Shown: in pieces, positions 1-64,000 of the stretch
Layout: every line of letters begins with the position of its first letter
Position numbering within the stretch: the first letter of the stretch is position 1
DNA from: Clostridia bacterium
Lineage (GTDB): Bacteria; Bacillota; DSM-521; Neomoorellales; JACIYF01
Direction of reading: 5' to 3'
Assembly: GCA_014360065.1 (NCBI GenBank)
Contig: JACIYF010000001.1
Coordinates: forward strand, 9,176-73,175
DNA: 64,000 nucleotides
Position numbers and translations under genes: made by a program
Notes under the pieces: model-generated
Seen by the model: only the letters and a program-made list of their open reading frames with translations
Told to the model about the DNA's origin: nothing
The model's database searches: none

Positions 1-51
1 AATGATGTCGCTGGACCTACTTCCGCCAATCACTTCGGCTAGTCTTGCCAT
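1..51 (-). CDS. hypothetical protein, N-terminal 17 codons only (continues past window start)
   Basis: GGGAGG RBS at 61-66 (minus sense), then ATG at 51, reading MARLAEVIGGSRSSDII. It lies directly downstream of the dnaN stop. Confidence 0.3.
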   Translation of the reverse strand, partial: MARLAEVIGGSRSSDII

Positions 52-66
52 CGTATCTACCTCCCT

Positions 67-1188
67 TCATCTCAGCCTCACGGGCAGCACCAGATACAGG
101 CATGCAACTTCTTTTTCTTGTCGAGGTCTGATAATTGCCGGGCCTGTTGGGCCGTTAAATTCAATGACTACTTCTTCTGCGCCAACTGCCTGTAGCCCGT
201 CCAGCAGGTAACGAGCGTTAAAGGCGATTTCCAGCTCCTCGCCTTCAATCTTGGCTGGAAGCTCTTCGTGCATTTCGCCTCTCTCCTGCCAGGCACTTTC
301 GACAGACACGGATTGGCCGGACAGCTTCAGCCGCAGCACAGGCGTCTTGGTTTTGTCGTCCGGCCTGCCTATTACTAGAGCTCGCTGGACGCTGGCAGCA
401 AGCTCACCAGCGTCGATCTCTATCCTGGTCTGCCACTTTTTCGGAATAACCTGCTGGTAAGCAGGAAATCTTCCCTCCAGCAGCCGCAATTCAGTCTCAA
501 AATCTTTTGTTGATAGGGTACATGCGTTCTCAGCTATCCCGAAAAGAAATTGTTCCCTGCTTAAAAGCCGGATCATGTCCAGCAGGTTTTTACCGGGAAC
601 CAAAATGCTCCAGGGTTCAAGCGGGGTGTCCAAGACTTTGCCCCAGGCATAGGCCAGCCGATGGGTATCGGTAGAAACCACATGCAGAGTACCTTCTGCG
701 TCCGCCTCAATAAAGATTCCGTTAAATACCCTACCGGTATCGTCTCTGGCTACAGCTGCGCCGCCCTTCTGCACTGCCGACCTAAAGAAATCGACAGGCA
801 GTGAAAAGCCGTTGCTTGTTACTGCTGGGAATCCCGGAAAGTCTTCCACGGGGTAACCATTGATTTTCCAGCGCGAGTCTCCCCGGCTCAGAAGCACCGA
901 CCGAGGAGCATCGGGGTCGCTCTGTATAAAGAGCGGCCCGGGAGGCAGAAAACGTGCCAGATCGGCCAGATCTCGGGCGGGAAGAGCTATCTCCCCCTCT
1001 TCCTCCACCTCGGCAGTAATGCTAAGCCGGACGGAAAGCTCCAAATTGGTCGTGGTTAAAGCAAGCGTACTTTCCCAGGCCCTAAGCAACACTGCTCCCA
1101 GGATTGGTAAAGTGCTGGTGGGAGAAGAAGCCTTCAGGGTTATCTGCAATGCCTTATGGAGATCTTCCTGGTTAACACGAAGCCGCAT
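67..1188 (-). CDS. dnaN: DNA polymerase III beta sliding clamp (phage-encoded DnaN)
   Basis: 373 aa. Clamp-like N-terminus (MRLRVNQEDLHKAL) and C-terminal FNARYLLDGL..VIEFNGPTGPAII block typical of DnaN. A divergent second copy is at 53052..54236. Confidence 0.85.
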   Translation of the reverse strand: MRLRVNQEDLHKALQITLKASSPTSTLPILGAVLLRAWESTLALTTTNLELSVRLSITAEVEEEGEIALPARDLADLARFLPPGPLFIQSDPDAPRSVLLSRGDSRWKINGYPVEDFPGFPAVTSNGFSLPVDFFRSAVQKGGAAVARDDTGRVFNGIFIEADAEGTLHVVSTDTHRLAYAWGKVLDTPLEPWSILVPGKNLLDMIRLLSREQFLFGIAENACTLSTKDFETELRLLEGRFPAYQQVIPKKWQTRIEIDAGELAASVQRALVIGRPDDKTKTPVLRLKLSGQSVSVESAWQERGEMHEELPAKIEGEELEIAFNARYLLDGLQAVGAEEVVIEFNGPTGPAIIRPRQEKEVACLYLVLPVRLR

Positions 1189-1354
1189 TGTCTCCAGTCA
1201 CTCCCCTTGCTCTCAATTCCAACTTCCTTATCCGCTTCACACTCTCGGCCATGTACTCTCTCCTTCTCTGCTCAATGGCCTCATGGCATTCCTTACAAAC
1301 TCTCCGTCCGGGCATGGCCTGTCCGCCGCAGATGGTGCAGTCAGGCATACTCAT
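1172..1354 (-). CDS. small zinc-ribbon protein
   Basis: 60 aa with CTICGG and CKEC pairs. It shares PGRRVC..C and ELRAR..AES..RI blocks with 52877..53098. It overlaps the dnaN start. Confidence 0.55.
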   Translation of the reverse strand: MSMPDCTICGGQAMPGRRVCKECHEAIEQRRREYMAESVKRIRKLELRARGVTGDNAASC

Positions 1355-1511
1355 TCCTCATGCCATCGTGCATTTTCTTGATCCATAACTCCTCAACCGG
1401 ACACGGCACGCAATCAGGAAACTCCCGGCACACTAGGTCTTTCAACAGCACGTGCGCCGCATCTACATGCTCTCTAACTCGTTCCAACGCGACTTTTACC
1501 GGAATGGACAT
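1341..1511 (-). CDS. hypothetical small protein (56 aa, below ORF-track cutoff)
   Basis: Hand translation: MSIPVKVALERVREHVDAAHVLLKDLVCREFPDCVPCPVEELWIKKMHDGMRNEYA. Both its start and stop overlap neighbouring genes (operon packing). Confidence 0.35.
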   Translation of the reverse strand: MSIPVKVALERVREHVDAAHVLLKDLVCREFPDCVPCPVEELWIKKMHDGMRNEYA

Positions 1512-1750
1512 GACTCCTCGCCTTCTTTCTTCTCTGCCTCCAGCTGGCCCATTATCTTGCTAAAAAGGTGCTTAGCCAGCCACAGGCAGTAACAGCCGGT
1601 CACGTTTTCGCTGTTCCTGGACTGCCAGATAGCACAGTTGTCGCAGTGACCGTCAAACCGGTTGCATACATTGGTGTTCAATAGCTCCAGCGCATCATCG
1701 ACCAGCCCCTTAACCCGCCTGATAACGTCCATTTCGGGTGTAATAACCAC
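1496..1750 (-). CDS. hypothetical Cys/His-rich protein
   Basis: The track ORF is 1496..1924, but its first ~58 codons are Gly/Arg/Ala-rich and overlap 1756..1959. A plausible start is GTG 1750 or ATG 1732 after GGAGGGAGG. The protein contains CNRFDGHCDNC and CYC. Confidence 0.45.
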   Translation of the reverse strand: MVITPEMDVIRRVKGLVDDALELLNTNVCNRFDGHCDNCAIWQSRNSENVTGCYCLWLAKHLFSKIMGQLEAEKKEGEESCPFR

Positions 1751-1755
1751 GGGGA

Positions 1756-1959
1756 TCACCTCCCTCCATGCTTGCTCATGTACCTGCCCACCGGCACCAG
1801 CTCGCCCTTCTCCCGCCAGATGATCGTCCGCATGAGCAGGTCGTGCTCTTCCAGCGCCTTCTCCCAGCACTCGCGGCAACGGCCCGTTATGCCTATGTCC
1901 TTTGCCGCGAAAACATTTCCGCAACTTACACAGCGGAGCGGCCCTTCTATCATTGACAT
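1756..1959 (-). CDS. small zinc-ribbon protein
   Basis: 67 aa with CVSCGN...CRECW. AAGGAGG RBS upstream. Confidence 0.55.
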   Translation of the reverse strand: MSMIEGPLRCVSCGNVFAAKDIGITGRCRECWEKALEEHDLLMRTIIWREKGELVPVGRYMSKHGGR

Positions 1960-1982
1960 GGTTACTCGCCTCCTTTGACTTC

Positions 1983-2186
1983 AGGGCGGGCCGGATTCGA
2001 ACCGGCTGTGGCGGTCACCCCGATATTTACCTCGGGGTCAGGGTGTCGCCGCCCCGACGGCAGTTTTCGCTGTTTTACGGAGGTGGCAGACGCGGTATCC
2101 TAGCGGTGTGCACCCCTGCCTATTCGTTCACCTGCTGCCATTTGCCATACCAGCCCCCCGGCGTGTTCCCACCACGCCGCCGCCCT
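1983..2186 (-). ncRNA. tRNA-like structured RNA candidate (acceptor-like helix, D-arm, canonical T-arm, ~125-nt insert instead of a normal anticodon arm)
   Basis: Read on the minus strand. 5' AGGGCGG pairs with 3' CCGCCCT, and the helix extends to 11 bp (UUUCAGGGCGG/CCGCCCUGAAG). There is a D-arm GCGT-GGTGGGAAC-ACGC, a T-arm GCCGG-TTCGAAT-CCGGC and an internal hairpin CCCCGA-GGTAAATA-TCGGGG. The element fills a 234-nt intergenic gap inside a co-directional operon. No CCA is encoded. Confidence 0.45.
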
Positions 2187-2193
2187 GAAAACT

Positions 2194-2391
2194 TTACTCC
2201 AGCGGGCACAGACACATTTTTTCCTCGATCATGCGCTCGATGGCGTCTATGATGTTTTCCACCTGCTGACGCTCGCCGTCATGCCACGCCCGCTTCAGCC
2301 CAGCTTCCTTCCACAGCGTCTTGATGTAGTAGACTAACAGGTGCTTGGCCTCCTCTCTGGCCAGCTCGTAGCGTTCAGACATTTTGCTCAT
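2194..2391 (-). CDS. hypothetical protein
   Basis: 65-aa ORF with protein-like composition. It overlaps the upstream methyltransferase stop. Confidence 0.5.
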   Translation of the reverse strand: MSKMSERYELAREEAKHLLVYYIKTLWKEAGLKRAWHDGERQQVENIIDAIERMIEEKMCLCPLE

Positions 2392-3469
2392 TTCCCCCTC
2401 GCAAATGACTCAATTCATAGAACGTTACCTGTACGTCTGCAACCATAATCGCCCTACCTATAACCTCCACCACCCACGGTACTACGGCATCACCCAAAGC
2501 CATCAGCCGTTGCCTCCTGTACGGGCCGCCCGACGCGAGCCTCGGCGGTTCCCAGCCGTACTGCTCGCACCCGAGGGGAGCGGGCCATCTATGGCCGTCC
2601 AGCCAGGGGGAAAGCCTTGTAAAATCTCTACCCACTCTGGATTGAGCGTACCCGTAGAGTGTTCCTTTGATCGGTGGCAGACCACTTCCGGTAAGTCCAG
2701 CGACAGGTTGGTTCTTTTCCTCTTCTCCAGCCTGGCGGTTATCTTCTCCGGATCCGTCCCGCCGCTCCGGTAGTCCCTCGCCTTGGGAGTGGGCCACATC
2801 TTTACCACCGTCTGTAAGTCCGGCCCGCCCGCCCCGTGCAGCCCCGGCCCGTTGGCGTTCTGAGCCTTGGGAGTGGGCCACATTTTGCCAGGATTGTGCC
2901 TCACCTGATCCGTCAGCGTTACCGCACTCTTGCCCGTCTTCAGGCACTCTTCGTAGAACTCCCTGCTCTTCGGCCCCTGGTTGGCGTTCCACGCCTGGGG
3001 AGTACGCCACAATCCATACCCTTGGCCGGACGTGCGGGGCACCGACGGCACAAGCCGGAATAACAAACGTCCCTGTTTCGTAACCTTCGTTTTCCAAGTC
3101 AGAAAGCACAGTGTCGAGTGCCAGATTGACGATGTTAGCAACGTTTTCGCCAAGCACCCAACGGGGCCTGAGGGCCTTGATGATTCTAAGCATTTCCGGC
3201 CAGAGGTAACGGTCATCCGCCTTGCCTCTTCGCTTCCCGGCAATGGAGAACGGTTGGCAGGGAAATCCCCCGCAAATAAGGTCAACTGACTCCAGTTCTG
3301 CTGGATCGATTGTTCTGATGTCGCCATACCGCTTCACCCCCGGCCAGTGCTTGGCAAGGACGGCCTGCCTGAACGGGTCGTTTTCCACCTGCCATGCAAT
3401 CTGCATTCCGGCCCGTTCCAGACCCAAATCCATCCCCCCGATTCCGCTGAACAGGCTACCTACCCGCAT
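2375..3469 (-). CDS. DNA (cytosine-5) methyltransferase; conserved blocks split over two reading frames (possible pseudogene or frameshifted gene)
   Basis: Frame A carries motif I FSGIGG, IV GFPCQPFS, VI ENV, VIII RPRVWIVAY and the C-terminal RWPAP..WEPPR..LGDAVVPWV. The expected target-recognition region (MWPTPKA twice, LNPEWVEILQGFPPGWT) is encoded only in the overlapping frame 2503..3327. Confidence 0.75.
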   Translation of the reverse strand: MRVGSLFSGIGGMDLGLERAGMQIAWQVENDPFRQAVLAKHWPGVKRYGDIRTIDPAELESVDLICGGFPCQPFSIAGKRRGKADDRYLWPEMLRIIKALRPRWVLGENVANIVNLALDTVLSDLENEGYETGTFVIPACAVGAPHVRPRVWIVAYSPGVERQPGAEEQGVLRRVPEDGQECGNADGSGEAQSWQNVAHSQGSERQRAGAARGGRAGLTDGGKDVAHSQGEGLPERRDGSGEDNRQAGEEEKNQPVAGLTGSGLPPIKGTLYGYAQSRVGRDFTRLSPWLDGHRWPAPLGCEQYGWEPPRLASGGPYRRQRLMALGDAVVPWVVEVIGRAIMVADVQVTFYELSHLRGGNEQNV

Positions 3470-3824
3470 AGATCCTCACCCTTACCCGCTTCCTACCCCA
3501 CTCAAGCGCCTCCGCCCGGCTGGGCATGAACACATCTATCCTCCTGCCCCTAATCAGCCTCCCGGTATCGAGCGCCGTCCCCCACCCGTAGCCTTCTACC
3601 CACAAGCGCGTCCCCAGCGGTATCACCTTGGGATCCACCGCCACCGTGCCCACCTCGGGCCACGTCCCGGTGGCCGTGCGATTCCCGGTATGGGTGTAGG
3701 CGGTTGCCCACATGACAAGCTCCCGGTACTCCGGGGCCTCCCGCCTCGCCTGGTTGAACCGTTTACCCTGATAGACCAGGGCGCCTCTCGTATCGTCGGT
3801 AACCCGCCAGCAGCTACTGGCCAA
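3456..3824 (-). CDS. 3D-domain (MltA/YuiC-like, peptidoglycan-active fold) protein
   Basis: ATAYTHTGNRTATGTWPEVGTVAVDPKVIPLGTRLWVEGYG...DTG..IRGRRIDVF matches the 3D-domain pattern. A paralog is at 54475..54978. Confidence 0.7.
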   Translation of the reverse strand: MASSCWRVTDDTRGALVYQGKRFNQARREAPEYRELVMWATAYTHTGNRTATGTWPEVGTVAVDPKVIPLGTRLWVEGYGWGTALDTGRLIRGRRIDVFMPSRAEALEWGRKRVRVRIYAGR

Positions 3825-4015
3825 CGGTTATCGCCTCCTATCTGTCTGCTGATCACTCTCCTGTCCCGCCTCTCTCCGAGCCAGCCCGGGTTGTCCCTGC
3901 CGGCCCGGTAGCAGTGCTCGCAGATCGGCCAGGCCACCTCGGGGTTTTGGTCGCTCCAGCAGTACCAGAACTCCACCATATACACCGCCTTGTCCTCGCA
4001 GAAATGGCACCTCAT
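3623..4015 (-). CDS. small Cys-rich protein (3' extent uncertain)
   Basis: The N-terminal ~60 aa (MRCHFCEDKAVYMVEFWYCWSD..CEHC) look coding. The remainder runs in an alternate frame over the 3D-domain gene and looks non-coding. Confidence 0.35.
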   Translation of the reverse strand: MRCHFCEDKAVYMVEFWYCWSDQNPEVAWPICEHCYRAGRDNPGWLGERRDRRVISRQIGGDNRWPVAAGGLPTIREAPWSIRVNGSTRRGGRPRSTGSLSCGQPPTPIPGIARPPGRGPRWARWRWIPR

Positions 4016-5340
4016 GCCGTCTCATCCTCTCTCGCCAGGTCCCGGAACTTGGCCAGGTGCTTCTCAAACTGCAACTCCACCTCGAATGTCGGGCCGTTTC
4101 GGTGCTTCGCGACCGAAAGGCAGGCGATCCCCGGCCTATCCGTTGGGTCGTAGAACTCGGGGCGCCACAGGAGCCAAACTTGATCGGCATCCTGCTCGAT
4201 GTTTCCGCTTCCGCGCAGGTCGGCAAGCTGAGGGCGCTTGTCCTGCCTGCTCTCCGGCATGCGGTTCAACTGGCTTAGTAAGAGCACCGGGATCCCGAGG
4301 CTTTTAGCCAAGTCTTTGAGCGACCTAGTTACCTGGCCGATCAGGTCGTTTGTAGACATCCCCGGCCTACGCGGCTCGTTGATGAACTGCAGGTAGTCGA
4401 TTGCCAAAAACTCAATCCCGTACACCTTTTTTGCCAGCCTGGCCCTCCCGGCTATCTCTGCCGTTGAAAGTCCGCTGGAGTCATCGATGTAGAGCGGAAC
4501 CTGTAGCTTTCTGGGCAGCTCAAATCCAAGCTGCCAATCTTCCGGCTGTAGAAGCCGAAGGCGCAGGCGCTGCTGGTTGATTCCTAGCTCCAGCCCGGCC
4601 AGCCTGTCCATGAGCTGGTTTGTAGACATTTCGAGCGACATGAACAGGCACCGCTTGCCGGCTCTGGCGGCGTGCAGGCATATTTGGAATGCCAGGGCGG
4701 TTTTGCCCATGGAAGGCCTAGCCGCTAGAACCACCAGGTCGCCCGGGGCCATGCCGCCAAGCCTGTCGTCAAGATCCGCAAAGCCAGTGGTGATCATGCC
4801 GGCCAGCGGCTCCTCCCTGGTCTCGTGGAGGTACTGCCAGCGTGCCTTAAAGCTCTGCGCTATGTCAGCCGGGCCGCGCCTGTCGCGAGCAAGCCCGAGG
4901 CTGAATATCTCTTCTTGAGCCAAGCCGATAACCTGCTCCAAGTCTGCATCACTGTCGTAAGCCGCCTGGGCTATTTTAGTCGCCGCCTCGATAGCCCTGC
5001 GGCGTATGCTGGCACGTCGGACCTGCTGGATGTACTCCGCCACGTGTCCCAGAACCGGAATGTCATCCGCAAGGCCGACAATATAGCTGGCGTTGCCTGC
5101 CGCGCCGAGCTTCTTGGCCTCGGTCAGGCTGTCGATGACGGAGAGCGCGTCCACCGGGCGATCCTCAAGGAGCAGGCCGGTTATGCTGTCAAAGATCAGC
5201 CGGTGCTTCGGGTCGTAAAAATCTGCCGTATCAAGCTCTACGGCCATCCGGAGGGCCGCGTCCTGGCTCAGGAGAGCTGCGCCCAGGACGGCTCTTTCGG
5301 CCTCAAGGCTATGGGGTGGCACGCGCGCCATTGCCTGCAA
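4012..5340 (-). CDS. dnaB: replicative DNA helicase DnaB
   Basis: 442 aa. N-terminal PPHSLEAERAVLGA, Walker A AARPSMGKTA, and the SLEMS and LSQLNR blocks. Confidence 0.9.
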   Translation of the reverse strand: MQAMARVPPHSLEAERAVLGAALLSQDAALRMAVELDTADFYDPKHRLIFDSITGLLLEDRPVDALSVIDSLTEAKKLGAAGNASYIVGLADDIPVLGHVAEYIQQVRRASIRRRAIEAATKIAQAAYDSDADLEQVIGLAQEEIFSLGLARDRRGPADIAQSFKARWQYLHETREEPLAGMITTGFADLDDRLGGMAPGDLVVLAARPSMGKTALAFQICLHAARAGKRCLFMSLEMSTNQLMDRLAGLELGINQQRLRLRLLQPEDWQLGFELPRKLQVPLYIDDSSGLSTAEIAGRARLAKKVYGIEFLAIDYLQFINEPRRPGMSTNDLIGQVTRSLKDLAKSLGIPVLLLSQLNRMPESRQDKRPQLADLRGSGNIEQDADQVWLLWRPEFYDPTDRPGIACLSVAKHRNGPTFEVELQFEKHLAKFRDLAREDETA

Positions 5341-6268
5341 TCTCCTTTCTGCGCCGACGGTGTTCCGCTACAATCGCCTCAAGCTCCGGGTCTGTCTTTA
5401 GGGTGGATGACGCCGGCGCGTCCCTTGATCTGGCCGCCTGGCGGCGTTCTTCGTATTCGCATACCTGTTGGAGAGTGAAAAGCCGCTGTTTCCGCCAGCT
5501 GTCTAGGATTCCGGCCACATAGCGCAGGTTGAACCTGCTTGCCGTTACCGCTCTCCTGAGCGCTTCGCGGGTAAGTTCAGGGCCGTGGACGGCCTCCAAC
5601 GAGGCTATTTCTTCAGTCTCCATTGGCGACAACAGGCGGCCGAATTCCTCCTCGAAGGTTCTTAACAAGTCAGGACTTGGCGGCGGCTGCGGCGGCGGGA
5701 TCTCTTCTCCCGTTACGCTGGTGCTTATAGATCCCGCCGCCGCCGATTCTGTAACGTTTGGGTTTAAGATCTCAGTTTGCGAATCCGAAGGTGAAGGTGA
5801 AGGTGAAGGTGAAGGTGAAGGTACGGAATCCTCGGGATTCCTCGGGAGTCCTGCGGGTTCCTCGGGATTCCTCGGGTTTCCTAAGGAATCCTCGGGAATT
5901 TCATCGGGGGGAGCAGGGCACTTTGGCTTGCAGCGAAAGAGCTTACCCTTATTAATATACGTCTGATATCCTAACCACTTCTGCAGCGATGGTATGCACC
6001 AGTAAGGCTTTCCTTCAACCTCGTAGATCTTAATCAATCCGGCCTCATGGTACATATACAGCACCTGCTCTATATAATCCGGCCCAAACGGATACGCGGG
6101 GAACACGGCCAGCTTTATCTCGGTCGGCGCGAACTTGGCCCGTCCCCAGTCGTCAAGCGCCGTGAGGAACCACGGCCACAGAGCAGCCGCTAAAGGATCT
6201 TTCGCCGCTATCTTTGCAAGTTGCTCATCGGTGCTTATATCGCTTGTAATAAATCGCTTGCGTGCCAA
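5309..6268 (-). CDS. phage replisome organizer, DnaD/DnaB_2-like C-terminal domain
   Basis: 319 aa. C-terminal RYVAGILDSWRKQ DnaD-type block and a central PSPSPS / NPR repeat linker. It lies immediately upstream of dnaB, with a 32-nt overlap. Confidence 0.65.
   Translation of the reverse strand: MARKRFITSDISTDEQLAKIAAKDPLAAALWPWFLTALDDWGRAKFAPTEIKLAVFPAYPFGPDYIEQVLYMYHEAGLIKIYEVEGKPYWCIPSLQKWLGYQTYINKGKLFRCKPKCPAPPDEIPEDSLGNPRNPEEPAGLPRNPEDSVPSPSPSPSPSPSDSQTEILNPNVTESAAAGSISTSVTGEEIPPPQPPPSPDLLRTFEEEFGRLLSPMETEEIASLEAVHGPELTREALRRAVTASRFNLRYVAGILDSWRKQRLFTLQQVCEYEERRQAARSRDAPASSTLKTDPELEAIVAEHRRRRKEIAGNGARATP
5787..5900. repeat. tandem repeats inside the replisome-organizer gene: (GAAGGT)x6, then ~7 copies of a ~10-nt unit WTCCTCGGG
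   Basis: Read directly: gaaggt x6 at 5787..5822, then attcctcggg-type units to ~5900. An AT-rich patch ttattaatatacgtctgatatc follows at ~5950. Confidence 0.9.
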
Positions 6269-6284
6269 GTGCCCGCGACCCCCT

Positions 6285-6785
6285 TTAAAGACCCCTGGTC
6301 CAGCGAAACGTTTTTCCTGCTCCGGTTAAGCCATAATTGCTACGCCATAAAGGAGTATCGCTGATGTATATAGCAAAGCGGCCGTTCCGTTCTTTCAGCT
6401 CTCCAATCCTGAACTGGCCTGCCAAACGAACACCCAGGTCCCTAACAGCGGCGAAATAGCCTTTATGGGTGGGTCCCGAAAGGATGCCGGGATACAGGAG
6501 CACCAAATCCGGCAATCGCCCCTCAAAGCGACAGAGACTGTAGTCGATCGCCTGCTTTAATGCCGCGGTATAGTCGCCGACAGAGACGTCCGACCGGGTT
6601 TCAAAAGCTTTCACTTCCAGACCCAGCATGACGTTTTCTACGATGAATCTAGGCTTTAGTAGCGCATCTATCCGGAGCTTCTGGCCGAGAAGATGCCACC
6701 CAGTTACTTCGGGCCGGATGTCGAAATAAGGAACTAGTTTTCGGAAGAGCACTGCTTTAAAAGTTGCTTCGTTCTGGATCTCCAA
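6285..6785 (-). CDS. hypothetical protein, possible PD-(D/E)XK nuclease fold
   Basis: 166 aa. RIDALL...GLEVKA gives a D...ExK arrangement. This is only weak motif-level support. Confidence 0.45.
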   Translation of the reverse strand: MEIQNEATFKAVLFRKLVPYFDIRPEVTGWHLLGQKLRIDALLKPRFIVENVMLGLEVKAFETRSDVSVGDYTAALKQAIDYSLCRFEGRLPDLVLLYPGILSGPTHKGYFAAVRDLGVRLAGQFRIGELKERNGRFAIYISDTPLWRSNYGLTGAGKTFRWTRGL

Positions 6786-6792
6786 GGCCTCA

Positions 6793-7107
6793 TTACCTCG
6801 CTATCACTAAGCTGCTATGCGGCTCTTTGATCTGCCACAAATGGAAGCAGTTTTTGTGGACATTCACATATTCCGTCTTAGGCGGCAGTAGCATCGCCAT
6901 GGTTACATTGTCAGGCACCAGCAGATACCGGGCTTCCTTTATCTCGTCCCAGGTCGGATACCGGTCCGGGTGGCTGATGCTGAGGTGCCAGCCGGCATCC
7001 GATCGGCCCACGATCACCGTACACCCGCCCAGCCGGAAAGCCCGGGCACCAGGCTCAAGCTGTGCTTGAAGCCAGGCGGGAATGGGGACCTCGGTTAAAC
7101 TATTCAT
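6793..7107 (-). CDS. conserved phage protein of unknown function (paralog of 56381..56695)
   Basis: 104 aa. Shares LEPGA.A...G.CTVIVGRS..AGWHLSISHP.RYPTW.EI..ARY...PD.VTMAM.LPPK.EYVN..KNCFHL with the prophage B copy. Confidence 0.6.
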   Translation of the reverse strand: MNSLTEVPIPAWLQAQLEPGARAFRLGGCTVIVGRSDAGWHLSISHPDRYPTWDEIKEARYLLVPDNVTMAMLLPPKTEYVNVHKNCFHLWQIKEPHSSLVIAR

Positions 7108-7805
7108 GCTACCATCACCACCTTCCCGGTGAGCTCCTGGATCTCGCGCTTAAACCGATCCGCATCGCTGTTGCCGTCGCTCAGATGCAAGAGCCAGATT
7201 TCCTGCACCAGGCTGAGGTCGTTGGCCGCAAAAAAGTCCTTAACGTTGTTCAGGCTGAAGTGTGAGCGGAGAATTCTGTTTTTTAGCTCAGCCGGAACCG
7301 CCCCCGCCTCAATGTTTTGGCGCAGGATGTCTATGGCATAGTTGCATTCGACCATAATATGGGTCAGACCCTTAAACCGGTACCGGATATAATACGTATC
7401 CGTGGCGTACAGCAGCTTTTCGCCAGCCCGGTTTGCGAGCAGAAAACCTAAGGGCTCTGCCGCATCGTGCTGGGTCTCGAAGGGCAGGACCGTCCAGCTC
7501 CCGATCTGGAACTGCCGCCTTGCTTCTATTACCTTCACCCGGTGGCTGTCCAAGCCCAGGGCCTCCTGCGTGCCTTTGCTCATGTAGCAGTCCACGCCGG
7601 CCCGGAGCATCTCGCGTACCGCTTTGGCGTGATCCTGGTGCTCGTGGCTGACCAAGCAACCACCTAGGTCCTGCACCCGGAACCCGAGCCACTTTTGAAT
7701 TTCCCTGAACTTTACGCCGCACTCCAGGAGGAGCGGGGTGCTACCGTCTGTAACCCGGTAGCAGTTACCCCAGCTCCCGGAGGCCAGAACCGAAATCTCT
7801 ATCAA
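7104..7805 (-). CDS. metallo-beta-lactamase-fold hydrolase
   Basis: 233 aa with HEHQDH (HxHxDH). It is adjacent to recT. Confidence 0.75.
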   Translation of the reverse strand: MIEISVLASGSWGNCYRVTDGSTPLLLECGVKFREIQKWLGFRVQDLGGCLVSHEHQDHAKAVREMLRAGVDCYMSKGTQEALGLDSHRVKVIEARRQFQIGSWTVLPFETQHDAAEPLGFLLANRAGEKLLYATDTYYIRYRFKGLTHIMVECNYAIDILRQNIEAGAVPAELKNRILRSHFSLNNVKDFFAANDLSLVQEIWLLHLSDGNSDADRFKREIQELTGKVVMVA

Positions 7806-8626
7806 AACGCCGGACCCCTCTGCTCAAGGTTTAACTGCTCCTGCTGTTCCACCGCCGCACTACCGGCAGGCTCCGGTTCAACGTCAATAACCTCACCGTT
7901 GGCCTCATTGGCTATCTCCTCGGCAACCTCGGCCTCCACATCGCCGTTTCTTTCACTGGTCAGGGCCGCCACCATATCGGTCGAGAGGATTCCGTAGTGA
8001 GACAGCAGTTTTCTGATGACCGTCTTCATGGCCATCTCTTCAAAGTTGCTCTGCCAGGCAGACCCGGGGCTGCCGAAGCTCTTGCTGTACCTTTTTGCGT
8101 GGCTCAGGACCTCATCATGGGTCATGTAGACGGTCTTCCTGAAGCCATTAAGTAGCTCCATGTAGGCGAAGTACCCTTGAGGCTTCTGGCTGGTCGGCTC
8201 GCCGGAGAACCGGACCTCGCCGGTCAGGATGTCGCGCTCCACCTTGACCCCTTCGTAGATAACCCCGGCGTTGAGGCACCGGTACTGCCCGGTCCTCATG
8301 GCCAGCTGGATGTAGCCCTTATAGCCGATCTGGAACTGAGGCACCGCCTGGCCCTTACTCTTGTAGGGCACGATGTACGCGAACCCCAATTGCTTATTGA
8401 TGGGCAATTTGAGGGTTGCGGCCTTCAAGGCTTCCATGATGACCTGCGCCGGCTCGCACTCCTGGAGGTATTTATCCGAGCCGTAGAGGTCGATGATGCT
8501 GGCTATGAAGGCGCCAGCGTTCTCCTTGAGGGCGTTTTCAAACTGAGCCCTGACGCTTTCGGTGCTGAGGACCCTTTTCAATCTCTCCATGGGGCTCCTC
8601 TGCAGCTGTACCACTTCTTGTGCCAA
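7802..8626 (-). CDS. recT: RecT-family single-strand annealing protein
   Basis: 274 aa. RecT-like blocks QFQIGYKGYIQLAMRTGQY and VYMTHDEVLSHAKRYSKS. Confidence 0.8.
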   Translation of the reverse strand: MAQEVVQLQRSPMERLKRVLSTESVRAQFENALKENAGAFIASIIDLYGSDKYLQECEPAQVIMEALKAATLKLPINKQLGFAYIVPYKSKGQAVPQFQIGYKGYIQLAMRTGQYRCLNAGVIYEGVKVERDILTGEVRFSGEPTSQKPQGYFAYMELLNGFRKTVYMTHDEVLSHAKRYSKSFGSPGSAWQSNFEEMAMKTVIRKLLSHYGILSTDMVAALTSERNGDVEAEVAEEIANEANGEVIDVEPEPAGSAAVEQQEQLNLEQRGPAF

Positions 8627-8627
8627 C

Positions 8628-10592
8628 TTAGACCGCCTCCTTGTACGCGATACCTTGGTCGTTTACTTCAACCCTCAGCGCTTTATCCGCCTCGCTGACG
8701 AACAGCCTTATCTGCTGGCCCCGAGTAGGGAGAAGGCATGTGATGGCTTCGGCGTTGTCGATAAATACAGGCGCATCAAAACCGTAATGCTCCGAAAGGA
8801 CATTAATGATGTCGAGGCCCACGTTGATTCGCGCGGCATTGTTAAGCCCGCCGCTGTAGGGTACACCCTGATACAGCGTTTCGCAGCACTCCACCACGCC
8901 GCCGTTCACCTGGACATCGAAGAGCTTGAACCTCGCCAGCTTGAAGCGACTGTTAATCTTCTCTTCCAGGAGCCGGACCTTGGTACGGATAAACTGCTCG
9001 GTCATGTAAAGCTCCTGCTCCAGCCGTTCGTATTCCGCCGCCAGCTTGCGCTCTTCGGCCTTCAGCTCTTCAATTCTGGCCAGCCCGCGGTCCCGGGCAT
9101 CGATCTGGGCCATGGCCTTTTCCAGCGCTTCCACAGCCGCATCCAGAGTAGCTATGTCCTGTTCGAGCCTGTAAACGGCTTCGGTGTTGCCGGCCTTGAT
9201 AGCGCTCACCTGCTTTTCGAGCTCGTCCCGGGATTTCTGCAGGGCAATCCACTTTGGATCAGATGAGATATCGAGGGGTTGGCTCAAACGCTCTATCTGC
9301 TGCCTGAGCTTGGCAGCCTTGGCCGTAAGGGCGTCTATTGCCTTTTTGAGTTCTTCGCGCTCCTGGCCCAACTTGGCGATCTCCCCGGCCAGGCGCTCGG
9401 CTTCGGCTTTTGCGGCTCTGCCCTGTTTATTGATGGCTTCCAGCCGCTCCGCTTTCTGTCGATTGAAATTGGACCGGGCCTCCTCGATCTGCTCCTGGGG
9501 CAGTGGTTGGCCGCAGGTGGGGCAGATATCAGGCCCTTCAAAGGCCTCGGCATCAACCCGGTACCATTCTTTCCGAAGCTCGGCCATATCGGCTTCGAGC
9601 TTTCTTATGTGCAGGGCGTAGCTATCCGCTTTTTGCTCGTTTTCCATCAGTTTCGCCCGCACTTCCGAGAGCTGCGATTGCAGCGTCTCGTAACTGGCTC
9701 TGGTCTGCGCAAGCTCGGACTCAACGGCCTTTGCGACAGTCTGCTTTAGCCGTAGCATTTGGCCCTCGATCTCCCACATTTTGCTTACGGCTTCAGCCGT
9801 CGGACCACCGCTCTTTAGCTGGGCCAACTCTTCTTGCTTCTTGGCCCGCTCCGCTTTGGCGCGGGCGATATCATCGGCCAGTGTCCCCTTGGTAGCCGAC
9901 GTATCCAGTTTGGGCAATCCCTGCTGAACCTCGTCGATGCGGACCGGGATCCGCTCCAATTCCTTGTTAATCTCGGTCCTTCTGGCCATGATTACCTTGC
10001 GGTGGTCATCTAGCTTGCGGCCCTGCAGGATTTCCGGCAGTCTAGATAGGCTTTTATCGGAGGCAATGACTTCTTGGTCAGAAATATCGCCACAAACTTC
10101 AAGCAGGATTCTGCGGCGCTCCTGCCAGTGAAGCTGTTCGTTAAAGTAGGTGGGGTTGGTTAGAAGTTTAAAGACGGCCTCATCGGCGATCTGGGCTACC
10201 CTTGCATCGTATTCGTTCTTCTTAACCGGCACACCGTCGATGTAGTAATCGGTGGTGTGCCCGGTAAACTCGGCAGTGGCAGAACCCCGCTTCTTGGTCC
10301 ACTTCTCCTTGAAAACCTTCTTCAAGGTGATGGACCTTCCGCCGGCTTCCAGGACTGCTTCAACTTCATGGTCCAGTCCATGGACGGGCTGGCCATCTGG
10401 CCCTAGGGTCTTGATCTCAAAATCCTTCCGGTTCTGGCTGTCCTTGTCGAAAAGCAGCCAGAGGAAGGCATCGAAAAGGGTGGTCTTGCCGGTGGCGTTG
10501 TCACCGTAGATGTCAACATCATAGCCATCGGCTTCCAAGGTAAAATCTCTGATGCCCTTAAAGTTTCTGAGGGTCAGCCTTATGAGCCTCAT
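8628..10592 (-). CDS. SMC/SbcC-like AAA ATPase
   Basis: 654 aa. N-terminal Walker A GDNATGKTT, a long coiled-coil middle and a C-terminal FDAPVFIDNAE Walker-B-like block. Confidence 0.8.
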   Translation of the reverse strand: MRLIRLTLRNFKGIRDFTLEADGYDVDIYGDNATGKTTLFDAFLWLLFDKDSQNRKDFEIKTLGPDGQPVHGLDHEVEAVLEAGGRSITLKKVFKEKWTKKRGSATAEFTGHTTDYYIDGVPVKKNEYDARVAQIADEAVFKLLTNPTYFNEQLHWQERRRILLEVCGDISDQEVIASDKSLSRLPEILQGRKLDDHRKVIMARRTEINKELERIPVRIDEVQQGLPKLDTSATKGTLADDIARAKAERAKKQEELAQLKSGGPTAEAVSKMWEIEGQMLRLKQTVAKAVESELAQTRASYETLQSQLSEVRAKLMENEQKADSYALHIRKLEADMAELRKEWYRVDAEAFEGPDICPTCGQPLPQEQIEEARSNFNRQKAERLEAINKQGRAAKAEAERLAGEIAKLGQEREELKKAIDALTAKAAKLRQQIERLSQPLDISSDPKWIALQKSRDELEKQVSAIKAGNTEAVYRLEQDIATLDAAVEALEKAMAQIDARDRGLARIEELKAEERKLAAEYERLEQELYMTEQFIRTKVRLLEEKINSRFKLARFKLFDVQVNGGVVECCETLYQGVPYSGGLNNAARINVGLDIINVLSEHYGFDAPVFIDNAEAITCLLPTRGQQIRLFVSEADKALRVEVNDQGIAYKEAV

Positions 10593-10595
10593 CGC

Positions 10596-10793
10596 CTACC
10601 TCCTTCCTTCCAGTACGCGCCGCAGATTCTCTCCCGCCATGACAACATCGATTATCTGCTCTTCTATCTCCGGCCGGATCTCGCGGAAAATCACCCCGGC
10701 CATCCAGGAGATATCATCGGAGATATCATCATGGTATACGTTGCACTTAATAAGGGCCCGCTCGATGGCCTCGTACAGCTCGTTATCATTCAT
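10596..10793 (-). CDS. hypothetical protein
   Basis: 65-aa ORF. Its ATG overlaps the upstream stop (ATGA). Confidence 0.45.
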   Translation of the reverse strand: MNDNELYEAIERALIKCNVYHDDISDDISWMAGVIFREIRPEIEEQIIDVVMAGENLRRVLEGRR

Positions 10794-10948
10794 AGTCCCA
10801 GGCTCCTTCCCATGCGGACTAACTGCCAGAACAGGTACAGTACCGTACCCCCGGCCAGCAGGTTAGTCACCCATGCTATCCTGAGCGCCGCGCGCTCGTC
10901 TTCAAGCAGACGGGCGGCAGCCTCAAGGAACCGGTCAAGCGAACTCAT
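10790..10948 (-). CDS. hypothetical small hydrophobic protein (52 aa, below track cutoff)
   Basis: Hand translation: MSSLDRFLEAAARLLEDERAALRIAWVTNLLAGGTVLYLFWQLVRMGRSLGL. ATGA overlaps at both ends. Confidence 0.3.
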   Translation of the reverse strand: MSSLDRFLEAAARLLEDERAALRIAWVTNLLAGGTVLYLFWQLVRMGRSLGL

Positions 10949-11421
10949 TCCGACACCTCCCACCGGTTAAAGACCGCCCCGCACTCTTTACACCCCCACG
11001 ACCAGAGGCCCCATTCGTGGCCCTCCTGCTGGGTGCAAAGATACCGCCATCTCCGCATGTCGGAACCGCAGTCCGGGCAGGCCTCAAGGACGACCGTGCG
11101 CTTGGGCTCGATCCAAACCCAGCCTTCCTCTTCGGAAGTCAGGTATACGCGGAAGGTCCGGGTATCGAGGCGGGTCAGGCCCTCGGACTCCAGAAGGCCG
11201 GCGAGGGCCCTCCGCATGGTGACGTGGGAAAACAGGTCGCCCCGCCTGAGCCACATCCGCAGGGTCAGCTCGGCAGTCTGAACTGCCACCCGGCGGCTCT
11301 CAAGCGAGACGACTTGACAGCCGCCCTCCGTGGTGGTAACCTGGAGGCGAGGGGTTTGAGCCGCGCTGAATGCGGCTTTTTCTTTTCTCTTTTGGAGAAA
11401 GTCAACGACAACAGCACTCAT
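10945..11421 (-). CDS. hypothetical protein with C-terminal zinc ribbon
   Basis: 158 aa with CPDCGS...CKECG. Confidence 0.5.
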   Translation of the reverse strand: MSAVVVDFLQKRKEKAAFSAAQTPRLQVTTTEGGCQVVSLESRRVAVQTAELTLRMWLRRGDLFSHVTMRRALAGLLESEGLTRLDTRTFRVYLTSEEEGWVWIEPKRTVVLEACPDCGSDMRRWRYLCTQQEGHEWGLWSWGCKECGAVFNRWEVSE

Positions 11422-11682
11422 CTAGGCCACCTTCCTCACGTCCCGGTGCCGCACCCACTCGCGGTAAACCGGGCACTCCAGCAAGCAGTCTTCTAATAGG
11501 TCGCTCCGGCCCAGCACCCGAGATATGCAGGCCACCACGTCGCATGTCGCCCGCCGTCTCCCGTGCTCGATGTCGCACAGGTAGGACGGCGATATGTGAG
11601 CGCGCTGGGCCAGCACGCAGGCGGGTACTTCTGCCCGTTCCCGGATGCGCCGGATCTTCGCTCCTATGTCCAACGGCTTCAC
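11422..11682 (-). CDS. XRE-family HTH regulator
   Basis: 86 aa. IGAKIRRIRERAEV..LAQRAHISPSYLCDIEHGRR helix-turn-helix pattern. Confidence 0.65.
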   Translation of the reverse strand: MKPLDIGAKIRRIRERAEVPACVLAQRAHISPSYLCDIEHGRRRATCDVVACISRVLGRSDLLEDCLLECPVYREWVRHRDVRKVA

Positions 11683-11790
11683 CTCCCTTCACAGGTAGCG
11701 CAGTTTTATGGACAGGCCTCCGCGCCGCTGGTAACTTATGAGGCGTAACCCACCAGCGGCCCCCAAGTTGCCCTCCGCGGGGCCTGCTAC

Positions 11791-12012
11791 CTACCGCCCC
11801 TTAAGCCGACCCCGTATGGTGAGCATGTCATCTGCCAGGTAATTCACCTCTGATACAAGTTGCCCCAAAGCAAGGGCGATAGTTGCCAGGGCACAACGCG
11901 GCGATTCGCCAGTATCACCGCTAATATACAAGGCGCACTCCGGCTCACATTTCACATAACTGTAATCAGCGTTGCCGCACGGGTTTTGAACGAGCTTAAA
12001 CGGGCATACCAT
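11791..12012 (-). CDS. hypothetical Cys-rich protein
   Basis: The track ORF extends to 12066. ATG 12012 follows GGAGGAGG and lies just after the upstream stop at 12018. The protein starts MVCPFKLVQNPCGN. Confidence 0.5.
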   Translation of the reverse strand: MVCPFKLVQNPCGNADYSYVKCEPECALYISGDTGESPRCALATIALALGQLVSEVNYLADDMLTIRGRLKGR

Positions 12013-12017
12013 ACAAA

Positions 12018-12305
12018 TCACCTCCTCCCGGTTGCTCTCTTCTTCCGCTTGGCCTCCCGTTCCCATAGGAGCCTCAAGTTCCGCTCCATCCTCGGCTCAT
12101 CCGGGGTGGCCAGCCACTCATCCAGGGCCCACTTCGGGATGATGTACTTCCCGCCCTTGCCCTGCCCCCGGCTGGTCACGATCCGCTTTGCCGGGAGCTG
12201 GCCCGTGTAGACCATGTCGTACACAGTCCGCTCGGACAGGTTGAGCAGGCGGGCGGTTTCTTTGATTGAGAAAGCAAGCGGAGCCGCTTCTTTTATGTCG
12301 GCCAT
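12018..12305 (-). CDS. excisionase-family (MerR-like) HTH DNA-binding protein
   Basis: FSIKETARLLNLSERTVYDMVYTGQLPAKRI matches the excisionase-type HTH. The start is taken at MADIKE. Confidence 0.6.
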   Translation of the reverse strand: MADIKEAAPLAFSIKETARLLNLSERTVYDMVYTGQLPAKRIVTSRGQGKGGKYIIPKWALDEWLATPDEPRMERNLRLLWEREAKRKKRATGRR

Positions 12306-12347
12306 GTTTACCTCTCCTAACGGCAAAAACCGGCACAAATGGGCGCA

Positions 12348-12602
12348 TTAAGCACCATCCGTGCCGGTGGGCTGGGTTTCCCCTCGCTGAACTTTAGCGC
12401 ACAGCAAATCTTCTAACGGAATGTTGAATTCCTGATAGACTTTCAGCGCAACACGTTTAGAAAGGCCATGTTGTCCGTGGATAATCATAGAATAATTGCT
12501 TTTTGAAATCCCTAGTCTCTTGGCCATTTCCGTCTTGCTGATTTGAAGCTGATTCCTGATTTGCTCTAACTTATGCATCCGGTTCACCGCCTCTGAACCC
12601 AT
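12348..12602 (-). CDS. Cro-like XRE HTH regulator
   Basis: QISKTEMAKRLGISKSNYSMIIHG HTH. It diverges from the cI-like gene. The start may be 12602 (leaderless) or 12578. Confidence 0.65.
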   Translation of the reverse strand: MGSEAVNRMHKLEQIRNQLQISKTEMAKRLGISKSNYSMIIHGQHGLSKRVALKVYQEFNIPLEDLLCAKVQRGETQPTGTDGA

Positions 12603-12705
12603 TATAGTTTAGCCAATCTGAACCTGTCAAGGGGTAAATTTATTTTTCCTGAACCAAATTGTAATTTCAGGTTACCTGAACTATACTTGAAAGTGGGTGG
12701 TAATA
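12603..12705. promoter_or_regulatory. divergent cro/cI control region with CTGAAC-type operator repeats
   Basis: Perfect palindrome TTCAGGTtACCTGAA at 12666..12680, plus half-sites CTGAACC at 12618..12624 and 12649..12655. The interval is AT-rich and lies between divergent HTH genes. Confidence 0.5.
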
Positions 12706-13056
12706 ATGACTTTTGGCGAACGACTAAAAAAGATAAGAACAGAACGTGGTCTGCGTCAGGAAGACATAGGGAAAGTAGTTCACGTAGGAAAATCCACGGT
12801 ATCACAGTGGGAGAGTAATACCCATGTTCCGGATTTAGAAACCGTGGCTAAAATTGCCGACCACCTCAACATTTCTATAGATTACCTTCTTGGCCGGACG
12901 GATAATCCTGTTCCTCCTGTAGACAAAAACCGTTACGAGACCCTTGCCGCCCACCGGCGGGACGACCCTATAGCTGACCTGCCTCCCGAAGCCCAGCGCT
13001 CTCTTGAAGAATTCAAGGAGTACATCATCAAGAAATACGGCCAGAAGAAGGAGTGA
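12706..13056 (+). CDS. cI-like XRE-family repressor
   Basis: FGERLKKIRTERGLRQEDIGKVVHVGKSTVSQWESN HTH. It is followed by an ImmA-like gene. Confidence 0.75.
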   Translation: MTFGERLKKIRTERGLRQEDIGKVVHVGKSTVSQWESNTHVPDLETVAKIADHLNISIDYLLGRTDNPVPPVDKNRYETLAAHRRDDPIADLPPEAQRSLEEFKEYIIKKYGQKKE

Positions 13057-13063
13057 CACCCAG

Positions 13064-13504
13064 GTGCCGTTTACCCTGCTCAAGCTGGCCGATGCTTATG
13101 GCATAAAAGTTGAATATTGGGATTTTCAGCCTCCGCTTGAAGCCGTCTATTGGTTCTCTCCCGGCCTGCCGCCGGTGATCGGCCTGGCAAACTCGCTGTT
13201 CGAGAACCGACGCTATTTTCGTTGCGTGCTGGCGGAAGAACTCGGTCACCATTTCACCACGGTTGGCGAGGCTGTGCCAAAAATGTTTTACCGCTACGGG
13301 GATCGCCTGGATATAAGCAAAGCTGAGCACCGGGCCATGGTTTGGGCTGCCAAATACCTAATGCCAGCAGACAGGTTGCTTGGAGCACTCAGCTTTGGCA
13401 TAGTAGAACAATGGGAACTGGCAGACTACTTTGAAGTCACGGAGGATATGGTGAGGTTTAGAATGGGGCTATGGGACATGCGACAAATTTGTTTGGCAGG
13501 GTAA
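13064..13504 (+). CDS. ImmA/IrrE-family (DUF955) metallopeptidase-like anti-repressor protease
   Basis: LAEELGHHFT degenerate HExxH block. GTG 13064 follows AAGGAG. This is the typical cI-ImmA pairing. Confidence 0.65.
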   Translation: MPFTLLKLADAYGIKVEYWDFQPPLEAVYWFSPGLPPVIGLANSLFENRRYFRCVLAEELGHHFTTVGEAVPKMFYRYGDRLDISKAEHRAMVWAAKYLMPADRLLGALSFGIVEQWELADYFEVTEDMVRFRMGLWDMRQICLAG

Positions 13505-13516
13505 GGAGGGCGCCGA

Positions 13517-14686
13517 ATGGGTTTTAAAGAGGACATGCAGAAGCTGTCGGCGCAGATCGCCGAGCGGAAAAACCATGTTGTCAATGAAGAAATGGGCAAG
13601 CAGGTCCTGGTTATGCCTTTTATCCAAGCTTTAGGCTTTGATGTCTTTAATCCTCTCGAAGTCAGGCCCGAGTACATAGCTGATTTCGGCAAAAAGAAAG
13701 GCGAGAAGGTTGACTACGCCATATTCAAGGATGGAACGCCGGTAATGTTCATAGAAGCAAAGTCCGTTACGGAAAATCTGGAAAACCATGATGCCCAGCT
13801 TGCCCGCTATTTTAATGCCACTCCTGAAGTCAGGATTGCTGTTCTTACTAACGGCGTAGTCTACAAGTTCTTTACCGACCTAAATTCAAACAACATTATG
13901 GATCAGTCGCCTTTTCTGACTCTTGATATAACTAACTTAACCACTTCGGATATAGAGATATTGGCGAATTTCAGAAAGGACCGATTCGAAACAGAATCGC
14001 TAGTCAGATATGCCGAAGAACTAATATACACGTCCAATCTAAATGCAAAACTAAAGGACCTATTTAAGAATCCTCCGGACGATTTCATACGCTTTCTGAT
14101 AAGAGACTTTAGTGATACAAGGGTAACCAGTAATGTCATCGAGCGTTTCCGACCTATCGTAAAGAAGTCAATTTCTCATGCCATACTTGAGATAGTCAGC
14201 CAAGGGCTTTTCCCACAGGAGGTTGCATCCAACGAGGAAGTGGCTCAAACTTCGGATCAAGTAGAAGAAAAAACTACCGAGGACAAAGAGCCAGAAGAAA
14301 CCGACGCAGGCAGAAAAATAATTACCAGCGAAAAAGAAAGAGCTAGTTTTGATCTAATCAAGAGCATCCTCGAAAAGCATGGCCTAGATACGTCTAGCCT
14401 AAATTCCAAAGACACAGTGAATTACTACGGCATCTTTACCAAGAACATCTTTCATTGGTTTATTAGGCTCAATCTGGATAGCGCGAACGAGCACATTATT
14501 ACCAGGCTGCCTCTGGAAACGGCCCAATCTTTAGCGCCTGGGTTTAAAGTGGAACCGGCTCCTAAAGGTATTGGAGAAAGTAGGGTGTACATAAACTCCT
14601 ATCATGATCTGGTAAAGCTGGAGGAGCTTATCGTAACAGCCTTTAAAGCAGTTATGCCAGAACAAAGCAAAGAAACCCAGCCATAA
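13517..14686 (+). CDS. HsdR_N-type (type I restriction enzyme R N-terminal-like) PD-(D/E)XK nuclease-domain protein
   Basis: 389 aa. N-terminal KVDYAIF...PVMFIEAKS (D...EAK) with a QLARY block. Acidic linker and an uncharacterized C-terminal half. Visibly AT-richer than its neighbours. Confidence 0.55.
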   Translation: MGFKEDMQKLSAQIAERKNHVVNEEMGKQVLVMPFIQALGFDVFNPLEVRPEYIADFGKKKGEKVDYAIFKDGTPVMFIEAKSVTENLENHDAQLARYFNATPEVRIAVLTNGVVYKFFTDLNSNNIMDQSPFLTLDITNLTTSDIEILANFRKDRFETESLVRYAEELIYTSNLNAKLKDLFKNPPDDFIRFLIRDFSDTRVTSNVIERFRPIVKKSISHAILEIVSQGLFPQEVASNEEVAQTSDQVEEKTTEDKEPEETDAGRKIITSEKERASFDLIKSILEKHGLDTSSLNSKDTVNYYGIFTKNIFHWFIRLNLDSANEHIITRLPLETAQSLAPGFKVEPAPKGIGESRVYINSYHDLVKLEELIVTAFKAVMPEQSKETQP

Positions 14687-14707
14687 ACTGTCTCGCGAGG
14701 TGACATC

Positions 14708-15874
14708 ATGCCCGGCCACATCAGACCAGTTAAGGGACAGGAGAACGTCTGGAGAGTTGTTGTCGAAGCCGGCATCGATCCAGGAACCGGAAAGCGCCGC
14801 CGGGTAGTGAGGATAGTCAGAGGCCGGCTTGCGGAGGCGCAGGCTCTCCTGGGCCGGCTTCTTCAGCAGTACGAAGAACAGCACCTTGAGCCCACCAAGC
14901 TGACGGTCGGTGAGTGGGTACGCATTTGGCTTGACGACTACAAAAAGGTAGAGCTGAGGCCAACCACGTGGGAACTCTATGACGGCTACGCCCGAAATCA
15001 CCTTATTCCCGCCCTGGGCGCGACCCGCCTCGCAGATCTTCGCACGTCCGACATCCAGAAAGCGTATGCTCAGATGTACCAGTCCGGTGTCTCGGCAAGG
15101 AGCATCCGCATGGTCCAGCAGGTACTCCACGGCGCCCTTGAGCAGGCCGTAGCCGAGCGAAAAATCCCCTACAACCCATCGGACAAAGTCCGCCTGCCAA
15201 CTTACGAACCTCAAAAGCGCCGGGCTCTCACACAAGAGGAAGAGGCGGCTTTTATCCAGGCATGCTTTTCGGACCGCCTGGGGCCTGCCTTTCTGGTGGC
15301 ATTAGGTGCAGGTTTGCGGCGCGGAGAGGTTCTGGCCCTTCGGTGGAGCGACATAGACTGGGAGAATGGTATCCTCCGCGTGGAGCGGGGCCTGACGCAC
15401 ACCACGGAAGCCGGTACGACGATCCAGGGCCCCAAGACCGCGCACTCCAAGCGGCCTGTGCCCGTGCCGGGCACAGTACTGCAGGTACTTGCCTACCACC
15501 GGGACAGGATGCAAGCCGAAGAGAACTACCGAGCAAACGGCCTAGTGTTTGTCACCAGAAAACGGACGCCTATCATGCCGCGCAATTTCAACCGCAAGTT
15601 CTACCAGCTCCGTGCTAAGGCCGGCATCCCGGAAGATGTTACCCTCCACGGTCTGCGGCATACCTTCGCCACCCGGCTTTTGGAACTCGGCGAGGATACC
15701 CACGTTATCCAGTCCATGATGGGGCATACCCGCTCCAGCATTACCCAGGAATACGCTCATGTCACGATGAGGCTCATGCGGGAGGCCGCCCAAAAGATGG
15801 ACAAGCACCTCTCGGGCACAAATCGGGCACAAAAAAACGGCCCCGGAGAGGGGCCGGAGCCACAAAGCCCTTGA
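14708..15874 (+). CDS. int: tyrosine recombinase / phage integrase
   Basis: 388 aa. LGAGLRRGE (Arg I), HGLRHTFAT (HxxR) and GHTRSSITQEYAH (catalytic Tyr region). Confidence 0.9.
   Translation: MPGHIRPVKGQENVWRVVVEAGIDPGTGKRRRVVRIVRGRLAEAQALLGRLLQQYEEQHLEPTKLTVGEWVRIWLDDYKKVELRPTTWELYDGYARNHLIPALGATRLADLRTSDIQKAYAQMYQSGVSARSIRMVQQVLHGALEQAVAERKIPYNPSDKVRLPTYEPQKRRALTQEEEAAFIQACFSDRLGPAFLVALGAGLRRGEVLALRWSDIDWENGILRVERGLTHTTEAGTTIQGPKTAHSKRPVPVPGTVLQVLAYHRDRMQAEENYRANGLVFVTRKRTPIMPRNFNRKFYQLRAKAGIPEDVTLHGLRHTFATRLLELGEDTHVIQSMMGHTRSSITQEYAHVTMRLMREAAQKMDKHLSGTNRAQKNGPGEGPEPQSP
15806..15831 (+). repeat. CACCTC-N2-GGGCACAAATCGGGCACA motif, copy 1 (candidate integrase arm-type site)
   Basis: Lies inside the 3' end of int. 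A near-identical copy is at 16045..16068, on the other side of the tRNA-Val core. Confidence 0.5.
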
Positions 15875-15880
15875 TTTTCT

Positions 15881-15930
15881 TGGTGGGCGATAGTAGATTC
15901 GAACTACTGACCCCCTGCTTGTAAGGCAGG
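15881..15930 (-). other. 3' 50 nt of tRNA-Val(UAC): att core copy, not a functional tRNA
   Basis: The minus strand reads CCTGC-CTTACAA-GCAGG GGGTC AGTAG-TTCGAAT-CTACT ATCGCCC A CCA. The upstream sequence cannot supply the GGGCGAT acceptor strand or a D-arm. Confidence 0.7.
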
Positions 15931-16044
15931 AGACCAGGCATTTTGACCATCTCTTGCCGGATCTCGATTCCTGCATCCCTTGAAAATACTAGCTTCCGTG
16001 ACAGGCTTAGTCAGCTTTGCACTCATTTTGACGGGTTAAGAGGC

Positions 16045-16068
16045 CACCTCAGGCACAAATCGGGCACA
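16045..16068 (+). repeat. CACCTC-N-GGCACAAATCGGGCACA motif, copy 2
   Basis: Direct repeat of 15806..15831, located ~115 nt to the right of the core fragment. Confidence 0.5.
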
Positions 16069-16130
16069 CAGACACGATCCCGCCGCGAAGACCCCACCAA
16101 AAATTTTTTTAGATCTTTTTCAAAAACCCC

Positions 16131-16158
16131 TTGACGGCTACGTGTATACGTATATAAT
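16131..16158 (+). promoter_or_regulatory. sigma-70/SigA-type promoter of the accessory operon
   Basis: TTGACG (16131..16136), 16-nt spacer, TATAAT (16153..16158). It lies ~50 nt upstream of the first RBS. Confidence 0.55.
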
Positions 16159-16207
16159 TATAGTAGAACGAAGGTTGAGCCCCGGTTGGGCGGAAAGGAG
16201 AAAGGTA

Positions 16208-16855
16208 ATGATGCAGGAGAGAGTAAACCAGCTAATCGATAAGTGGCAGATCATTTTATTAACCGATGGACGCTTGATGGTCCAGGGCAAGCCTGGGCCC
16301 AAGACTATGGCCGAACTCAAGGCCCTCAAAGAAGAAATCAAGGCCGAGCTTCTGCGCAGGGCTGAGGAGCAAAAGGCCCGGCGCGAGGCTGCTGAGGCCG
16401 AGCGGAAGGCTAGGGAAGAGGCCGAGCGGAAAGACATTCTTGAAGGCCGCCGCCCGATAACCGTTTACTGGTATGATGGCGAGGTCCTGAGCGCCTATAT
16501 GGCCGGCGGAATAGCCGCTGGGTTGCTAGAAGAACTTGGCCTCGCCAAGTACATCGAGGGCTGGGGTTGGAAAGTTAACAAAGAAGTAGTGGAAGCTCTC
16601 GGCACCGAATTCACCTATCAGCAGGCCTATGAATTTGCCCGGCCCGCTATCGAGGCCAAGGCTGAGGCTAAGGCCAAAGCCGAGGCCGTGCAGCAGGCCA
16701 AGTTCCAAGAGGCCAAGGCGACCGGCAGGCCGGTGGTTCTGGCCCATTGGATGGAGCCCTGCAATGATCCGCGTGAGGAATGCGATCTGGATAGCGTGAC
16801 CCAATTGGCTATGCCAGATGGCAGCATCCAAATACAACGAACACATACTTGGTGA
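16208..16855 (+). CDS. hypothetical protein with central charged coiled-coil
   Basis: Start ATGATG after GGAGAAAGG. 215 aa with an EEQKARREAAEAERKAREEAERK segment. No family recognised. Confidence 0.55.
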   Translation: MMQERVNQLIDKWQIILLTDGRLMVQGKPGPKTMAELKALKEEIKAELLRRAEEQKARREAAEAERKAREEAERKDILEGRRPITVYWYDGEVLSAYMAGGIAAGLLEELGLAKYIEGWGWKVNKEVVEALGTEFTYQQAYEFARPAIEAKAEAKAKAEAVQQAKFQEAKATGRPVVLAHWMEPCNDPREECDLDSVTQLAMPDGSIQIQRTHTW

Positions 16856-17043
16856 TTGTGGAGGCTGGCGGGGGTGCAACTCCCCCCTCGGTTCCGGAGA
16901 CACCGCCACACCGTGCGGGGTGCCGCACAGCCCCCACGGTGGCGCGTGAGCGGTGGGGCCACCAGGTGGAGGGGTGCGGCTCAAAGCCTGGTCGCGGGCC
17001 AGTGCCCGGGGCCTCCAGTACATAACCTTTAGGAGGGATTGGC
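16856..17043 (+). other. GC-rich, hairpin-dense intra-operon spacer
   Basis: Hairpins read directly: GGGGG-tgcaact-CCCCC, and CGCCAC...GTGCGG-ggtg-CCGCAC...GTGGCG (nested). There is also long-range GGAGG/CCTCC pairing. Confidence 0.3.
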
Positions 17044-17316
17044 ATGGAGACATGGAAGCTCGAAGTCCGGCGCGCACCGGACGGGTATCGGGGAGATCTC
17101 GACTGCATCGAAATCGTCACCGATAACAATGTCCAAGTTGTTCCTCGACTCTCTCAGGAGCAAACCTGGGATGGGCACGAGGAAGAAACGGTTGTTTGGA
17201 ACGGCCGTCCGGTCGCCATACTGAAAACCTGGTATGGCGACGGTGGCCGGAGCTACCGGGTAGCAGCACAGGAAATTGAACCGCTGCCTGGGACGGAAAT
17301 TGTGTGGATGGACTGA
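17044..17316 (+). CDS. hypothetical protein
   Basis: 90 aa. AGGAGGG RBS 6 nt upstream. Confidence 0.5.
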   Translation: METWKLEVRRAPDGYRGDLDCIEIVTDNNVQVVPRLSQEQTWDGHEEETVVWNGRPVAILKTWYGDGGRSYRVAAQEIEPLPGTEIVWMD

Positions 17317-17330
17317 AGGGAGGTGAGAAG

Positions 17331-17675
17331 ATGGGCTGCGCAATTTGTGGCAAAGAATTAAACAAAAACGCCACGGCGATCAATTTCGCCGTGGCCAGCA
17401 ACGGATGGGTCTGCCCCGAGTGCGCCCGCGTGCTGCACCCGTTAAGGTGTAGCATTTGCGGGGCCGATCTCGGAGGGGTAACTGAAGACCCCTCCGAGGT
17501 TATCGGGCCAGGCGCGCTCCTGCGCCTGGCCCAGGGAGACCGGTCGGCGCGGCCTGGTGTCGCGTGCGACCGGTGCTGGGATCTGGTGTTTTTTGCTGAA
17601 TTGCTCGGGCGTATACCCGAGCTGATTCAGCAGAAAGATCTAGTCCTCCAGCGTATTTTGAAGCTGGAGGACTAA
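17331..17675 (+). CDS. hypothetical multi-CxxC zinc-ribbon protein
   Basis: Start ATG after GGGAGGTGAG. The protein contains CAICG, CPEC, CSICG and CDRC. Confidence 0.5.
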   Translation: MGCAICGKELNKNATAINFAVASNGWVCPECARVLHPLRCSICGADLGGVTEDPSEVIGPGALLRLAQGDRSARPGVACDRCWDLVFFAELLGRIPELIQQKDLVLQRILKLED

Positions 17676-17722
17676 GGCCATCACCCCGATGACGGCCCGG
17701 CCTGAGGGGAAAGGAGGAAACA

Positions 17723-18007
17723 ATGATGCGGTTCAACTGCAGGCGGGAAAATACTCCCGCCGAGACTGCGCGGACTCTTGTCTGCGCAGGATGCTGGCAG
17801 GATAGGCCAGAGTGCCCTGGCCGAACGCCAGCCTGTGAGTTCCGGTTCAAGGAGCTACAGCGGGCAGGCTGGAAAGTTCGCTCGCGGGACGTCGTTGCCC
17901 ATGCTGGGGCAAGCGCTCGCGGGCACTGGGCAACTTTCCGTGTAGTTATTGTCACCATTACTTCCCCGGACGGGGAAGAGTATACGTTCCACATTTATCC
18001 CCGATGA
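17723..18007 (+). CDS. hypothetical Cys-rich protein
   Basis: 94 aa. AAGGAGG RBS. The protein contains CAGCW..CPG..C. Confidence 0.5.
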   Translation: MMRFNCRRENTPAETARTLVCAGCWQDRPECPGRTPACEFRFKELQRAGWKVRSRDVVAHAGASARGHWATFRVVIVTITSPDGEEYTFHIYPR

Positions 18008-18429
18008 CGATCCAGCCCGAGGGGAAGGAGGTATGCAAATTGCTCAGGATAGCGCGCGGGTTGTATGACGATGATGCCGATCTGTCCGTCGGCATCATCA
18101 GGATCGAGAAAGAGATCCAACTGCATAGGACTGCCGAGAGGAGTCTAGTCAGGCTTCTCCCTGGAGATTTGTTCATTTGGGTCGATGATGTCACGGAGTA
18201 TGAATACATCCAGGGGTACTTGGTTCGACAAGGCCCCGATGGGTGCAGATTTATCTACTGCGAATTCGACAAGTACGGAGCGAATTATTCCGTACTTGAC
18301 CCAGCCGAGGCCGAGCAGAGCATGCAAGCCCTCCTACAGGCGTATATGGAGTTCGAGAAAGAACAAGACGAACTAAACAAGGATCCGACTTATGACCCGC
18401 CTAGGTACCTAGTGTCTGGAAGGAGGTGA
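18004..18429 (+). CDS. hypothetical protein
   Basis: 141 aa. ATGA start/stop overlap with the upstream gene. Confidence 0.5.
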   Translation: MTIQPEGKEVCKLLRIARGLYDDDADLSVGIIRIEKEIQLHRTAERSLVRLLPGDLFIWVDDVTEYEYIQGYLVRQGPDGCRFIYCEFDKYGANYSVLDPAEAEQSMQALLQAYMEFEKEQDELNKDPTYDPPRYLVSGRR

Positions 18430-18433
18430 TACC

Positions 18434-18922
18434 ATGCCGGCAAAGACCATTTATATCCGCGAATCCGACCTTGAAATCTTCGACCGCGCCGAAAAGCTCG
18501 GTACCGCCGAGAGCCTTTCCGCCGCCATCGCCGAGGCGTTGCGGCGGTACGTGGCGGCGGAGGAGGCGCGGCTGAAGGGAATGGAAGAGATTACCCTGAC
18601 CGTTGGCACCTGGGGTGGCGGTCAGGGCGAACCCGACACCAAGAAGGTCCGGTTCACCGGGCGGCTCCTGGCCGATGGAAGAACCTACGCCGACCGGGAC
18701 ACTCGGGGAGTGGACTGGGCCATTTACCAGACGAAGAAGGGTCAGATCTTACTCTACCGGGAAACCTGGTCCAGGTGGCAGGGCGAGGAATCTGCTGCCG
18801 TCTACCGCGTCTACCCCAGCCTGGGCGAGCTGGCCGATGCCAACCCGGACTTGCCTGGATCGATTTTGGAGCGGGCTAGGGAAGCGCTGGGGCTAAAAAC
18901 TGTCGAGGAATTGGACGTTTAG
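18434..18922 (+). CDS. RHH-like N-terminus plus EXLDI-type C-terminus protein (tentative)
   Basis: 162 aa. N-terminal KTIYIRESDLEIFDRAEKLG..SLSAAIAEALRRYV resembles a ribbon-helix-helix. The protein ends in VEELDV, resembling the EXLDI family motif as I recall it. Confidence 0.5.
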   Translation: MPAKTIYIRESDLEIFDRAEKLGTAESLSAAIAEALRRYVAAEEARLKGMEEITLTVGTWGGGQGEPDTKKVRFTGRLLADGRTYADRDTRGVDWAIYQTKKGQILLYRETWSRWQGEESAAVYRVYPSLGELADANPDLPGSILERAREALGLKTVEELDV

Positions 18923-18935
18923 AAGGAGGCGGGAG

Positions 18936-18970
18936 AAAGCCGGGCACGAAAGCCCGGCTTTTTTATTTTT
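18936..18970 (+). terminator. rho-independent terminator of the accessory operon
   Basis: GCCGGGC-acgaaa-GCCCGGC stem, followed by TTTTTTATTTTT. Confidence 0.7.
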
Positions 18971-18975
18971 CCCGG

Positions 18976-19047
18976 AGCCGCCGGGGAGATTTGAACCCCC
19001 AACCTGCCGATTACAAGTCGGCGGCTCTACCGTTGAGCTACGGCGGC
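18976..19047 (-). tRNA. tRNA-Thr (anticodon UGU)
   Basis: 72-nt cloverleaf folded by hand. Acceptor GCCGCCG/CGGCGGC, D arm GCTC-AACGGTA-GAGC, anticodon arm GCCGA-CTTGTAA-TCGGC, variable AGGTT, T arm GGGGG-TTCAAAT-CTCCC. CCA is not encoded. Confidence 0.85.
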
Positions 19048-19373
19048 TCAGTTCTAATCACATGCCATTCTGCCTGCCCCGTCAATCTCCGCAGTGCCTC
19101 TGCCTGCTCTTCGGCTATCTTTCTATCCCACCATGCCTTTGAGACTACTCGATAAGGACCGGAGGCTACCCGGATACTGCCCTCATACTCTTCCGGCTTG
19201 GTGGAACCTAAAAGAGCCACAGCCAGCACCTCATAACCCATGGCTTCACCCAAGGCGCGGAATTTTTCCTCGGCCTCTCCCGGTGTAACCGCTCGCACTC
19301 TGGTTTGGATATACCAGCTCTCACGCTGGCAGGAAGGATAGAAAGGGCAATCAAGCTCGACCGGGCAGGACAT
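19038..19373 (-). CDS. hypothetical protein downstream of endolysin
   Basis: Start ATG 19373 after GGAGGG. 111 aa. The last 3 codons plus the stop overlap the 5' acceptor strand of tRNA-Thr. Confidence 0.45.
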   Translation of the reverse strand: MSCPVELDCPFYPSCQRESWYIQTRVRAVTPGEAEEKFRALGEAMGYEVLAVALLGSTKPEEYEGSIRVASGPYRVVSKAWWDRKIAEEQAEALRRLTGQAEWHVIRTEPP

Positions 19374-19384
19374 GTAAGTCCCTC

Positions 19385-20659
19385 CTAACCCTTCGGCTGG
19401 AGCCACACCGGGTACCAGCGGCCATTACCGACGCAGATATACAGTCCCCGGCCCCTGTACCCGTCTCCGAACCACAGCTCGCCGGCTACGTTTTGCATCT
19501 TCGCATTCGGGACAAGTACCACTCCAGCCTTTGGCCTGTCGGCATCCGTAGCAGGAGCAGGAGTTCCAGTATTGTCTCCCGGCTTAGGGGCGGAACCATC
19601 TTCTTCCGTAGCCATGAGATCGCTGAGATAATCCCGGACTATGCTTTTCCCGTAGTCCGGGTTGGGTGCCCATTTATCTTTGCCGCCGAGCGCTTCTACA
19701 GTTGTTGCCGTGCCCTTAATCCTCTCGAAGTGTCTCGGGTCAGGGGTATTCTTCAGTGGATAACCAGGAGCCCCAGCATAGAGAGCCAAATGATCGCGGT
19801 GGGCCTTGACCCCGGTCAGCCAGTCGGGAAATCTTGCGTGATCTTCCCTCGCATCCCCCTTGGGCTTGGTGACTTTGAGGCCGCACGGGTTGTGCATGTC
19901 GGGAGTCACCGCGCCGCCGAACTTCCCAAAACCCGTTTCCTTGGCTGCTTGGGCATAGGCCACTTCGGGCCGGACAGGAGAAGCTATGCTCCAGTACAGA
20001 TTGGCAAGGTTTATGAACTCCTCTGTGGCCCCGCGCTTTTTCGCCCACGCTTTGGCCTGCCCAACAGTAGCCTGCGGGCTGCCGAGGATGGGTGTCCCTA
20101 CTGGTGCCTGGACGAACGGTATTCCGGCCCACCTGAGAATGCCCTTGGCATCGGCGATGGCGCACTTCTCGCGGAAGTCGCCGGACTTCAACAGCTCGCA
20201 TTCTTCCTTGTTGGTGTAAAACCCATGCTCAATAAGCACGGCAGGCATGTTGGTTTCCCGGAGGACGTAAAAGTTCTCTTCCTTAACCCCTCTGTCCTTG
20301 AGGCCGAGAAGGGGAATGCTTTCGGCCCGGATAGCTTCCGCTATTTTCTCCGCCTGCCCGCCGCGCTTCCAGATGTAGATCTCCCAGCCCCGGACATCAT
20401 TCCAGGTGGTGCCATAGGCATTGGCGTGAATCGAAACGAACACGTCAGCCTTGGCCTCGTTTGCTATCCTGCGCCGCTCGGCCAAGGACACATCGGCATC
20501 AGTAGGAGCAGTAAGCACCACCTTCACGCCGGCCAGCTCAAGGTATTTCTTCAGCCGCTGGGCCACATCCCGGTTGAACTCGTACTCCCGGAGCGTCCCG
20601 TCAAAGCTCCTTTTGCCTGCCGTCTCAATGCCGTGGCCAGCATCTATGCACACCAACAT
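19385..20659 (-). CDS. endolysin: N-acetylmuramoyl-L-alanine amidase (Amidase_3-type) with glucosaminidase-like domain
   Basis: MLVCIDAGHG...VFVSIHANA amidase_3 blocks. Central AYAQAAKETGFGKFGG glucosaminidase-like block. Adjacent to the holin gene. Confidence 0.85.
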   Translation of the reverse strand: MLVCIDAGHGIETAGKRSFDGTLREYEFNRDVAQRLKKYLELAGVKVVLTAPTDADVSLAERRRIANEAKADVFVSIHANAYGTTWNDVRGWEIYIWKRGGQAEKIAEAIRAESIPLLGLKDRGVKEENFYVLRETNMPAVLIEHGFYTNKEECELLKSGDFREKCAIADAKGILRWAGIPFVQAPVGTPILGSPQATVGQAKAWAKKRGATEEFINLANLYWSIASPVRPEVAYAQAAKETGFGKFGGAVTPDMHNPCGLKVTKPKGDAREDHARFPDWLTGVKAHRDHLALYAGAPGYPLKNTPDPRHFERIKGTATTVEALGGKDKWAPNPDYGKSIVRDYLSDLMATEEDGSAPKPGDNTGTPAPATDADRPKAGVVLVPNAKMQNVAGELWFGDGYRGRGLYICVGNGRWYPVWLQPKG

Positions 20660-20673
20660 AGCCCATCACCTTT

Positions 20674-21078
20674 TCACTGTTCTTGTTTTTCTTGGGATAA
20701 CTGCCCCAGCGCATTCTTCAGGGCATCCGGCACCGGTATGCCGCACCGGGAAAGGTTTTCGATGATGCTCAGTCCCTCGTTGGCCAGGTAGAAGAATATG
20801 GCCAGGTTGCGGAATACCTGCTGACCCAGCACCTGGTCCAGGTAGTAACCCAGCGCCACGGGAACGAATAGCAGGATTTTCTTGGCAATACCCTTCAAGC
20901 CAATGTCAGAGTTTAGCTTCCTCTCGAACCAAGCCGCTGTTACTCCTGTTGCATAGTCTAATATGACGAACACAACCAGGACTTTCAGCGCCAAGTCCCA
21001 CCCCCCCAGTGCAGTCGAGATGGCGGTACCAAGGACCGCAAAGACGGTTTTGAACCAAACCAGTGCCTGCTCATTCAT
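20674..21078 (-). CDS. holin (phage_holin_4-like)
   Basis: Start MNEQ after GGGAGGGG. Hydrophobic segments plus DYATGV and FYLANEGLSIIEN blocks. Confidence 0.75.
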   Translation of the reverse strand: MNEQALVWFKTVFAVLGTAISTALGGWDLALKVLVVFVILDYATGVTAAWFERKLNSDIGLKGIAKKILLFVPVALGYYLDQVLGQQVFRNLAIFFYLANEGLSIIENLSRCGIPVPDALKNALGQLSQEKQEQ

Positions 21079-21094
21079 AAATACCCCTCCCATC

Positions 21095-21118
21095 AAAAAA
21101 GCCGCCTACTTCGGCGGC
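21095..21118 (-). terminator. hairpin plus T-tract between tail-fibre genes and the lysis cassette
   Basis: Minus strand: GCCGCC-gaagta-GGCGGC, then TTTTTT. Confidence 0.5.
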
Positions 21119-21270
21119 CTCAAATCATGTTTGGGTTTCCACTTCGGGTCTCGGGCGGCCTCGCGCTCCTGGAGTTCGGCGAGAGCGGCTTCGAGTTTTT
21201 CCTCCTTAGTCAGCTCACGTATTACTACAGTAACCGTTTTTTCCTGCCTTTTTTCCTGTACTTCTTTCAT
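21106..21270 (-). CDS. hypothetical small charged protein (54 aa, below track cutoff)
   Basis: Hand translation: MKEVQEKRQEKTVTVVIRELTKEEKLEAALAELQEREAARDPKWKPKHDLRPPK. ATGA overlap with the upstream gene. Confidence 0.35.
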   Translation of the reverse strand: MKEVQEKRQEKTVTVVIRELTKEEKLEAALAELQEREAARDPKWKPKHDLRPPK

Positions 21271-21767
21271 TCCACTTTCACCCCTACCCGTTGTACTCCG
21301 TGGTGTTCGCTGGAGACTGCAATGCTGTATGCACCAGGCATGGTAAAGGCATAGGCATGGCTTGCCTGCCCGTTTAAAACCGGTTCGGTATAGGCTTGTC
21401 CGCCAGCCAATTGGAACACCACTGCTGTATCGGGTGAACTCGGAGGCAAAGTAGCAGTTATTATCACAGTTTCATTTACTGCCGCCGGATTAGGTGCGGC
21501 TTCTGCCGTAAGCCGGGCATAAGTCTTGACTCCAATAGGTGTTTTTTTATCATCAAACAGGAGTTCGTATGAGCCCGCTTCCATTATCTCCTGTACCAGC
21601 GGGTTACTGTCGTTCAATCTGTATTCCGCGTAATCTTCCGGTGTACCGCCGTACTTCCGAACGGCATTCTGTACTTCTGCCTCAAATGGTGGCCCATCGG
21701 GAAGATAAGAGTTGGTGCCACTGTTTGAGGCAATCTTGCCGTCTGATTTGCAGTAGATTATCAGCAT
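21267..21767 (-). CDS. hypothetical tail-region protein
   Basis: 166-aa ORF located between the tail-fibre and lysis genes. Confidence 0.5.
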   Translation of the reverse strand: MLIIYCKSDGKIASNSGTNSYLPDGPPFEAEVQNAVRKYGGTPEDYAEYRLNDSNPLVQEIMEAGSYELLFDDKKTPIGVKTYARLTAEAAPNPAAVNETVIITATLPPSSPDTAVVFQLAGGQAYTEPVLNGQASHAYAFTMPGAYSIAVSSEHHGVQRVGVKVE

Positions 21768-21778
21768 GTACTTCCCTC

Positions 21779-22684
21779 CTATCCTAATGCTACCCAGTAA
21801 TAAGTTGTACCACTGTAATTCAGGTGGCTAGGATCAGCACTATAGCCCACGGTAAAGCCGTTGGTTGTTATTCCTGGAATCTGGTATGGGGCATTTCTCG
21901 TAGCAAAAAACTTTGCCGAAACATATTGACCAGCAAAGATCCCCCATGCACCGCTACTGGGTCGCAGGCTGATTTGGTGGCCGTCAGTGCCATTAGCCAC
22001 GCCGGTGTTTACGATAACAAACTTAGGAGTAAATCCAACAGTGATGGTTCTGCTGGATGCTCCATCGCCTACATACGAGCCAGAGGCGATCCTGCCAAAG
22101 TTTGCACCGTGTATTCCATCGACGGTGTCTGCATCTAGTCCGCTCCCCGCACCGTCGTTGCCTGCATGCCATGCAGTGCTGCCGCCGATGGTCGCTCCAG
22201 CAGGTAGGTCAAGAGGCAACTGCGCCCAGGCCGTGCCATCGTCGCGGTAAATCTTTTTAGTGTCCGTGGCGATGTAAATTCTTCCCGCCACACCTGCAGC
22301 AGGTTTGTTTGCGTCGATATCAGCCATTATACTCGGCGTCGCACCGGCGTTTTGGATTGCCCCAATATCCCCCGGCGTCAGCGGGTCTGGGCCGTTGGTG
22401 GCGTGGCGGCTTTTGTGGGCCTTGAGGTCTGCCAGCGTGAGGTCTGGCGCATCATACCAGTTGGTCTTGCCGGTGATGGCCTTTATCCTGTTGGCAAACC
22501 AGTCCAGCAGTTGGCGCAGGGTCCCGATGTTGCTGGTTGGTGCCTGAGTCGGGTCAATAGTGCGGGAACCTTCCTCCACGGCTTGGACATTACCTTCTAT
22601 CCGGTTGAAATCTTGGGCCGTCGGAATGTTCCCGGCGGCCCAGTTGGTTTTTGGGGTTTGGTAGCCAGTCGGTGCAGTTCCCAC
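21779..22684 (-). CDS. tail fibre-like protein
   Basis: 301 aa, Gly/Ala/Thr-rich. Called from its position distal to the baseplate genes. Confidence 0.5.
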   Translation of the reverse strand: MGTAPTGYQTPKTNWAAGNIPTAQDFNRIEGNVQAVEEGSRTIDPTQAPTSNIGTLRQLLDWFANRIKAITGKTNWYDAPDLTLADLKAHKSRHATNGPDPLTPGDIGAIQNAGATPSIMADIDANKPAAGVAGRIYIATDTKKIYRDDGTAWAQLPLDLPAGATIGGSTAWHAGNDGAGSGLDADTVDGIHGANFGRIASGSYVGDGASSRTITVGFTPKFVIVNTGVANGTDGHQISLRPSSGAWGIFAGQYVSAKFFATRNAPYQIPGITTNGFTVGYSADPSHLNYSGTTYYWVALG

Positions 22685-22853
22685 TTAGCTTGCCCTCCTT
22701 CCCGAAAGTTTCGCTCGTAAAGCGCCACTGAATTCCAGCTCTTGCTTGGTCACAAAGTAATCGTTCCGCTCGTTCTTATCCACCACGGTTATCCTGTCAG
22801 CCAAAAGTAACGCCGGGTTACCCCGGCCTTATTCAACATTCGCTCCCCGTTAG

Positions 22854-24104
22854 TTATGCAACCAACACTTTCGCTGCCCTCTGTGCATCAGGGCCATCGA
22901 AATCAAGTTTTAAGGTCGTATCTGCGTCCACGGGCAGTGGCGCATTGCTGGCATAGGCATCCGCTATCTCTGCATCTGTGCGGGCACGGCTGGAGATGCG
23001 GAGGTCGTCGATAAGACCATTCCAGTAGTAGGTATTTCCGTCCCAAAAACCAACAAACAACTCGTCAGGAAAGTTACCAGCTAGCGTTGCTGCTGTGATA
23101 ATAACTGCAACTCCGTCTACAAACAATTTAACAGTTGTTCCGTCATACGTTAGCGCCCAATAGTGCATAGTTGTCGGTTCAGAAAGTGTACTGCCTGTTT
23201 TTGCTACAACCGTACTTCCGTTCCAGTACGAGATATAAGGCCGATTACTACCGTCTAAGGCTACATCAATGTAGCGGTTGGCCGCATTTGCCCCAGTGCC
23301 CTTAACAAGTGCTATAGGAACACGATAAGTAACTCCACTAACGTTAGTTCTTCCAAGCCATTCAATAGTCCAAGGGCCACCCGCCGACAGCACCCCCGCC
23401 GTGGGGATGGTCAGGGTTTCGGGGGAGCGGGTGGAAGGATGAAATGATGTTGCATATGCTTTCTGCTCAACTTGTAAATTATCAACATAGATACTTGCAT
23501 TGGTAATATCCTGGTAGATTTCTATGCGGAAGAAAATAGCATCCGCATCGCTCCGCATTGTCCGTATAACGGTTAACCTTTGCCAGGTATCAGTAGCGGT
23601 TGCCGCTTGACTATTAGTTTCCTGATAGCCCACCGTATTATGGTCAAACGCCCTCAAGTATACTTTGCTAGGGTTTATCCCTGAAGCAGAAGGAATATAA
23701 ACGTAGACAGAAAAAGCGTAAACCGCTCCAGCAGTTAAACCATTTAAACTTGCTTGTGAGCCCAACCCAAAGTACCTATCTACTCTTCCTGCCGTTGCAT
23801 CTGTAGTAATCTTTAATGAACTTGCACCGCCAAATTTCTGGGCAGTATCTAAAGTAGGTGTAGCTATCCCCGCATGACTTCCAGCAACTCCCCCTAGAGT
23901 CGGAACAGCAATCTCACAGTCACCATTGGCCAGCTTGTTCGTCGTCCCCTCCTCCACCATCACCGCCTGGCCGAATTTGCCAGTCTCGTAGCGGGCATTA
24001 TGGAGGTGATAAAGCTTCCCTTTGCTATCATAAGCCAAGCTTTGGCGGCTAAAGCTATATCGACTGTAAATGTCAACGATTGAACGCCTGATTACCTGGA
24101 TCAT
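22854..24104 (-). CDS. receptor-binding-type protein with carbohydrate-binding and LamG-like (concanavalin-type lectin) regions
   Basis: 416 aa. The C-terminal ...YYWNGLIDDLRISSRARTDAEI is LamG-like. Called partly from its position in the tail-tip module. Confidence 0.5.
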   Translation of the reverse strand: MIQVIRRSIVDIYSRYSFSRQSLAYDSKGKLYHLHNARYETGKFGQAVMVEEGTTNKLANGDCEIAVPTLGGVAGSHAGIATPTLDTAQKFGGASSLKITTDATAGRVDRYFGLGSQASLNGLTAGAVYAFSVYVYIPSASGINPSKVYLRAFDHNTVGYQETNSQAATATDTWQRLTVIRTMRSDADAIFFRIEIYQDITNASIYVDNLQVEQKAYATSFHPSTRSPETLTIPTAGVLSAGGPWTIEWLGRTNVSGVTYRVPIALVKGTGANAANRYIDVALDGSNRPYISYWNGSTVVAKTGSTLSEPTTMHYWALTYDGTTVKLFVDGVAVIITAATLAGNFPDELFVGFWDGNTYYWNGLIDDLRISSRARTDAEIADAYASNAPLPVDADTTLKLDFDGPDAQRAAKVLVA

Positions 24105-24346
24105 GCTGGCTCACCTGCCGGTTCTTGCACTTCCCACGGGAAAACAACCCCTCCAATCTGTTTCGGAAAGTTCATCCGCAAATCCGGCAGAAACACTTTT
24201 TCGGCATACTCGTATACTTCTTGCTCTGTCTCGCAAGAAACAGTTGTTCTTCCCTCCAGCACCACATTGCTTGCTTCATCTTTTACTGTTATATCCGCCT
24301 GCCATAGCCAGTCGCCAATATTGCTAATTACAATTTCATAAGTCAT
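24101..24346 (-). CDS. hypothetical protein
   Basis: 81-aa ORF with overlapping start/stop packing. Confidence 0.45.
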   Translation of the reverse strand: MTYEIVISNIGDWLWQADITVKDEASNVVLEGRTTVSCETEQEVYEYAEKVFLPDLRMNFPKQIGGVVFPWEVQEPAGEPA

Positions 24347-25143
24347 GCTAATTCCACCACCCTGACAGCCGCGTTAGAAGCGGCGATAAAGTAAATCGCT
24401 GTGGCTACAGATGAGTTGAACTGGAACACAACCGAGTCCTGCGGCAATAAGGGAAAGCCTGTTGCTGCAGTCACTCCTGAGGGCCCCCAGTAAACGGGAA
24501 CAGAAGATTCATTGTACACGATCATGGCATAGCGGTTGGCCAGCCGTGAAGCACTCGCAAAGAGCTCTGCCGCCGTGGTGGTCACGGTCTTTGCACCAAC
24601 AACAGGGGCAGAATCTATTGTTGCATAACTGCCCGTTAGTTGAACAGGGGCGGAACCTGTCCCGGTTCCCTGGAGCTGCTTGAGCAGGCCTTTCAGGAGT
24701 GCGATCACGCTGGCCGAAGCTGCCGGATCAATCACGGCAGTGGCCGCAAGCGCCCCTAGAGCGGCAATGGCGTTATCTTCGGCGATAATCTTGCCAAGGG
24801 CGCGGGTAGCCCGGTCTATAACGTCCACCTGGTCTTTGACTGTACCGCCACCCTGGTGCTGTTTGAGAAGCCCTTTCAGGAGCGCGATGATGGTCGCGCT
24901 GGCTGCTGGATCTGTTACAGCGGCGTCGGTTAATGCGCCAGCTAGAGCCTCGATCTCGCTGGCCCGGACATCGAGCTTGCCCGAGGTTGTGGAAATCGGA
25001 TTCCCGTCCGGGCCGTACAATTCAACCCTATTCGCATTGTTGCGGCCATAGAGAGGTTCGTAAGCATCGGTAGTGGGGTTAAAATACTGCGGCACGGGAG
25101 CGCCAGCCGCGTCACGGATAATGTTCTTGGTATTATAAGCCAT
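24343..25143 (-). CDS. tail-tip/fibre-associated protein with internal duplication
   Basis: 266 aa. The block DPAASA.(I/V)IALLKGLLKQ.QG.GT occurs twice. Confidence 0.5.
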   Translation of the reverse strand: MAYNTKNIIRDAAGAPVPQYFNPTTDAYEPLYGRNNANRVELYGPDGNPISTTSGKLDVRASEIEALAGALTDAAVTDPAASATIIALLKGLLKQHQGGGTVKDQVDVIDRATRALGKIIAEDNAIAALGALAATAVIDPAASASVIALLKGLLKQLQGTGTGSAPVQLTGSYATIDSAPVVGAKTVTTTAAELFASASRLANRYAMIVYNESSVPVYWGPSGVTAATGFPLLPQDSVVFQFNSSVATAIYFIAASNAAVRVVELA

Positions 25144-25154
25144 ATATCCACCTC

Positions 25155-27116
25155 CTAAGCCCTTAACTCGCCAGCTCTTCTTCCGGTAAGCTTCGCCCGC
25201 AATGCACCGGCAAACTCAAGTTCTTGTCTGGTAACCCAGAAGTAACCTCGCACATCTTCACCATCCCGCTGGTAATCCGGAACGCATATAACATCGCCCA
25301 GAAGCAGGGCCGGGTTGCCCCGCCATTCTACCTCCACGTCCCGTCGGGGGTTCTTAAAACTCGCCAGCAGTTTATCCGCTATCGTTTGTGCCATCGAAAG
25401 CGTTTGCACCAGTGGGTTTCCGGGGAAGGTATATTTAATTAATCCGTTGTCGGTAATGCTGGCACTATCCTGAGCTATCGCTTTTTCTTTGTTCAGCACT
25501 TTCAGCGGTTTTGCATTTATTACTACTATTACGCTTTCATCGGAAGCGCCGCTGTTTGACAAGGTAAGGTCAGCCCCCCAAGCGTAGTACGTTACACTGC
25601 TTATTGTTGTGTTAGTTGCGCCCTCTAGAGAGGCCGAAGCCTCAATGCAAGGAACTTCGTTGTAGTATACAGTTAATGACTTTTGCCCGCCGGCAGGAAT
25701 AGTGGCTGGCTCATTGCTCCGGTAGACTTCCTGAGCCGTAGTAACGGGCCGTAGCGGCTGCGTCTCGACCTCGATGTAGTTGGCGATTTCGCTCCATTTT
25801 ACCGGGTTATCCTTGCGGAAGAAGTCATCCAGACCTATTCCGTAGGCGTCAATAACATCAATGTTTGCCGGGAATGCGCTACCCTGGATAAAATACTGCC
25901 TGGTAACCGGACTGGCAGTTAGGTATGATGGCCCTTCCACCCGGATTACGCCGTTCCTGTCGGCATAGACCTGGCCTAGGCAGGCTTCCGCTATCTTACG
26001 CAGTGCCTCCCGGTGGCTTTGCGGCTCGAAATAGGCGTAGGGAACGGTGTACTGCTGGAGTTCGGTATCTACCCAGTATTCTTCCGGTTTCAGGCCTGCA
26101 TCCTGGAGCACGGCTACAGCAAGGTCATACAGGGTCTTATTTACCTGCACCTGTGAAGTGGAATAGGTGCTCACCCGCAGATGTTCTAGCCTGTCCCGGC
26201 CGGTTGTCTGGGCGTATATACCATCTTCAGGAACCGACCAGTCGCCGGACCAGAATACACCCAGGGGCACGTATTCGATATCTGCGCCTACTTGCACCCC
26301 CAACCAGGCCCTTATTCTGCGATTTTGCTTCAGGAGCTGATAAAGCGGCGATTGCGTATTCCCGACATCAAACTTTCGGGTGCTGTTGTCCAGCCGTACG
26401 TCTATCTCGTTGGCGCTGATATTGCCGACGGGCAGGCTTCCTTGACTAACCTCCCGCTCCTCCAGCAGGTGGATGAGGATAACGTCATCGCCCTCATAGG
26501 TCTCCTGAATGCTGGTGAAGAACTCCAGTATCTTCACCTGCCGACCGGGATGGCTCCATTTGCTTATTTCGAGCGTCATCTTCGTGACCTGGGTCACCGC
26601 GCTCGCAAGCGTCTTTTGCCAGGTTACCAGGGTATTCCCGGTGACCGTTTCTGTATAGAGCACCGTATTTGCACTGTCGTAAAGCTTTATCACGAAATCA
26701 ACGGGGTACTCACCGCGTTTAGGATCCCCGACAACCTTCAGCTGGGTAATCGGGCGGCTGAAAAACGTCACCGTCAGCGTCGGGTACGGCGATACAAAGC
26801 TGCCATCCGCTCCGGCAAGCTGGCTCCCCCACCAGCCCATCTGGCGGGTTTCTGCTTCGCTCGGGTCTGGTGCAAGTGCAAAGGTACCGTCTAGTACCCA
26901 TGAGCCGTCCAAGCTTGCTATCTTTGCAAAAGGCTCAGCAACGGCGTCGGCGGTCTGGGAGGGGTAGGATACGTTAGCCTGTTCAGAAGCGGTAACGGTG
27001 ATGGACTGGTCCAGAAAAGGATCCGTGTAATCGATTTGTATGCGTCCCAGCACTCGCCGCTCGCTAGCTCTGATTTTGTCGAGGAAATCCTGTGTTACGG
27101 GGTACATGCGCACCAC
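25155..27116 (-). CDS. tail-associated (Tal / prophage tail endopeptidase-like) protein
   Basis: 653 aa, two genes downstream of the tape measure. The call is mainly positional. Confidence 0.55.
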   Translation of the reverse strand: MVRMYPVTQDFLDKIRASERRVLGRIQIDYTDPFLDQSITVTASEQANVSYPSQTADAVAEPFAKIASLDGSWVLDGTFALAPDPSEAETRQMGWWGSQLAGADGSFVSPYPTLTVTFFSRPITQLKVVGDPKRGEYPVDFVIKLYDSANTVLYTETVTGNTLVTWQKTLASAVTQVTKMTLEISKWSHPGRQVKILEFFTSIQETYEGDDVILIHLLEEREVSQGSLPVGNISANEIDVRLDNSTRKFDVGNTQSPLYQLLKQNRRIRAWLGVQVGADIEYVPLGVFWSGDWSVPEDGIYAQTTGRDRLEHLRVSTYSTSQVQVNKTLYDLAVAVLQDAGLKPEEYWVDTELQQYTVPYAYFEPQSHREALRKIAEACLGQVYADRNGVIRVEGPSYLTASPVTRQYFIQGSAFPANIDVIDAYGIGLDDFFRKDNPVKWSEIANYIEVETQPLRPVTTAQEVYRSNEPATIPAGGQKSLTVYYNEVPCIEASASLEGATNTTISSVTYYAWGADLTLSNSGASDESVIVVINAKPLKVLNKEKAIAQDSASITDNGLIKYTFPGNPLVQTLSMAQTIADKLLASFKNPRRDVEVEWRGNPALLLGDVICVPDYQRDGEDVRGYFWVTRQELEFAGALRAKLTGRRAGELRA

Positions 27117-27467
27117 CTACTGCTCGATAAGCGCCAGTGAAACATCTTTCCAGTACCGGGTTCCGGCTATCTTCTGCCAGGCCGCCTGGTTTATGTCGCC
27201 CACGTAGGCCGTTATGGTGGCAGTCTCGCCTTTTTGAGGGTCAGGATACTGCACGGTATGGAAAACCTTGCTCTCCAGGATGTTCAAGATGGTTTGCAGG
27301 TCGCTGTTGGCAATAATCTCCCAGCGCATGTCCAGCCGCCGCTTGACGGCTATAATCTCCATGGCCATCTTGCCGGAGGCAAGCCGTTCTGCTTTCGTCA
27401 ATCGAAAGACCCCAACCTTAAGCTCGGTTGGGGTCTTGATTTGGGTTCCGTTTATGCTCACTCCCAA
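27117..27467 (-). CDS. distal-tail-position protein
   Basis: 116 aa, immediately after the tape measure. Small for a Dit protein, so the call is positional only. Confidence 0.4.
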   Translation of the reverse strand: MGVSINGTQIKTPTELKVGVFRLTKAERLASGKMAMEIIAVKRRLDMRWEIIANSDLQTILNILESKVFHTVQYPDPQKGETATITAYVGDINQAAWQKIAGTRYWKDVSLALIEQ

Positions 27468-27473
27468 GAGGTG

Positions 27474-30400
27474 TCACCTCTTTTCTTGCCCGAGGCGTTG
27501 CTCCTCAAAGATGCGGATCTCTCTCAACCGCTGCTCCAGCTTCTTAAGGCCGTAATCGTCGGCAATAAGCGTGCCGATGTGCAGGTGAATTTCCGGTGCG
27601 GTTACAGGAGTAAACCCTCCTCTGGCTCCACCCCCGCCAGCAAACACAGGTGCAGGGGCTGCCGTTACGCCAGCCAAGCTCTCGGCTACCGTAGCTACTG
27701 CAGCCTTCACCATGCCAACGTTGCTCAGGATACCTTCGGCATACATCCGCATGAAATTAGGTGCCCATCGGTCGGCATACCGCCCCGGGCCTTCTTCGGT
27801 GGGAGAACTGAAGCCCAGGAATCGCATTAGCGCAGTTGCGACTGCTCCGCCGGCGCGCTTTACAGCATCGATAGCGCTGCGTATACCGGCAACGATGTTG
27901 TCTATGAAATTTCTGCCCCATTCTCTTGCGGTGTCCACAATGCTCAAAATCTTTTCCTTCGCACGTGCAAACGGATCCACCAACCGGCTGTAAAGCAGGT
28001 CTTTCAGACTCGTTACCTTGGACAACATGTTGCCCCACGACTGGACAACACGGTCCTTGATCTGCTGTGCAGCGTCCACCACTCTGTCCCTAGCACTTCC
28101 AAACCGCGAAGTGATAGCCTGTTTTATGTTCTCCCAGGTTCCCGGAGCGCTGGCTTTAAGCTCCTCCCACCTGGTAGATATACTTGTCTTAATGCTTTCC
28201 CACATAACAGGAGCATTGGCCTTGAGCGTTTCCCATCTACTTGCTATGGCGGTCTTGATGTTTTCCCAGGTAGGCCCCGCGTTTGCTTTGAGGTTATCCC
28301 ACCTCGTAGATATGCTTGCCTTGATATTCTCCCACGCGATCGGGGCATTGGTTTGCAGTTCCTGCCATTTCATTTGGATGGTAGCCTTGATGTTCTCCCA
28401 GGCCAGAGGCGCATTGGTCTTTAGCTCGTTCCATTTGTTGGCTATGGTAGTTTTGATGTTTTCCCAGAAACCGGGGGCACTGGTCGACAGCTCCTGCCAT
28501 TTACTCTGCACTATGTTCTTTATGTTGTTCCATAAGATCCCGGCCTCATCTTTGAAGGCGCTCCATTTCGATGATACCCAGGCGGTAAAATCGCCCCACT
28601 TTCCTTTTGCGCCTTCCCATAGGTTAGCGGCCCACTCCTTGAAGCTGCTCCACTTTGCCTTGATGCCGTCCCACAATGGACCGGCCCAGTCGGCAATCCA
28701 TCCTTTGAAGCTGTCCCATTTCGCCTTAACCCCTTCCCAAAGTCCGCCGGCCCATTCCTTGAAACCTGCCCATTTGGCTTTAATGCCATCCCATAACGGG
28801 CCAGCCCAACTAGCAACCCATTCCTTAAAGCTATTCCATTTCTCCTTGACGCTATCGACTATCCACTGCCAGAAGCCGCTCCAGGTCGGCTTTGCCTGTT
28901 CCAGTGCACCCATGTCAATTTCTGGCAAAGCTATTGCGCCTACACCAGTGGGAACTTCCAGAGACGGTGCTGCAACCTCTCCCAATCCAGCCGCCGCCCC
29001 TTCTGCAGCATCGACGGTCTGCTCCATAATCTGGTGTACCTCATCAAAGGACTGTATGTTGTCGTTGGTTGCCTTGTTTTGTTTCTTCTGCGCCCGACCG
29101 AGTTCGTTTAGCGCCTTGGACTGCTGCTGGGTCGCGGATGTGCTGCTCCGGATGCTTTGGTTAAAGCTATCCGTTGCACTCTTGGTTGCTCCCAGGACCT
29201 TTGCAGTATTGGCCCGCATAACTGCTGCGCTGTACTTTGACCAAAGCCCTATCCCGATACCTAGAGCTGCCGATATAGCCATAATAATAACGCCGAGAGG
29301 CCCTAGCGCTGCATAGAGCGAATACAGTGCCGTTCTGAGTGCCTGAATAACACCAATGTGGGTAATTCCCGCCATAGAAGCAAGGTGTAGCTGGAGCTGG
29401 TAGATCTGGATTGCGCGGGCTATAAACGTAAATAGCGGTGGCCCGGCTGCCAGCGTGCCGTTCAACGCCTGGACTACGAGGGTAAGCCCGTTTATGATCG
29501 GGATAGCGACCTTGAACGTTAGGAATGCGGTCGCAGCCCAGATCACAAGCGGCCTGATAACCGACCAGTGTGCGATAATTGCCTTGGCAACTCCTACTGC
29601 GAACGCCCAGAATGAACGCAGTGCTCCAGCAACCATGCTTACCGACGCGGCGACATTCGGGCCAAACGCTTGTGCAAGTGCAATCTGCAACGCCGAGATT
29701 GTGTCCAGTCCCTGCCTCCTGAGATTGCTGAACGTTGTATAAAAGGTAGTTGCCAGGTCTCGAATTCTTTGGAGCCATCCGGTTAGGCCCCTGAACAGGC
29801 CAGAGGTAAGCGCCCCTATGGTCATTCGCCATACGTCTTTGATGGTGGAAGTGACACCCTGCCAGGTGTTTTGCATGTTCTCCATCATATTAGGAAAGCG
29901 TTTCTCCATGCCTTCGATAAGTACCTGGATAGCCTGACTTGCCGGGATAAGCCCCTTCTCAGAGAGCTTCATGACCTCGGCAGTGGATTTGCCCATCGCT
30001 TCGGCCAGTATTTCCCAGGCAGGAACTCCTGCCTCCGTGAGCTGGCGCATTTCTTCGCCGGTCACTTTAGCCTTGGCCCGCATCTGACCTAAAGCCAAGG
30101 TGATGCGGTCGATGCCTACTTTACCCAGACCAAGGCCGGCAGCGGCATCACCCACAGCCCGCAACGTGGGTAAAACTTCCCCAGCAGCAAAGCCCATTGC
30201 CATCATCCGCCTGGAAGCTTCAAGCAGGTCCGGGTACTCAAACGGCGTCCTTGCTGCGAACTCGCCCATTTGCTCTAAGAAAGCCTGCGCCTTCTCCGCG
30301 CTACCAAGCATGGTGGTAAAACCTATCTGGGCCTGTTCCATCATGGAGTTGAAGTTGATGGCCTCGCCTACCACAGCCTGGAAGCCACGCCGTATGGCCT

Positions 30401-30557
30401 CGAAGAAGCCTATGCCTAAAGTAACGGACAAGGCCCCTTCGAAGATGTCGCCTAGCCTGAGACTCGATGCTCGGGTTTGTCTTTCCACCCGGGCCAAGCC
30501 CTGTTCGTATGGGGTCGTATCTATTCCGAGTTTGGCCAAAAGTTCGCCGACGGTCAT
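27474..30557 (-). CDS. tail tape measure protein
   Basis: 1027 aa with hydrophobic central segments and a long series of W/F-periodic repeats (e.g. WDGIKAKW..FKEW, WENIK....W..LK.NAP). Flanked by chaperone genes. Confidence 0.85.
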   Translation of the reverse strand: MTVGELLAKLGIDTTPYEQGLARVERQTRASSLRLGDIFEGALSVTLGIGFFEAIRRGFQAVVGEAINFNSMMEQAQIGFTTMLGSAEKAQAFLEQMGEFAARTPFEYPDLLEASRRMMAMGFAAGEVLPTLRAVGDAAAGLGLGKVGIDRITLALGQMRAKAKVTGEEMRQLTEAGVPAWEILAEAMGKSTAEVMKLSEKGLIPASQAIQVLIEGMEKRFPNMMENMQNTWQGVTSTIKDVWRMTIGALTSGLFRGLTGWLQRIRDLATTFYTTFSNLRRQGLDTISALQIALAQAFGPNVAASVSMVAGALRSFWAFAVGVAKAIIAHWSVIRPLVIWAATAFLTFKVAIPIINGLTLVVQALNGTLAAGPPLFTFIARAIQIYQLQLHLASMAGITHIGVIQALRTALYSLYAALGPLGVIIMAISAALGIGIGLWSKYSAAVMRANTAKVLGATKSATDSFNQSIRSSTSATQQQSKALNELGRAQKKQNKATNDNIQSFDEVHQIMEQTVDAAEGAAAGLGEVAAPSLEVPTGVGAIALPEIDMGALEQAKPTWSGFWQWIVDSVKEKWNSFKEWVASWAGPLWDGIKAKWAGFKEWAGGLWEGVKAKWDSFKGWIADWAGPLWDGIKAKWSSFKEWAANLWEGAKGKWGDFTAWVSSKWSAFKDEAGILWNNIKNIVQSKWQELSTSAPGFWENIKTTIANKWNELKTNAPLAWENIKATIQMKWQELQTNAPIAWENIKASISTRWDNLKANAGPTWENIKTAIASRWETLKANAPVMWESIKTSISTRWEELKASAPGTWENIKQAITSRFGSARDRVVDAAQQIKDRVVQSWGNMLSKVTSLKDLLYSRLVDPFARAKEKILSIVDTAREWGRNFIDNIVAGIRSAIDAVKRAGGAVATALMRFLGFSSPTEEGPGRYADRWAPNFMRMYAEGILSNVGMVKAAVATVAESLAGVTAAPAPVFAGGGGARGGFTPVTAPEIHLHIGTLIADDYGLKKLEQRLREIRIFEEQRLGQEKR

Positions 30558-30583
30558 CGGTTTCTCTCTCCTAACAAGTTAAA

Positions 30584-30612
30584 GGACAACTAAAATAATC
30601 AACGAATACAAT
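30584..30612 (+). promoter_or_regulatory. candidate promoter of the inverted moron gene
   Basis: GGACAA, 17-nt spacer, TACAAT (30607..30612). Confidence 0.4.
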
Positions 30613-30647
30613 TAGAGACGACTTTTACCACAAAGGAAGGTGTGACA

Positions 30648-31052
30648 ATGGAACTAGTCAAGCGCAAGAAACATTCGGTACTTGCCCGCTGCGAAGCCTG
30701 CGGCAAGGAAATGGAAATTCCATATGCAAATACCCTACGCCCACATATGCCCGCCATAGACCTAAAAGCTGCCGTCCGGTGTGCTTGCGGTGAATACCAT
30801 AATTTGATTGTTGAACCCGAAAATAGCCGAACAAAAACAGCATATTACCAATCAGAAGACAAGCCCTTGAAATGTCCGCGTTGCGGCTCTTCCCAGCTTC
30901 ACGCCGGAGATAAAGGATTCAGCCTTGGCAAAGCTGTAGCAGGTGGCGTTCTAATTGGCCCTATAGGATTACTTGGCGGCTTAATCGGCAGCAAGAAAAC
31001 TATGATTACCTGCTTAAAATGCGGCTATAGGTGGCAAGCAGGAAAAGGATAA
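30648..31052 (+). CDS. membrane-anchored split zinc-ribbon protein (LITAF-like topology), moron
   Basis: Only plus-strand gene inside the tail module. GGAAGG RBS. CEACG...CACG, then CPRCGSS - glycine-zipper hydrophobic stretch GKAVAGGVLIGPIGLLGGLIG - CLKCGY. Confidence 0.6.
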   Translation: MELVKRKKHSVLARCEACGKEMEIPYANTLRPHMPAIDLKAAVRCACGEYHNLIVEPENSRTKTAYYQSEDKPLKCPRCGSSQLHAGDKGFSLGKAVAGGVLIGPIGLLGGLIGSKKTMITCLKCGYRWQAGKG

Positions 31053-31063
31053 TTCCTTGCCAG

Positions 31064-31408
31064 CTACCACGGTCCCTTCAACCCCTTGGCCCTCGCCTCC
31101 CGGATAAGCTCGGCCCAGCCATCTCTCTGCTGGGCCTTTTTCGTTAACTTCTCCACTGCCTTCTTCATTTCCCTGCCGATAAACGCATCCGGTTCTACCT
31201 GCTTCAGCCGCTTCCTGGCAAGCATACCTGCTATGGCACTGAAGCCGTTGGTAATCACGGCAGCCAGAAAAGCCCAGTGGTTTCGCATCTCATGGTATTC
31301 CTGCATGAGTTTCTGTCTCTTGAGCTCCTGCAGGATGGCCACCAGTTCGCTGGGCCTGAGCTGCCGCATCTCCTCCAGCGTCCAGCCGAACTCTCGGGCC
31401 AACAGCAC
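31064..31408 (-). CDS. tail assembly chaperone, distal (T-like) ORF
   Basis: 114 aa. GWTLEEMRQLRPSELVAIL block. Located directly upstream of the tape measure. Confidence 0.5.
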   Translation of the reverse strand: MLLAREFGWTLEEMRQLRPSELVAILQELKRQKLMQEYHEMRNHWAFLAAVITNGFSAIAGMLARKRLKQVEPDAFIGREMKKAVEKLTKKAQQRDGWAELIREARAKGLKGPW

Positions 31409-31410
31409 AA

Positions 31411-31749
31411 CTACTTCTGGGGCAAGCCAGCCTGCGCCAAGCTCAGCATGGGCTTCAGCAACCTCTTTATCCCCAAAAAATTTACGTCAACCAACGCCTC
31501 GACCAACGCCTCTAGCTCGCTCATGTAGGCGTTCTTCACGTCCTCCTTGGTAAGCTCCGGGAATATCTTCGGAAGCTTTGAGTAAAGCAGGTCAAAGTTG
31601 GCTTCACCCAGCAGCTTGCCCAGATCAACCCTGGAGATATCGCCCTTACTCTCGGGGAAAAGCTCCCGGATTAGGGCCTCCAGCTCACCTATCTTTTTCT
31701 CCTGGACGTTTATATCCTTCCCGGCAAAGCTGACTATCCTGCTCCGCAT
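31411..31749 (-). CDS. tail assembly chaperone (G-like)
   Basis: 112 aa, acidic. Called from its position between the tube and tape-measure genes. Confidence 0.5.
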   Translation of the reverse strand: MRSRIVSFAGKDINVQEKKIGELEALIRELFPESKGDISRVDLGKLLGEANFDLLYSKLPKIFPELTKEDVKNAYMSELEALVEALVDVNFLGIKRLLKPMLSLAQAGLPQK

Positions 31750-31760
31750 CTAATCACTCC

Positions 31761-32375
31761 CTACAGCCTGAAGTACAACGGGCCTACGCCTTCAAAGTCG
31801 ATGCTTTCCTTCACCAGCTCATCGACAGCGGTTTCTATGCCTTCCGAGTTAATGAGAGCAAAACCCTCCAGGCACTTCTGGGAAGCACCGCTGTCTACGA
31901 AAAGTTTGACTACAATTATCTCGCCCAAACTCTTGAAAAAACTGTCGTCGCCCCAGTAGGCCTCGGCGCTGCCGGACCAGCCCTTAACCGTGCTGATGTA
32001 TTCCTTCCAGCCCCCGCTAGCAAATGTAGTTGCTTCCGCGTCTTCTGCTTCCATGTCAACACTCCAATTAAAAAAGCCGCCACACTGCACCAGCGTCAGG
32101 GCCTGACCGGAAACGGTTACCACGTCGGTGTCCAGCAGCGGAGCATCGAACACCACATAACCCCCGGCCCGTTCGAGGGTAAAGCCTGTTGTTATGACCA
32201 CGTCATTCTTTTTAACCGTTATCGCAGCATCGAGCGGCCAGTAGCGGTAAGTCGGATTGGTTACCTGGTAACGCCTATAAGTCGCATCCGGCGTGGTCGC
32301 CTGATTAGTAAAAGAGACGGGGGCGGTATTCACGTCGCTGACGTAAACCGCCCCTACTTTGCCTGCTATTGCCAT
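31761..32375 (-). CDS. tail tube protein paralog (longer form)
   Basis: 204 aa. Shares MAIAGK.GAVY and GGWKEY....KGWSGS.E blocks with 32390..32776. Confidence 0.55.
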   Translation of the reverse strand: MAIAGKVGAVYVSDVNTAPVSFTNQATTPDATYRRYQVTNPTYRYWPLDAAITVKKNDVVITTGFTLERAGGYVVFDAPLLDTDVVTVSGQALTLVQCGGFFNWSVDMEAEDAEATTFASGGWKEYISTVKGWSGSAEAYWGDDSFFKSLGEIIVVKLFVDSGASQKCLEGFALINSEGIETAVDELVKESIDFEGVGPLYFRL

Positions 32376-32389
32376 GCTAAATCACCCCG

Positions 32390-32776
32390 CTAGGTCAGGG
32401 TAATGGTAAGTTGTCCTGTGCCCTGGAAGTCGCAGGAGAAACTGCCTTTATCATCTACAGGCATCTCTATCGAGGGTTTTACAAAAGCGTTTCCTGAGAA
32501 CTTCCTTGTTGCATCAATTCTTAACTCCAGGCTAACGGTTTGCCCGCTGTTCCAAGCGTTTATCAGGGCTACTTGGCCGGTAGTATCGGTTGGTACGAAG
32601 TTGCCTTCGAAAGAGCCTGACCACTCTTTTAGGCCGGCCAGATACTCTTTCCAGCCGTTGCTATCAAAAGACGTGATCTCGATATCATCTGCACCAAGGT
32701 CAAGTGACCACGTACCTATTTCAGATACTTTGTTGGCGCCGATATAGACGGCTCCACCTTTGCCTGCGATCGCCAT
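32390..32776 (-). CDS. major tail (tube) protein
   Basis: 128 aa. MAIAGKGGAVYIG...NGWKEYLAGLKEWSGSFEG. Called partly from its position after the head-tail joining genes. Confidence 0.6.
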   Translation of the reverse strand: MAIAGKGGAVYIGANKVSEIGTWSLDLGADDIEITSFDSNGWKEYLAGLKEWSGSFEGNFVPTDTTGQVALINAWNSGQTVSLELRIDATRKFSGNAFVKPSIEMPVDDKGSFSCDFQGTGQLTITLT

Positions 32777-32778
32777 TA

Positions 32779-33156
32779 TCAGCCAACCTCCTTAATCACT
32801 CTGAAATTGCACACAAATAAGGCCCTGCCGTTTTCGTCTCTCGGTAGGGCCTCCGGACTTTGTCTTGCCCGTACGAGCAGATATCTGCGTCCATTAATCG
32901 TCGCTTCGGTTAATCCGTGCAGTACGTTTCGGGTCTGTTCTATTTTCTGCCTTCCAGCGACATAACTTTTATTTCGCACCAGTACCTGCAGTCCAGGATA
33001 TTCCACGCTGCTGTGTAAGTCTGGCGGCTCCCCGGCATACTCGAATAAGGCAACGACATTATCGGGAGCTGCAGGTAACTGCCCCAAAAAAATATCGGTG
33101 CCGACCGTGCCGACACCGTTTATCTGGAGATAGTTCCCGATGTCCTCCGAGAGCAC
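32779..33156 (-). CDS. head-tail joining / tail terminator-position protein
   Basis: 125-aa ORF. Positional call. Confidence 0.45.
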   Translation of the reverse strand: MLSEDIGNYLQINGVGTVGTDIFLGQLPAAPDNVVALFEYAGEPPDLHSSVEYPGLQVLVRNKSYVAGRQKIEQTRNVLHGLTEATINGRRYLLVRARQSPEALPRDENGRALFVCNFRVIKEVG

Positions 33157-33683
33157 TATTCAAACACCTGCCTCAGCCGCCTAGTTAGCCTAGCGGCAAG
33201 TTGCGGCGCAGCTTCATTTACCGGGTTCTCAAGATATTTCTTGCCCGCAAAACCTGGATGGTGGACAGTTTTGCCCAGAATGACATAATTGCCGTCCTTG
33301 CTGTATTTCGGCAATTGCTTTGATTCGTACTCATTGACCGGGCCGCCTTTCCACTTGTTTGCAGGGGCCGCCAGCACTTTAGCGTTTTTTGCCGTTATGG
33401 CATGTGGGCCGTATCCCTCGTGCACAATAACGGCATACGGCGCCGCCGGTCCTCCATAGCCCATCTGCACCGTCACCTGACCACCACTGTATTTCGGCTG
33501 TTCAACGTAACCGGTACTTTTCAGCGTTCCGGTATCCACCGGACACTGCTTTTTGCTCTCCGTCATAATGAGCTCTGCTTCGGCATAGAGCGCCTTACCT
33601 GCCTCGACCAGCGTACGTTTGCCCAGCTTCTCCAGGGCGCGCCGCAACTCTCTTGTGCCTTTGACCTTAACCGTTATCCTCAC
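33156..33683 (-). CDS. HK97 gp10-family head-tail joining protein
   Basis: MRITVKVKGTRELRRALEKLGKR... is a typical gp10-family N-terminus. Confidence 0.6.
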   Translation of the reverse strand: MRITVKVKGTRELRRALEKLGKRTLVEAGKALYAEAELIMTESKKQCPVDTGTLKSTGYVEQPKYSGGQVTVQMGYGGPAAPYAVIVHEGYGPHAITAKNAKVLAAPANKWKGGPVNEYESKQLPKYSKDGNYVILGKTVHHPGFAGKKYLENPVNEAAPQLAARLTRRLRQVFE

Positions 33684-33997
33684 ATGTTCACCACCTTGTG
33701 GTGGGCGCTCCCCGTTTCATCCGGCAGGACTTCAACCGAGAGGACAACTGGCTGCGAGCCGTCCGGCAGGGTAATCCGGTCCTGGACGCCGACGTTCACC
33801 GAGCCGTCCAGGTAGACCTGGGCTGTACTGACGACCTCCCTTCCGGTCCTGTCCCGTACCAGCTTCGTCTTGCGCTGCACAAAGGCAGAGTATGTCACAG
33901 GAGCACCGTATACAGGCTCGCTGTAGGCGTTGGTTCCCGAGAACGGCTCCACCGTCACCGTCTGCTTGAACCATGCTAAGAAGTCGCGCTCGGCCAT
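33680..33997 (-). CDS. head closure / head-tail adaptor protein
   Basis: 105-aa ORF. Positional call. Confidence 0.45.
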   Translation of the reverse strand: MAERDFLAWFKQTVTVEPFSGTNAYSEPVYGAPVTYSAFVQRKTKLVRDRTGREVVSTAQVYLDGSVNVGVQDRITLPDGSQPVVLSVEVLPDETGSAHHKVVNM

Positions 33998-42136: not shown

Positions 42137-44635
42137 TCACCGTGGCAGTATCAACTCCACCGTTACCTCTTTATCCTTTCCCCCAAGTACCACTAGCTCC
42201 GCCTCGGTTAGGCATCCGTATCCGGTTCTGCAGGTGGAGATAATCCTCTCCCGGGGGATCGCCGCCGCGAACACATATCCGATTTCGCCTTCACTCGGCC
42301 ACGAGAACGACTCGGCAACTTCATAGATTCTCGAGAATGAATTGAGCGGCTGCAGGCTGACTTTTCCCGCCTGCCCTTTGCTGGCGCTCCTGAGCCATTG
42401 GGGTGCCTCCTCGGTCCTGAACGTGTGCCCCCGGTACACCACGACCTTATCGATGCCCCGCCGCTTCAGCTCCTTCTGGGTCCAATTATACATCTCCCTC
42501 AAGATTCTGGCTACGGCCCGCCCGTAGCCATTGACCAATTTATCTGCCTCTTCGCTCGTGTAATCCGGCCAGTGGTCGGTCGGGGCATCGATGCCGAATT
42601 CGATCATCGCCACCTTCTGCATGGCGATCGATTTACTGCTGTTATCGCCCGAGGTGACTGCCCACTGGTGAACTATGTCGTTTACCGCGCTGTAGGCGAT
42701 CCTCTGAATGCCCACTCGCTCCGCCACCGCCGCATCTACCGCCTCCGTGCCTCTTATGAACTTTGCTGCCTCCAGCGCTTCATCCCGGCTGAGCCTCCTG
42801 GCGATGTGTTTCACGAGGGTGTCCTTTGCATACGCGCGCTGTTCGCCGTCTGCGAATCTCTCATCATACTCATCCCTTTTGAGCCTCGGCCACTCGCCGA
42901 CAAACATATCTTTGAGCGCCGACCTCGCCTGCTCCGCTTCATTCCAGGACATCGCCTGCTTGGGCGCTAGGTCCCGCCCTTTGATCTTGGGGCCGACCGG
43001 CTCCCAGAGCCTCCTCGCCTCCACCGCCTTCCCCCATAACGGGGTCCGTTGGATCCTCATCATGCTCCGGTTGACCATGCAGATCCTGGCCCCGTATTTC
43101 CCGTATTTCACTCCGTCATATCCCATAAAGGCCGCATAAGCCGAAGGGACGTTACCAATGTGCTCGAAAATCTCTGCCGCTTCGCCCAGCCCCGCTTCCC
43201 TCAGCCGCCGGGCCATGTCCAACGCCTGATTTCTCTCCGCCATCTCCTTGGCAATATCATCCCACTCCGCGATCTTCGCCGCCGGATCGATCACCACCCT
43301 AAACACTCCGGCAGGCGGAGCAACCGATCTCTCCACAGACTTGGGGTCGATCCATACCCCCGCCATCTGCACATAGGGCGACGATTCCGGGATCAGCCTT
43401 TCGCCGAGGAATTTTTCAATGTCCTCATCCACATCGCTGAGCACCGCCCTGTACTCGGCCCACCCCTGCGCGATTGCGGCATCCACTTCGCCGCTCTCCA
43501 TCACCGCCGCCGGTTTGGTTATCCCTCTCGCCTCCGCCACCGCCAGCGTGATCCGGGCCTGGGGGTCGTCCACGCCGCGCGCTCCATTCCATATTGCGAC
43601 CATCCGCTTGGCATAGTCTATCTCCGCCGCGCTCAGCGGCTCGGGGACCTCCGGCACCTCCACCTCCGCCTCCGGCTTTTCCCGGAAGCTCGGCGGCTTC
43701 ACCCTCACCAGCCCTTCCGCGCACCTGCATCCAGGATGAAGAGGAGGGCCGCCGCTGCCGTCGGGGTATGCCCCGTGCACCTGCGCCCGCTTGTCCTCTC
43801 TCGCCATGCAGAGCGGGCAGAGCCGGTCATCCGGAGTGACGATCCACTTCCTCTCCCACTCCTCCTCTACCAGCAGTCCCGAATCTACCGCCTGCCGCCA
43901 TGCCTCCCGCTGCCCCTCGCACGCCGCCGCGATGGTCTCGGTCCTCGCGATCATCTGCGCCCGCTGCTTGAGCAGTTTCTCCCGGTACTTATCCACCCGC
44001 TTCTGCACTTCTGCCGGGTCGATCCCCTGCCCGAGCTGGGCCCGCTCGTAATTGGCCAGCGCCGCCGCCCTCCTTGGATCGAGCCCGATCATCTGCCTGA
44101 TCTGCTTCGCCTGCTCATAGGGGTGCCCGCCTTCCTCGAAAGCCCTCCTGACCACCACCTTGATCGCATCTTTGGTGTTCTGCCCCACCCCCGCCACCAG
44201 CTCCGCCCCGTGGGCCGCGATCCACTGCAGCGAGCGCGGGTTGCGCATGTCAAAGCTGAGAGCCAGGCGCGGGCCTTTGGGGGCCGCTTTCGCCACCGCT
44301 CCGGGGATTTTCCCCGCGAGATCCTGCATCGCCATCCTGCCCGCCGAAGCTGCGATCTCCCGCATCAGCTCCTCCATCTTCTCCGCAAACTTTTCCTCGA
44401 ACGCGCTCATCCCCGCCGCCGCGAGCGCCGCCTCAGCATCCCCGCGCTCGACCGCCTGCGCCAGCTTATCGAGGTCGGTTTCCTGCCGGGCCGCCGCCAC
44501 CGCCGCGAGGAACGCCCTCTCCACATCCGGGACCGCCGCATCCGCAATGCCGATGATGCGCCGCCACAGCTCTCCCCCGCCTGCCTTCTCAATTCTTTTC
44601 CCATACCTCGCCCTTTCGACCGCCACCAGCGCCAT
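42137..44635 (-). CDS. MuF (SPP1 gp7)-family head morphogenesis protein with C-terminal ADP-ribosyltransferase-like toxin domain
   Basis: 832 aa. MuF core IARTETIAA...DDRLCPLC...PPLHPGCRC. C-terminal R-S-E arrangement: VVVYRG (R735), LNSFS (S766), TEAELV (E811/E813). Confidence 0.75.
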   Translation of the reverse strand: MALVAVERARYGKRIEKAGGGELWRRIIGIADAAVPDVERAFLAAVAAARQETDLDKLAQAVERGDAEAALAAAGMSAFEEKFAEKMEELMREIAASAGRMAMQDLAGKIPGAVAKAAPKGPRLALSFDMRNPRSLQWIAAHGAELVAGVGQNTKDAIKVVVRRAFEEGGHPYEQAKQIRQMIGLDPRRAAALANYERAQLGQGIDPAEVQKRVDKYREKLLKQRAQMIARTETIAAACEGQREAWRQAVDSGLLVEEEWERKWIVTPDDRLCPLCMAREDKRAQVHGAYPDGSGGPPLHPGCRCAEGLVRVKPPSFREKPEAEVEVPEVPEPLSAAEIDYAKRMVAIWNGARGVDDPQARITLAVAEARGITKPAAVMESGEVDAAIAQGWAEYRAVLSDVDEDIEKFLGERLIPESSPYVQMAGVWIDPKSVERSVAPPAGVFRVVIDPAAKIAEWDDIAKEMAERNQALDMARRLREAGLGEAAEIFEHIGNVPSAYAAFMGYDGVKYGKYGARICMVNRSMMRIQRTPLWGKAVEARRLWEPVGPKIKGRDLAPKQAMSWNEAEQARSALKDMFVGEWPRLKRDEYDERFADGEQRAYAKDTLVKHIARRLSRDEALEAAKFIRGTEAVDAAVAERVGIQRIAYSAVNDIVHQWAVTSGDNSSKSIAMQKVAMIEFGIDAPTDHWPDYTSEEADKLVNGYGRAVARILREMYNWTQKELKRRGIDKVVVYRGHTFRTEEAPQWLRSASKGQAGKVSLQPLNSFSRIYEVAESFSWPSEGEIGYVFAAAIPRERIISTCRTGYGCLTEAELVVLGGKDKEVTVELILPR

Positions 44636-44637
44636 TA

Positions 44638-45897
44638 CTACCCCTCGCTCGGGAGATTTGCGACATCGAGCAGATACTTCTCCAGCGCCTCATTCGGGAA
44701 CAGCTGCGCTCCCGCTCCTGCCAGCTTGGAGATGTAATTGCCAAGCTCTTCCAGATCTACATCTTCGATATCCCCGTGCCTGATCTCCGGCAGATTCTCC
44801 AGCTTCCACCCATTCAGCTCGAACAGCCGGGGTACCGCATGGGTGTTGAACACCTCTTCGATCTCATCCAGGTACGCCCCGATCGCCACCGCAAAGAGGT
44901 GGGTTTTCGAGCTCGCCAGCGCAAAGCTCCCCACCTTCTGGACCCCGAGCATGATGAAATCCGCCAGCACCGTCTGCGCGATCCGGGTATCATACCGCTG
45001 GACTATAGCAGTCGTATCGAATTGCCGCCTGCTTCCGGTCGAAAGCAGGGTGAGGTCATACAATTTATTGCCCCGCTCATCATAAACGAGCGGCATGACC
45101 GCCCCCTCCTGCTGATCCCTCTTCATGCCCGTGACCAGCCGCTTGAACGCCTCATAACTCCCCCGCTCCTCCTCGGTCTCCGGGTTCGCGATCTTCTCCG
45201 GCACCCACACCACCGGGAACCCCGCCAGATCCCGCTCGATTCCTATCGCCTCGATCACCTCGATATTCTTCTTAAAATACCAGGGGCGGTACGCATTCCT
45301 CAGCACAGACCGCCCCTCGGGGTTATTCTTGCTCGACTCAGTTCGAAAAAGCAGAGCCTTCTCGATAGGGATATCCGTAAGCCGGTAATCCGGCGGCGCG
45401 AGCTGCTTCATCCCTTGAATGCCGCCATCCTCATCGAAGATCCAAGCATTGAGCGTCTCCTGCGCCCGGATCGGGATCTTCCGCCAGCCGATCCGCCCGT
45501 CATTGTATTTGCTTTTCCTGGTCGGGTCTCGGCTAGCCCCCTCCCTGCGCTTATACACGATCTCGTGGTAAGACCAACCGAACACCAGCATAGAAAGGAT
45601 CTCCGTAACGGTATCATGCCAGGACTGGCTCATGTCGTACATGCACGACTCCAGAAAATCCGCCGCTTCGAGATCTGCCTGTTTCGATCCGCCCGGCTCT
45701 ACCCGCCAGCTCGCCTGCCTGCAAAGCATCTTGATCGCGAACAAGATAGCCCCAATGATGGGATCATCATCCCGCATCTGCTTATACACCTTTACCGCCC
45801 GCGGGCCTCCGAGATCGAGCAGATGTTCCTCATAAACGAGCCCGCCCCACCGCTGCAGCCCGGTAACTCCGATTTCCGCAAAATAATCTTTCGGCAT
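44638..45897 (-). CDS. portal protein (Mu gp29/DUF935-like)
   Basis: 419 aa between the terminase and MuF genes. VKVYKQMRDDDPIIGAILFAIKML...WRVEPGG pattern. Confidence 0.75.
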   Translation of the reverse strand: MPKDYFAEIGVTGLQRWGGLVYEEHLLDLGGPRAVKVYKQMRDDDPIIGAILFAIKMLCRQASWRVEPGGSKQADLEAADFLESCMYDMSQSWHDTVTEILSMLVFGWSYHEIVYKRREGASRDPTRKSKYNDGRIGWRKIPIRAQETLNAWIFDEDGGIQGMKQLAPPDYRLTDIPIEKALLFRTESSKNNPEGRSVLRNAYRPWYFKKNIEVIEAIGIERDLAGFPVVWVPEKIANPETEEERGSYEAFKRLVTGMKRDQQEGAVMPLVYDERGNKLYDLTLLSTGSRRQFDTTAIVQRYDTRIAQTVLADFIMLGVQKVGSFALASSKTHLFAVAIGAYLDEIEEVFNTHAVPRLFELNGWKLENLPEIRHGDIEDVDLEELGNYISKLAGAGAQLFPNEALEKYLLDVANLPSEG

Positions 45898-45898
45898 G

Positions 45899-47119
45899 CT
45901 AACGCCTCCAGACGCTTTCTCTCTCCACTATGCCCGGCCTCAAGACCGGGACAATACCCCGCTCCACTTCCATGACCGCATACCGCATGGCATCCATGAG
46001 GTGGTCATACTCCTTGAGCGGCACATTCGTTCCTTCTTTCCAGCGGTAATTTTCGATCTCATCGAGCCAATTCGGCAGCCCCTTAAAAGCAAAAAGCCGA
46101 TCATTCCGGAACATCCCGGTCACCGTCTCGATCCCGAACTCCACCGCATTATTCGCGCTCCTCGCCGGAAGCTTATGCCGCTTGAAAACCTCGATATTCG
46201 CCGGGCTCTCCGGGTCGCACGCCACCGCATCGATCCGCTCACCCGCCGAGAGCTTTTTTATATCCTCCGCGATCTCCTCTGCGATCCTCCCCTGCCGGTA
46301 ATACTCGCGGTAGATATACAGCTTCCTCCCCGGCGCCACCGCTACCCAGACCGCTGCTGCCGGGTGCTTCTCGCCAAATCCCCAATCTACCCCGATGACC
46401 CGCTTCCACTCCCTGGGTATCGCAAACGGCTGGACCAAATGCTTCTCCTGCCTGAAATCCTGATATATCAAGCCTTCGGGCCGGGTAAACATTCCGAGAT
46501 AAAACATCTTGAACTTCCACTCGGGCATCGTTTTCCGCGCCCGCTCAAATTCTTCGCGGGGATAGGCCGGATTGAGTATGCTCGGAAACTGGGAGACGAA
46601 ATAATCCCTATCCCCCTCTTTCCACTTATCAAAGATTTCGGTTTTGAGCCACCCCAGGTTATACGGGGTGGTCGTGCCCAAAACCTTTCCTTTGTGCAGC
46701 CCCGTCCGCCTCTGGGCCACATCCCACGCCTCGCGCTTCATCTGCCCCGCTTCATCCAGCCACACCGCAATGCAGTGCACGCCTTCGAGCCCGAGAGGCC
46801 GGTCCGCGCTGCCGAAGAACACCTTCCCACCCGTAGGCAGATAATAACACCTTTCGATAGCCTTATACTCGCCGGGCGCGAACTTATCCAGAAATCCCTT
46901 CGCTTCCGGGAACGTCACCCGCGACAGCAGCGAATAAGTGGGGGCCACCACCAAATAATTTCCGCGCGGGTGCCGCTGGATCTCGCGATACATCCAGATC
47001 GGGCCAAACCAGGTCTTGCCGCCGCCCGTGCCCGCTACCAGGAAAACATAACGCGCATCACTCTTCCACGCCCGGGTCTGCCCCGGATGCAGCTTGATCC
47101 GCGCCTTTCTCCTCCTCAT
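45899..47119 (-). CDS. terL: terminase large subunit
   Basis: Walker A AGTGGGKT, Walker B IAVWLDEAG, and nuclease-domain VIGVDWGFG. Confidence 0.85.
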   Translation of the reverse strand: MRRRKARIKLHPGQTRAWKSDARYVFLVAGTGGGKTWFGPIWMYREIQRHPRGNYLVVAPTYSLLSRVTFPEAKGFLDKFAPGEYKAIERCYYLPTGGKVFFGSADRPLGLEGVHCIAVWLDEAGQMKREAWDVAQRRTGLHKGKVLGTTTPYNLGWLKTEIFDKWKEGDRDYFVSQFPSILNPAYPREEFERARKTMPEWKFKMFYLGMFTRPEGLIYQDFRQEKHLVQPFAIPREWKRVIGVDWGFGEKHPAAAVWVAVAPGRKLYIYREYYRQGRIAEEIAEDIKKLSAGERIDAVACDPESPANIEVFKRHKLPARSANNAVEFGIETVTGMFRNDRLFAFKGLPNWLDEIENYRWKEGTNVPLKEYDHLMDAMRYAVMEVERGIVPVLRPGIVERESVWRR

Positions 47120-47567
47120 CCAGCACCACTTCCAGTATCGGCGGCAGGGTCACCTCCTGCTTTCCGATCTCGGTCGGCTCGCCACGGCTCAACCGTTCTA
47201 CCTTCACGGCCACATCGAACCACTTCACCAGATCGCCGGGCGACAGCTCAGACGGATCCAGCTCTGCCAGCCTTTCCAGCACCCGCTGCTGGAAAGCCAC
47301 CGCCGCCCGCGCATGCCTATCTACCATCTCCAAACGCGCCTGCTCCTGAGCCTCCCGCGCCCGCCGGTCCAGCTCATCATCCCACGCCTCCGCCCGAGCC
47401 ACCCACGACCAGCGCACGCTCCACCTCTGCAGCAGAACCTTGGATTTGCGCAACTGCTGAGATACTTTCGCCAGACTGCGGGCCGGCCCCATATCCCTAT
47501 ACGCACAGAAAGCCTGATACGCCTTTCTGCTCTCTCCCTTTTGCCTCTCCCATAACTCCATCCTCAC
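47058..47567 (-). CDS. terS: terminase small subunit
   Basis: 169 aa. HTH-like N-terminus (ESRKAYQAFCAYRDMGPARSLAKVSQQL). Overlaps the terL start. Confidence 0.6.
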   Translation of the reverse strand: MRMELWERQKGESRKAYQAFCAYRDMGPARSLAKVSQQLRKSKVLLQRWSVRWSWVARAEAWDDELDRRAREAQEQARLEMVDRHARAAVAFQQRVLERLAELDPSELSPGDLVKWFDVAVKVERLSRGEPTEIGKQEVTLPPILEVVLDEEEKGADQAASGADPGVEE

Positions 47568-48292
47568 ACACCCCTAACCGGGGGATTGATCCGGGGATTA
47601 ACCGAATCCTTCCTGAGCTTCACGATCTTTCTGCCCCACTTCTCCTGCAGAAGCCGCGCCTGTTCGAATTCCGCCCCACTTGACCGGTAAGCCGTAAGCC
47701 CACCGGGGTTATCGAGATGCTCGCAATCATAAGCTAGATAATTAAGCCTCAACACCCGGCGGTAGCGCCTTAACTGCTGCAGGGTCATATCATAATCCTC
47801 TTTGAGCGGCAGCCGTTCGTCATATCTGAGCGGGTGCCTGATATGGCAGCACACGGTAGCCAATATCGGCCTCACCAACGAAAACGGCTCATCGATGCGG
47901 TAAGCCATGGGATCATTCAACACCTGCATCCCCCAATAGCGCGCCCCTACATCCTCCGCCAGTCCAAAACCTTCCAGCAGATAATGAGCCGCCTCCGCCT
48001 CGCCCAGATCCCTCTGCATTCCCGGCCCCAACCTCTGCAGGCAGCGCACATCATCATCCGCCATTACCAGCCGCCGATCTTCGCCGAAGAACCGCTCCAT
48101 GATCCAGTTCCTTACTGCCGCGATATTCCCCAGCAGCCGATCAGGGTAGGCCACAACCTCGCCGCCCTCTTTTTCGACATACTCATCGAGTTCGCTCTCC
48201 GGCACCGCCAATATCGCCTGCGGAGCCCACTTCCGGGTCACCACATTCCCTGCCCGGTGGCAGCTAGGTATCACCATCAGCATCCCGCTCAT
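47564..48292 (-). CDS. GT-A-like glycosyltransferase-fold protein (tentative)
   Basis: 242 aa. MVIPSCHR N-terminus and an MADDD (DxD-like) block. The call is low-certainty and motif-level only. Confidence 0.35.
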   Translation of the reverse strand: MSGMLMVIPSCHRAGNVVTRKWAPQAILAVPESELDEYVEKEGGEVVAYPDRLLGNIAAVRNWIMERFFGEDRRLVMADDDVRCLQRLGPGMQRDLGEAEAAHYLLEGFGLAEDVGARYWGMQVLNDPMAYRIDEPFSLVRPILATVCCHIRHPLRYDERLPLKEDYDMTLQQLRRYRRVLRLNYLAYDCEHLDNPGGLTAYRSSGAEFEQARLLQEKWGRKIVKLRKDSVNPRINPPVRGV

Positions 48293-48998
48293 CCTCGCCC
48301 TGCAGCCTATAGCCCTTCGCCGCCAGAAACTCTATCACCGGCGCGCCTCTCATGATCCGCCCGCAGCCCAGCTTTTTCTGTCCGAGCTCCCTGCGCACCC
48401 GCTCCGAATCCCATTTGCCCCATCTGATATTAACCCGCTCCTTTATCCCCAGCACCTGCCACGCCTTGAGCCTGTCCAGCTCATTATCGAAATACAGCAC
48501 CACATAATCATGCCGCTCGCCCAGCTCCTCGACCCATTCCTCCACTCCTTCGCGCTTCTGCCCTTTCTCCTCCATGCGCTCGAGCAACTTCCTTATCTCC
48601 TTCTCCCCGAAGCCGCTGAGCTCTACATCCACCGCTTCCGATTTAGAGAGCTCCTGCAGAAGCTCCGCCAGTTTCTCCTCATCCCGCTCGCCCTGGATCT
48701 TGTTCAGCGCCAGGTTGAGCGCCTTTTCCTTTTCGGGATCCAGGTCCACCACACTTACCTCAGCCTCCTCGATCCCGAGTTCCATCAGCACATTTAACCG
48801 CTGGTGCCCGCCCACCACATTGCCGGTCCTCTCATTCCACACGATCGGGTCCACATACCCGAATTCGACTATCGACCGCCTCAGCCGCTCATACTCCCGA
48901 TCGCCCGGCTTCAGCTTCTTTCTCGGGTTATACGGGGCCGGGGCCAAATCCGCCAGCCTTTTCCTTTCGATCCGCATAGCGACCTGCACTCTAAACAC
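48264..48998 (-). CDS. ParB N-terminal (ParB/Srx nuclease-like) domain protein without the usual methylase domain
   Basis: LAPAPYNPRK...SIVEFGYVDPIVWNERTGNVVGGHQRL..., then SGFGEKEIRKLL. The C-terminal 110 aa are uncharacterized. The start may be ATG 48977. Confidence 0.65.
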   Translation of the reverse strand: MFRVQVAMRIERKRLADLAPAPYNPRKKLKPGDREYERLRRSIVEFGYVDPIVWNERTGNVVGGHQRLNVLMELGIEEAEVSVVDLDPEKEKALNLALNKIQGERDEEKLAELLQELSKSEAVDVELSGFGEKEIRKLLERMEEKGQKREGVEEWVEELGERHDYVVLYFDNELDRLKAWQVLGIKERVNIRWGKWDSERVRRELGQKKLGCGRIMRGAPVIEFLAAKGYRLQGEDERDADGDT

Positions 48999-49004
48999 CT
49001 CACT

Positions 49005-49230
49005 AAAAACCGAGAGGGCGCGCCTTTTACAGCACGCCCTCCCTTTAAGGGCTCCGAGGAGGCATTGGGGGAATAGCTTGACCCGCCTCTATTTTACCCC
49101 AAAACCGACAGCAAGAACTGCCTATAGACCCCCGAAAACCCGCCATTTTCGCGCCCAAGCAAAAAGCCCCGAAGCTCAATATTTTCAATGCCCGAAGCCA
49201 TCTTCCCCCGCCTGAAAATCCGCCAATTTT
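49005..49230 (-). promoter_or_regulatory. late-operon leader: three AAAAT-N-GGCGG repeats and a hairpin/T-tract upstream of the ParB-like gene
   Basis: Plus-strand copies CCGCCAATTTT (49205..49230 block), CCGCCATTTT (49128..49150 block) and CCGCCTCTATTTT (~49083..49096). Hairpin GAGGGCG...CGCCCTC at 49014..49041 with a T-tract (minus sense) at 49005..49009. Confidence 0.4.
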
Positions 49231-49675
49231 ACGCGCTCAACTTATCGAGAAATTTCCTGAGCTCTCTGACATCCTCTTCCGCCACCCTGCCGACCGCCTG
49301 CATGACCGCTTCCCTCACTTCCTCCACCCTTCGCTCTACCGTCCTCTGGCTGAGATACAGCCTCCTCGCAATCTCTCTGTGTCTCAATCCCACCCGGTAC
49401 TTGAGCCGGTAGATCTTCCTCTGCTCGGGGTGCAGCGCCCTGAGCGCCCTCTCCGCCGCATCCACTACCGCCAGCACCGCCGCCCGCCTGACCGCTACCC
49501 TCTCCACCGCGCTGCCGGGCCTCCACTTCCCTGAGCGCCCGAGAACCACCAGCCCTCCCCCCGAATTCGGCAGGATTTCATCCGCTGCCTTCCTGAGCTC
49601 TGGCAAATGCCTCAGCACCCAATCCACGAACTTGACGCTCACCTCTGCCACGCTCTCACCCCCGGGGGCAGCCAT
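49229..49675 (-). CDS. ArpU/sigma-70 region-4-like late transcription regulator
   Basis: C-terminal LHPEQRKIYRLKYRVGLRHREIARRLYLSQRTVERRV. The start is taken at MAAPGG, because the upstream part of the track ORF is Gly-rich and overlaps recU. Confidence 0.6.
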   Translation of the reverse strand: MAAPGGESVAEVSVKFVDWVLRHLPELRKAADEILPNSGGGLVVLGRSGKWRPGSAVERVAVRRAAVLAVVDAAERALRALHPEQRKIYRLKYRVGLRHREIARRLYLSQRTVERRVEEVREAVMQAVGRVAEEDVRELRKFLDKLSA

Positions 49676-50163
49676 AGATCCACAGTTGCCAAATAATCCA
49701 CCGCCGCCCGCTCGGTCTGTCGGACCTCCCAATATCCCCTCGCCACCTCCGCGCCAAACGAGCCCTTTCCCTTTCTCATCTGCTCCCGCCAGAACAACCA
49801 CGGGACCGCCCACCATCTTCCCTCCACCTCGGCCAAGATAAACGCGATGCCGCCGCATTCATACCACCGATCCAAGAACCGGGCCTGATGCTCCTCCACC
49901 CGCTTCCAGCTAATCCTTCCGGTTTCCGAATGTTTGGCATCAAATGCGATCCCGCACCCCCTGTACATGCCGAGGAAATCCACCGCCGCCTTCTCCTCGA
50001 CCTTCGCGCCCCAGATTTTCCCGCTCCTGTTCCTGAGCGGGATCCAAGCGGTAGGTACTTTATGCACTACCGCCAGCCCCCGCTCGAAATACTGCCGGTT
50101 TGCCAGCTTGATCAGCTCCTCGAACGCCCTGCCTCGATTTGCATGCCCGAGCAAACCAGCCAC
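49639..50163 (-). CDS. recU: RecU-type Holliday junction resolvase
   Basis: 174 aa. NRGRAFEELI..ANRQY...AVVHKVPT...VDFLGMY.G..IAFDAKH....EEHQ...L...GGIAFIL follows the RecU block order. Confidence 0.75.
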   Translation of the reverse strand: MAGLLGHANRGRAFEELIKLANRQYFERGLAVVHKVPTAWIPLRNRSGKIWGAKVEEKAAVDFLGMYRGCGIAFDAKHSETGRISWKRVEEHQARFLDRWYECGGIAFILAEVEGRWWAVPWLFWREQMRKGKGSFGAEVARGYWEVRQTERAAVDYLATVDLWLPPGVRAWQR

Positions 50164-50190
50164 CTCCGCATTCTCCTAAAACCAACGCCA

Positions 50191-51024
50191 TCAATCCCAT
50201 TCGGGGAGCCGATTTTTAGTAAGCCGGTAGTTATACGCAGCATAGATCGCCCGCGCCGCGCCGACAGAAGCATGTCCACCCAAAACCTGCGCATAAGACT
50301 GCGCCTGCCTGTTCAATTCCGATACAGATGTTTTTCTCAGCCTTTTGATCAGCCATGCGGTATCAGCCTTCGGAAACCGCTTGAGAAACATCCTTACCCC
50401 GAGAAAGATCTGCCCTTTCAGCGACTCCGGGTCTCCATCCCAAGCCCGATTTATTACATCAAGCACCCTATCCAGCATCCTCTCTCCATCTTCGCGATAA
50501 ATCTGCTCAAGGGCACCCACCGCCGCAATGCATCGCGGCATGCCCGATCCGCCCCGCGAATACTGATACTCGATCACAAACCCATGCCTTTTCGCAATAG
50601 CGAGAATTCGCCTTGCTTCCCCATCCCCCGCTACCAATTTCGCTTTAAATCTCTGCAGCGCCGATACCGGTCCGCGATTGGCGTTGAAGTAATAAAACAG
50701 CCGCGCCTCCTCTTCCCTTGAGAGCCCTATATACACCCGACACTGCACCTTCTTTATGCCCATCCGCTTCGCCGCTTCGAGCCGGTGCTGCCCGTCCAGC
50801 ACCCACAAGCTCCCATCCTCCCGCATGCTCACATAAATCATCCCGATAGCGCGCAGGTCGAAATCCTTCATGATCGCCCGAACTTTTGTCTCCGATAGCG
50901 CCCGCTGGTAGCGGACATCTGTTTCGATCTGCTCGACATCACAGAAATCCACGAACGAATCCCGCTCGTGATCCGCAAGCTCTTCTCTCTCAATATTTTT
51001 CACATTCGCCAGATTACCCTCCAT
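50191..51024 (-). CDS. ParB/DGQHR-domain protein
   Basis: 277 aa with WVLDGQHRLEAAKRMG. Confidence 0.6.
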   Translation of the reverse strand: MEGNLANVKNIEREELADHERDSFVDFCDVEQIETDVRYQRALSETKVRAIMKDFDLRAIGMIYVSMREDGSLWVLDGQHRLEAAKRMGIKKVQCRVYIGLSREEEARLFYYFNANRGPVSALQRFKAKLVAGDGEARRILAIAKRHGFVIEYQYSRGGSGMPRCIAAVGALEQIYREDGERMLDRVLDVINRAWDGDPESLKGQIFLGVRMFLKRFPKADTAWLIKRLRKTSVSELNRQAQSYAQVLGGHASVGAARAIYAAYNYRLTKNRLPEWD

Positions 51025-51051
51025 GACGTCCTGCCTCCTCTCGCGCCTGCC

Positions 51052-51438
51052 TCACAGCGCCGCTCTCGCGCGCTTCTTCGCCATCCTCGCCGCATAGACC
51101 TCGCTGTTCAGCCACAAACCCTCGCGCACTTTCTCGATCCTGCCGCTCGACACAAACTCCTCGAAATACCGCCTGAAATCCTCCCGATCCCGCCTGAGCT
51201 CCCGCGCAATCTCCGCCGGCGACATCCCATCCTCATCCAGAAAAAGCACCACCAGCACATCGGTTGCCGGGGTATAGGGCCGTACAGGGGCCAATATCTC
51301 CTTTTTCGCCGCCGCCTTCTTGCACTCCCGGCACAACGAAGAATACCCATACCCCCGCTTCTTCTTCCAGCGATAAAACCCGCTCAGCGGGAGCACCCGC
51401 CCGCATGCCGGGCACCGCTTAGTCCTCTCCCGGGTCAA
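51052..51438 (-). CDS. zinc-ribbon plus HTH-like protein
   Basis: 128 aa with CPACG...CRECK, then MSPAEIARELRR. Confidence 0.45.
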   Translation of the reverse strand: MTRERTKRCPACGRVLPLSGFYRWKKKRGYGYSSLCRECKKAAAKKEILAPVRPYTPATDVLVVLFLDEDGMSPAEIARELRRDREDFRRYFEEFVSSGRIEKVREGLWLNSEVYAARMAKKRARAAL

Positions 51439-52146
51439 TTATTTTTTACCCTCCTTCATCTCACTAGGCATTATCGCCTCAAAATCGATAACCCACACCC
51501 AAGGATTCACATTCCAGCCATACCCTCTCTTAGCATTGATGCGGTCCCAAATATAAGCAAAACCGCCAATATGGTCTGCCTTCCCAGGCCTTTCTCTCCC
51601 TTGCGATTTTGCTGCCATCACCGTATATCTACACCATTCACCAGAGTGATCCAGTAAAAATCCATTGAGAGATAACATCCCTTCCGCTATTGCATCCTCT
51701 TCCGTGACGTCCTGCAATCGCTCCACCCTGATATTTTTCACGCGAAGGAACAGCCGGGCCGCTTTCCTGGGCATGTGGATAGCTGGCACTTTTACTGCTG
51801 CTCCCCGCTTATATAAGGCCCCGGCTTCCTCGTTATCTAGGTAGGCACGCGCATTATAGGGATTATCATCAATCATCATCCAGCCAGGCGGAGGGCTATT
51901 ACACCCCGTCCAGCGATAGTGGGTTTCTCGCACCCACAGGATGACGCCAGGTTGAAAAGGGCACATCTTCAAGAATTCTTCGTAACTCACTACTGATATC
52001 GAGCCCGTTTCGCTATATAATTCAAAACTTCCATCGTCATTTCTGAATGGTTGCGACTTTATAACCCTTCGCGTTTGAGTTTTTCTGCCATCCAATACTG
52101 CCCTGACCATTTCGGTAGAGAAAATTACCGGTTTTTCACTCCCCAT
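51439..52146 (-). CDS. ASCH-like domain protein
   Basis: Start MGSEKP. IFSTEMVRAVLDGRKTQTRRV...LWVRETH pattern. Confidence 0.5.
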   Translation of the reverse strand: MGSEKPVIFSTEMVRAVLDGRKTQTRRVIKSQPFRNDDGSFELYSETGSISVVSYEEFLKMCPFQPGVILWVRETHYRWTGCNSPPPGWMMIDDNPYNARAYLDNEEAGALYKRGAAVKVPAIHMPRKAARLFLRVKNIRVERLQDVTEEDAIAEGMLSLNGFLLDHSGEWCRYTVMAAKSQGRERPGKADHIGGFAYIWDRINAKRGYGWNVNPWVWVIDFEAIMPSEMKEGKK

Positions 52147-52150
52147 GCCT

Positions 52151-52663
52151 CTACCTATTCCGGCCTTTCTCCGCCGCCTCTGCTTCCATTCGAACACGCC
52201 ACTTCTCCGCCTCCTCTGCCAGGAACTTCAGAGCTCCATCCAGGTTCCAAAACCGAGCATCCGCATGATACTTAAGCCACACGCTCCGCTTATGCGCCTT
52301 ACCCCAAAGCAGGACCGGGATCCCGTGCTCAAAAGCGATCCTTATCTCCATAGCCGTCCCGATATACGGTGCGGTATGCTGATCGGCCTCGGCCAGCACT
52401 ACCGTTGCCTCCATGACATCCGCAACTTGTTTCTCCACTATGCCGATCACATCGGAGCAATCGCTCAGATCCAAGCCTGCCAGCGGATTCAGTACCATAT
52501 ATCCCGCCTCTTCGAGCACCTCTTTAGCATACATCCTCCACGACCATGCAAAATCCCAACTCACGCCATCCACCGGTCCCGCAAGGTACACCGCCGGGCG
52601 CACCTTTTTCGGCCACAATCTCCCTATTTTCTCCCTCACCACGGCCAGGTCACCTGTCTGCAT
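52151..52663 (-). CDS. nucleoside 2-deoxyribosyltransferase-like superfamily protein
   Basis: 170 aa. VYLAGPVDG...VVLAEAD....YIGTAMEIRIAFEHGIPVLLW pattern. Confidence 0.6.
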   Translation of the reverse strand: MQTGDLAVVREKIGRLWPKKVRPAVYLAGPVDGVSWDFAWSWRMYAKEVLEEAGYMVLNPLAGLDLSDCSDVIGIVEKQVADVMEATVVLAEADQHTAPYIGTAMEIRIAFEHGIPVLLWGKAHKRSVWLKYHADARFWNLDGALKFLAEEAEKWRVRMEAEAAEKGRNR

Positions 52664-52890
52664 ACCCTTCCCCCCTCACTCACGATCCGCGCCTCGATCC
52701 TCTTCGGCTCCTCATCCCGAGGCTCGATATAAAAGGTCTCATGCCGAGATCCCCGCCCGACCACCCTGCAGTCATACAGGTCATAAAACCACCACGTGAG
52801 CCACAGCTCCGCATGATCCTTATACTTGAACTCGGCCACCCTCTCCCATTCGTCATCGCTGCCCGCCGGGCGCTTTTCAACGAACCACAT
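52636..52890 (-). CDS. hypothetical protein
   Basis: 84-aa ORF, Trp-rich (ELWLTWWFYDLY). Confidence 0.4.
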   Translation of the reverse strand: MWFVEKRPAGSDDEWERVAEFKYKDHAELWLTWWFYDLYDCRVVGRGSRHETFYIEPRDEEPKRIEARIVSEGGRVCRQVTWPW

Positions 52891-53098
52891 CCGTATTTAT
52901 CCGCCTCCTCTCGAGCGCCCCGATCCGCCGCGCCGACTCCGCCATGTTCCTCGCCCGGAGCTCGAGAATGAAATTCCAGCACCCCGCGCATACCCTCCGC
53001 CCCGGCATGGCGACTGCCTTCCGGCACGCCGCGCATATCCTCCTGCCATTCTCAGACCGCTTCTCGATCTTCATGCCCCACCGCCTCCTCTTCCTCAT
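52877..53098 (-). CDS. small zinc-ribbon protein (homolog of 1172..1354)
   Basis: CAACRK...PGRRVCAGCW plus ELRARNMAESARRI. The start may be ATG 53074. Confidence 0.5.
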   Translation of the reverse strand: MRKRRRWGMKIEKRSENGRRICAACRKAVAMPGRRVCAGCWNFILELRARNMAESARRIGALERRRINTDVVR

Positions 53099-54236
53099 TC
53101 CACCTGGTCATGACCACATAGACCGCCGCCACAGAGCCCATCCTCTCCCTCACCACCAGCGGCCTCTTCCTGCCCGAAAACTCGAGCCGCACCTTTCCCA
53201 TATCCTTCACCATCTCAAGGAGATCGATGAGGTAGCGGGCGTTCAGGTCCGCCCTTCCCCTGCCACGCAGCTCCGCCCCGACTTTCTCCTCCATATCTCC
53301 CACCCAGCCACAGGCAGATACGACCAGCCCTCCATCTTCCCCGGATAATCTCATCGTGGGCACCCTGCCCCGCTCTTCCTGTCCCAGCACCAGAGCCCTT
53401 CTTGCCGCCGCCTCAAGCAGCTCCGGAGCACACTCCGCCGCCCATTCCACGCCGCTCGGGACAACCCGCGCATAATCGGGGTAAGCATACTCCATGCCCC
53501 GCCACCAGATGCTCATACCCGCATCATCAGCCGCAAAGAGCCAGCTCTCTCCCCACGCGAGCGCCACCCGCTCCCCTCCAAACATCCGCGCCAGCGCCAA
53601 TTTCCTGCCGGGCACAAGGACCCGCGCCCCTCCTGCTCCGCCCGGTCCCGCCGCAAGCTCCGCGCTCGCCCACGCCAGCCTATATCGATCCGAAGAAACC
53701 ACATTCAGCACTCCGGCCCGATCCGCTTCCACCAATACCCCGCCGATCGCCCAATACTGCCCTTTGTCATACCACCTTCCGCCTGCCACGATCGCCCGCT
53801 GAAAAGCCTGGGTCTCGATCTCCGCCGAAGCCACCTCCCCCGAAAGCCTGTCCTTCCAATCCGGCGCCTCCCGCCCCTCGAGAACCCGGATTCTCCACTC
53901 TTTTTTTGCTCCCGCACGCAAAACCAGATCCTCTCCCTTGAGCTCGACCTCCGCCGTTTCTTCCGGGATCCGGGCAGCTATGCCCGCCAGATCCCCGCCA
54001 TCGACCACCGCCTGCCCCTCTTCTTCCACTTCCGCCGGGGCCGACACCATCACCGCCGCATCCAGATCCCACCCGCTCACGCTGATCCGGTCCGCGCCCG
54101 CCGCGAAGAGCACAGGCCGCACGTGATATTCAACCTTCCGCCACCCTTCCTGAAAAACCTCAAGTTGCTTCCCCGCTCCGGCAAGCGCCTTCCGCGCTGC
54201 CTTTTCGATCTCATCTCTCCTCACCCGCGCGCGCAT
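53052..54236 (-). CDS. dnaN: DNA polymerase III beta sliding clamp-like protein (second, divergent phage DnaN)
   Basis: Start MRARVRR (TGATG coupling). 394 aa. C-terminal LNARYLIDLLEMV...VRLEFSGRKRPLVV clamp block. Confidence 0.7.
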   Translation of the reverse strand: MRARVRRDEIEKAARKALAGAGKQLEVFQEGWRKVEYHVRPVLFAAGADRISVSGWDLDAAVMVSAPAEVEEEGQAVVDGGDLAGIAARIPEETAEVELKGEDLVLRAGAKKEWRIRVLEGREAPDWKDRLSGEVASAEIETQAFQRAIVAGGRWYDKGQYWAIGGVLVEADRAGVLNVVSSDRYRLAWASAELAAGPGGAGGARVLVPGRKLALARMFGGERVALAWGESWLFAADDAGMSIWWRGMEYAYPDYARVVPSGVEWAAECAPELLEAAARRALVLGQEERGRVPTMRLSGEDGGLVVSACGWVGDMEEKVGAELRGRGRADLNARYLIDLLEMVKDMGKVRLEFSGRKRPLVVRERMGSVAAVYVVMTRWNEEEEAVGHEDREAV

Positions 54237-54445
54237 CAGATCTCCACCTCCCGCCTGATGCCGGCCAGGATCCGCTCCCCGATTTCCCGCATGATGCCCG
54301 GCCTGAAATACGTCACCCCGAAGCACAGCGGGCCGAGCCACACATCAGCCACCCAAAACCATCCATCCGCCTCGACTCCTATCCCGATCCGCCACCGCCG
54401 CCAATTGACCTCTGCGCCAAAGAGCCACGGACCCATCCTCAGCAT
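54236..54445 (-). CDS. hypothetical small Trp-rich protein
   Basis: 69 aa starting at MLRMGPWLFG. The upstream part of the track ORF overlaps the 3D-domain gene and looks non-coding. Confidence 0.35.
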   Translation of the reverse strand: MLRMGPWLFGAEVNWRRWRIGIGVEADGWFWVADVWLGPLCFGVTYFRPGIMREIGERILAGIRREVEI

Positions 54446-54474
54446 CGAGCTACCCCCTTTTGCGTCTGCGCCAG

Positions 54475-54978
54475 CTATGGCTGACCGCCTCCTGTTTCTC
54501 CTTTCCCCCCGTGCCAGACCACCACCCTCACCCTCTTCCTTCCCCATTCTCTCGCCTCCGCCCGGCTGGGGAGAAACATATCGATCCTCCTGCCCTTGAT
54601 CAAATACCCGGTATCCTCCGCCCTCCCCGGGCCGTACCCTTCCACCCATAACCTCGATCCCAGCGGAATTACCCGGGGATCCACCGCCACGGTCCCGCAC
54701 CTCGGCCATGTGCCGGTCGCCGTCCAGTTCCCCGTGTAGCTGTACGCGGTAGCTATCGCCTCCATCTCCCAGCGCTCGCCCGCACCTGGGGCAGGCTCGC
54801 GCCCTTCTTTCCCCTGCTCAGCTTCCCCGCCCCTGCTTGCCTGTCCGACTTCTGCCCTGCCCTCTGGAACCATCTTTCCGCGCTCATGCAGGTTCAGCGG
54901 GCGCGGGTTCGCCAGCGCTATCCACGCCATCACCGCCGCCGCCAGAAGTACCGCCAGAACCGCCCGCCAGACCCGCAT
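54475..54978 (-). CDS. 3D-domain protein with N-terminal membrane/signal segment
   Basis: Start MRVWRAVLAVLLAAAVMAWIALA. The C-terminal 3D block is nearly colinear with 3456..3824. Confidence 0.7.
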   Translation of the reverse strand: MRVWRAVLAVLLAAAVMAWIALANPRPLNLHERGKMVPEGRAEVGQASRGGEAEQGKEGREPAPGAGERWEMEAIATAYSYTGNWTATGTWPRCGTVAVDPRVIPLGSRLWVEGYGPGRAEDTGYLIKGRRIDMFLPSRAEAREWGRKRVRVVVWHGGKGETGGGQP

Positions 54979-55483
54979 CTCCGCCACCTCCCGAAAAGAG
55001 ACTGCCGCTCGCATATTCCAGTACCCGCTCCTTATCCTCCGGGCGGACCTCGCCCTCCTCCCTCTGAGGCTGCTCTTCCAGCATCCACCCGGGGATCGCC
55101 GGTATCGCCTGCTCGGGCCGCTCCATCCCCATCCTGCAATTGCACCGGTACGCAAACTCGTACACCCGCTTCCCCACCTGCTTCTTCGCGATTATGATCC
55201 CATCGCGGCAATGCGGGCACTTTACCCTGATCCGCGCCGCCGGGAGCTGGTGCCGCGACTGCCTGATCTCCTCCACCGCCCGGAGAATTTCCGCCACGGT
55301 CGGGAAGTGCACTGCCACCTCCAGCACCCTCTTCAGCGCCGCCTCCGCCAGCCGGAGATCCACACCCTTTTCGTTGAGCACCGAAAGCCATACCTCTGCG
55401 GTCGGGCTCAGATCCTTTTCCTGCATGCCCGGAAAATTGGCCGCCGCCCACGCCACCAGCCTTGCCGCCTCTCTCCTGGTCAT
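54884..55483 (-). CDS. G39P-like replicative helicase loader with C-terminal zinc finger
   Basis: MTRREAARLVAWAAANFPGM...VWLSVL......AEAALKRVLEVAVHFPTVAEIL, then CPHCRDG...CNC. Confidence 0.55.
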   Translation of the reverse strand: MTRREAARLVAWAAANFPGMQEKDLSPTAEVWLSVLNEKGVDLRLAEAALKRVLEVAVHFPTVAEILRAVEEIRQSRHQLPAARIRVKCPHCRDGIIIAKKQVGKRVYEFAYRCNCRMGMERPEQAIPAIPGWMLEEQPQREEGEVRPEDKERVLEYASGSLFSGGGGDAGLAGGSGGTSGGGGDGVDSAGEPAPAEPA

Positions 55484-56384
55484 CTCTTTCGCCCCTTTCC
55501 GCCCACTCTGCAAGCGACGCATAAGCCCTCGGGACCCTTCCGGCAGGTCTGCGCCTCCGCTCCTCTTCTTCCTCGAGCCGCCTTATCACCCAGCTCAAAA
55601 TAGCCCGGTAATCCGACTTGTACCGCTTTCCGTGGGCACCCTTGTACGCGTCCAGGATCTCGATGCACCGCCTTACACGGTTCTCGTTTCCAAGCCGCGC
55701 CAGAAGCGACTCATACTCCGCCGGGGTCATAGACACATACTCCGCATACCTGACCGGCTCATTCTCGCTGGGGGGGGACAAAGGGGGGGGTGCATCTGCA
55801 TTTGCATTTGCATCTACATCTGCATCTGCTTGTTTGCCATTGCCTTCCCCAAAGCCTTCCCCAAAGCCTTTGCCATTGCCTTCCCCAAAGCCTTTGCCAA
55901 AGCCTTTGCCAAAGCCTTCGGGATCGCCTTCCCCGGAAGAACCTAACGCCCAACTTTCCAGCGCCTGGGCCAACTGCTCCAGATACGGCTTTCCCAGCTC
56001 CCTCACCATCTCCGCCAGGACCTTGAACAGCCCGCTCCGGGGGAGCTCAGCCAGCACCTTGATTGCGCCCTCAGCCCGATTGCCGTTATCGATGGGATTA
56101 TGCCGGAGGTAATTCACGATGAGCACCAGATCGGTCTTGGGATCGACCTTGACGAAATCATCCTCGACCAGCCTCGCAAACGCCTTGGCAAAGCGCTTCC
56201 TCTCCCATCCCAGATCAGCGCATGCATAGAGCTCCGGCAGGACGTAACACCCAAGCACGTTATTATGAGGAGAAGTCAGCAGGTAGAGCGCGAGCAGCTT
56301 GGCATCATCGCTCCACCCCCTTACCTTCTCATCCATCCAGAACCTGGACTTGATGTGTACGTACCTGCCCTCCCCGGTCATCAC
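55032..56384 (-). CDS. phage replisome organizer (C-terminal ~160 codons run in an alternate frame over the loader gene)
   Basis: N-terminal YVHIKSRFWMDEKV..LLALYLLTSPH organizer-like domain, a GFGK/GNGK and DADVDANANA repeat linker, and a YRAILSWVIRRL DnaD-like block. After that the translation becomes Gly/Ala/Arg-rich. Confidence 0.55.
   Translation of the reverse strand: MMTGEGRYVHIKSRFWMDEKVRGWSDDAKLLALYLLTSPHNNVLGCYVLPELYACADLGWERKRFAKAFARLVEDDFVKVDPKTDLVLIVNYLRHNPIDNGNRAEGAIKVLAELPRSGLFKVLAEMVRELGKPYLEQLAQALESWALGSSGEGDPEGFGKGFGKGFGEGNGKGFGEGFGEGNGKQADADVDANANADAPPPLSPPSENEPVRYAEYVSMTPAEYESLLARLGNENRVRRCIEILDAYKGAHGKRYKSDYRAILSWVIRRLEEEEERRRRPAGRVPRAYASLAEWAERGERDDQERGGKAGGVGGGQFSGHAGKGSEPDRRGMAFGAQRKGCGSPAGGGGAEEGAGGGSALPDRGGNSPGGGGDQAVAAPAPGGADQGKVPALPRWDHNREEAGGEAGVRVCVPVQLQDGDGAARAGDTGDPRVDAGRAASEGGGRGPPGG
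55791..55922. repeat. tandem repeats inside the replisome-organizer gene: (TGCATY)x~6, then 12-nt unit CCAAAGCCTTYS x~7
   Basis: Read directly. Preceded by G7 and G8 homopolymers at 55771..55790. Confidence 0.9.
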
Positions 56385-56695
56385 CGCTCCGCCACCCCTC
56401 CGCGCTCCACATGCACCTCGAAGAGGTGGAAGCAGTTTTTATCGACATTGACGTACTCTCTCTTCGGCGGCAAAAACATCGCCATCGTGACCTCATCGGG
56501 GATGAACCTGTACCGCGCATCCCGGATTTCGCTCCACGTGGGATACCTGGTGGGGTGGCTGATGCTGAGGTGCCACCCCGCCCCCTCCGACCGCCCCACG
56601 ATAACCGTGCACTCCCCGAACAGATACGCCTCCGCGCCCGGCTCGAGCATTTTCTGCACATCCGGGGGAATCCTGAGCCTCCTCCATCCCCTCAT
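56381..56695 (-). CDS. conserved phage protein of unknown function (paralog of 6793..7107)
   Basis: Starting at ATG 56695 (ATGA overlap) gives 104 aa, the same length as the prophage A copy. Confidence 0.6.
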   Translation of the reverse strand: MRGWRRLRIPPDVQKMLEPGAEAYLFGECTVIVGRSEGAGWHLSISHPTRYPTWSEIRDARYRFIPDEVTMAMFLPPKREYVNVDKNCFHLFEVHVERGGVAER

Positions 56696-58635
56696 GCCGC
56701 CGCCCTCCTCGCGCGTCTGATGCTGCCATCCTCGACCACCCACACCGCGAGGCCGGGGATTCCGGGATCCGCAGGATCTACCTCTCCCCTCGCCGCCAGC
56801 ACGATGATCGTCTCGTGATTGAGCCCCATGAGCATATTGGTCAGCGCCATCCGGTTCGCCGGATCAAGTTGTTCGGCATCATCGATCACCATTACCCCGA
56901 GCCCTGCGAGCGATGCCAGCGCATCCTGCATCGCCACCCCCACCCGCATACGCTCCGAGCGCGAGAGCAGATCGATCTTGACCTCCTGCCCATCCTCGAT
57001 CACCTTGATGCCATCCGCGCCGATCCTGATCACGAACCTGCCCTGCACGAGCTGCCTGAGCCGCGCATTGATCCGCTCCTCGATCGGGCCCAGCTTTTCC
57101 GCCAGCATCGCCTCCCTTATTCCGTCCGGTCCAAACGCCTTTACCAGCGCCTCGTACAAGCCCGCCTCCCGCTCGAGCTCCACCGACTGCTTCTTTAAGC
57201 CCTCGAGCCGCGCCTGCCACGCATCCCATTCCCTCCACGCCGCAAGCGCCTCCCGCGCCTCCGCGAGCTGCCTATCCACCTCTATCTGTTCCTGAGCCGC
57301 CTGCTCCCGCTCCTCCGAGCTGAACGCCCTGAGCCTCACCTCTTCAGCCGCAAGCTCCTTTTTCTTAGCTTCAAGAAGTGCCTCAGCCGACCTCGCCGAC
57401 TCTGCCTGTCTCCGCGCTTCCTCTAAGCGCTCCTTTACTGCCTCCCACTGCCTCGAGAGCTCGCTAGCTCCCGCTACCCTTGCCGCCAATAACTTTACTG
57501 CCTTCTCATATTCCGCCCGCTTTGCCCGCGCCTCCATCCGGGCCGAATCGAGCATTACTTGCCATTCCGCCTTTTCCGCCGGGCACGCAAGGTTAGAGAT
57601 GGGGCACCACCCATCAAACGCCTCCAGCCTATTCACCAGCCCCGCCGCCGCATCCATCTCTGCCTTGAGCCTTGCCTCTTCCTTTTCCGCCTCGCGCTGG
57701 GCCGCCAGCGCATCCCTGGCCCGCATCGAGAGCTCTGCCTCTTCAGCCTCGAGCCCTGCCACATCGCCGATCTCATCCTGCGCCCGGCTCTCCAGCGCCG
57801 CGATTTCCCTCTTGAGCACCTCCACCCTCTCCTTCGCTTGGTGATATCGTCCGAAGCTCTCATATCGCTTCGAAATCAGTTCTTCCCGCCGCCGCTCGAG
57901 CTCCCCGGCCTCAGCCTCGAGCTCCGCCCTCGCCTTTCTCGGCGGTACCGGCATCTCCCGCTTCGCCACCTCGAGCGCATCCTTCACTTCCTTCGCCTGC
58001 CGCTTTGCCAGCTTTCTGCGCTCGCGCAAGATTTTCTCTACCTCATCGAAAAGCTCGGGGCCTCCGCTTCCCGCCGCCTCGAGCGCCACCGACACTGCCT
58101 CTGCCGCCCGCTCTTTCTCCCCCTCGCCTGCGCCGCGTTCCGAAAGCCATTCCACCATCCGCTCCACGACCGCCTTTTGATCAAAGCTCACCCCCGCCAG
58201 CGCAAACAGCATCTTCTGCTGCTCGACTGCAGGAAGATCAAGAAAAGCAGAAGTATTGAGGCAGGCCGAGATCGCATCCTCTTCCGCCCCAACCTTCTGC
58301 ATCAGCGCCGACTGCTGGGAGCTCGCATTCCCGCTCCAGCCCTCCACCGCCAGCCCGCCGGGTATCTTCCGGGCCACCCTGAGCGCCTTCCCTCCGCCGA
58401 GCCCGATCTTCACACCCACTTCCGCCTCTTCCGCTCCGCGCCTGATCAGGCCCGCCGCTCCAGCTCCCCGCCTATCCGTCCACCTGCACCGCCCGGTCAG
58501 CGCATACTCGATCGCGCCCACGATCGAGGTCTTGCCCGCGCCATTTGCACCCACCACGATATTCACCCGCTCGAGCTCCATCCTGCTCGCCGCATGATTG
58601 CGGAAATCCCGCATCCACACTTCCGCTATCTTCAT
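56692..58635 (-). CDS. SMC/SbcC-like AAA ATPase
   Basis: 647 aa. Walker A GANGAGKTS, a long coiled-coil and a C-terminal GVMVIDDAE. Confidence 0.8.
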   Translation of the reverse strand: MKIAEVWMRDFRNHAASRMELERVNIVVGANGAGKTSIVGAIEYALTGRCRWTDRRGAGAAGLIRRGAEEAEVGVKIGLGGGKALRVARKIPGGLAVEGWSGNASSQQSALMQKVGAEEDAISACLNTSAFLDLPAVEQQKMLFALAGVSFDQKAVVERMVEWLSERGAGEGEKERAAEAVSVALEAAGSGGPELFDEVEKILRERRKLAKRQAKEVKDALEVAKREMPVPPRKARAELEAEAGELERRREELISKRYESFGRYHQAKERVEVLKREIAALESRAQDEIGDVAGLEAEEAELSMRARDALAAQREAEKEEARLKAEMDAAAGLVNRLEAFDGWCPISNLACPAEKAEWQVMLDSARMEARAKRAEYEKAVKLLAARVAGASELSRQWEAVKERLEEARRQAESARSAEALLEAKKKELAAEEVRLRAFSSEEREQAAQEQIEVDRQLAEAREALAAWREWDAWQARLEGLKKQSVELEREAGLYEALVKAFGPDGIREAMLAEKLGPIEERINARLRQLVQGRFVIRIGADGIKVIEDGQEVKIDLLSRSERMRVGVAMQDALASLAGLGVMVIDDAEQLDPANRMALTNMLMGLNHETIIVLAARGEVDPADPGIPGLAVWVVEDGSIRRARRAAA

Positions 58636-59726
58636 ACCTCCGCGCCCTCCTTCTTCGCCCTGAAACTCGTATAGCTCCGATCCACCAGCGCCGCCGCCAG
58701 CGCCGCCGCCTTCTCCTCCTCCGCCAGCAGCTTCTTCAGCTTCCGCCCATCCACGCTGAGATACTGCCAGGGATCCTCCCCCATTGCTTCCACGAGCTCA
58801 GCGAAATGCTTCGCATCCTCTACCGCCTTCGACGGCGTAGCCCAATGCCCCCACACCAGCCCGCCCGACTCCACCGGGCCGTTGGCCGCGCACCATGCAG
58901 AGAGAGCCTTCTTGCGGTCCTCCACCTGCCGCTCCAAAAGCGCCAGCTCTCCCGCGATCCGCTTTGCATCTTCCGCGCTCGCGCAAACCACCTGCCCGCT
59001 GCCGATATTCCTGACTGCCGGGCATACCCCCGCATACCCGCACCACGAGCACGCCGCGCCCGGCCTGGGAGCGAATTCTTTCTCCGCCTCGATCTGGGCG
59101 ATCATCCCCAGCACCCGGCTTTCAGCCTGCTCCACATCCCGCTCATCGATGCAGGCATGCCGGACCACCCCGTGCCTCACGAACTCCAATCTCGCCTCGA
59201 ATTCCTCCACCTGGGGGTACTCGCGCTTGACCGCCCAGGCATAGATCGCGAGCTGGGGATCCCTTTCCACCTCTGCTTCGGTCCTTACCCGCCAGTCGGT
59301 CTTATAATCCACGATGGTCGCCTTATCCCCATCGATTTCCAAAAGGTCCAGCACCCCCCAGTACATCACCCCGGGCGAGACCTCGAACTTGATCTGCTCC
59401 TCGATGCCCACGGTAACATCCGGGTGAAACACATGCGCCCCGCCAAATCCTTCTATAATGCGCATGACCTCTGCGAACCCCGCGCTTCCCAGGGCGCTCG
59501 GTTCCTGGTAGAACACCCGCGCCGCGATCTCCGGCAAAGCGGTGATATCGGTCTCCAGCCCCCGCGCCAGCAGGTGCCGGTCATACTCGGCAATGATCTT
59601 GTGGACCACCCGCCCGATGAGGACCGCCTCCGAAGCCGCCGCCGGGACCCTATCCCGGTACTGCAGCTTATACGCCCTGGGGCACGCCTCGAACAGACTG
59701 AACCTGGTATGGCTGTAATGCCTCAC
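58632..59726 (-). CDS. Cas4/RecB-like PD-(D/E)XK exonuclease with C-terminal Cys cluster
   Basis: N-terminal YSHTRFSLFEACPRAYKLQY. The core contains IDGDKATIVDYKT. C-terminal CSWCGYAGVCP. Confidence 0.7.
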   Translation of the reverse strand: MRHYSHTRFSLFEACPRAYKLQYRDRVPAAASEAVLIGRVVHKIIAEYDRHLLARGLETDITALPEIAARVFYQEPSALGSAGFAEVMRIIEGFGGAHVFHPDVTVGIEEQIKFEVSPGVMYWGVLDLLEIDGDKATIVDYKTDWRVRTEAEVERDPQLAIYAWAVKREYPQVEEFEARLEFVRHGVVRHACIDERDVEQAESRVLGMIAQIEAEKEFAPRPGAACSWCGYAGVCPAVRNIGSGQVVCASAEDAKRIAGELALLERQVEDRKKALSAWCAANGPVESGGLVWGHWATPSKAVEDAKHFAELVEAMGEDPWQYLSVDGRKLKKLLAEEEKAAALAAALVDRSYTSFRAKKEGAEV

Positions 59727-59739
59727 TTCCTCATCTCCT

Positions 59740-60819
59740 TTAGAACAGCGCCCGCTGGATAACCGGGACCTCTACAGCCGGGGCCTCTGCACCCGCCTGC
59801 CTCCGCCCCTTTTCCGCGCCGCCATCCTCCTGCCCGATCTCTTCCTCCGCTCCCGCTTCCTCCACCTTTTCTGCCTTCTTCTTCTCCAGCTCCGCCTTGA
59901 GCCGCGCCACCAGTTTTTCGAAATCCTGCCCCGGTTTCTCGATAACCGCCTTCCGCTTGGCCGGAGGCATGCCCAGAAGCACCATCAACCGGACCGCCTC
60001 CTCCCTGAGCCCGGGACCCTCTTCTTCTCCTTCTTCCGCCGCAAGCCCCTCTGCCTCCGCTTCGCCCTCGGGTTCTACCGGGACGGCATGCGGAAACAGA
60101 TCATCTGGCGGCTCGTCCATATTGATCTCCGGCAGCAGCAGCTCAGGCAGCTTCTTCTGGCTGGCCGCCAGCACATCCACCATGCGCAGGTTTTCGGTGG
60201 CGAGATCCATCACAAAGACCACCTTTTTCTTGCCCTCCACCTGCACTTCTTTCGGCCTGATGACCAGCCTGAGCGGGATCATGGCGATCCTTCCGCCAGT
60301 AAGTAACCTGACCATCTCGATTGCCGAATTGAGGTTGACGATCGAGTGGTAACTCGAGGTATCGATCTGCCACACTCCTATCCCCGGTACTTTGGGCAGA
60401 AGAAACCTGAGCGTCCCCACCGGCCTGCAGTGCTGCTTCTTCGCCCACTCGCACTCGGCGGGGACGCACTCGATCTCCCGCATCTCCCCGGTTTCCCGGT
60501 CGATCTCCATGGCCGACTCCCCATCTCCCTTGCAGATGAGCCCGGTCCCCGAGCCGTAACGCCGGTAATACTGGGGAAAGATCTGCTCGGGGTCGTTAGT
60601 GGGGAACATCACATCCAGCGCCCGTGGCTGGTCCCCGTACACCGCATGGAAAGCCTTCGCCATCTCTTCCGAGGTGGGGCCTCCATCCGCCCGGCACACG
60701 AAGAAGTCCACCGCCTTCGGGTACTCATTCCCGGTCCTCTTCGAGGTCTGCTTGATCCCGAGCCTGATCTTCCCGAGCCGGGGCAGCCTCCTCACATCCG
60801 AAATCCCCTTAATGGGCAT
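59740..60819 (-). CDS. conserved phage protein, unknown function (candidate annealing/ssDNA-binding partner by position)
   Basis: 359 aa. The N-terminal 240 aa look globular (LPRLGKIRLG...). The tail is acidic and low-complexity. It occupies the slot taken by recT in prophage A. Confidence 0.5.
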   Translation of the reverse strand: MPIKGISDVRRLPRLGKIRLGIKQTSKRTGNEYPKAVDFFVCRADGGPTSEEMAKAFHAVYGDQPRALDVMFPTNDPEQIFPQYYRRYGSGTGLICKGDGESAMEIDRETGEMREIECVPAECEWAKKQHCRPVGTLRFLLPKVPGIGVWQIDTSSYHSIVNLNSAIEMVRLLTGGRIAMIPLRLVIRPKEVQVEGKKKVVFVMDLATENLRMVDVLAASQKKLPELLLPEINMDEPPDDLFPHAVPVEPEGEAEAEGLAAEEGEEEGPGLREEAVRLMVLLGMPPAKRKAVIEKPGQDFEKLVARLKAELEKKKAEKVEEAGAEEEIGQEDGGAEKGRRQAGAEAPAVEVPVIQRALF

Positions 60820-60997
60820 AAACCTTTTGCCTCCTCTCCTCTCTAGACCACATGATCCAGACCCGCATCGCCAGAAGATACAGCTTAAAATCGCTGACTT
60901 TTCCGCAAAAGCTCGCGATACCGCGCATCAGCCTTCCTCCTCGCTCGGCCTTGACCCGCTCATTTCCGCCTGCTACAATAAACCAGGGTGGGTTCAT
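60809..60997 (-). CDS. hypothetical small protein
   Basis: 62 aa starting at MNPPWF. TGATG coupling to the upstream stop. An internal GGAGGA-ATG alternative start exists at 60928. Confidence 0.35.
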   Translation of the reverse strand: MNPPWFIVAGGNERVKAERGGRLMRGIASFCGKVSDFKLYLLAMRVWIMWSREERRQKVYAH

Positions 60998-61542
60998 CAA
61001 TAGGCGGCTCCCAGAGCCGTCTTTCCTTTTAGCCCTTTCCTTTCTCCCGCCTTTGCCCCGAGCTCCAGAACTCCCAGCTTCGCCGCGAACTGCTTGAGCT
61101 CTCCGATCTCCCGCTCGAGCTCGCATAGCTCCCTGATGATCCGTGCGAACTCCGAGAGCTCCGAGCCCTCCAGCCTGCCATCGGCAGCGATCGCCACCAG
61201 CCGCGACTTCACCCGCTCCGCGTCATCCATCTCCTTGAGCACCCCAAGCACCACCCCGGCGAGGTTGTCGCATTCATAGTCGTAGGCGATCACCCGCCCG
61301 ATAGGGCATGCCCTCGCGCACCAGCGCCCGGGCAGCGCCTGATCGCCATACACTTCCGCCATCTTCAGCACCACCTCCGGCGGGGCGATGGTATGCCCAT
61401 TTTCGTAGGAGGTGAGCGTCCGCCTGCCGATATTAAGCCGGTCCGCCGCCTCCTGCTGGCTCAGCCCCGCCTTCTTCCGGGCCTCTTTCAGCACCTTTTC
61501 CACCTCCTTTCCGGGGTAACATCTCCAGCAGGACACGACCAC
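60997..61542 (-). CDS. XRE-family HTH protein with C-terminal extension
   Basis: LKEARKKAGLSQQEAADRLNIGRRTLTSYENG. The start is uncertain because it overlaps the upstream gene. Confidence 0.6.
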   Translation of the reverse strand: MVVSCWRCYPGKEVEKVLKEARKKAGLSQQEAADRLNIGRRTLTSYENGHTIAPPEVVLKMAEVYGDQALPGRWCARACPIGRVIAYDYECDNLAGVVLGVLKEMDDAERVKSRLVAIAADGRLEGSELSEFARIIRELCELEREIGELKQFAAKLGVLELGAKAGERKGLKGKTALGAAY

Positions 61543-61817
61543 AGAGCGCTAAGCGCGCGCTCTGTGGCCTGCACCTGCCGCCGGTAAAGCTGCCGCGCCT
61601 CCGCTATCAGATCCCGCTTCAGGTCTTGCTCTTGGGGCTCAAGCTCGGGAGCTGATGCAAGTGATTCCAAGAGCCCTTCTAGTGGGATTCGGATGGCGCG
61701 CCCTATGCGCAGGGCCGGTATCTTCTTCTGGCGGACCATCTCATATACGCTCCATGCAGAGACCTTGAGCAAGTCCGCCGCTTCCGGGACGGTGAGAATG
61801 GTTGGTGCGTTCATCAT
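61488..61817 (-). CDS. excisionase-family HTH DNA-binding protein
   Basis: LTVPEAADLLKVSAWSVYEMVRQKKIPALRIG. Confidence 0.6.
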   Translation of the reverse strand: MMNAPTILTVPEAADLLKVSAWSVYEMVRQKKIPALRIGRAIRIPLEGLLESLASAPELEPQEQDLKRDLIAEARQLYRRQVQATERALSALWSCPAGDVTPERRWKRC

Positions 61818-61850
61818 CCTGCCTCCTCGAACTCGAAAGACAGAAAGCCG

Positions 61851-62093
61851 CTAGCCCGCCTCTTCATCAGGCGAACCAGCGGCATACGGATCCATCAGCG
61901 CGGTCACGGGCACTTCAAGCGCCCCTGCAACCTTTCTCAGCGTCCGCATCAGGGGCGATACCTGCCCATGCTCCCAGTAGAACAACGTCGCCTTCGATAC
62001 TCCCGCTGCCCTCGCCAGTTCCGCTAACGACAGCCCACGCCGGGTGCGCCAGTACCGAAGGGCCATATTCCCTCGCTGGGTCATTTCGGCCAT
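61851..62093 (-). CDS. Cro-like XRE HTH regulator
   Basis: Start MAEM after GGGAGGGAG. RRGLSLAELARAAGVSKATLFYWEHG. Confidence 0.65.
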   Translation of the reverse strand: MAEMTQRGNMALRYWRTRRGLSLAELARAAGVSKATLFYWEHGQVSPLMRTLRKVAGALEVPVTALMDPYAAGSPDEEAG

Positions 62094-62281
62094 GTCCCGC
62101 TCCCTCCCCTCATGCTGCCATGATACCAACACATTATAATCATGTCAAGACCAATTCACGGAAATTCAATAAATCGCCTCCTGCATGTTCACTTAATTGA
62201 TATAAGATCCTCTAGACTTATCCATTCTGCCTGCAATAGAATCAATGTATTGATATGGGAATCGAGGAGGAGAATTTGAAA
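62094..62281. promoter_or_regulatory. divergent cro/cI control region with ATTGAT-type operators
   Basis: Palindrome ATCAATgtATTGAT at 62241..62254. ATTGATAT also occurs at 62196..62203 and 62249..62256. TAGAAT -10-like hexamer at 62236..62241. Confidence 0.45.
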
Positions 62282-62833
62282 ATGTCGATCGGAAAAAAGA
62301 TCCGCAAGCTGCGCGAAGCTCAAGGGTACACCATAGAAACCCTCGCCCAGGCTGCAGGGGTAGCCAAAGGGACGGTGGCCCGGCTGGAGATGGGCGCCGG
62401 GACCCCGCGCATCGACACTTTAGAAGTTATCGCCAAAACCTTGGGGACTACACTGGAAGATCTTATCGCTGCCTCAGATATCGATGAAACAGACCCTGCT
62501 GAGGCCGAGATTCAGGGCATCGCCGACATCATCCGCCGTCTCCGGCCCGAACAGCGCCGCGCCCTGCGGGAATTCCTCCTTACCATGTTCGAAATCCCCA
62601 AGGGCCGTATTTTCGACCTTATCCCTAAAGGGGAGGCCAATCTTGCGGACGCTCTGGTTCGGGCTGCCGATATCGCTTACCGCGCAAACCTCTCTGACAG
62701 CACGCGCAAAGAGCTTTTTGACGCCACCGTCAAATATTACGGCAGCACCGAAGAGGCAGCGCCATTTGCCGCCCACGATCCCGAACCTAAGCCGAACCTG
62801 GAGAAAAGAGCAGGGCATGCCGATAACAATTAG
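62282..62833 (+). CDS. cI-like XRE-family repressor
   Basis: Start MSIGKK after GAGGAGG. IRKLREAQGYTIETLAQAAGVAKGTVARLE. Confidence 0.7.
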   Translation: MSIGKKIRKLREAQGYTIETLAQAAGVAKGTVARLEMGAGTPRIDTLEVIAKTLGTTLEDLIAASDIDETDPAEAEIQGIADIIRRLRPEQRRALREFLLTMFEIPKGRIFDLIPKGEANLADALVRAADIAYRANLSDSTRKELFDATVKYYGSTEEAAPFAAHDPEPKPNLEKRAGHADNN

Positions 62834-62873
62834 ACATCAGCATATCTAAACTTTTTTAGTCCGGAGGTTTCTC

Positions 62874-63401
62874 ATGAGCCCGCCAATTCCAACTCTGGAG
62901 GATTTGCTATCTCTTGTTGCCGGTCTTGGGTGCCGGGTAGAGCAGCGCCCAAGCCTCGCTGCCAGCCTCGGCTTTTCCGGCATTACCACCGGGCGCACCA
63001 TCATCATCGATTCTTCTCTTTCCGCGCGCGAGAAAAAAAGCGTGCTGGCAGAAGAAATCGGGCACATCCTCCACGCCCCGCCCGAAAGCCATGCTGTTTT
63101 TTACTCGCCCCGCTTCCGCCGCCTTGACTTCGATCGCCGGTCCCGCCTCGCCTACCGGGTGGGTAGAGACGAGACCCGCGCCCGCCGCTGGGCCGCTGAA
63201 TTCCTGGTCCCGCAATCCGCCTTTCTCGAGTTCGCGCAGACCGGACCTCACTCCCTGCCCGACTGGTGCGATTACTTCGAGGTATCTGAATGGCTGATGT
63301 TGGTCCGCTTCCAATTGACCGAGATCCGCTCTTATCCTGCTTCGCATGCGAATCGATCTCTGAATAACAAACAATTGCAGCGAGGTGAACCGCTATGGTG
63401 A
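62874..63401 (+). CDS. ImmA/IrrE-family (DUF955) metallopeptidase-like protein
   Basis: LAEEIGHILH block, colinear with 13064..13504. Confidence 0.6.
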   Translation: MSPPIPTLEDLLSLVAGLGCRVEQRPSLAASLGFSGITTGRTIIIDSSLSAREKKSVLAEEIGHILHAPPESHAVFYSPRFRRLDFDRRSRLAYRVGRDETRARRWAAEFLVPQSAFLEFAQTGPHSLPDWCDYFEVSEWLMLVRFQLTEIRSYPASHANRSLNNKQLQRGEPLW

Positions 63402-64000
63402 GAGGGCACATCGAGCAGCGCTACAAGACTACCTTCACCATCATCCTCGACCTGGGAAGAGATGCCAGCGGCAAGCGCAAGAGGATCGCCAAGAGCTTCA
63501 AAGGGAGCAAGCGCGAAGCCGAGGCCGAAATGCTCCGCATGATCGCCGAATACGAAAAAGGCCAATACATAAAGCCCAGCCGCATCACCACCGCCGAATT
63601 CCTCGACCGCTGGCTCAGCACCGCCCGCCACGCCGTGAGCCCGAAAACCGCCGAGCGCTACGCTGATTACATCAAAGCCGCCGTCTCCGCGCTCGGCAGC
63701 ATCCGCCTCCAAGAGCTCAACCCCATCCACTTAGAAGAATTCTACGACCAGCTCAGGAACTCCGGCCTCAGCGCCAGAACCATCCTCCACCACCACCGGG
63801 TCCTGCACACCGCCCTGAACGCGGCGGTCAACTACCGGCTCCTGGCCGAAAACCCGGCCGATCGCGCCCAGCCGCCCAAGCCCGAGCCGCCCGAAATGCA
63901 GATCCTCACCCAAGAACAGCTCGCCGAGCTGATCTGGGATGCGCGGAACAGCAAATACTTCCCGCTCCTCTACCTTGCCGCCTATACCGGCATGCGCCGG
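63395..64000 (+). CDS. int: tyrosine recombinase / phage integrase, N-terminal 202 codons (truncated by window end; absent from the ORF track because no stop is reached)
   Basis: Hand translation from ATG 63395: MVRGHIEQRYKTTFTIILDLGRDASGKRKRIAKSF...ITTAEFLDRWL...LLYLAAYTGMRR (Arg I). Same architecture as 14708..15874. Confidence 0.85.
   Translation, partial: MVRGHIEQRYKTTFTIILDLGRDASGKRKRIAKSFKGSKREAEAEMLRMIAEYEKGQYIKPSRITTAEFLDRWLSTARHAVSPKTAERYADYIKAAVSALGSIRLQELNPIHLEEFYDQLRNSGLSARTILHHHRVLHTALNAAVNYRLLAENPADRAQPPKPEPPEMQILTQEQLAELIWDARNSKYFPLLYLAAYTGMRR

Follow-up and report, generated by a model that had tools for sequence, protein, structure and literature searches.

A unit of six genes on the plus strand, facing the lysis and late genes of its prophage in convergent orientation and lying between the remnant of a tRNA-Val gene and a tRNA-Thr gene, raises the question of what such an island contributes and of how it is expressed and inherited. 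The window, by which we mean the whole 64-kb stretch of DNA analysed here, consists of two tandem related prophages, and the unit belongs to the right-hand one. An initial annotation had proposed a self-contained defence or lysogenic-conversion cassette. The reading that we favour, with a probability of about 0.62, is that of an accessory operon, borne by the right-hand prophage and regulating itself, in which the last gene, g6, would encode the repressor and the five genes before it (g1 to g5) would be exchangeable cargo.

The integrase gene at 14708-15874 is that of the left prophage, the integrase gene of the cassette-bearing prophage starting near 63395. The tRNA-Val fragment, which scores 25.7 bits against the Rfam tRNA model (below the threshold of 29) and is not called by ARAGORN, is the hybrid att site at which the tandem prophages meet and marks the left boundary of the cassette-bearing one. 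The tRNA-Thr gene is not an att site; because a related phage (L002) has kept both it and g6, we assign it to the phage, as part of the conserved frame on the right-hand side of the cassette. Lysis, late and early genes occupy the minus strand from 19038 to about 62130. The six open reading frames of the cassette were all confirmed, with the same coordinates in genes called independently on an identical Logan contig, in agreement with the six plus-strand genes opposite to the late genes that had been described at the outset (Table 1).

Table 1. Features of the cassette and its flanks, in window coordinates.
Feature	Position	Strand	Remark
tRNA-Val(TAC) 3' fragment	15882..15930 (approx.)	-	One copy in window
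Sigma-70-type promoter, TTGACG-16 nt-TATAAT	16131..16158	+	11/12 consensus match
Palindrome TATACGTATA, candidate operator	16145..16154		In spacer, overlaps first two -10 bases
g1, 215 aa, cargo	16208..16855	+	111 homologues
g1-g2 spacer, 188 nt, about 70% G+C	16856..17043		Nothing recognisable
g2, 90 aa, acidic (pI 4.5), cargo	17044..17316	+	Homologue in L002/L003
g3, 114 aa, orphan cargo	17331..17675	+	Four CxxC pairs
Linker repeat copy 1, CCCCGATGACGGCCCGGCCTGAGGGGAAAGGAGG	17684..17717	+	Holds g4 ribosome-binding site; similarity to L002
g4, 94 aa, basic (pI 9.3), 5 Cys	17723..18007	+	Strong ribosome-binding site
Linker repeat copy 2	17999..18031	+	g4 stop codon and g5 ribosome-binding site
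g5, 129 aa, acidic cargo	18040..18429	+	Start TTG 18040, from homologue start
g6, 162 aa, candidate autorepressor	18434..18922	+	TIGR04342 match
Intrinsic terminator, 13-bp stem and T-run to ~18974	18933..18964	+	Stem/T-run
tRNA-Thr(TGT)	18974..19047	-	Within 633-nt block, 87% identical to L002

The signals that make the unit autonomous were recognised correctly at first reading. Only three sites that match the promoter consensus at 11 or more of 12 positions occur in the 64 kb (0.16 expected): the cassette promoter and, on the minus strand at 62148 and 12630, the early promoter of each prophage. The strong terminator, for which 18936-18970 had been given, needed only a small shift of its limits, and it is kept along with g6 in L002. 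Good ribosome-binding sites precede g1, g2, g3, g4 and g6, as had been stated, but the ATGA coupling stated with them does not hold: there is a single overlap, between g4 and g5 at 18004, and it probably does not reflect real coupling, because the ATG at 18004 lacks a Shine-Dalgarno sequence and the sole g5 homologue starts at the codon equivalent to TTG 18040, which has GGAGG 8 nt upstream. The g5 product is therefore probably shorter than the 141 aa first assigned to it (a reading with a pI of 4.6).

That g1, g2, g5 and g6 are real genes follows from their relatives and from dN/dS ratios of 0.09 for g6, 0.13 for g5 and 0.31 for g2. Codon scores are weak for g3 (0 bits) and g4 (-14 bits), although in both cases none of the other five frames does better than the annotated one; g4, which has no homologue in any fetched locus, is the gene of which we are least sure. 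As for the spacer between g1 and g2, it has no Rfam match, a folding z-score of -0.58 (not significantly structured), only ORFs that score negative and no similarity in any fetched locus.

Comparison with related phages divides the cassette into a conserved frame and an exchanged content. The frame is formed by the promoter and 5'UTR on one side and by g6, the terminator and the tRNA-Thr gene on the other. Between the window and L002 the promoter/5'UTR stretch is 100% identical over 84 nt (16099-16182) and the g6 and tRNA-Thr end is 87% identical, with different cargo genes in between; L002 and L003 have the same frame with other cargo, which includes a g2 homologue of 43% identity. The cargo thus turns over between relatives. 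The pattern extends to at least 10 phage loci in which a g6-type gene comes last, after one to three unrelated small genes, beside the lysis module. The six genes do not form a conserved set, an outcome that the initial annotation had itself named as one that would speak against its proposal: g2 to g6 are found in none of the 38 viral loci with a g1-type gene, and of about 20 loci with a full-length g6 relative only 3 have g1. What stands of that proposal is the autonomous unit at the prophage end, and what falls is its co-inheritance, since the promoter and g6 alone are passed on jointly.

Such a unit, which has a promoter and a terminator to itself and whose content differs at the same site between closely related phages, fits a moron or accessory hotspot, a moron being, reportedly in the usage of Hendrix and colleagues, an extra gene that sits among conserved phage genes and brings a promoter and a terminator with it. 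The position between lysis module and att site and the variable presence among relatives are likewise those of morons. The cassette differs from them in having several cargo genes and a built-in, dedicated candidate repressor, and in a base composition (G+C 0.57-0.59) that is not distinct from that of the phage. Even if the cargo should not be anti-defence, the cassette shows plainly how a prophage can keep a frame constant and exchange what lies within it.

The constant gene of the frame, g6, is a full-length member of the EXLDI family. It scores 40.4 bits against TIGR04342 of NCBIfam (curated cutoff 32, E=3.1e-10), its residues 51-162 covering profile positions 2-124 of 124, and the family alignment shows conservation over the whole length of g6. 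The EXLDI-like C-terminus noticed initially is borne out, and the RHH-like N-terminus noticed with it is probably right as well. The C-terminal domain is the beta-rich EXLDI domain and ends in VEELDV, V replacing the I of E-x-L-D-I; this LDV ending is shared by the close phage-type relatives P0002-P0005 and P0012, all aligned canonical members having LDI. Within the family, conservation is highest in the RHH-like domain (residues about 4-47), where K4, I6 and Y7 are invariant. Because no Pfam RHH model matches g6 or any of 37 family members, the RHH assignment rests on the residue pattern, on predicted helices and on a weak profile match: the AlphaFold2 monomer has helices at 10-22 and 28-47, with residues 1-9 lacking regular structure and low confidence for the RHH part (pLDDT 57-69), and hhalign aligns g6 and the RHH of CopG in register, with 35% identity across 40 columns (weak E=0.002). 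The model had no match among PDB structures (best E=0.03, TM 0.2).

The palindrome TATACGTATA ties g6 to the promoter. In the window it occurs once, and no other copy appears even when one mismatch is allowed. Exact copies number 12 in 341 kb of g6-related loci (0.33 expected, Poisson P ~1e-15), 11 of them at the promoter of an operon that contains a g6-type gene, and 56 in 399 kb from 80 metagenome loci (0.38 expected, Poisson P ~1e-99), every one of these 56 lying 33-455 nt upstream of a g6-type gene; 485 kb of control phage loci hold none. This establishes a statistical link between palindrome and g6-type genes. In the window and in L002, L007, L009, L015, L017 and L029 the palindrome lies in or adjoins the -35/-10 elements, where a repressor would act. 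The exact palindrome is present in 56 of 89 loci whose g6-type protein has T at position 5 of the beta-strand, against 2 of 14 with N or Q there (Fisher P=0.0009), the latter having altered central palindrome bases; judged by this pattern, the g6-type protein and its putative operator vary together. The operator is not recognisable in some close phage-type relatives, e.g. L075-L081 and L004, many of these contigs being short. Since the palindrome marks promoters of operons with g6 relatives and is absent from the controls, g6 is most likely the autorepressor of the cassette promoter.

Expression of the cassette could then proceed as follows. The strong sigma-70-type promoter would drive the operon, and a g6 dimer would bind, through its RHH-like domain, the palindrome that lies in the spacer and overlaps the -10 element, where it would block RNA polymerase; the operon would in this way be kept at a set level, or be derepressed should the EXLDI domain respond to a signal. 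Control by a phage cI repressor was considered and rejected, as the switch-region repeats picked by eye (GGTTCAG in prophage A and ATCAAT..ATTGAT in prophage B) are, by the same by-eye comparison, absent from the cassette promoter. A literature search on the operator sequence gave nothing relevant, and no paper was found that describes a function of the EXLDI family; the initial annotation, for its part, had passed over both g6 as a likely cassette regulator and the putative operator in the promoter.

Canonical members of the EXLDI family share with g6 the RHH-like N-terminus, an ExLD[IV] tail and the same promoter palindrome, but they measure 168-174 aa, contain some 25 inserted residues and are encoded by the first gene of an operon with an ABC ATPase and an ABC-2 permease (L025, L026, L028 and L029), the operator lying 30-60 nt upstream of the EXLDI gene. 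Placed directly behind the palindrome, these genes look like regulators. In the phage subfamily, by contrast, the EXLDI gene comes last and up to 2.3 kb of cargo separates operator and regulator; the window has no transporter, and g6 ends a phage cassette. A family that has a curated model would thereby gain a testable role, that of an autorepressor which binds DNA at a defined operator of 10 bp, its phage branch closing small operons of rapidly exchanged, unannotated genes.

This layout resembles that of acr-aca operons, in which a strong promoter carries a palindromic operator at -35/-10, the cargo is small, variable, mostly unannotated and swapped while regulator and promoter persist, and a conserved gene within the operon encodes a DNA-binding autorepressor, g6 being the candidate here by its statistical link to the operator. 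In Listeria phages the N-terminal domain of AcrIIA1 has been shown experimentally to autorepress the anti-CRISPR promoter, which has a palindromic operator (bioRxiv 10.1101/787200), and AcrIIA1, like g6, combines an N-terminal DNA binder (predicted in the case of g6) with a C-terminal second function. Aca1-13 are HTH repressors, whereas g6 is RHH-like. The RHH class is represented by Aca14 of Pasteurella multocida, an experimentally shown autorepressor of an anti-CRISPR locus with a palindromic operator (bioRxiv 10.64898/2026.07.27.740549). Aca14 and g6 are alike in their aca position, in an AT-rich inverted repeat that overlaps the -10 element and has GTATA/TATAC half-sites, and in their beta-strands (KTITVR against KTIYIR). 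They differ in that Aca14 has 67 aa with an N-terminal helix and g6 162 aa with a C-terminal EXLDI domain, and in their operators, TGTATATG-N4-CATATACA against TATACGTATA; with an hhalign E of 0.26 and no BLASTP alignment, g6 is not a member of Aca14, the only Aca compared.

A more far-reaching version of our reading can be put forward only tentatively, and we think it doubtful as a whole: RHH-EXLDI proteins would be previously unrecognised Aca-like regulators of counter-defence operons in Firmicutes phages, marked by TATACGTATA, the frame beside the lysis module would be a hotspot of cargo exchange, g1 to g5 would be new anti-defence proteins, and g1 would have a new fold with a Cys2-His site. 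The cargo resembles no known anti-defence or defence protein in Pfam, PHROGs, NCBIfam or PADLOC, and the regulator says nothing about the role of the cargo, because the same family controls ABC exporters in Actinobacteria. By analogy of layout, we infer that the cargo may act on the host or on host immunity, and an acr-aca-like anti-defence arrangement would fit no worse than a defence cassette. Were the cargo anti-defence, operator and regulator together would be a simple marker by which to locate such genes, through association, in phages that infect anaerobic Firmicutes, which HTH-type Aca markers may miss.

It is unlikely that the unit consists of ordinary early or host-takeover genes behind attP, with a housekeeping phage regulator and without a role in the lysogen. 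This would account for the relatives of g1 in 38 viral contigs, which adjoin integrase, SNF2 helicase, PAPS-reductase and ParB genes, for L005 and L009, where the g6-type gene is followed on the same strand by XRE-type regulators and early genes, and for a cassette promoter as strong as the two early promoters. In at least 10 phages, nevertheless, the unit starts with an operator-promoter and ends with a regulator of its own, a terminator follows it in the window and in L002, and replacement of the content between phages that share the frame would be unusual for core early functions. At least g1, whose relatives are usually without g6 and near integrase and early or DNA-modification genes, may be an ordinary phage gene that is in the cassette by chance.

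Less probable again is the initially proposed defence or superinfection-exclusion moron, expressed in the lysogen and protecting the host from other phages. Its advocates could point to the prophage-end position by the lysis genes, the autonomous signals and the orientation opposite to the late genes, to cargo that varies between relatives as in defence hotspots, and to a promoter without the by-eye switch-region motifs, which could be active in a lysogen. Against this, PADLOC (PADLOC-DB v2) matched none of the six proteins at E<=1 and none of 35 cargo proteins of related loci at E<=0.001; all scans of these 35 taken together gave isolated single-protein matches only, mostly to DNA-binding folds. 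Profile scans, in keeping with the first reading of the proteins, found no enzymatic, nuclease, ATPase, NADase or other effector domain in g1 to g6, and no membrane-spanning or signal sequence was noticed on reading them. The cargo is moreover small, mostly acidic and orphan or rare, from which most known defence systems differ, and the six genes are not co-inherited.

A toxin-antitoxin-like pair of g5 and the RHH protein g6, with the upstream genes as passengers, is very improbable: RHH antitoxins of type II systems do autoregulate via promoter palindromes, and the one real relative of g5 (85% identity), found among 1.84 billion representatives, likewise has 4 nt behind it a gene for an RHH protein (RHH_1, 64 aa, of a different family from g6), but g5 is acidic, no toxin family was matched by g1 to g5 in Pfam, PHROGs, NCBIfam or PADLOC, VapB_antitoxin of Pfam reaches only E=0.92 with g6, most g6 relatives are without g5, and canonical family members head ABC-transporter operons. 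A second match to g5, a eukaryotic-looking repeat protein, is spurious.

Across Pfam, PHROGs, NCBIfam and PADLOC the six proteins gave only the EXLDI match of g6 and a sub-threshold zinc-ribbon match of g3, PDB sequence searches with g1 to g6 returned nothing significant, and DNA and protein searches of cultured phages yielded only similarity to the tRNA-Thr gene and one partial match to g1 in a Clostridium phage. The double zinc-ribbon-like CxxC pairs of g3 are followed by a C-terminal helix (Pfam DZR_2, E=0.002, below cutoff), and among 5.8 billion clusters g3 finds itself only. In the g1 protein, two long helices and a small alpha/beta domain are joined by a beta domain at the C-terminus, in which C185, C192 and H213 are invariant. 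Its family of more than 100 phage proteins deserves attention, as it combines a very confident predicted structure (AlphaFold2 pLDDT 97.2) with the lack of any structural neighbour in Foldseek (best E 1.1 in PDB and 0.086 in BFVD) and of a Pfam domain in all 111 homologues. The linker repeat was rejected as an attC-like recombination structure, since it forms no stable hairpin (z>0); a 36-nt alignment that takes in its first copy shows 94% identity to a stretch that lies between two cargo genes of L002.

The six-gene operon near one prophage end (16131-18964, plus strand; genes g1 to g6 in order) consists of a conserved frame and an exchangeable content, as emerges from the relatives of its last gene, g6, which were gathered and inspected for gene neighbourhood. 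The closest of these (loci L002/L003) is a phage adjoining a different tRNA remnant and carrying different lysis genes. Two blocks are common to it and the window: the promoter with its 5'UTR (123 nt at 90% identity, 84 nt identical) and, at the other end, a 633-nt stretch of g6, terminator and tRNA-Thr (87% identity). The space between them, however, holds three other genes, encoding proteins of 102, 110 and 190-227 aa, of which only the 110-aa protein is related to a cargo protein of the window (43% to g2). These shared ends around different middle genes therefore define a conserved frame with exchangeable cargo, an organisation that is the new point for these phages, and the conservation of tRNA-Thr together with g6 indicates that this tRNA gene is phage-borne.

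The cargo genes (g1 to g5) rarely or never accompany relatives of g6. Distinct loci that combine g1 with g6 number only three (the window, L005/L006 and L017), g2 is found with g6 in one relative (L002/L003), and none of g3, g4 and g5 lies beside a g6 relative in the loci fetched with g6. None of g2 to g6 occurs within 7 kb of g1-type genes in 38 viral contigs, where g1-type genes tend to lie near integrase, SNF2-type helicase, PAPS-reductase-like and ParB-like genes (neighbour identities assigned by reading cluster sequences). The idea that the six genes form a functional set, put forward in the initial annotation, is thus not supported.

Possible traces of cargo exchange are seen at several joints. 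A conserved linker of 33-34 nt (CCCCGATGACG..GAGGGGAAGGAGG) stands before g4 and g5 in the window (17684-17717 and 17999-18031) and before one cargo gene of L002 (1166-1200); its second copy provides the stop codon of g4, and it forms no stable hairpin in a folding test. Locus L018 has a different repeated GC-rich stretch with a ribosome-binding site ahead of each cargo gene, and cargo could have been exchanged by recombination at both kinds of repeat. The single relative of g5 (86% nucleotide identity) is on a 911-bp contig, L068, where the next gene, at the same 4-nt spacing, encodes a 64-aa RHH_1 protein and not g6. Similarity to the window stops about 17 nt inside this regulator gene, which suggests a joint formed by recombination shortly after its 5' end.

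The anatomy proposed initially, namely promoter, six genes and terminator, was confirmed by a sequence scan and by an independent gene call on an identical public contig, which gave the same six ORFs. Promoters matching the consensus at 11 or more of 12 positions number three in the 64 kb (0.16 expected), the other two being the divergent early promoters of both prophages. Purifying selection is apparent from the dN/dS values of g6 (0.09), g5 (0.13) and g2 (0.31); g3 and g4 have weak codon scores, yet for each the annotated frame is the best of six. The most likely start codon of g5 is TTG 18040, which follows GGAGG at a distance of 8 nt and is matched by the start of the only g5 homologue, rather than ATG 18004, which no Shine-Dalgarno sequence precedes; the ATGA coupling reported initially is therefore probably not real.

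The g6 protein exceeds the curated cutoff of NCBIfam TIGR04342 (EXLDI protein) and aligns with this family across its whole length. The N-terminus is the most conserved part of the family (K-T-I-Y-[IV], then LSAAIAxALRRYV); in the AlphaFold2 model of g6 the conserved strand-like motif forms the segment before helices 10-22 and 28-47, and the N-terminal part aligns in register with the CopG ribbon-helix-helix (35% identity, E=0.002). From this alignment and the model we infer a ribbon-helix-helix-like N-terminus, rather than assign one, since Pfam RHH models match no EXLDI family member examined. The C-terminal domain is beta-rich (pLDDT ~90) and has no neighbour in the PDB.

Canonical EXLDI genes head operons that also encode an ABC ATPase and an ABC-2 permease, and reading of their upstream regions yielded a palindrome, TATACGTATA, that is common to the cassette promoter. 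The window and 22 loci fetched with g6 (341 kb) contain 12 exact copies against 0.33 expected, 11 of them at the promoter of an operon with a g6-type gene. A further 80 metagenome loci (399 kb) contain 56 copies (0.38 expected), all 33-455 nt upstream of the g6-type gene, and none occurs in the control set, 485 kb of phage loci fetched with g1 (0.46 expected). In the phage-type loci L002, L007, L009, L015, L016 and L017 the regulator gene is not the one directly behind the palindrome, which instead precedes the first cargo gene.

Three genome loci (L021, L023 and L024) encode proteins of 227-247 aa that share only the RHH-like N-terminus of g6, with other C-terminal parts; TATACGTATA lies some 40 nt ahead of these genes, as an exact copy or with a single mismatch. 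Because they keep TATACGTATA without the EXLDI part, the operator goes with the N-terminal domain and not with the EXLDI domain. The exact palindrome is present in 56 of the 89 loci whose protein has T at strand position 5, as against two of 14 with N or Q (P=0.0009), and the palindromes of the N/Q-protein loci differ in their central bases; covariation of this residue with the palindrome is only suggestive, because shared ancestry and short contigs confound the test.

Judging from these sequence associations, g6 is likely a repressor of its own operon, acting at TATACGTATA. Paired beta-strands of the protein (K4, T5, Y7, R9) would be expected to fit into the major groove above the ACGT at the middle of the palindrome. 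Repression is favoured over activation because the palindrome sits within the core promoter. This would be a new operator-repressor pair, for the uncharacterised EXLDI family.

Such an arrangement resembles that of anti-CRISPR (acr-aca) loci, where a strong promoter whose core holds a palindromic operator is likewise followed by small cargo genes that vary and by a conserved autorepressor of the same operon (a putative one in the cassette). AcrIIA1 of Listeria phages has two domains, and its N-terminal one represses the acr promoter via a conserved palindrome (bioRxiv 10.1101/787200), and Aca14, the first RHH-type Aca, described in a July 2026 preprint, has an inverted repeat overlapping the -10 box (bioRxiv 10.64898/2026.07.27.740549). 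By analogy, the cassette may work like an acr-aca operon as regards regulation. Comparison of g6 with the Aca14 sequence from the supplement of that preprint gave a likeness in strand motifs (KTITVR and KTIYIR) and half-sites (GTATA/TATAC), but no significant similarity, and membership of g6 in Aca14 was rejected on this ground. The regulator by itself is no guide to what the cargo does, because the same family heads ABC-exporter operons in other bacteria.

Searches of Pfam, PHROGs and NCBIfam recognised no domain in g1 to g5 except for a sub-threshold zinc-ribbon signal in g3. About 20 related loci supplied a list of 47 cargo ORFs, nearly all singletons; the 35 of these that were scanned gave only isolated single-protein matches in Pfam and PHROGs. 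Readings of the cassette as ordinary early genes or as a toxin-antitoxin system are less well supported than an exchangeable cargo under a g6-type regulator. The same holds for the defence role suggested in the initial annotation, which has no positive evidence, PADLOC having no match for the cassette proteins or for the 35 related cargo proteins.

All but one of the five cargo proteins in the window are acidic (pI 4.5-5.4), and no membrane-spanning or signal sequence was noticed by eye in the five. The g3 protein is an orphan, without relatives among 5.8 billion protein clusters, and g4 has no homologue in the fetched loci. The g1 gene (16208-16855) has 111 homologues, and more than 100 proteins of uncultured Firmicutes phages make up its family (alignment A3). 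AlphaFold2 models the g1 protein with very high confidence (pLDDT 97.2) as a pair of long helices, a small alpha/beta domain and a three-stranded domain at the C-terminus, in which C185, C192 and H213 are invariant; the model has no structural neighbour in the PDB or BFVD. The g1 protein is a candidate new fold, possibly metal-binding. The C-terminal module is also found fused to other N-terminal parts.

Features of the cassette and of the two prophages
Feature	Position	Strand	Remarks
Left prophage	1 to ~15900		final part: early genes (sliding clamp, DnaB, SbcC-like), endonuclease gene, integrase
Left switch region	12600-12700	-	12/12 consensus promoter at 12630; several GGTTCAG half-sites, including palindrome TTCAGGTAACCTGAA
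HSDR_N-type endonuclease gene	13517-14686	+	389 aa; HSDR_N domain; just upstream of left integrase
Left tyrosine integrase	14708-15874		
tRNA-Val 3' fragment	~15882-15930		junction of the two prophages; single occurrence in window
Cassette promoter	16131-16158		TTGACG-16-TATAAT; 11/12 positions match consensus
Palindrome TATACGTATA	16145-16154		10 bp; in spacer after -35 box, overlapping first two bases of -10 box
Cassette terminator	18933-18964		13-bp stem
Right switch region	62090-62260	-	11/12 promoter at 62148; ATCAAT..ATTGAT repeats
Right cI-like gene	62255-62833		
Right ImmA-like gene	62874-63401		
Right integrase	start near 63395		continues beyond window end

In the window, which comes from a Clostridia bacterium MAG (locus tags H5U02_00175 onward), two related prophages follow each other in tandem, from 1 to ~15900/15930 and from there to 64000, both apparently at tRNA-Val. 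The tRNA-Val fragment scores 25.7 bits against the Rfam tRNA model (threshold 29) and receives no ARAGORN call, and no intact tRNA-Val lies within the 64 kb. From the junction, the right prophage carries the cassette, tRNA-Thr, lysis, tail, head, terminase and early genes, on the minus strand after the cassette, which bears out its initial placement at a prophage end. In the circular phage, cI, ImmA, int, attP and the cassette would stand in this sequence, followed by the convergent lysis genes, and from this follow both the position of the cassette and its orientation, like that of the lysogeny genes.

A cI-like gene and a tyrosine integrase occur in the same order in both prophages, separated by the ImmA-like gene in the right prophage, and patches of the early genes share about 75% identity (3470-3707 and 54516-54753; 6842-6996 and 56427-56581). 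The two phages appear to differ in immunity specificity, because their switch-region motifs differ. The endonuclease gene of the left prophage matches PHROG 4225 'endonuclease' (E=3e-112), sits in the low-GC stretch of the window (GC ~0.48) and may be an accessory or defence-type gene.

A 35-nt direct repeat (15811-15845 and 16048-16082, 83% identical) flanks the att core, with one copy inside the left integrase gene, at its 3' end. Tandem GGCACA / GGGCACA motifs are present in both copies, a similar motif being found upstream of the L002 promoter, and the repeats may be arm-type integrase binding sites. Short tandem repeats occur in the early-gene regions of the right (55833-55940, 12-nt period) and left (5824-5893, 10-nt period) prophages. 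A 122-aa ORF without family match (19038-19406, minus strand) lies between the endolysin gene and tRNA-Thr; as listed it overlaps the latter by 10 nt, and the independent gene call makes it 111 aa.
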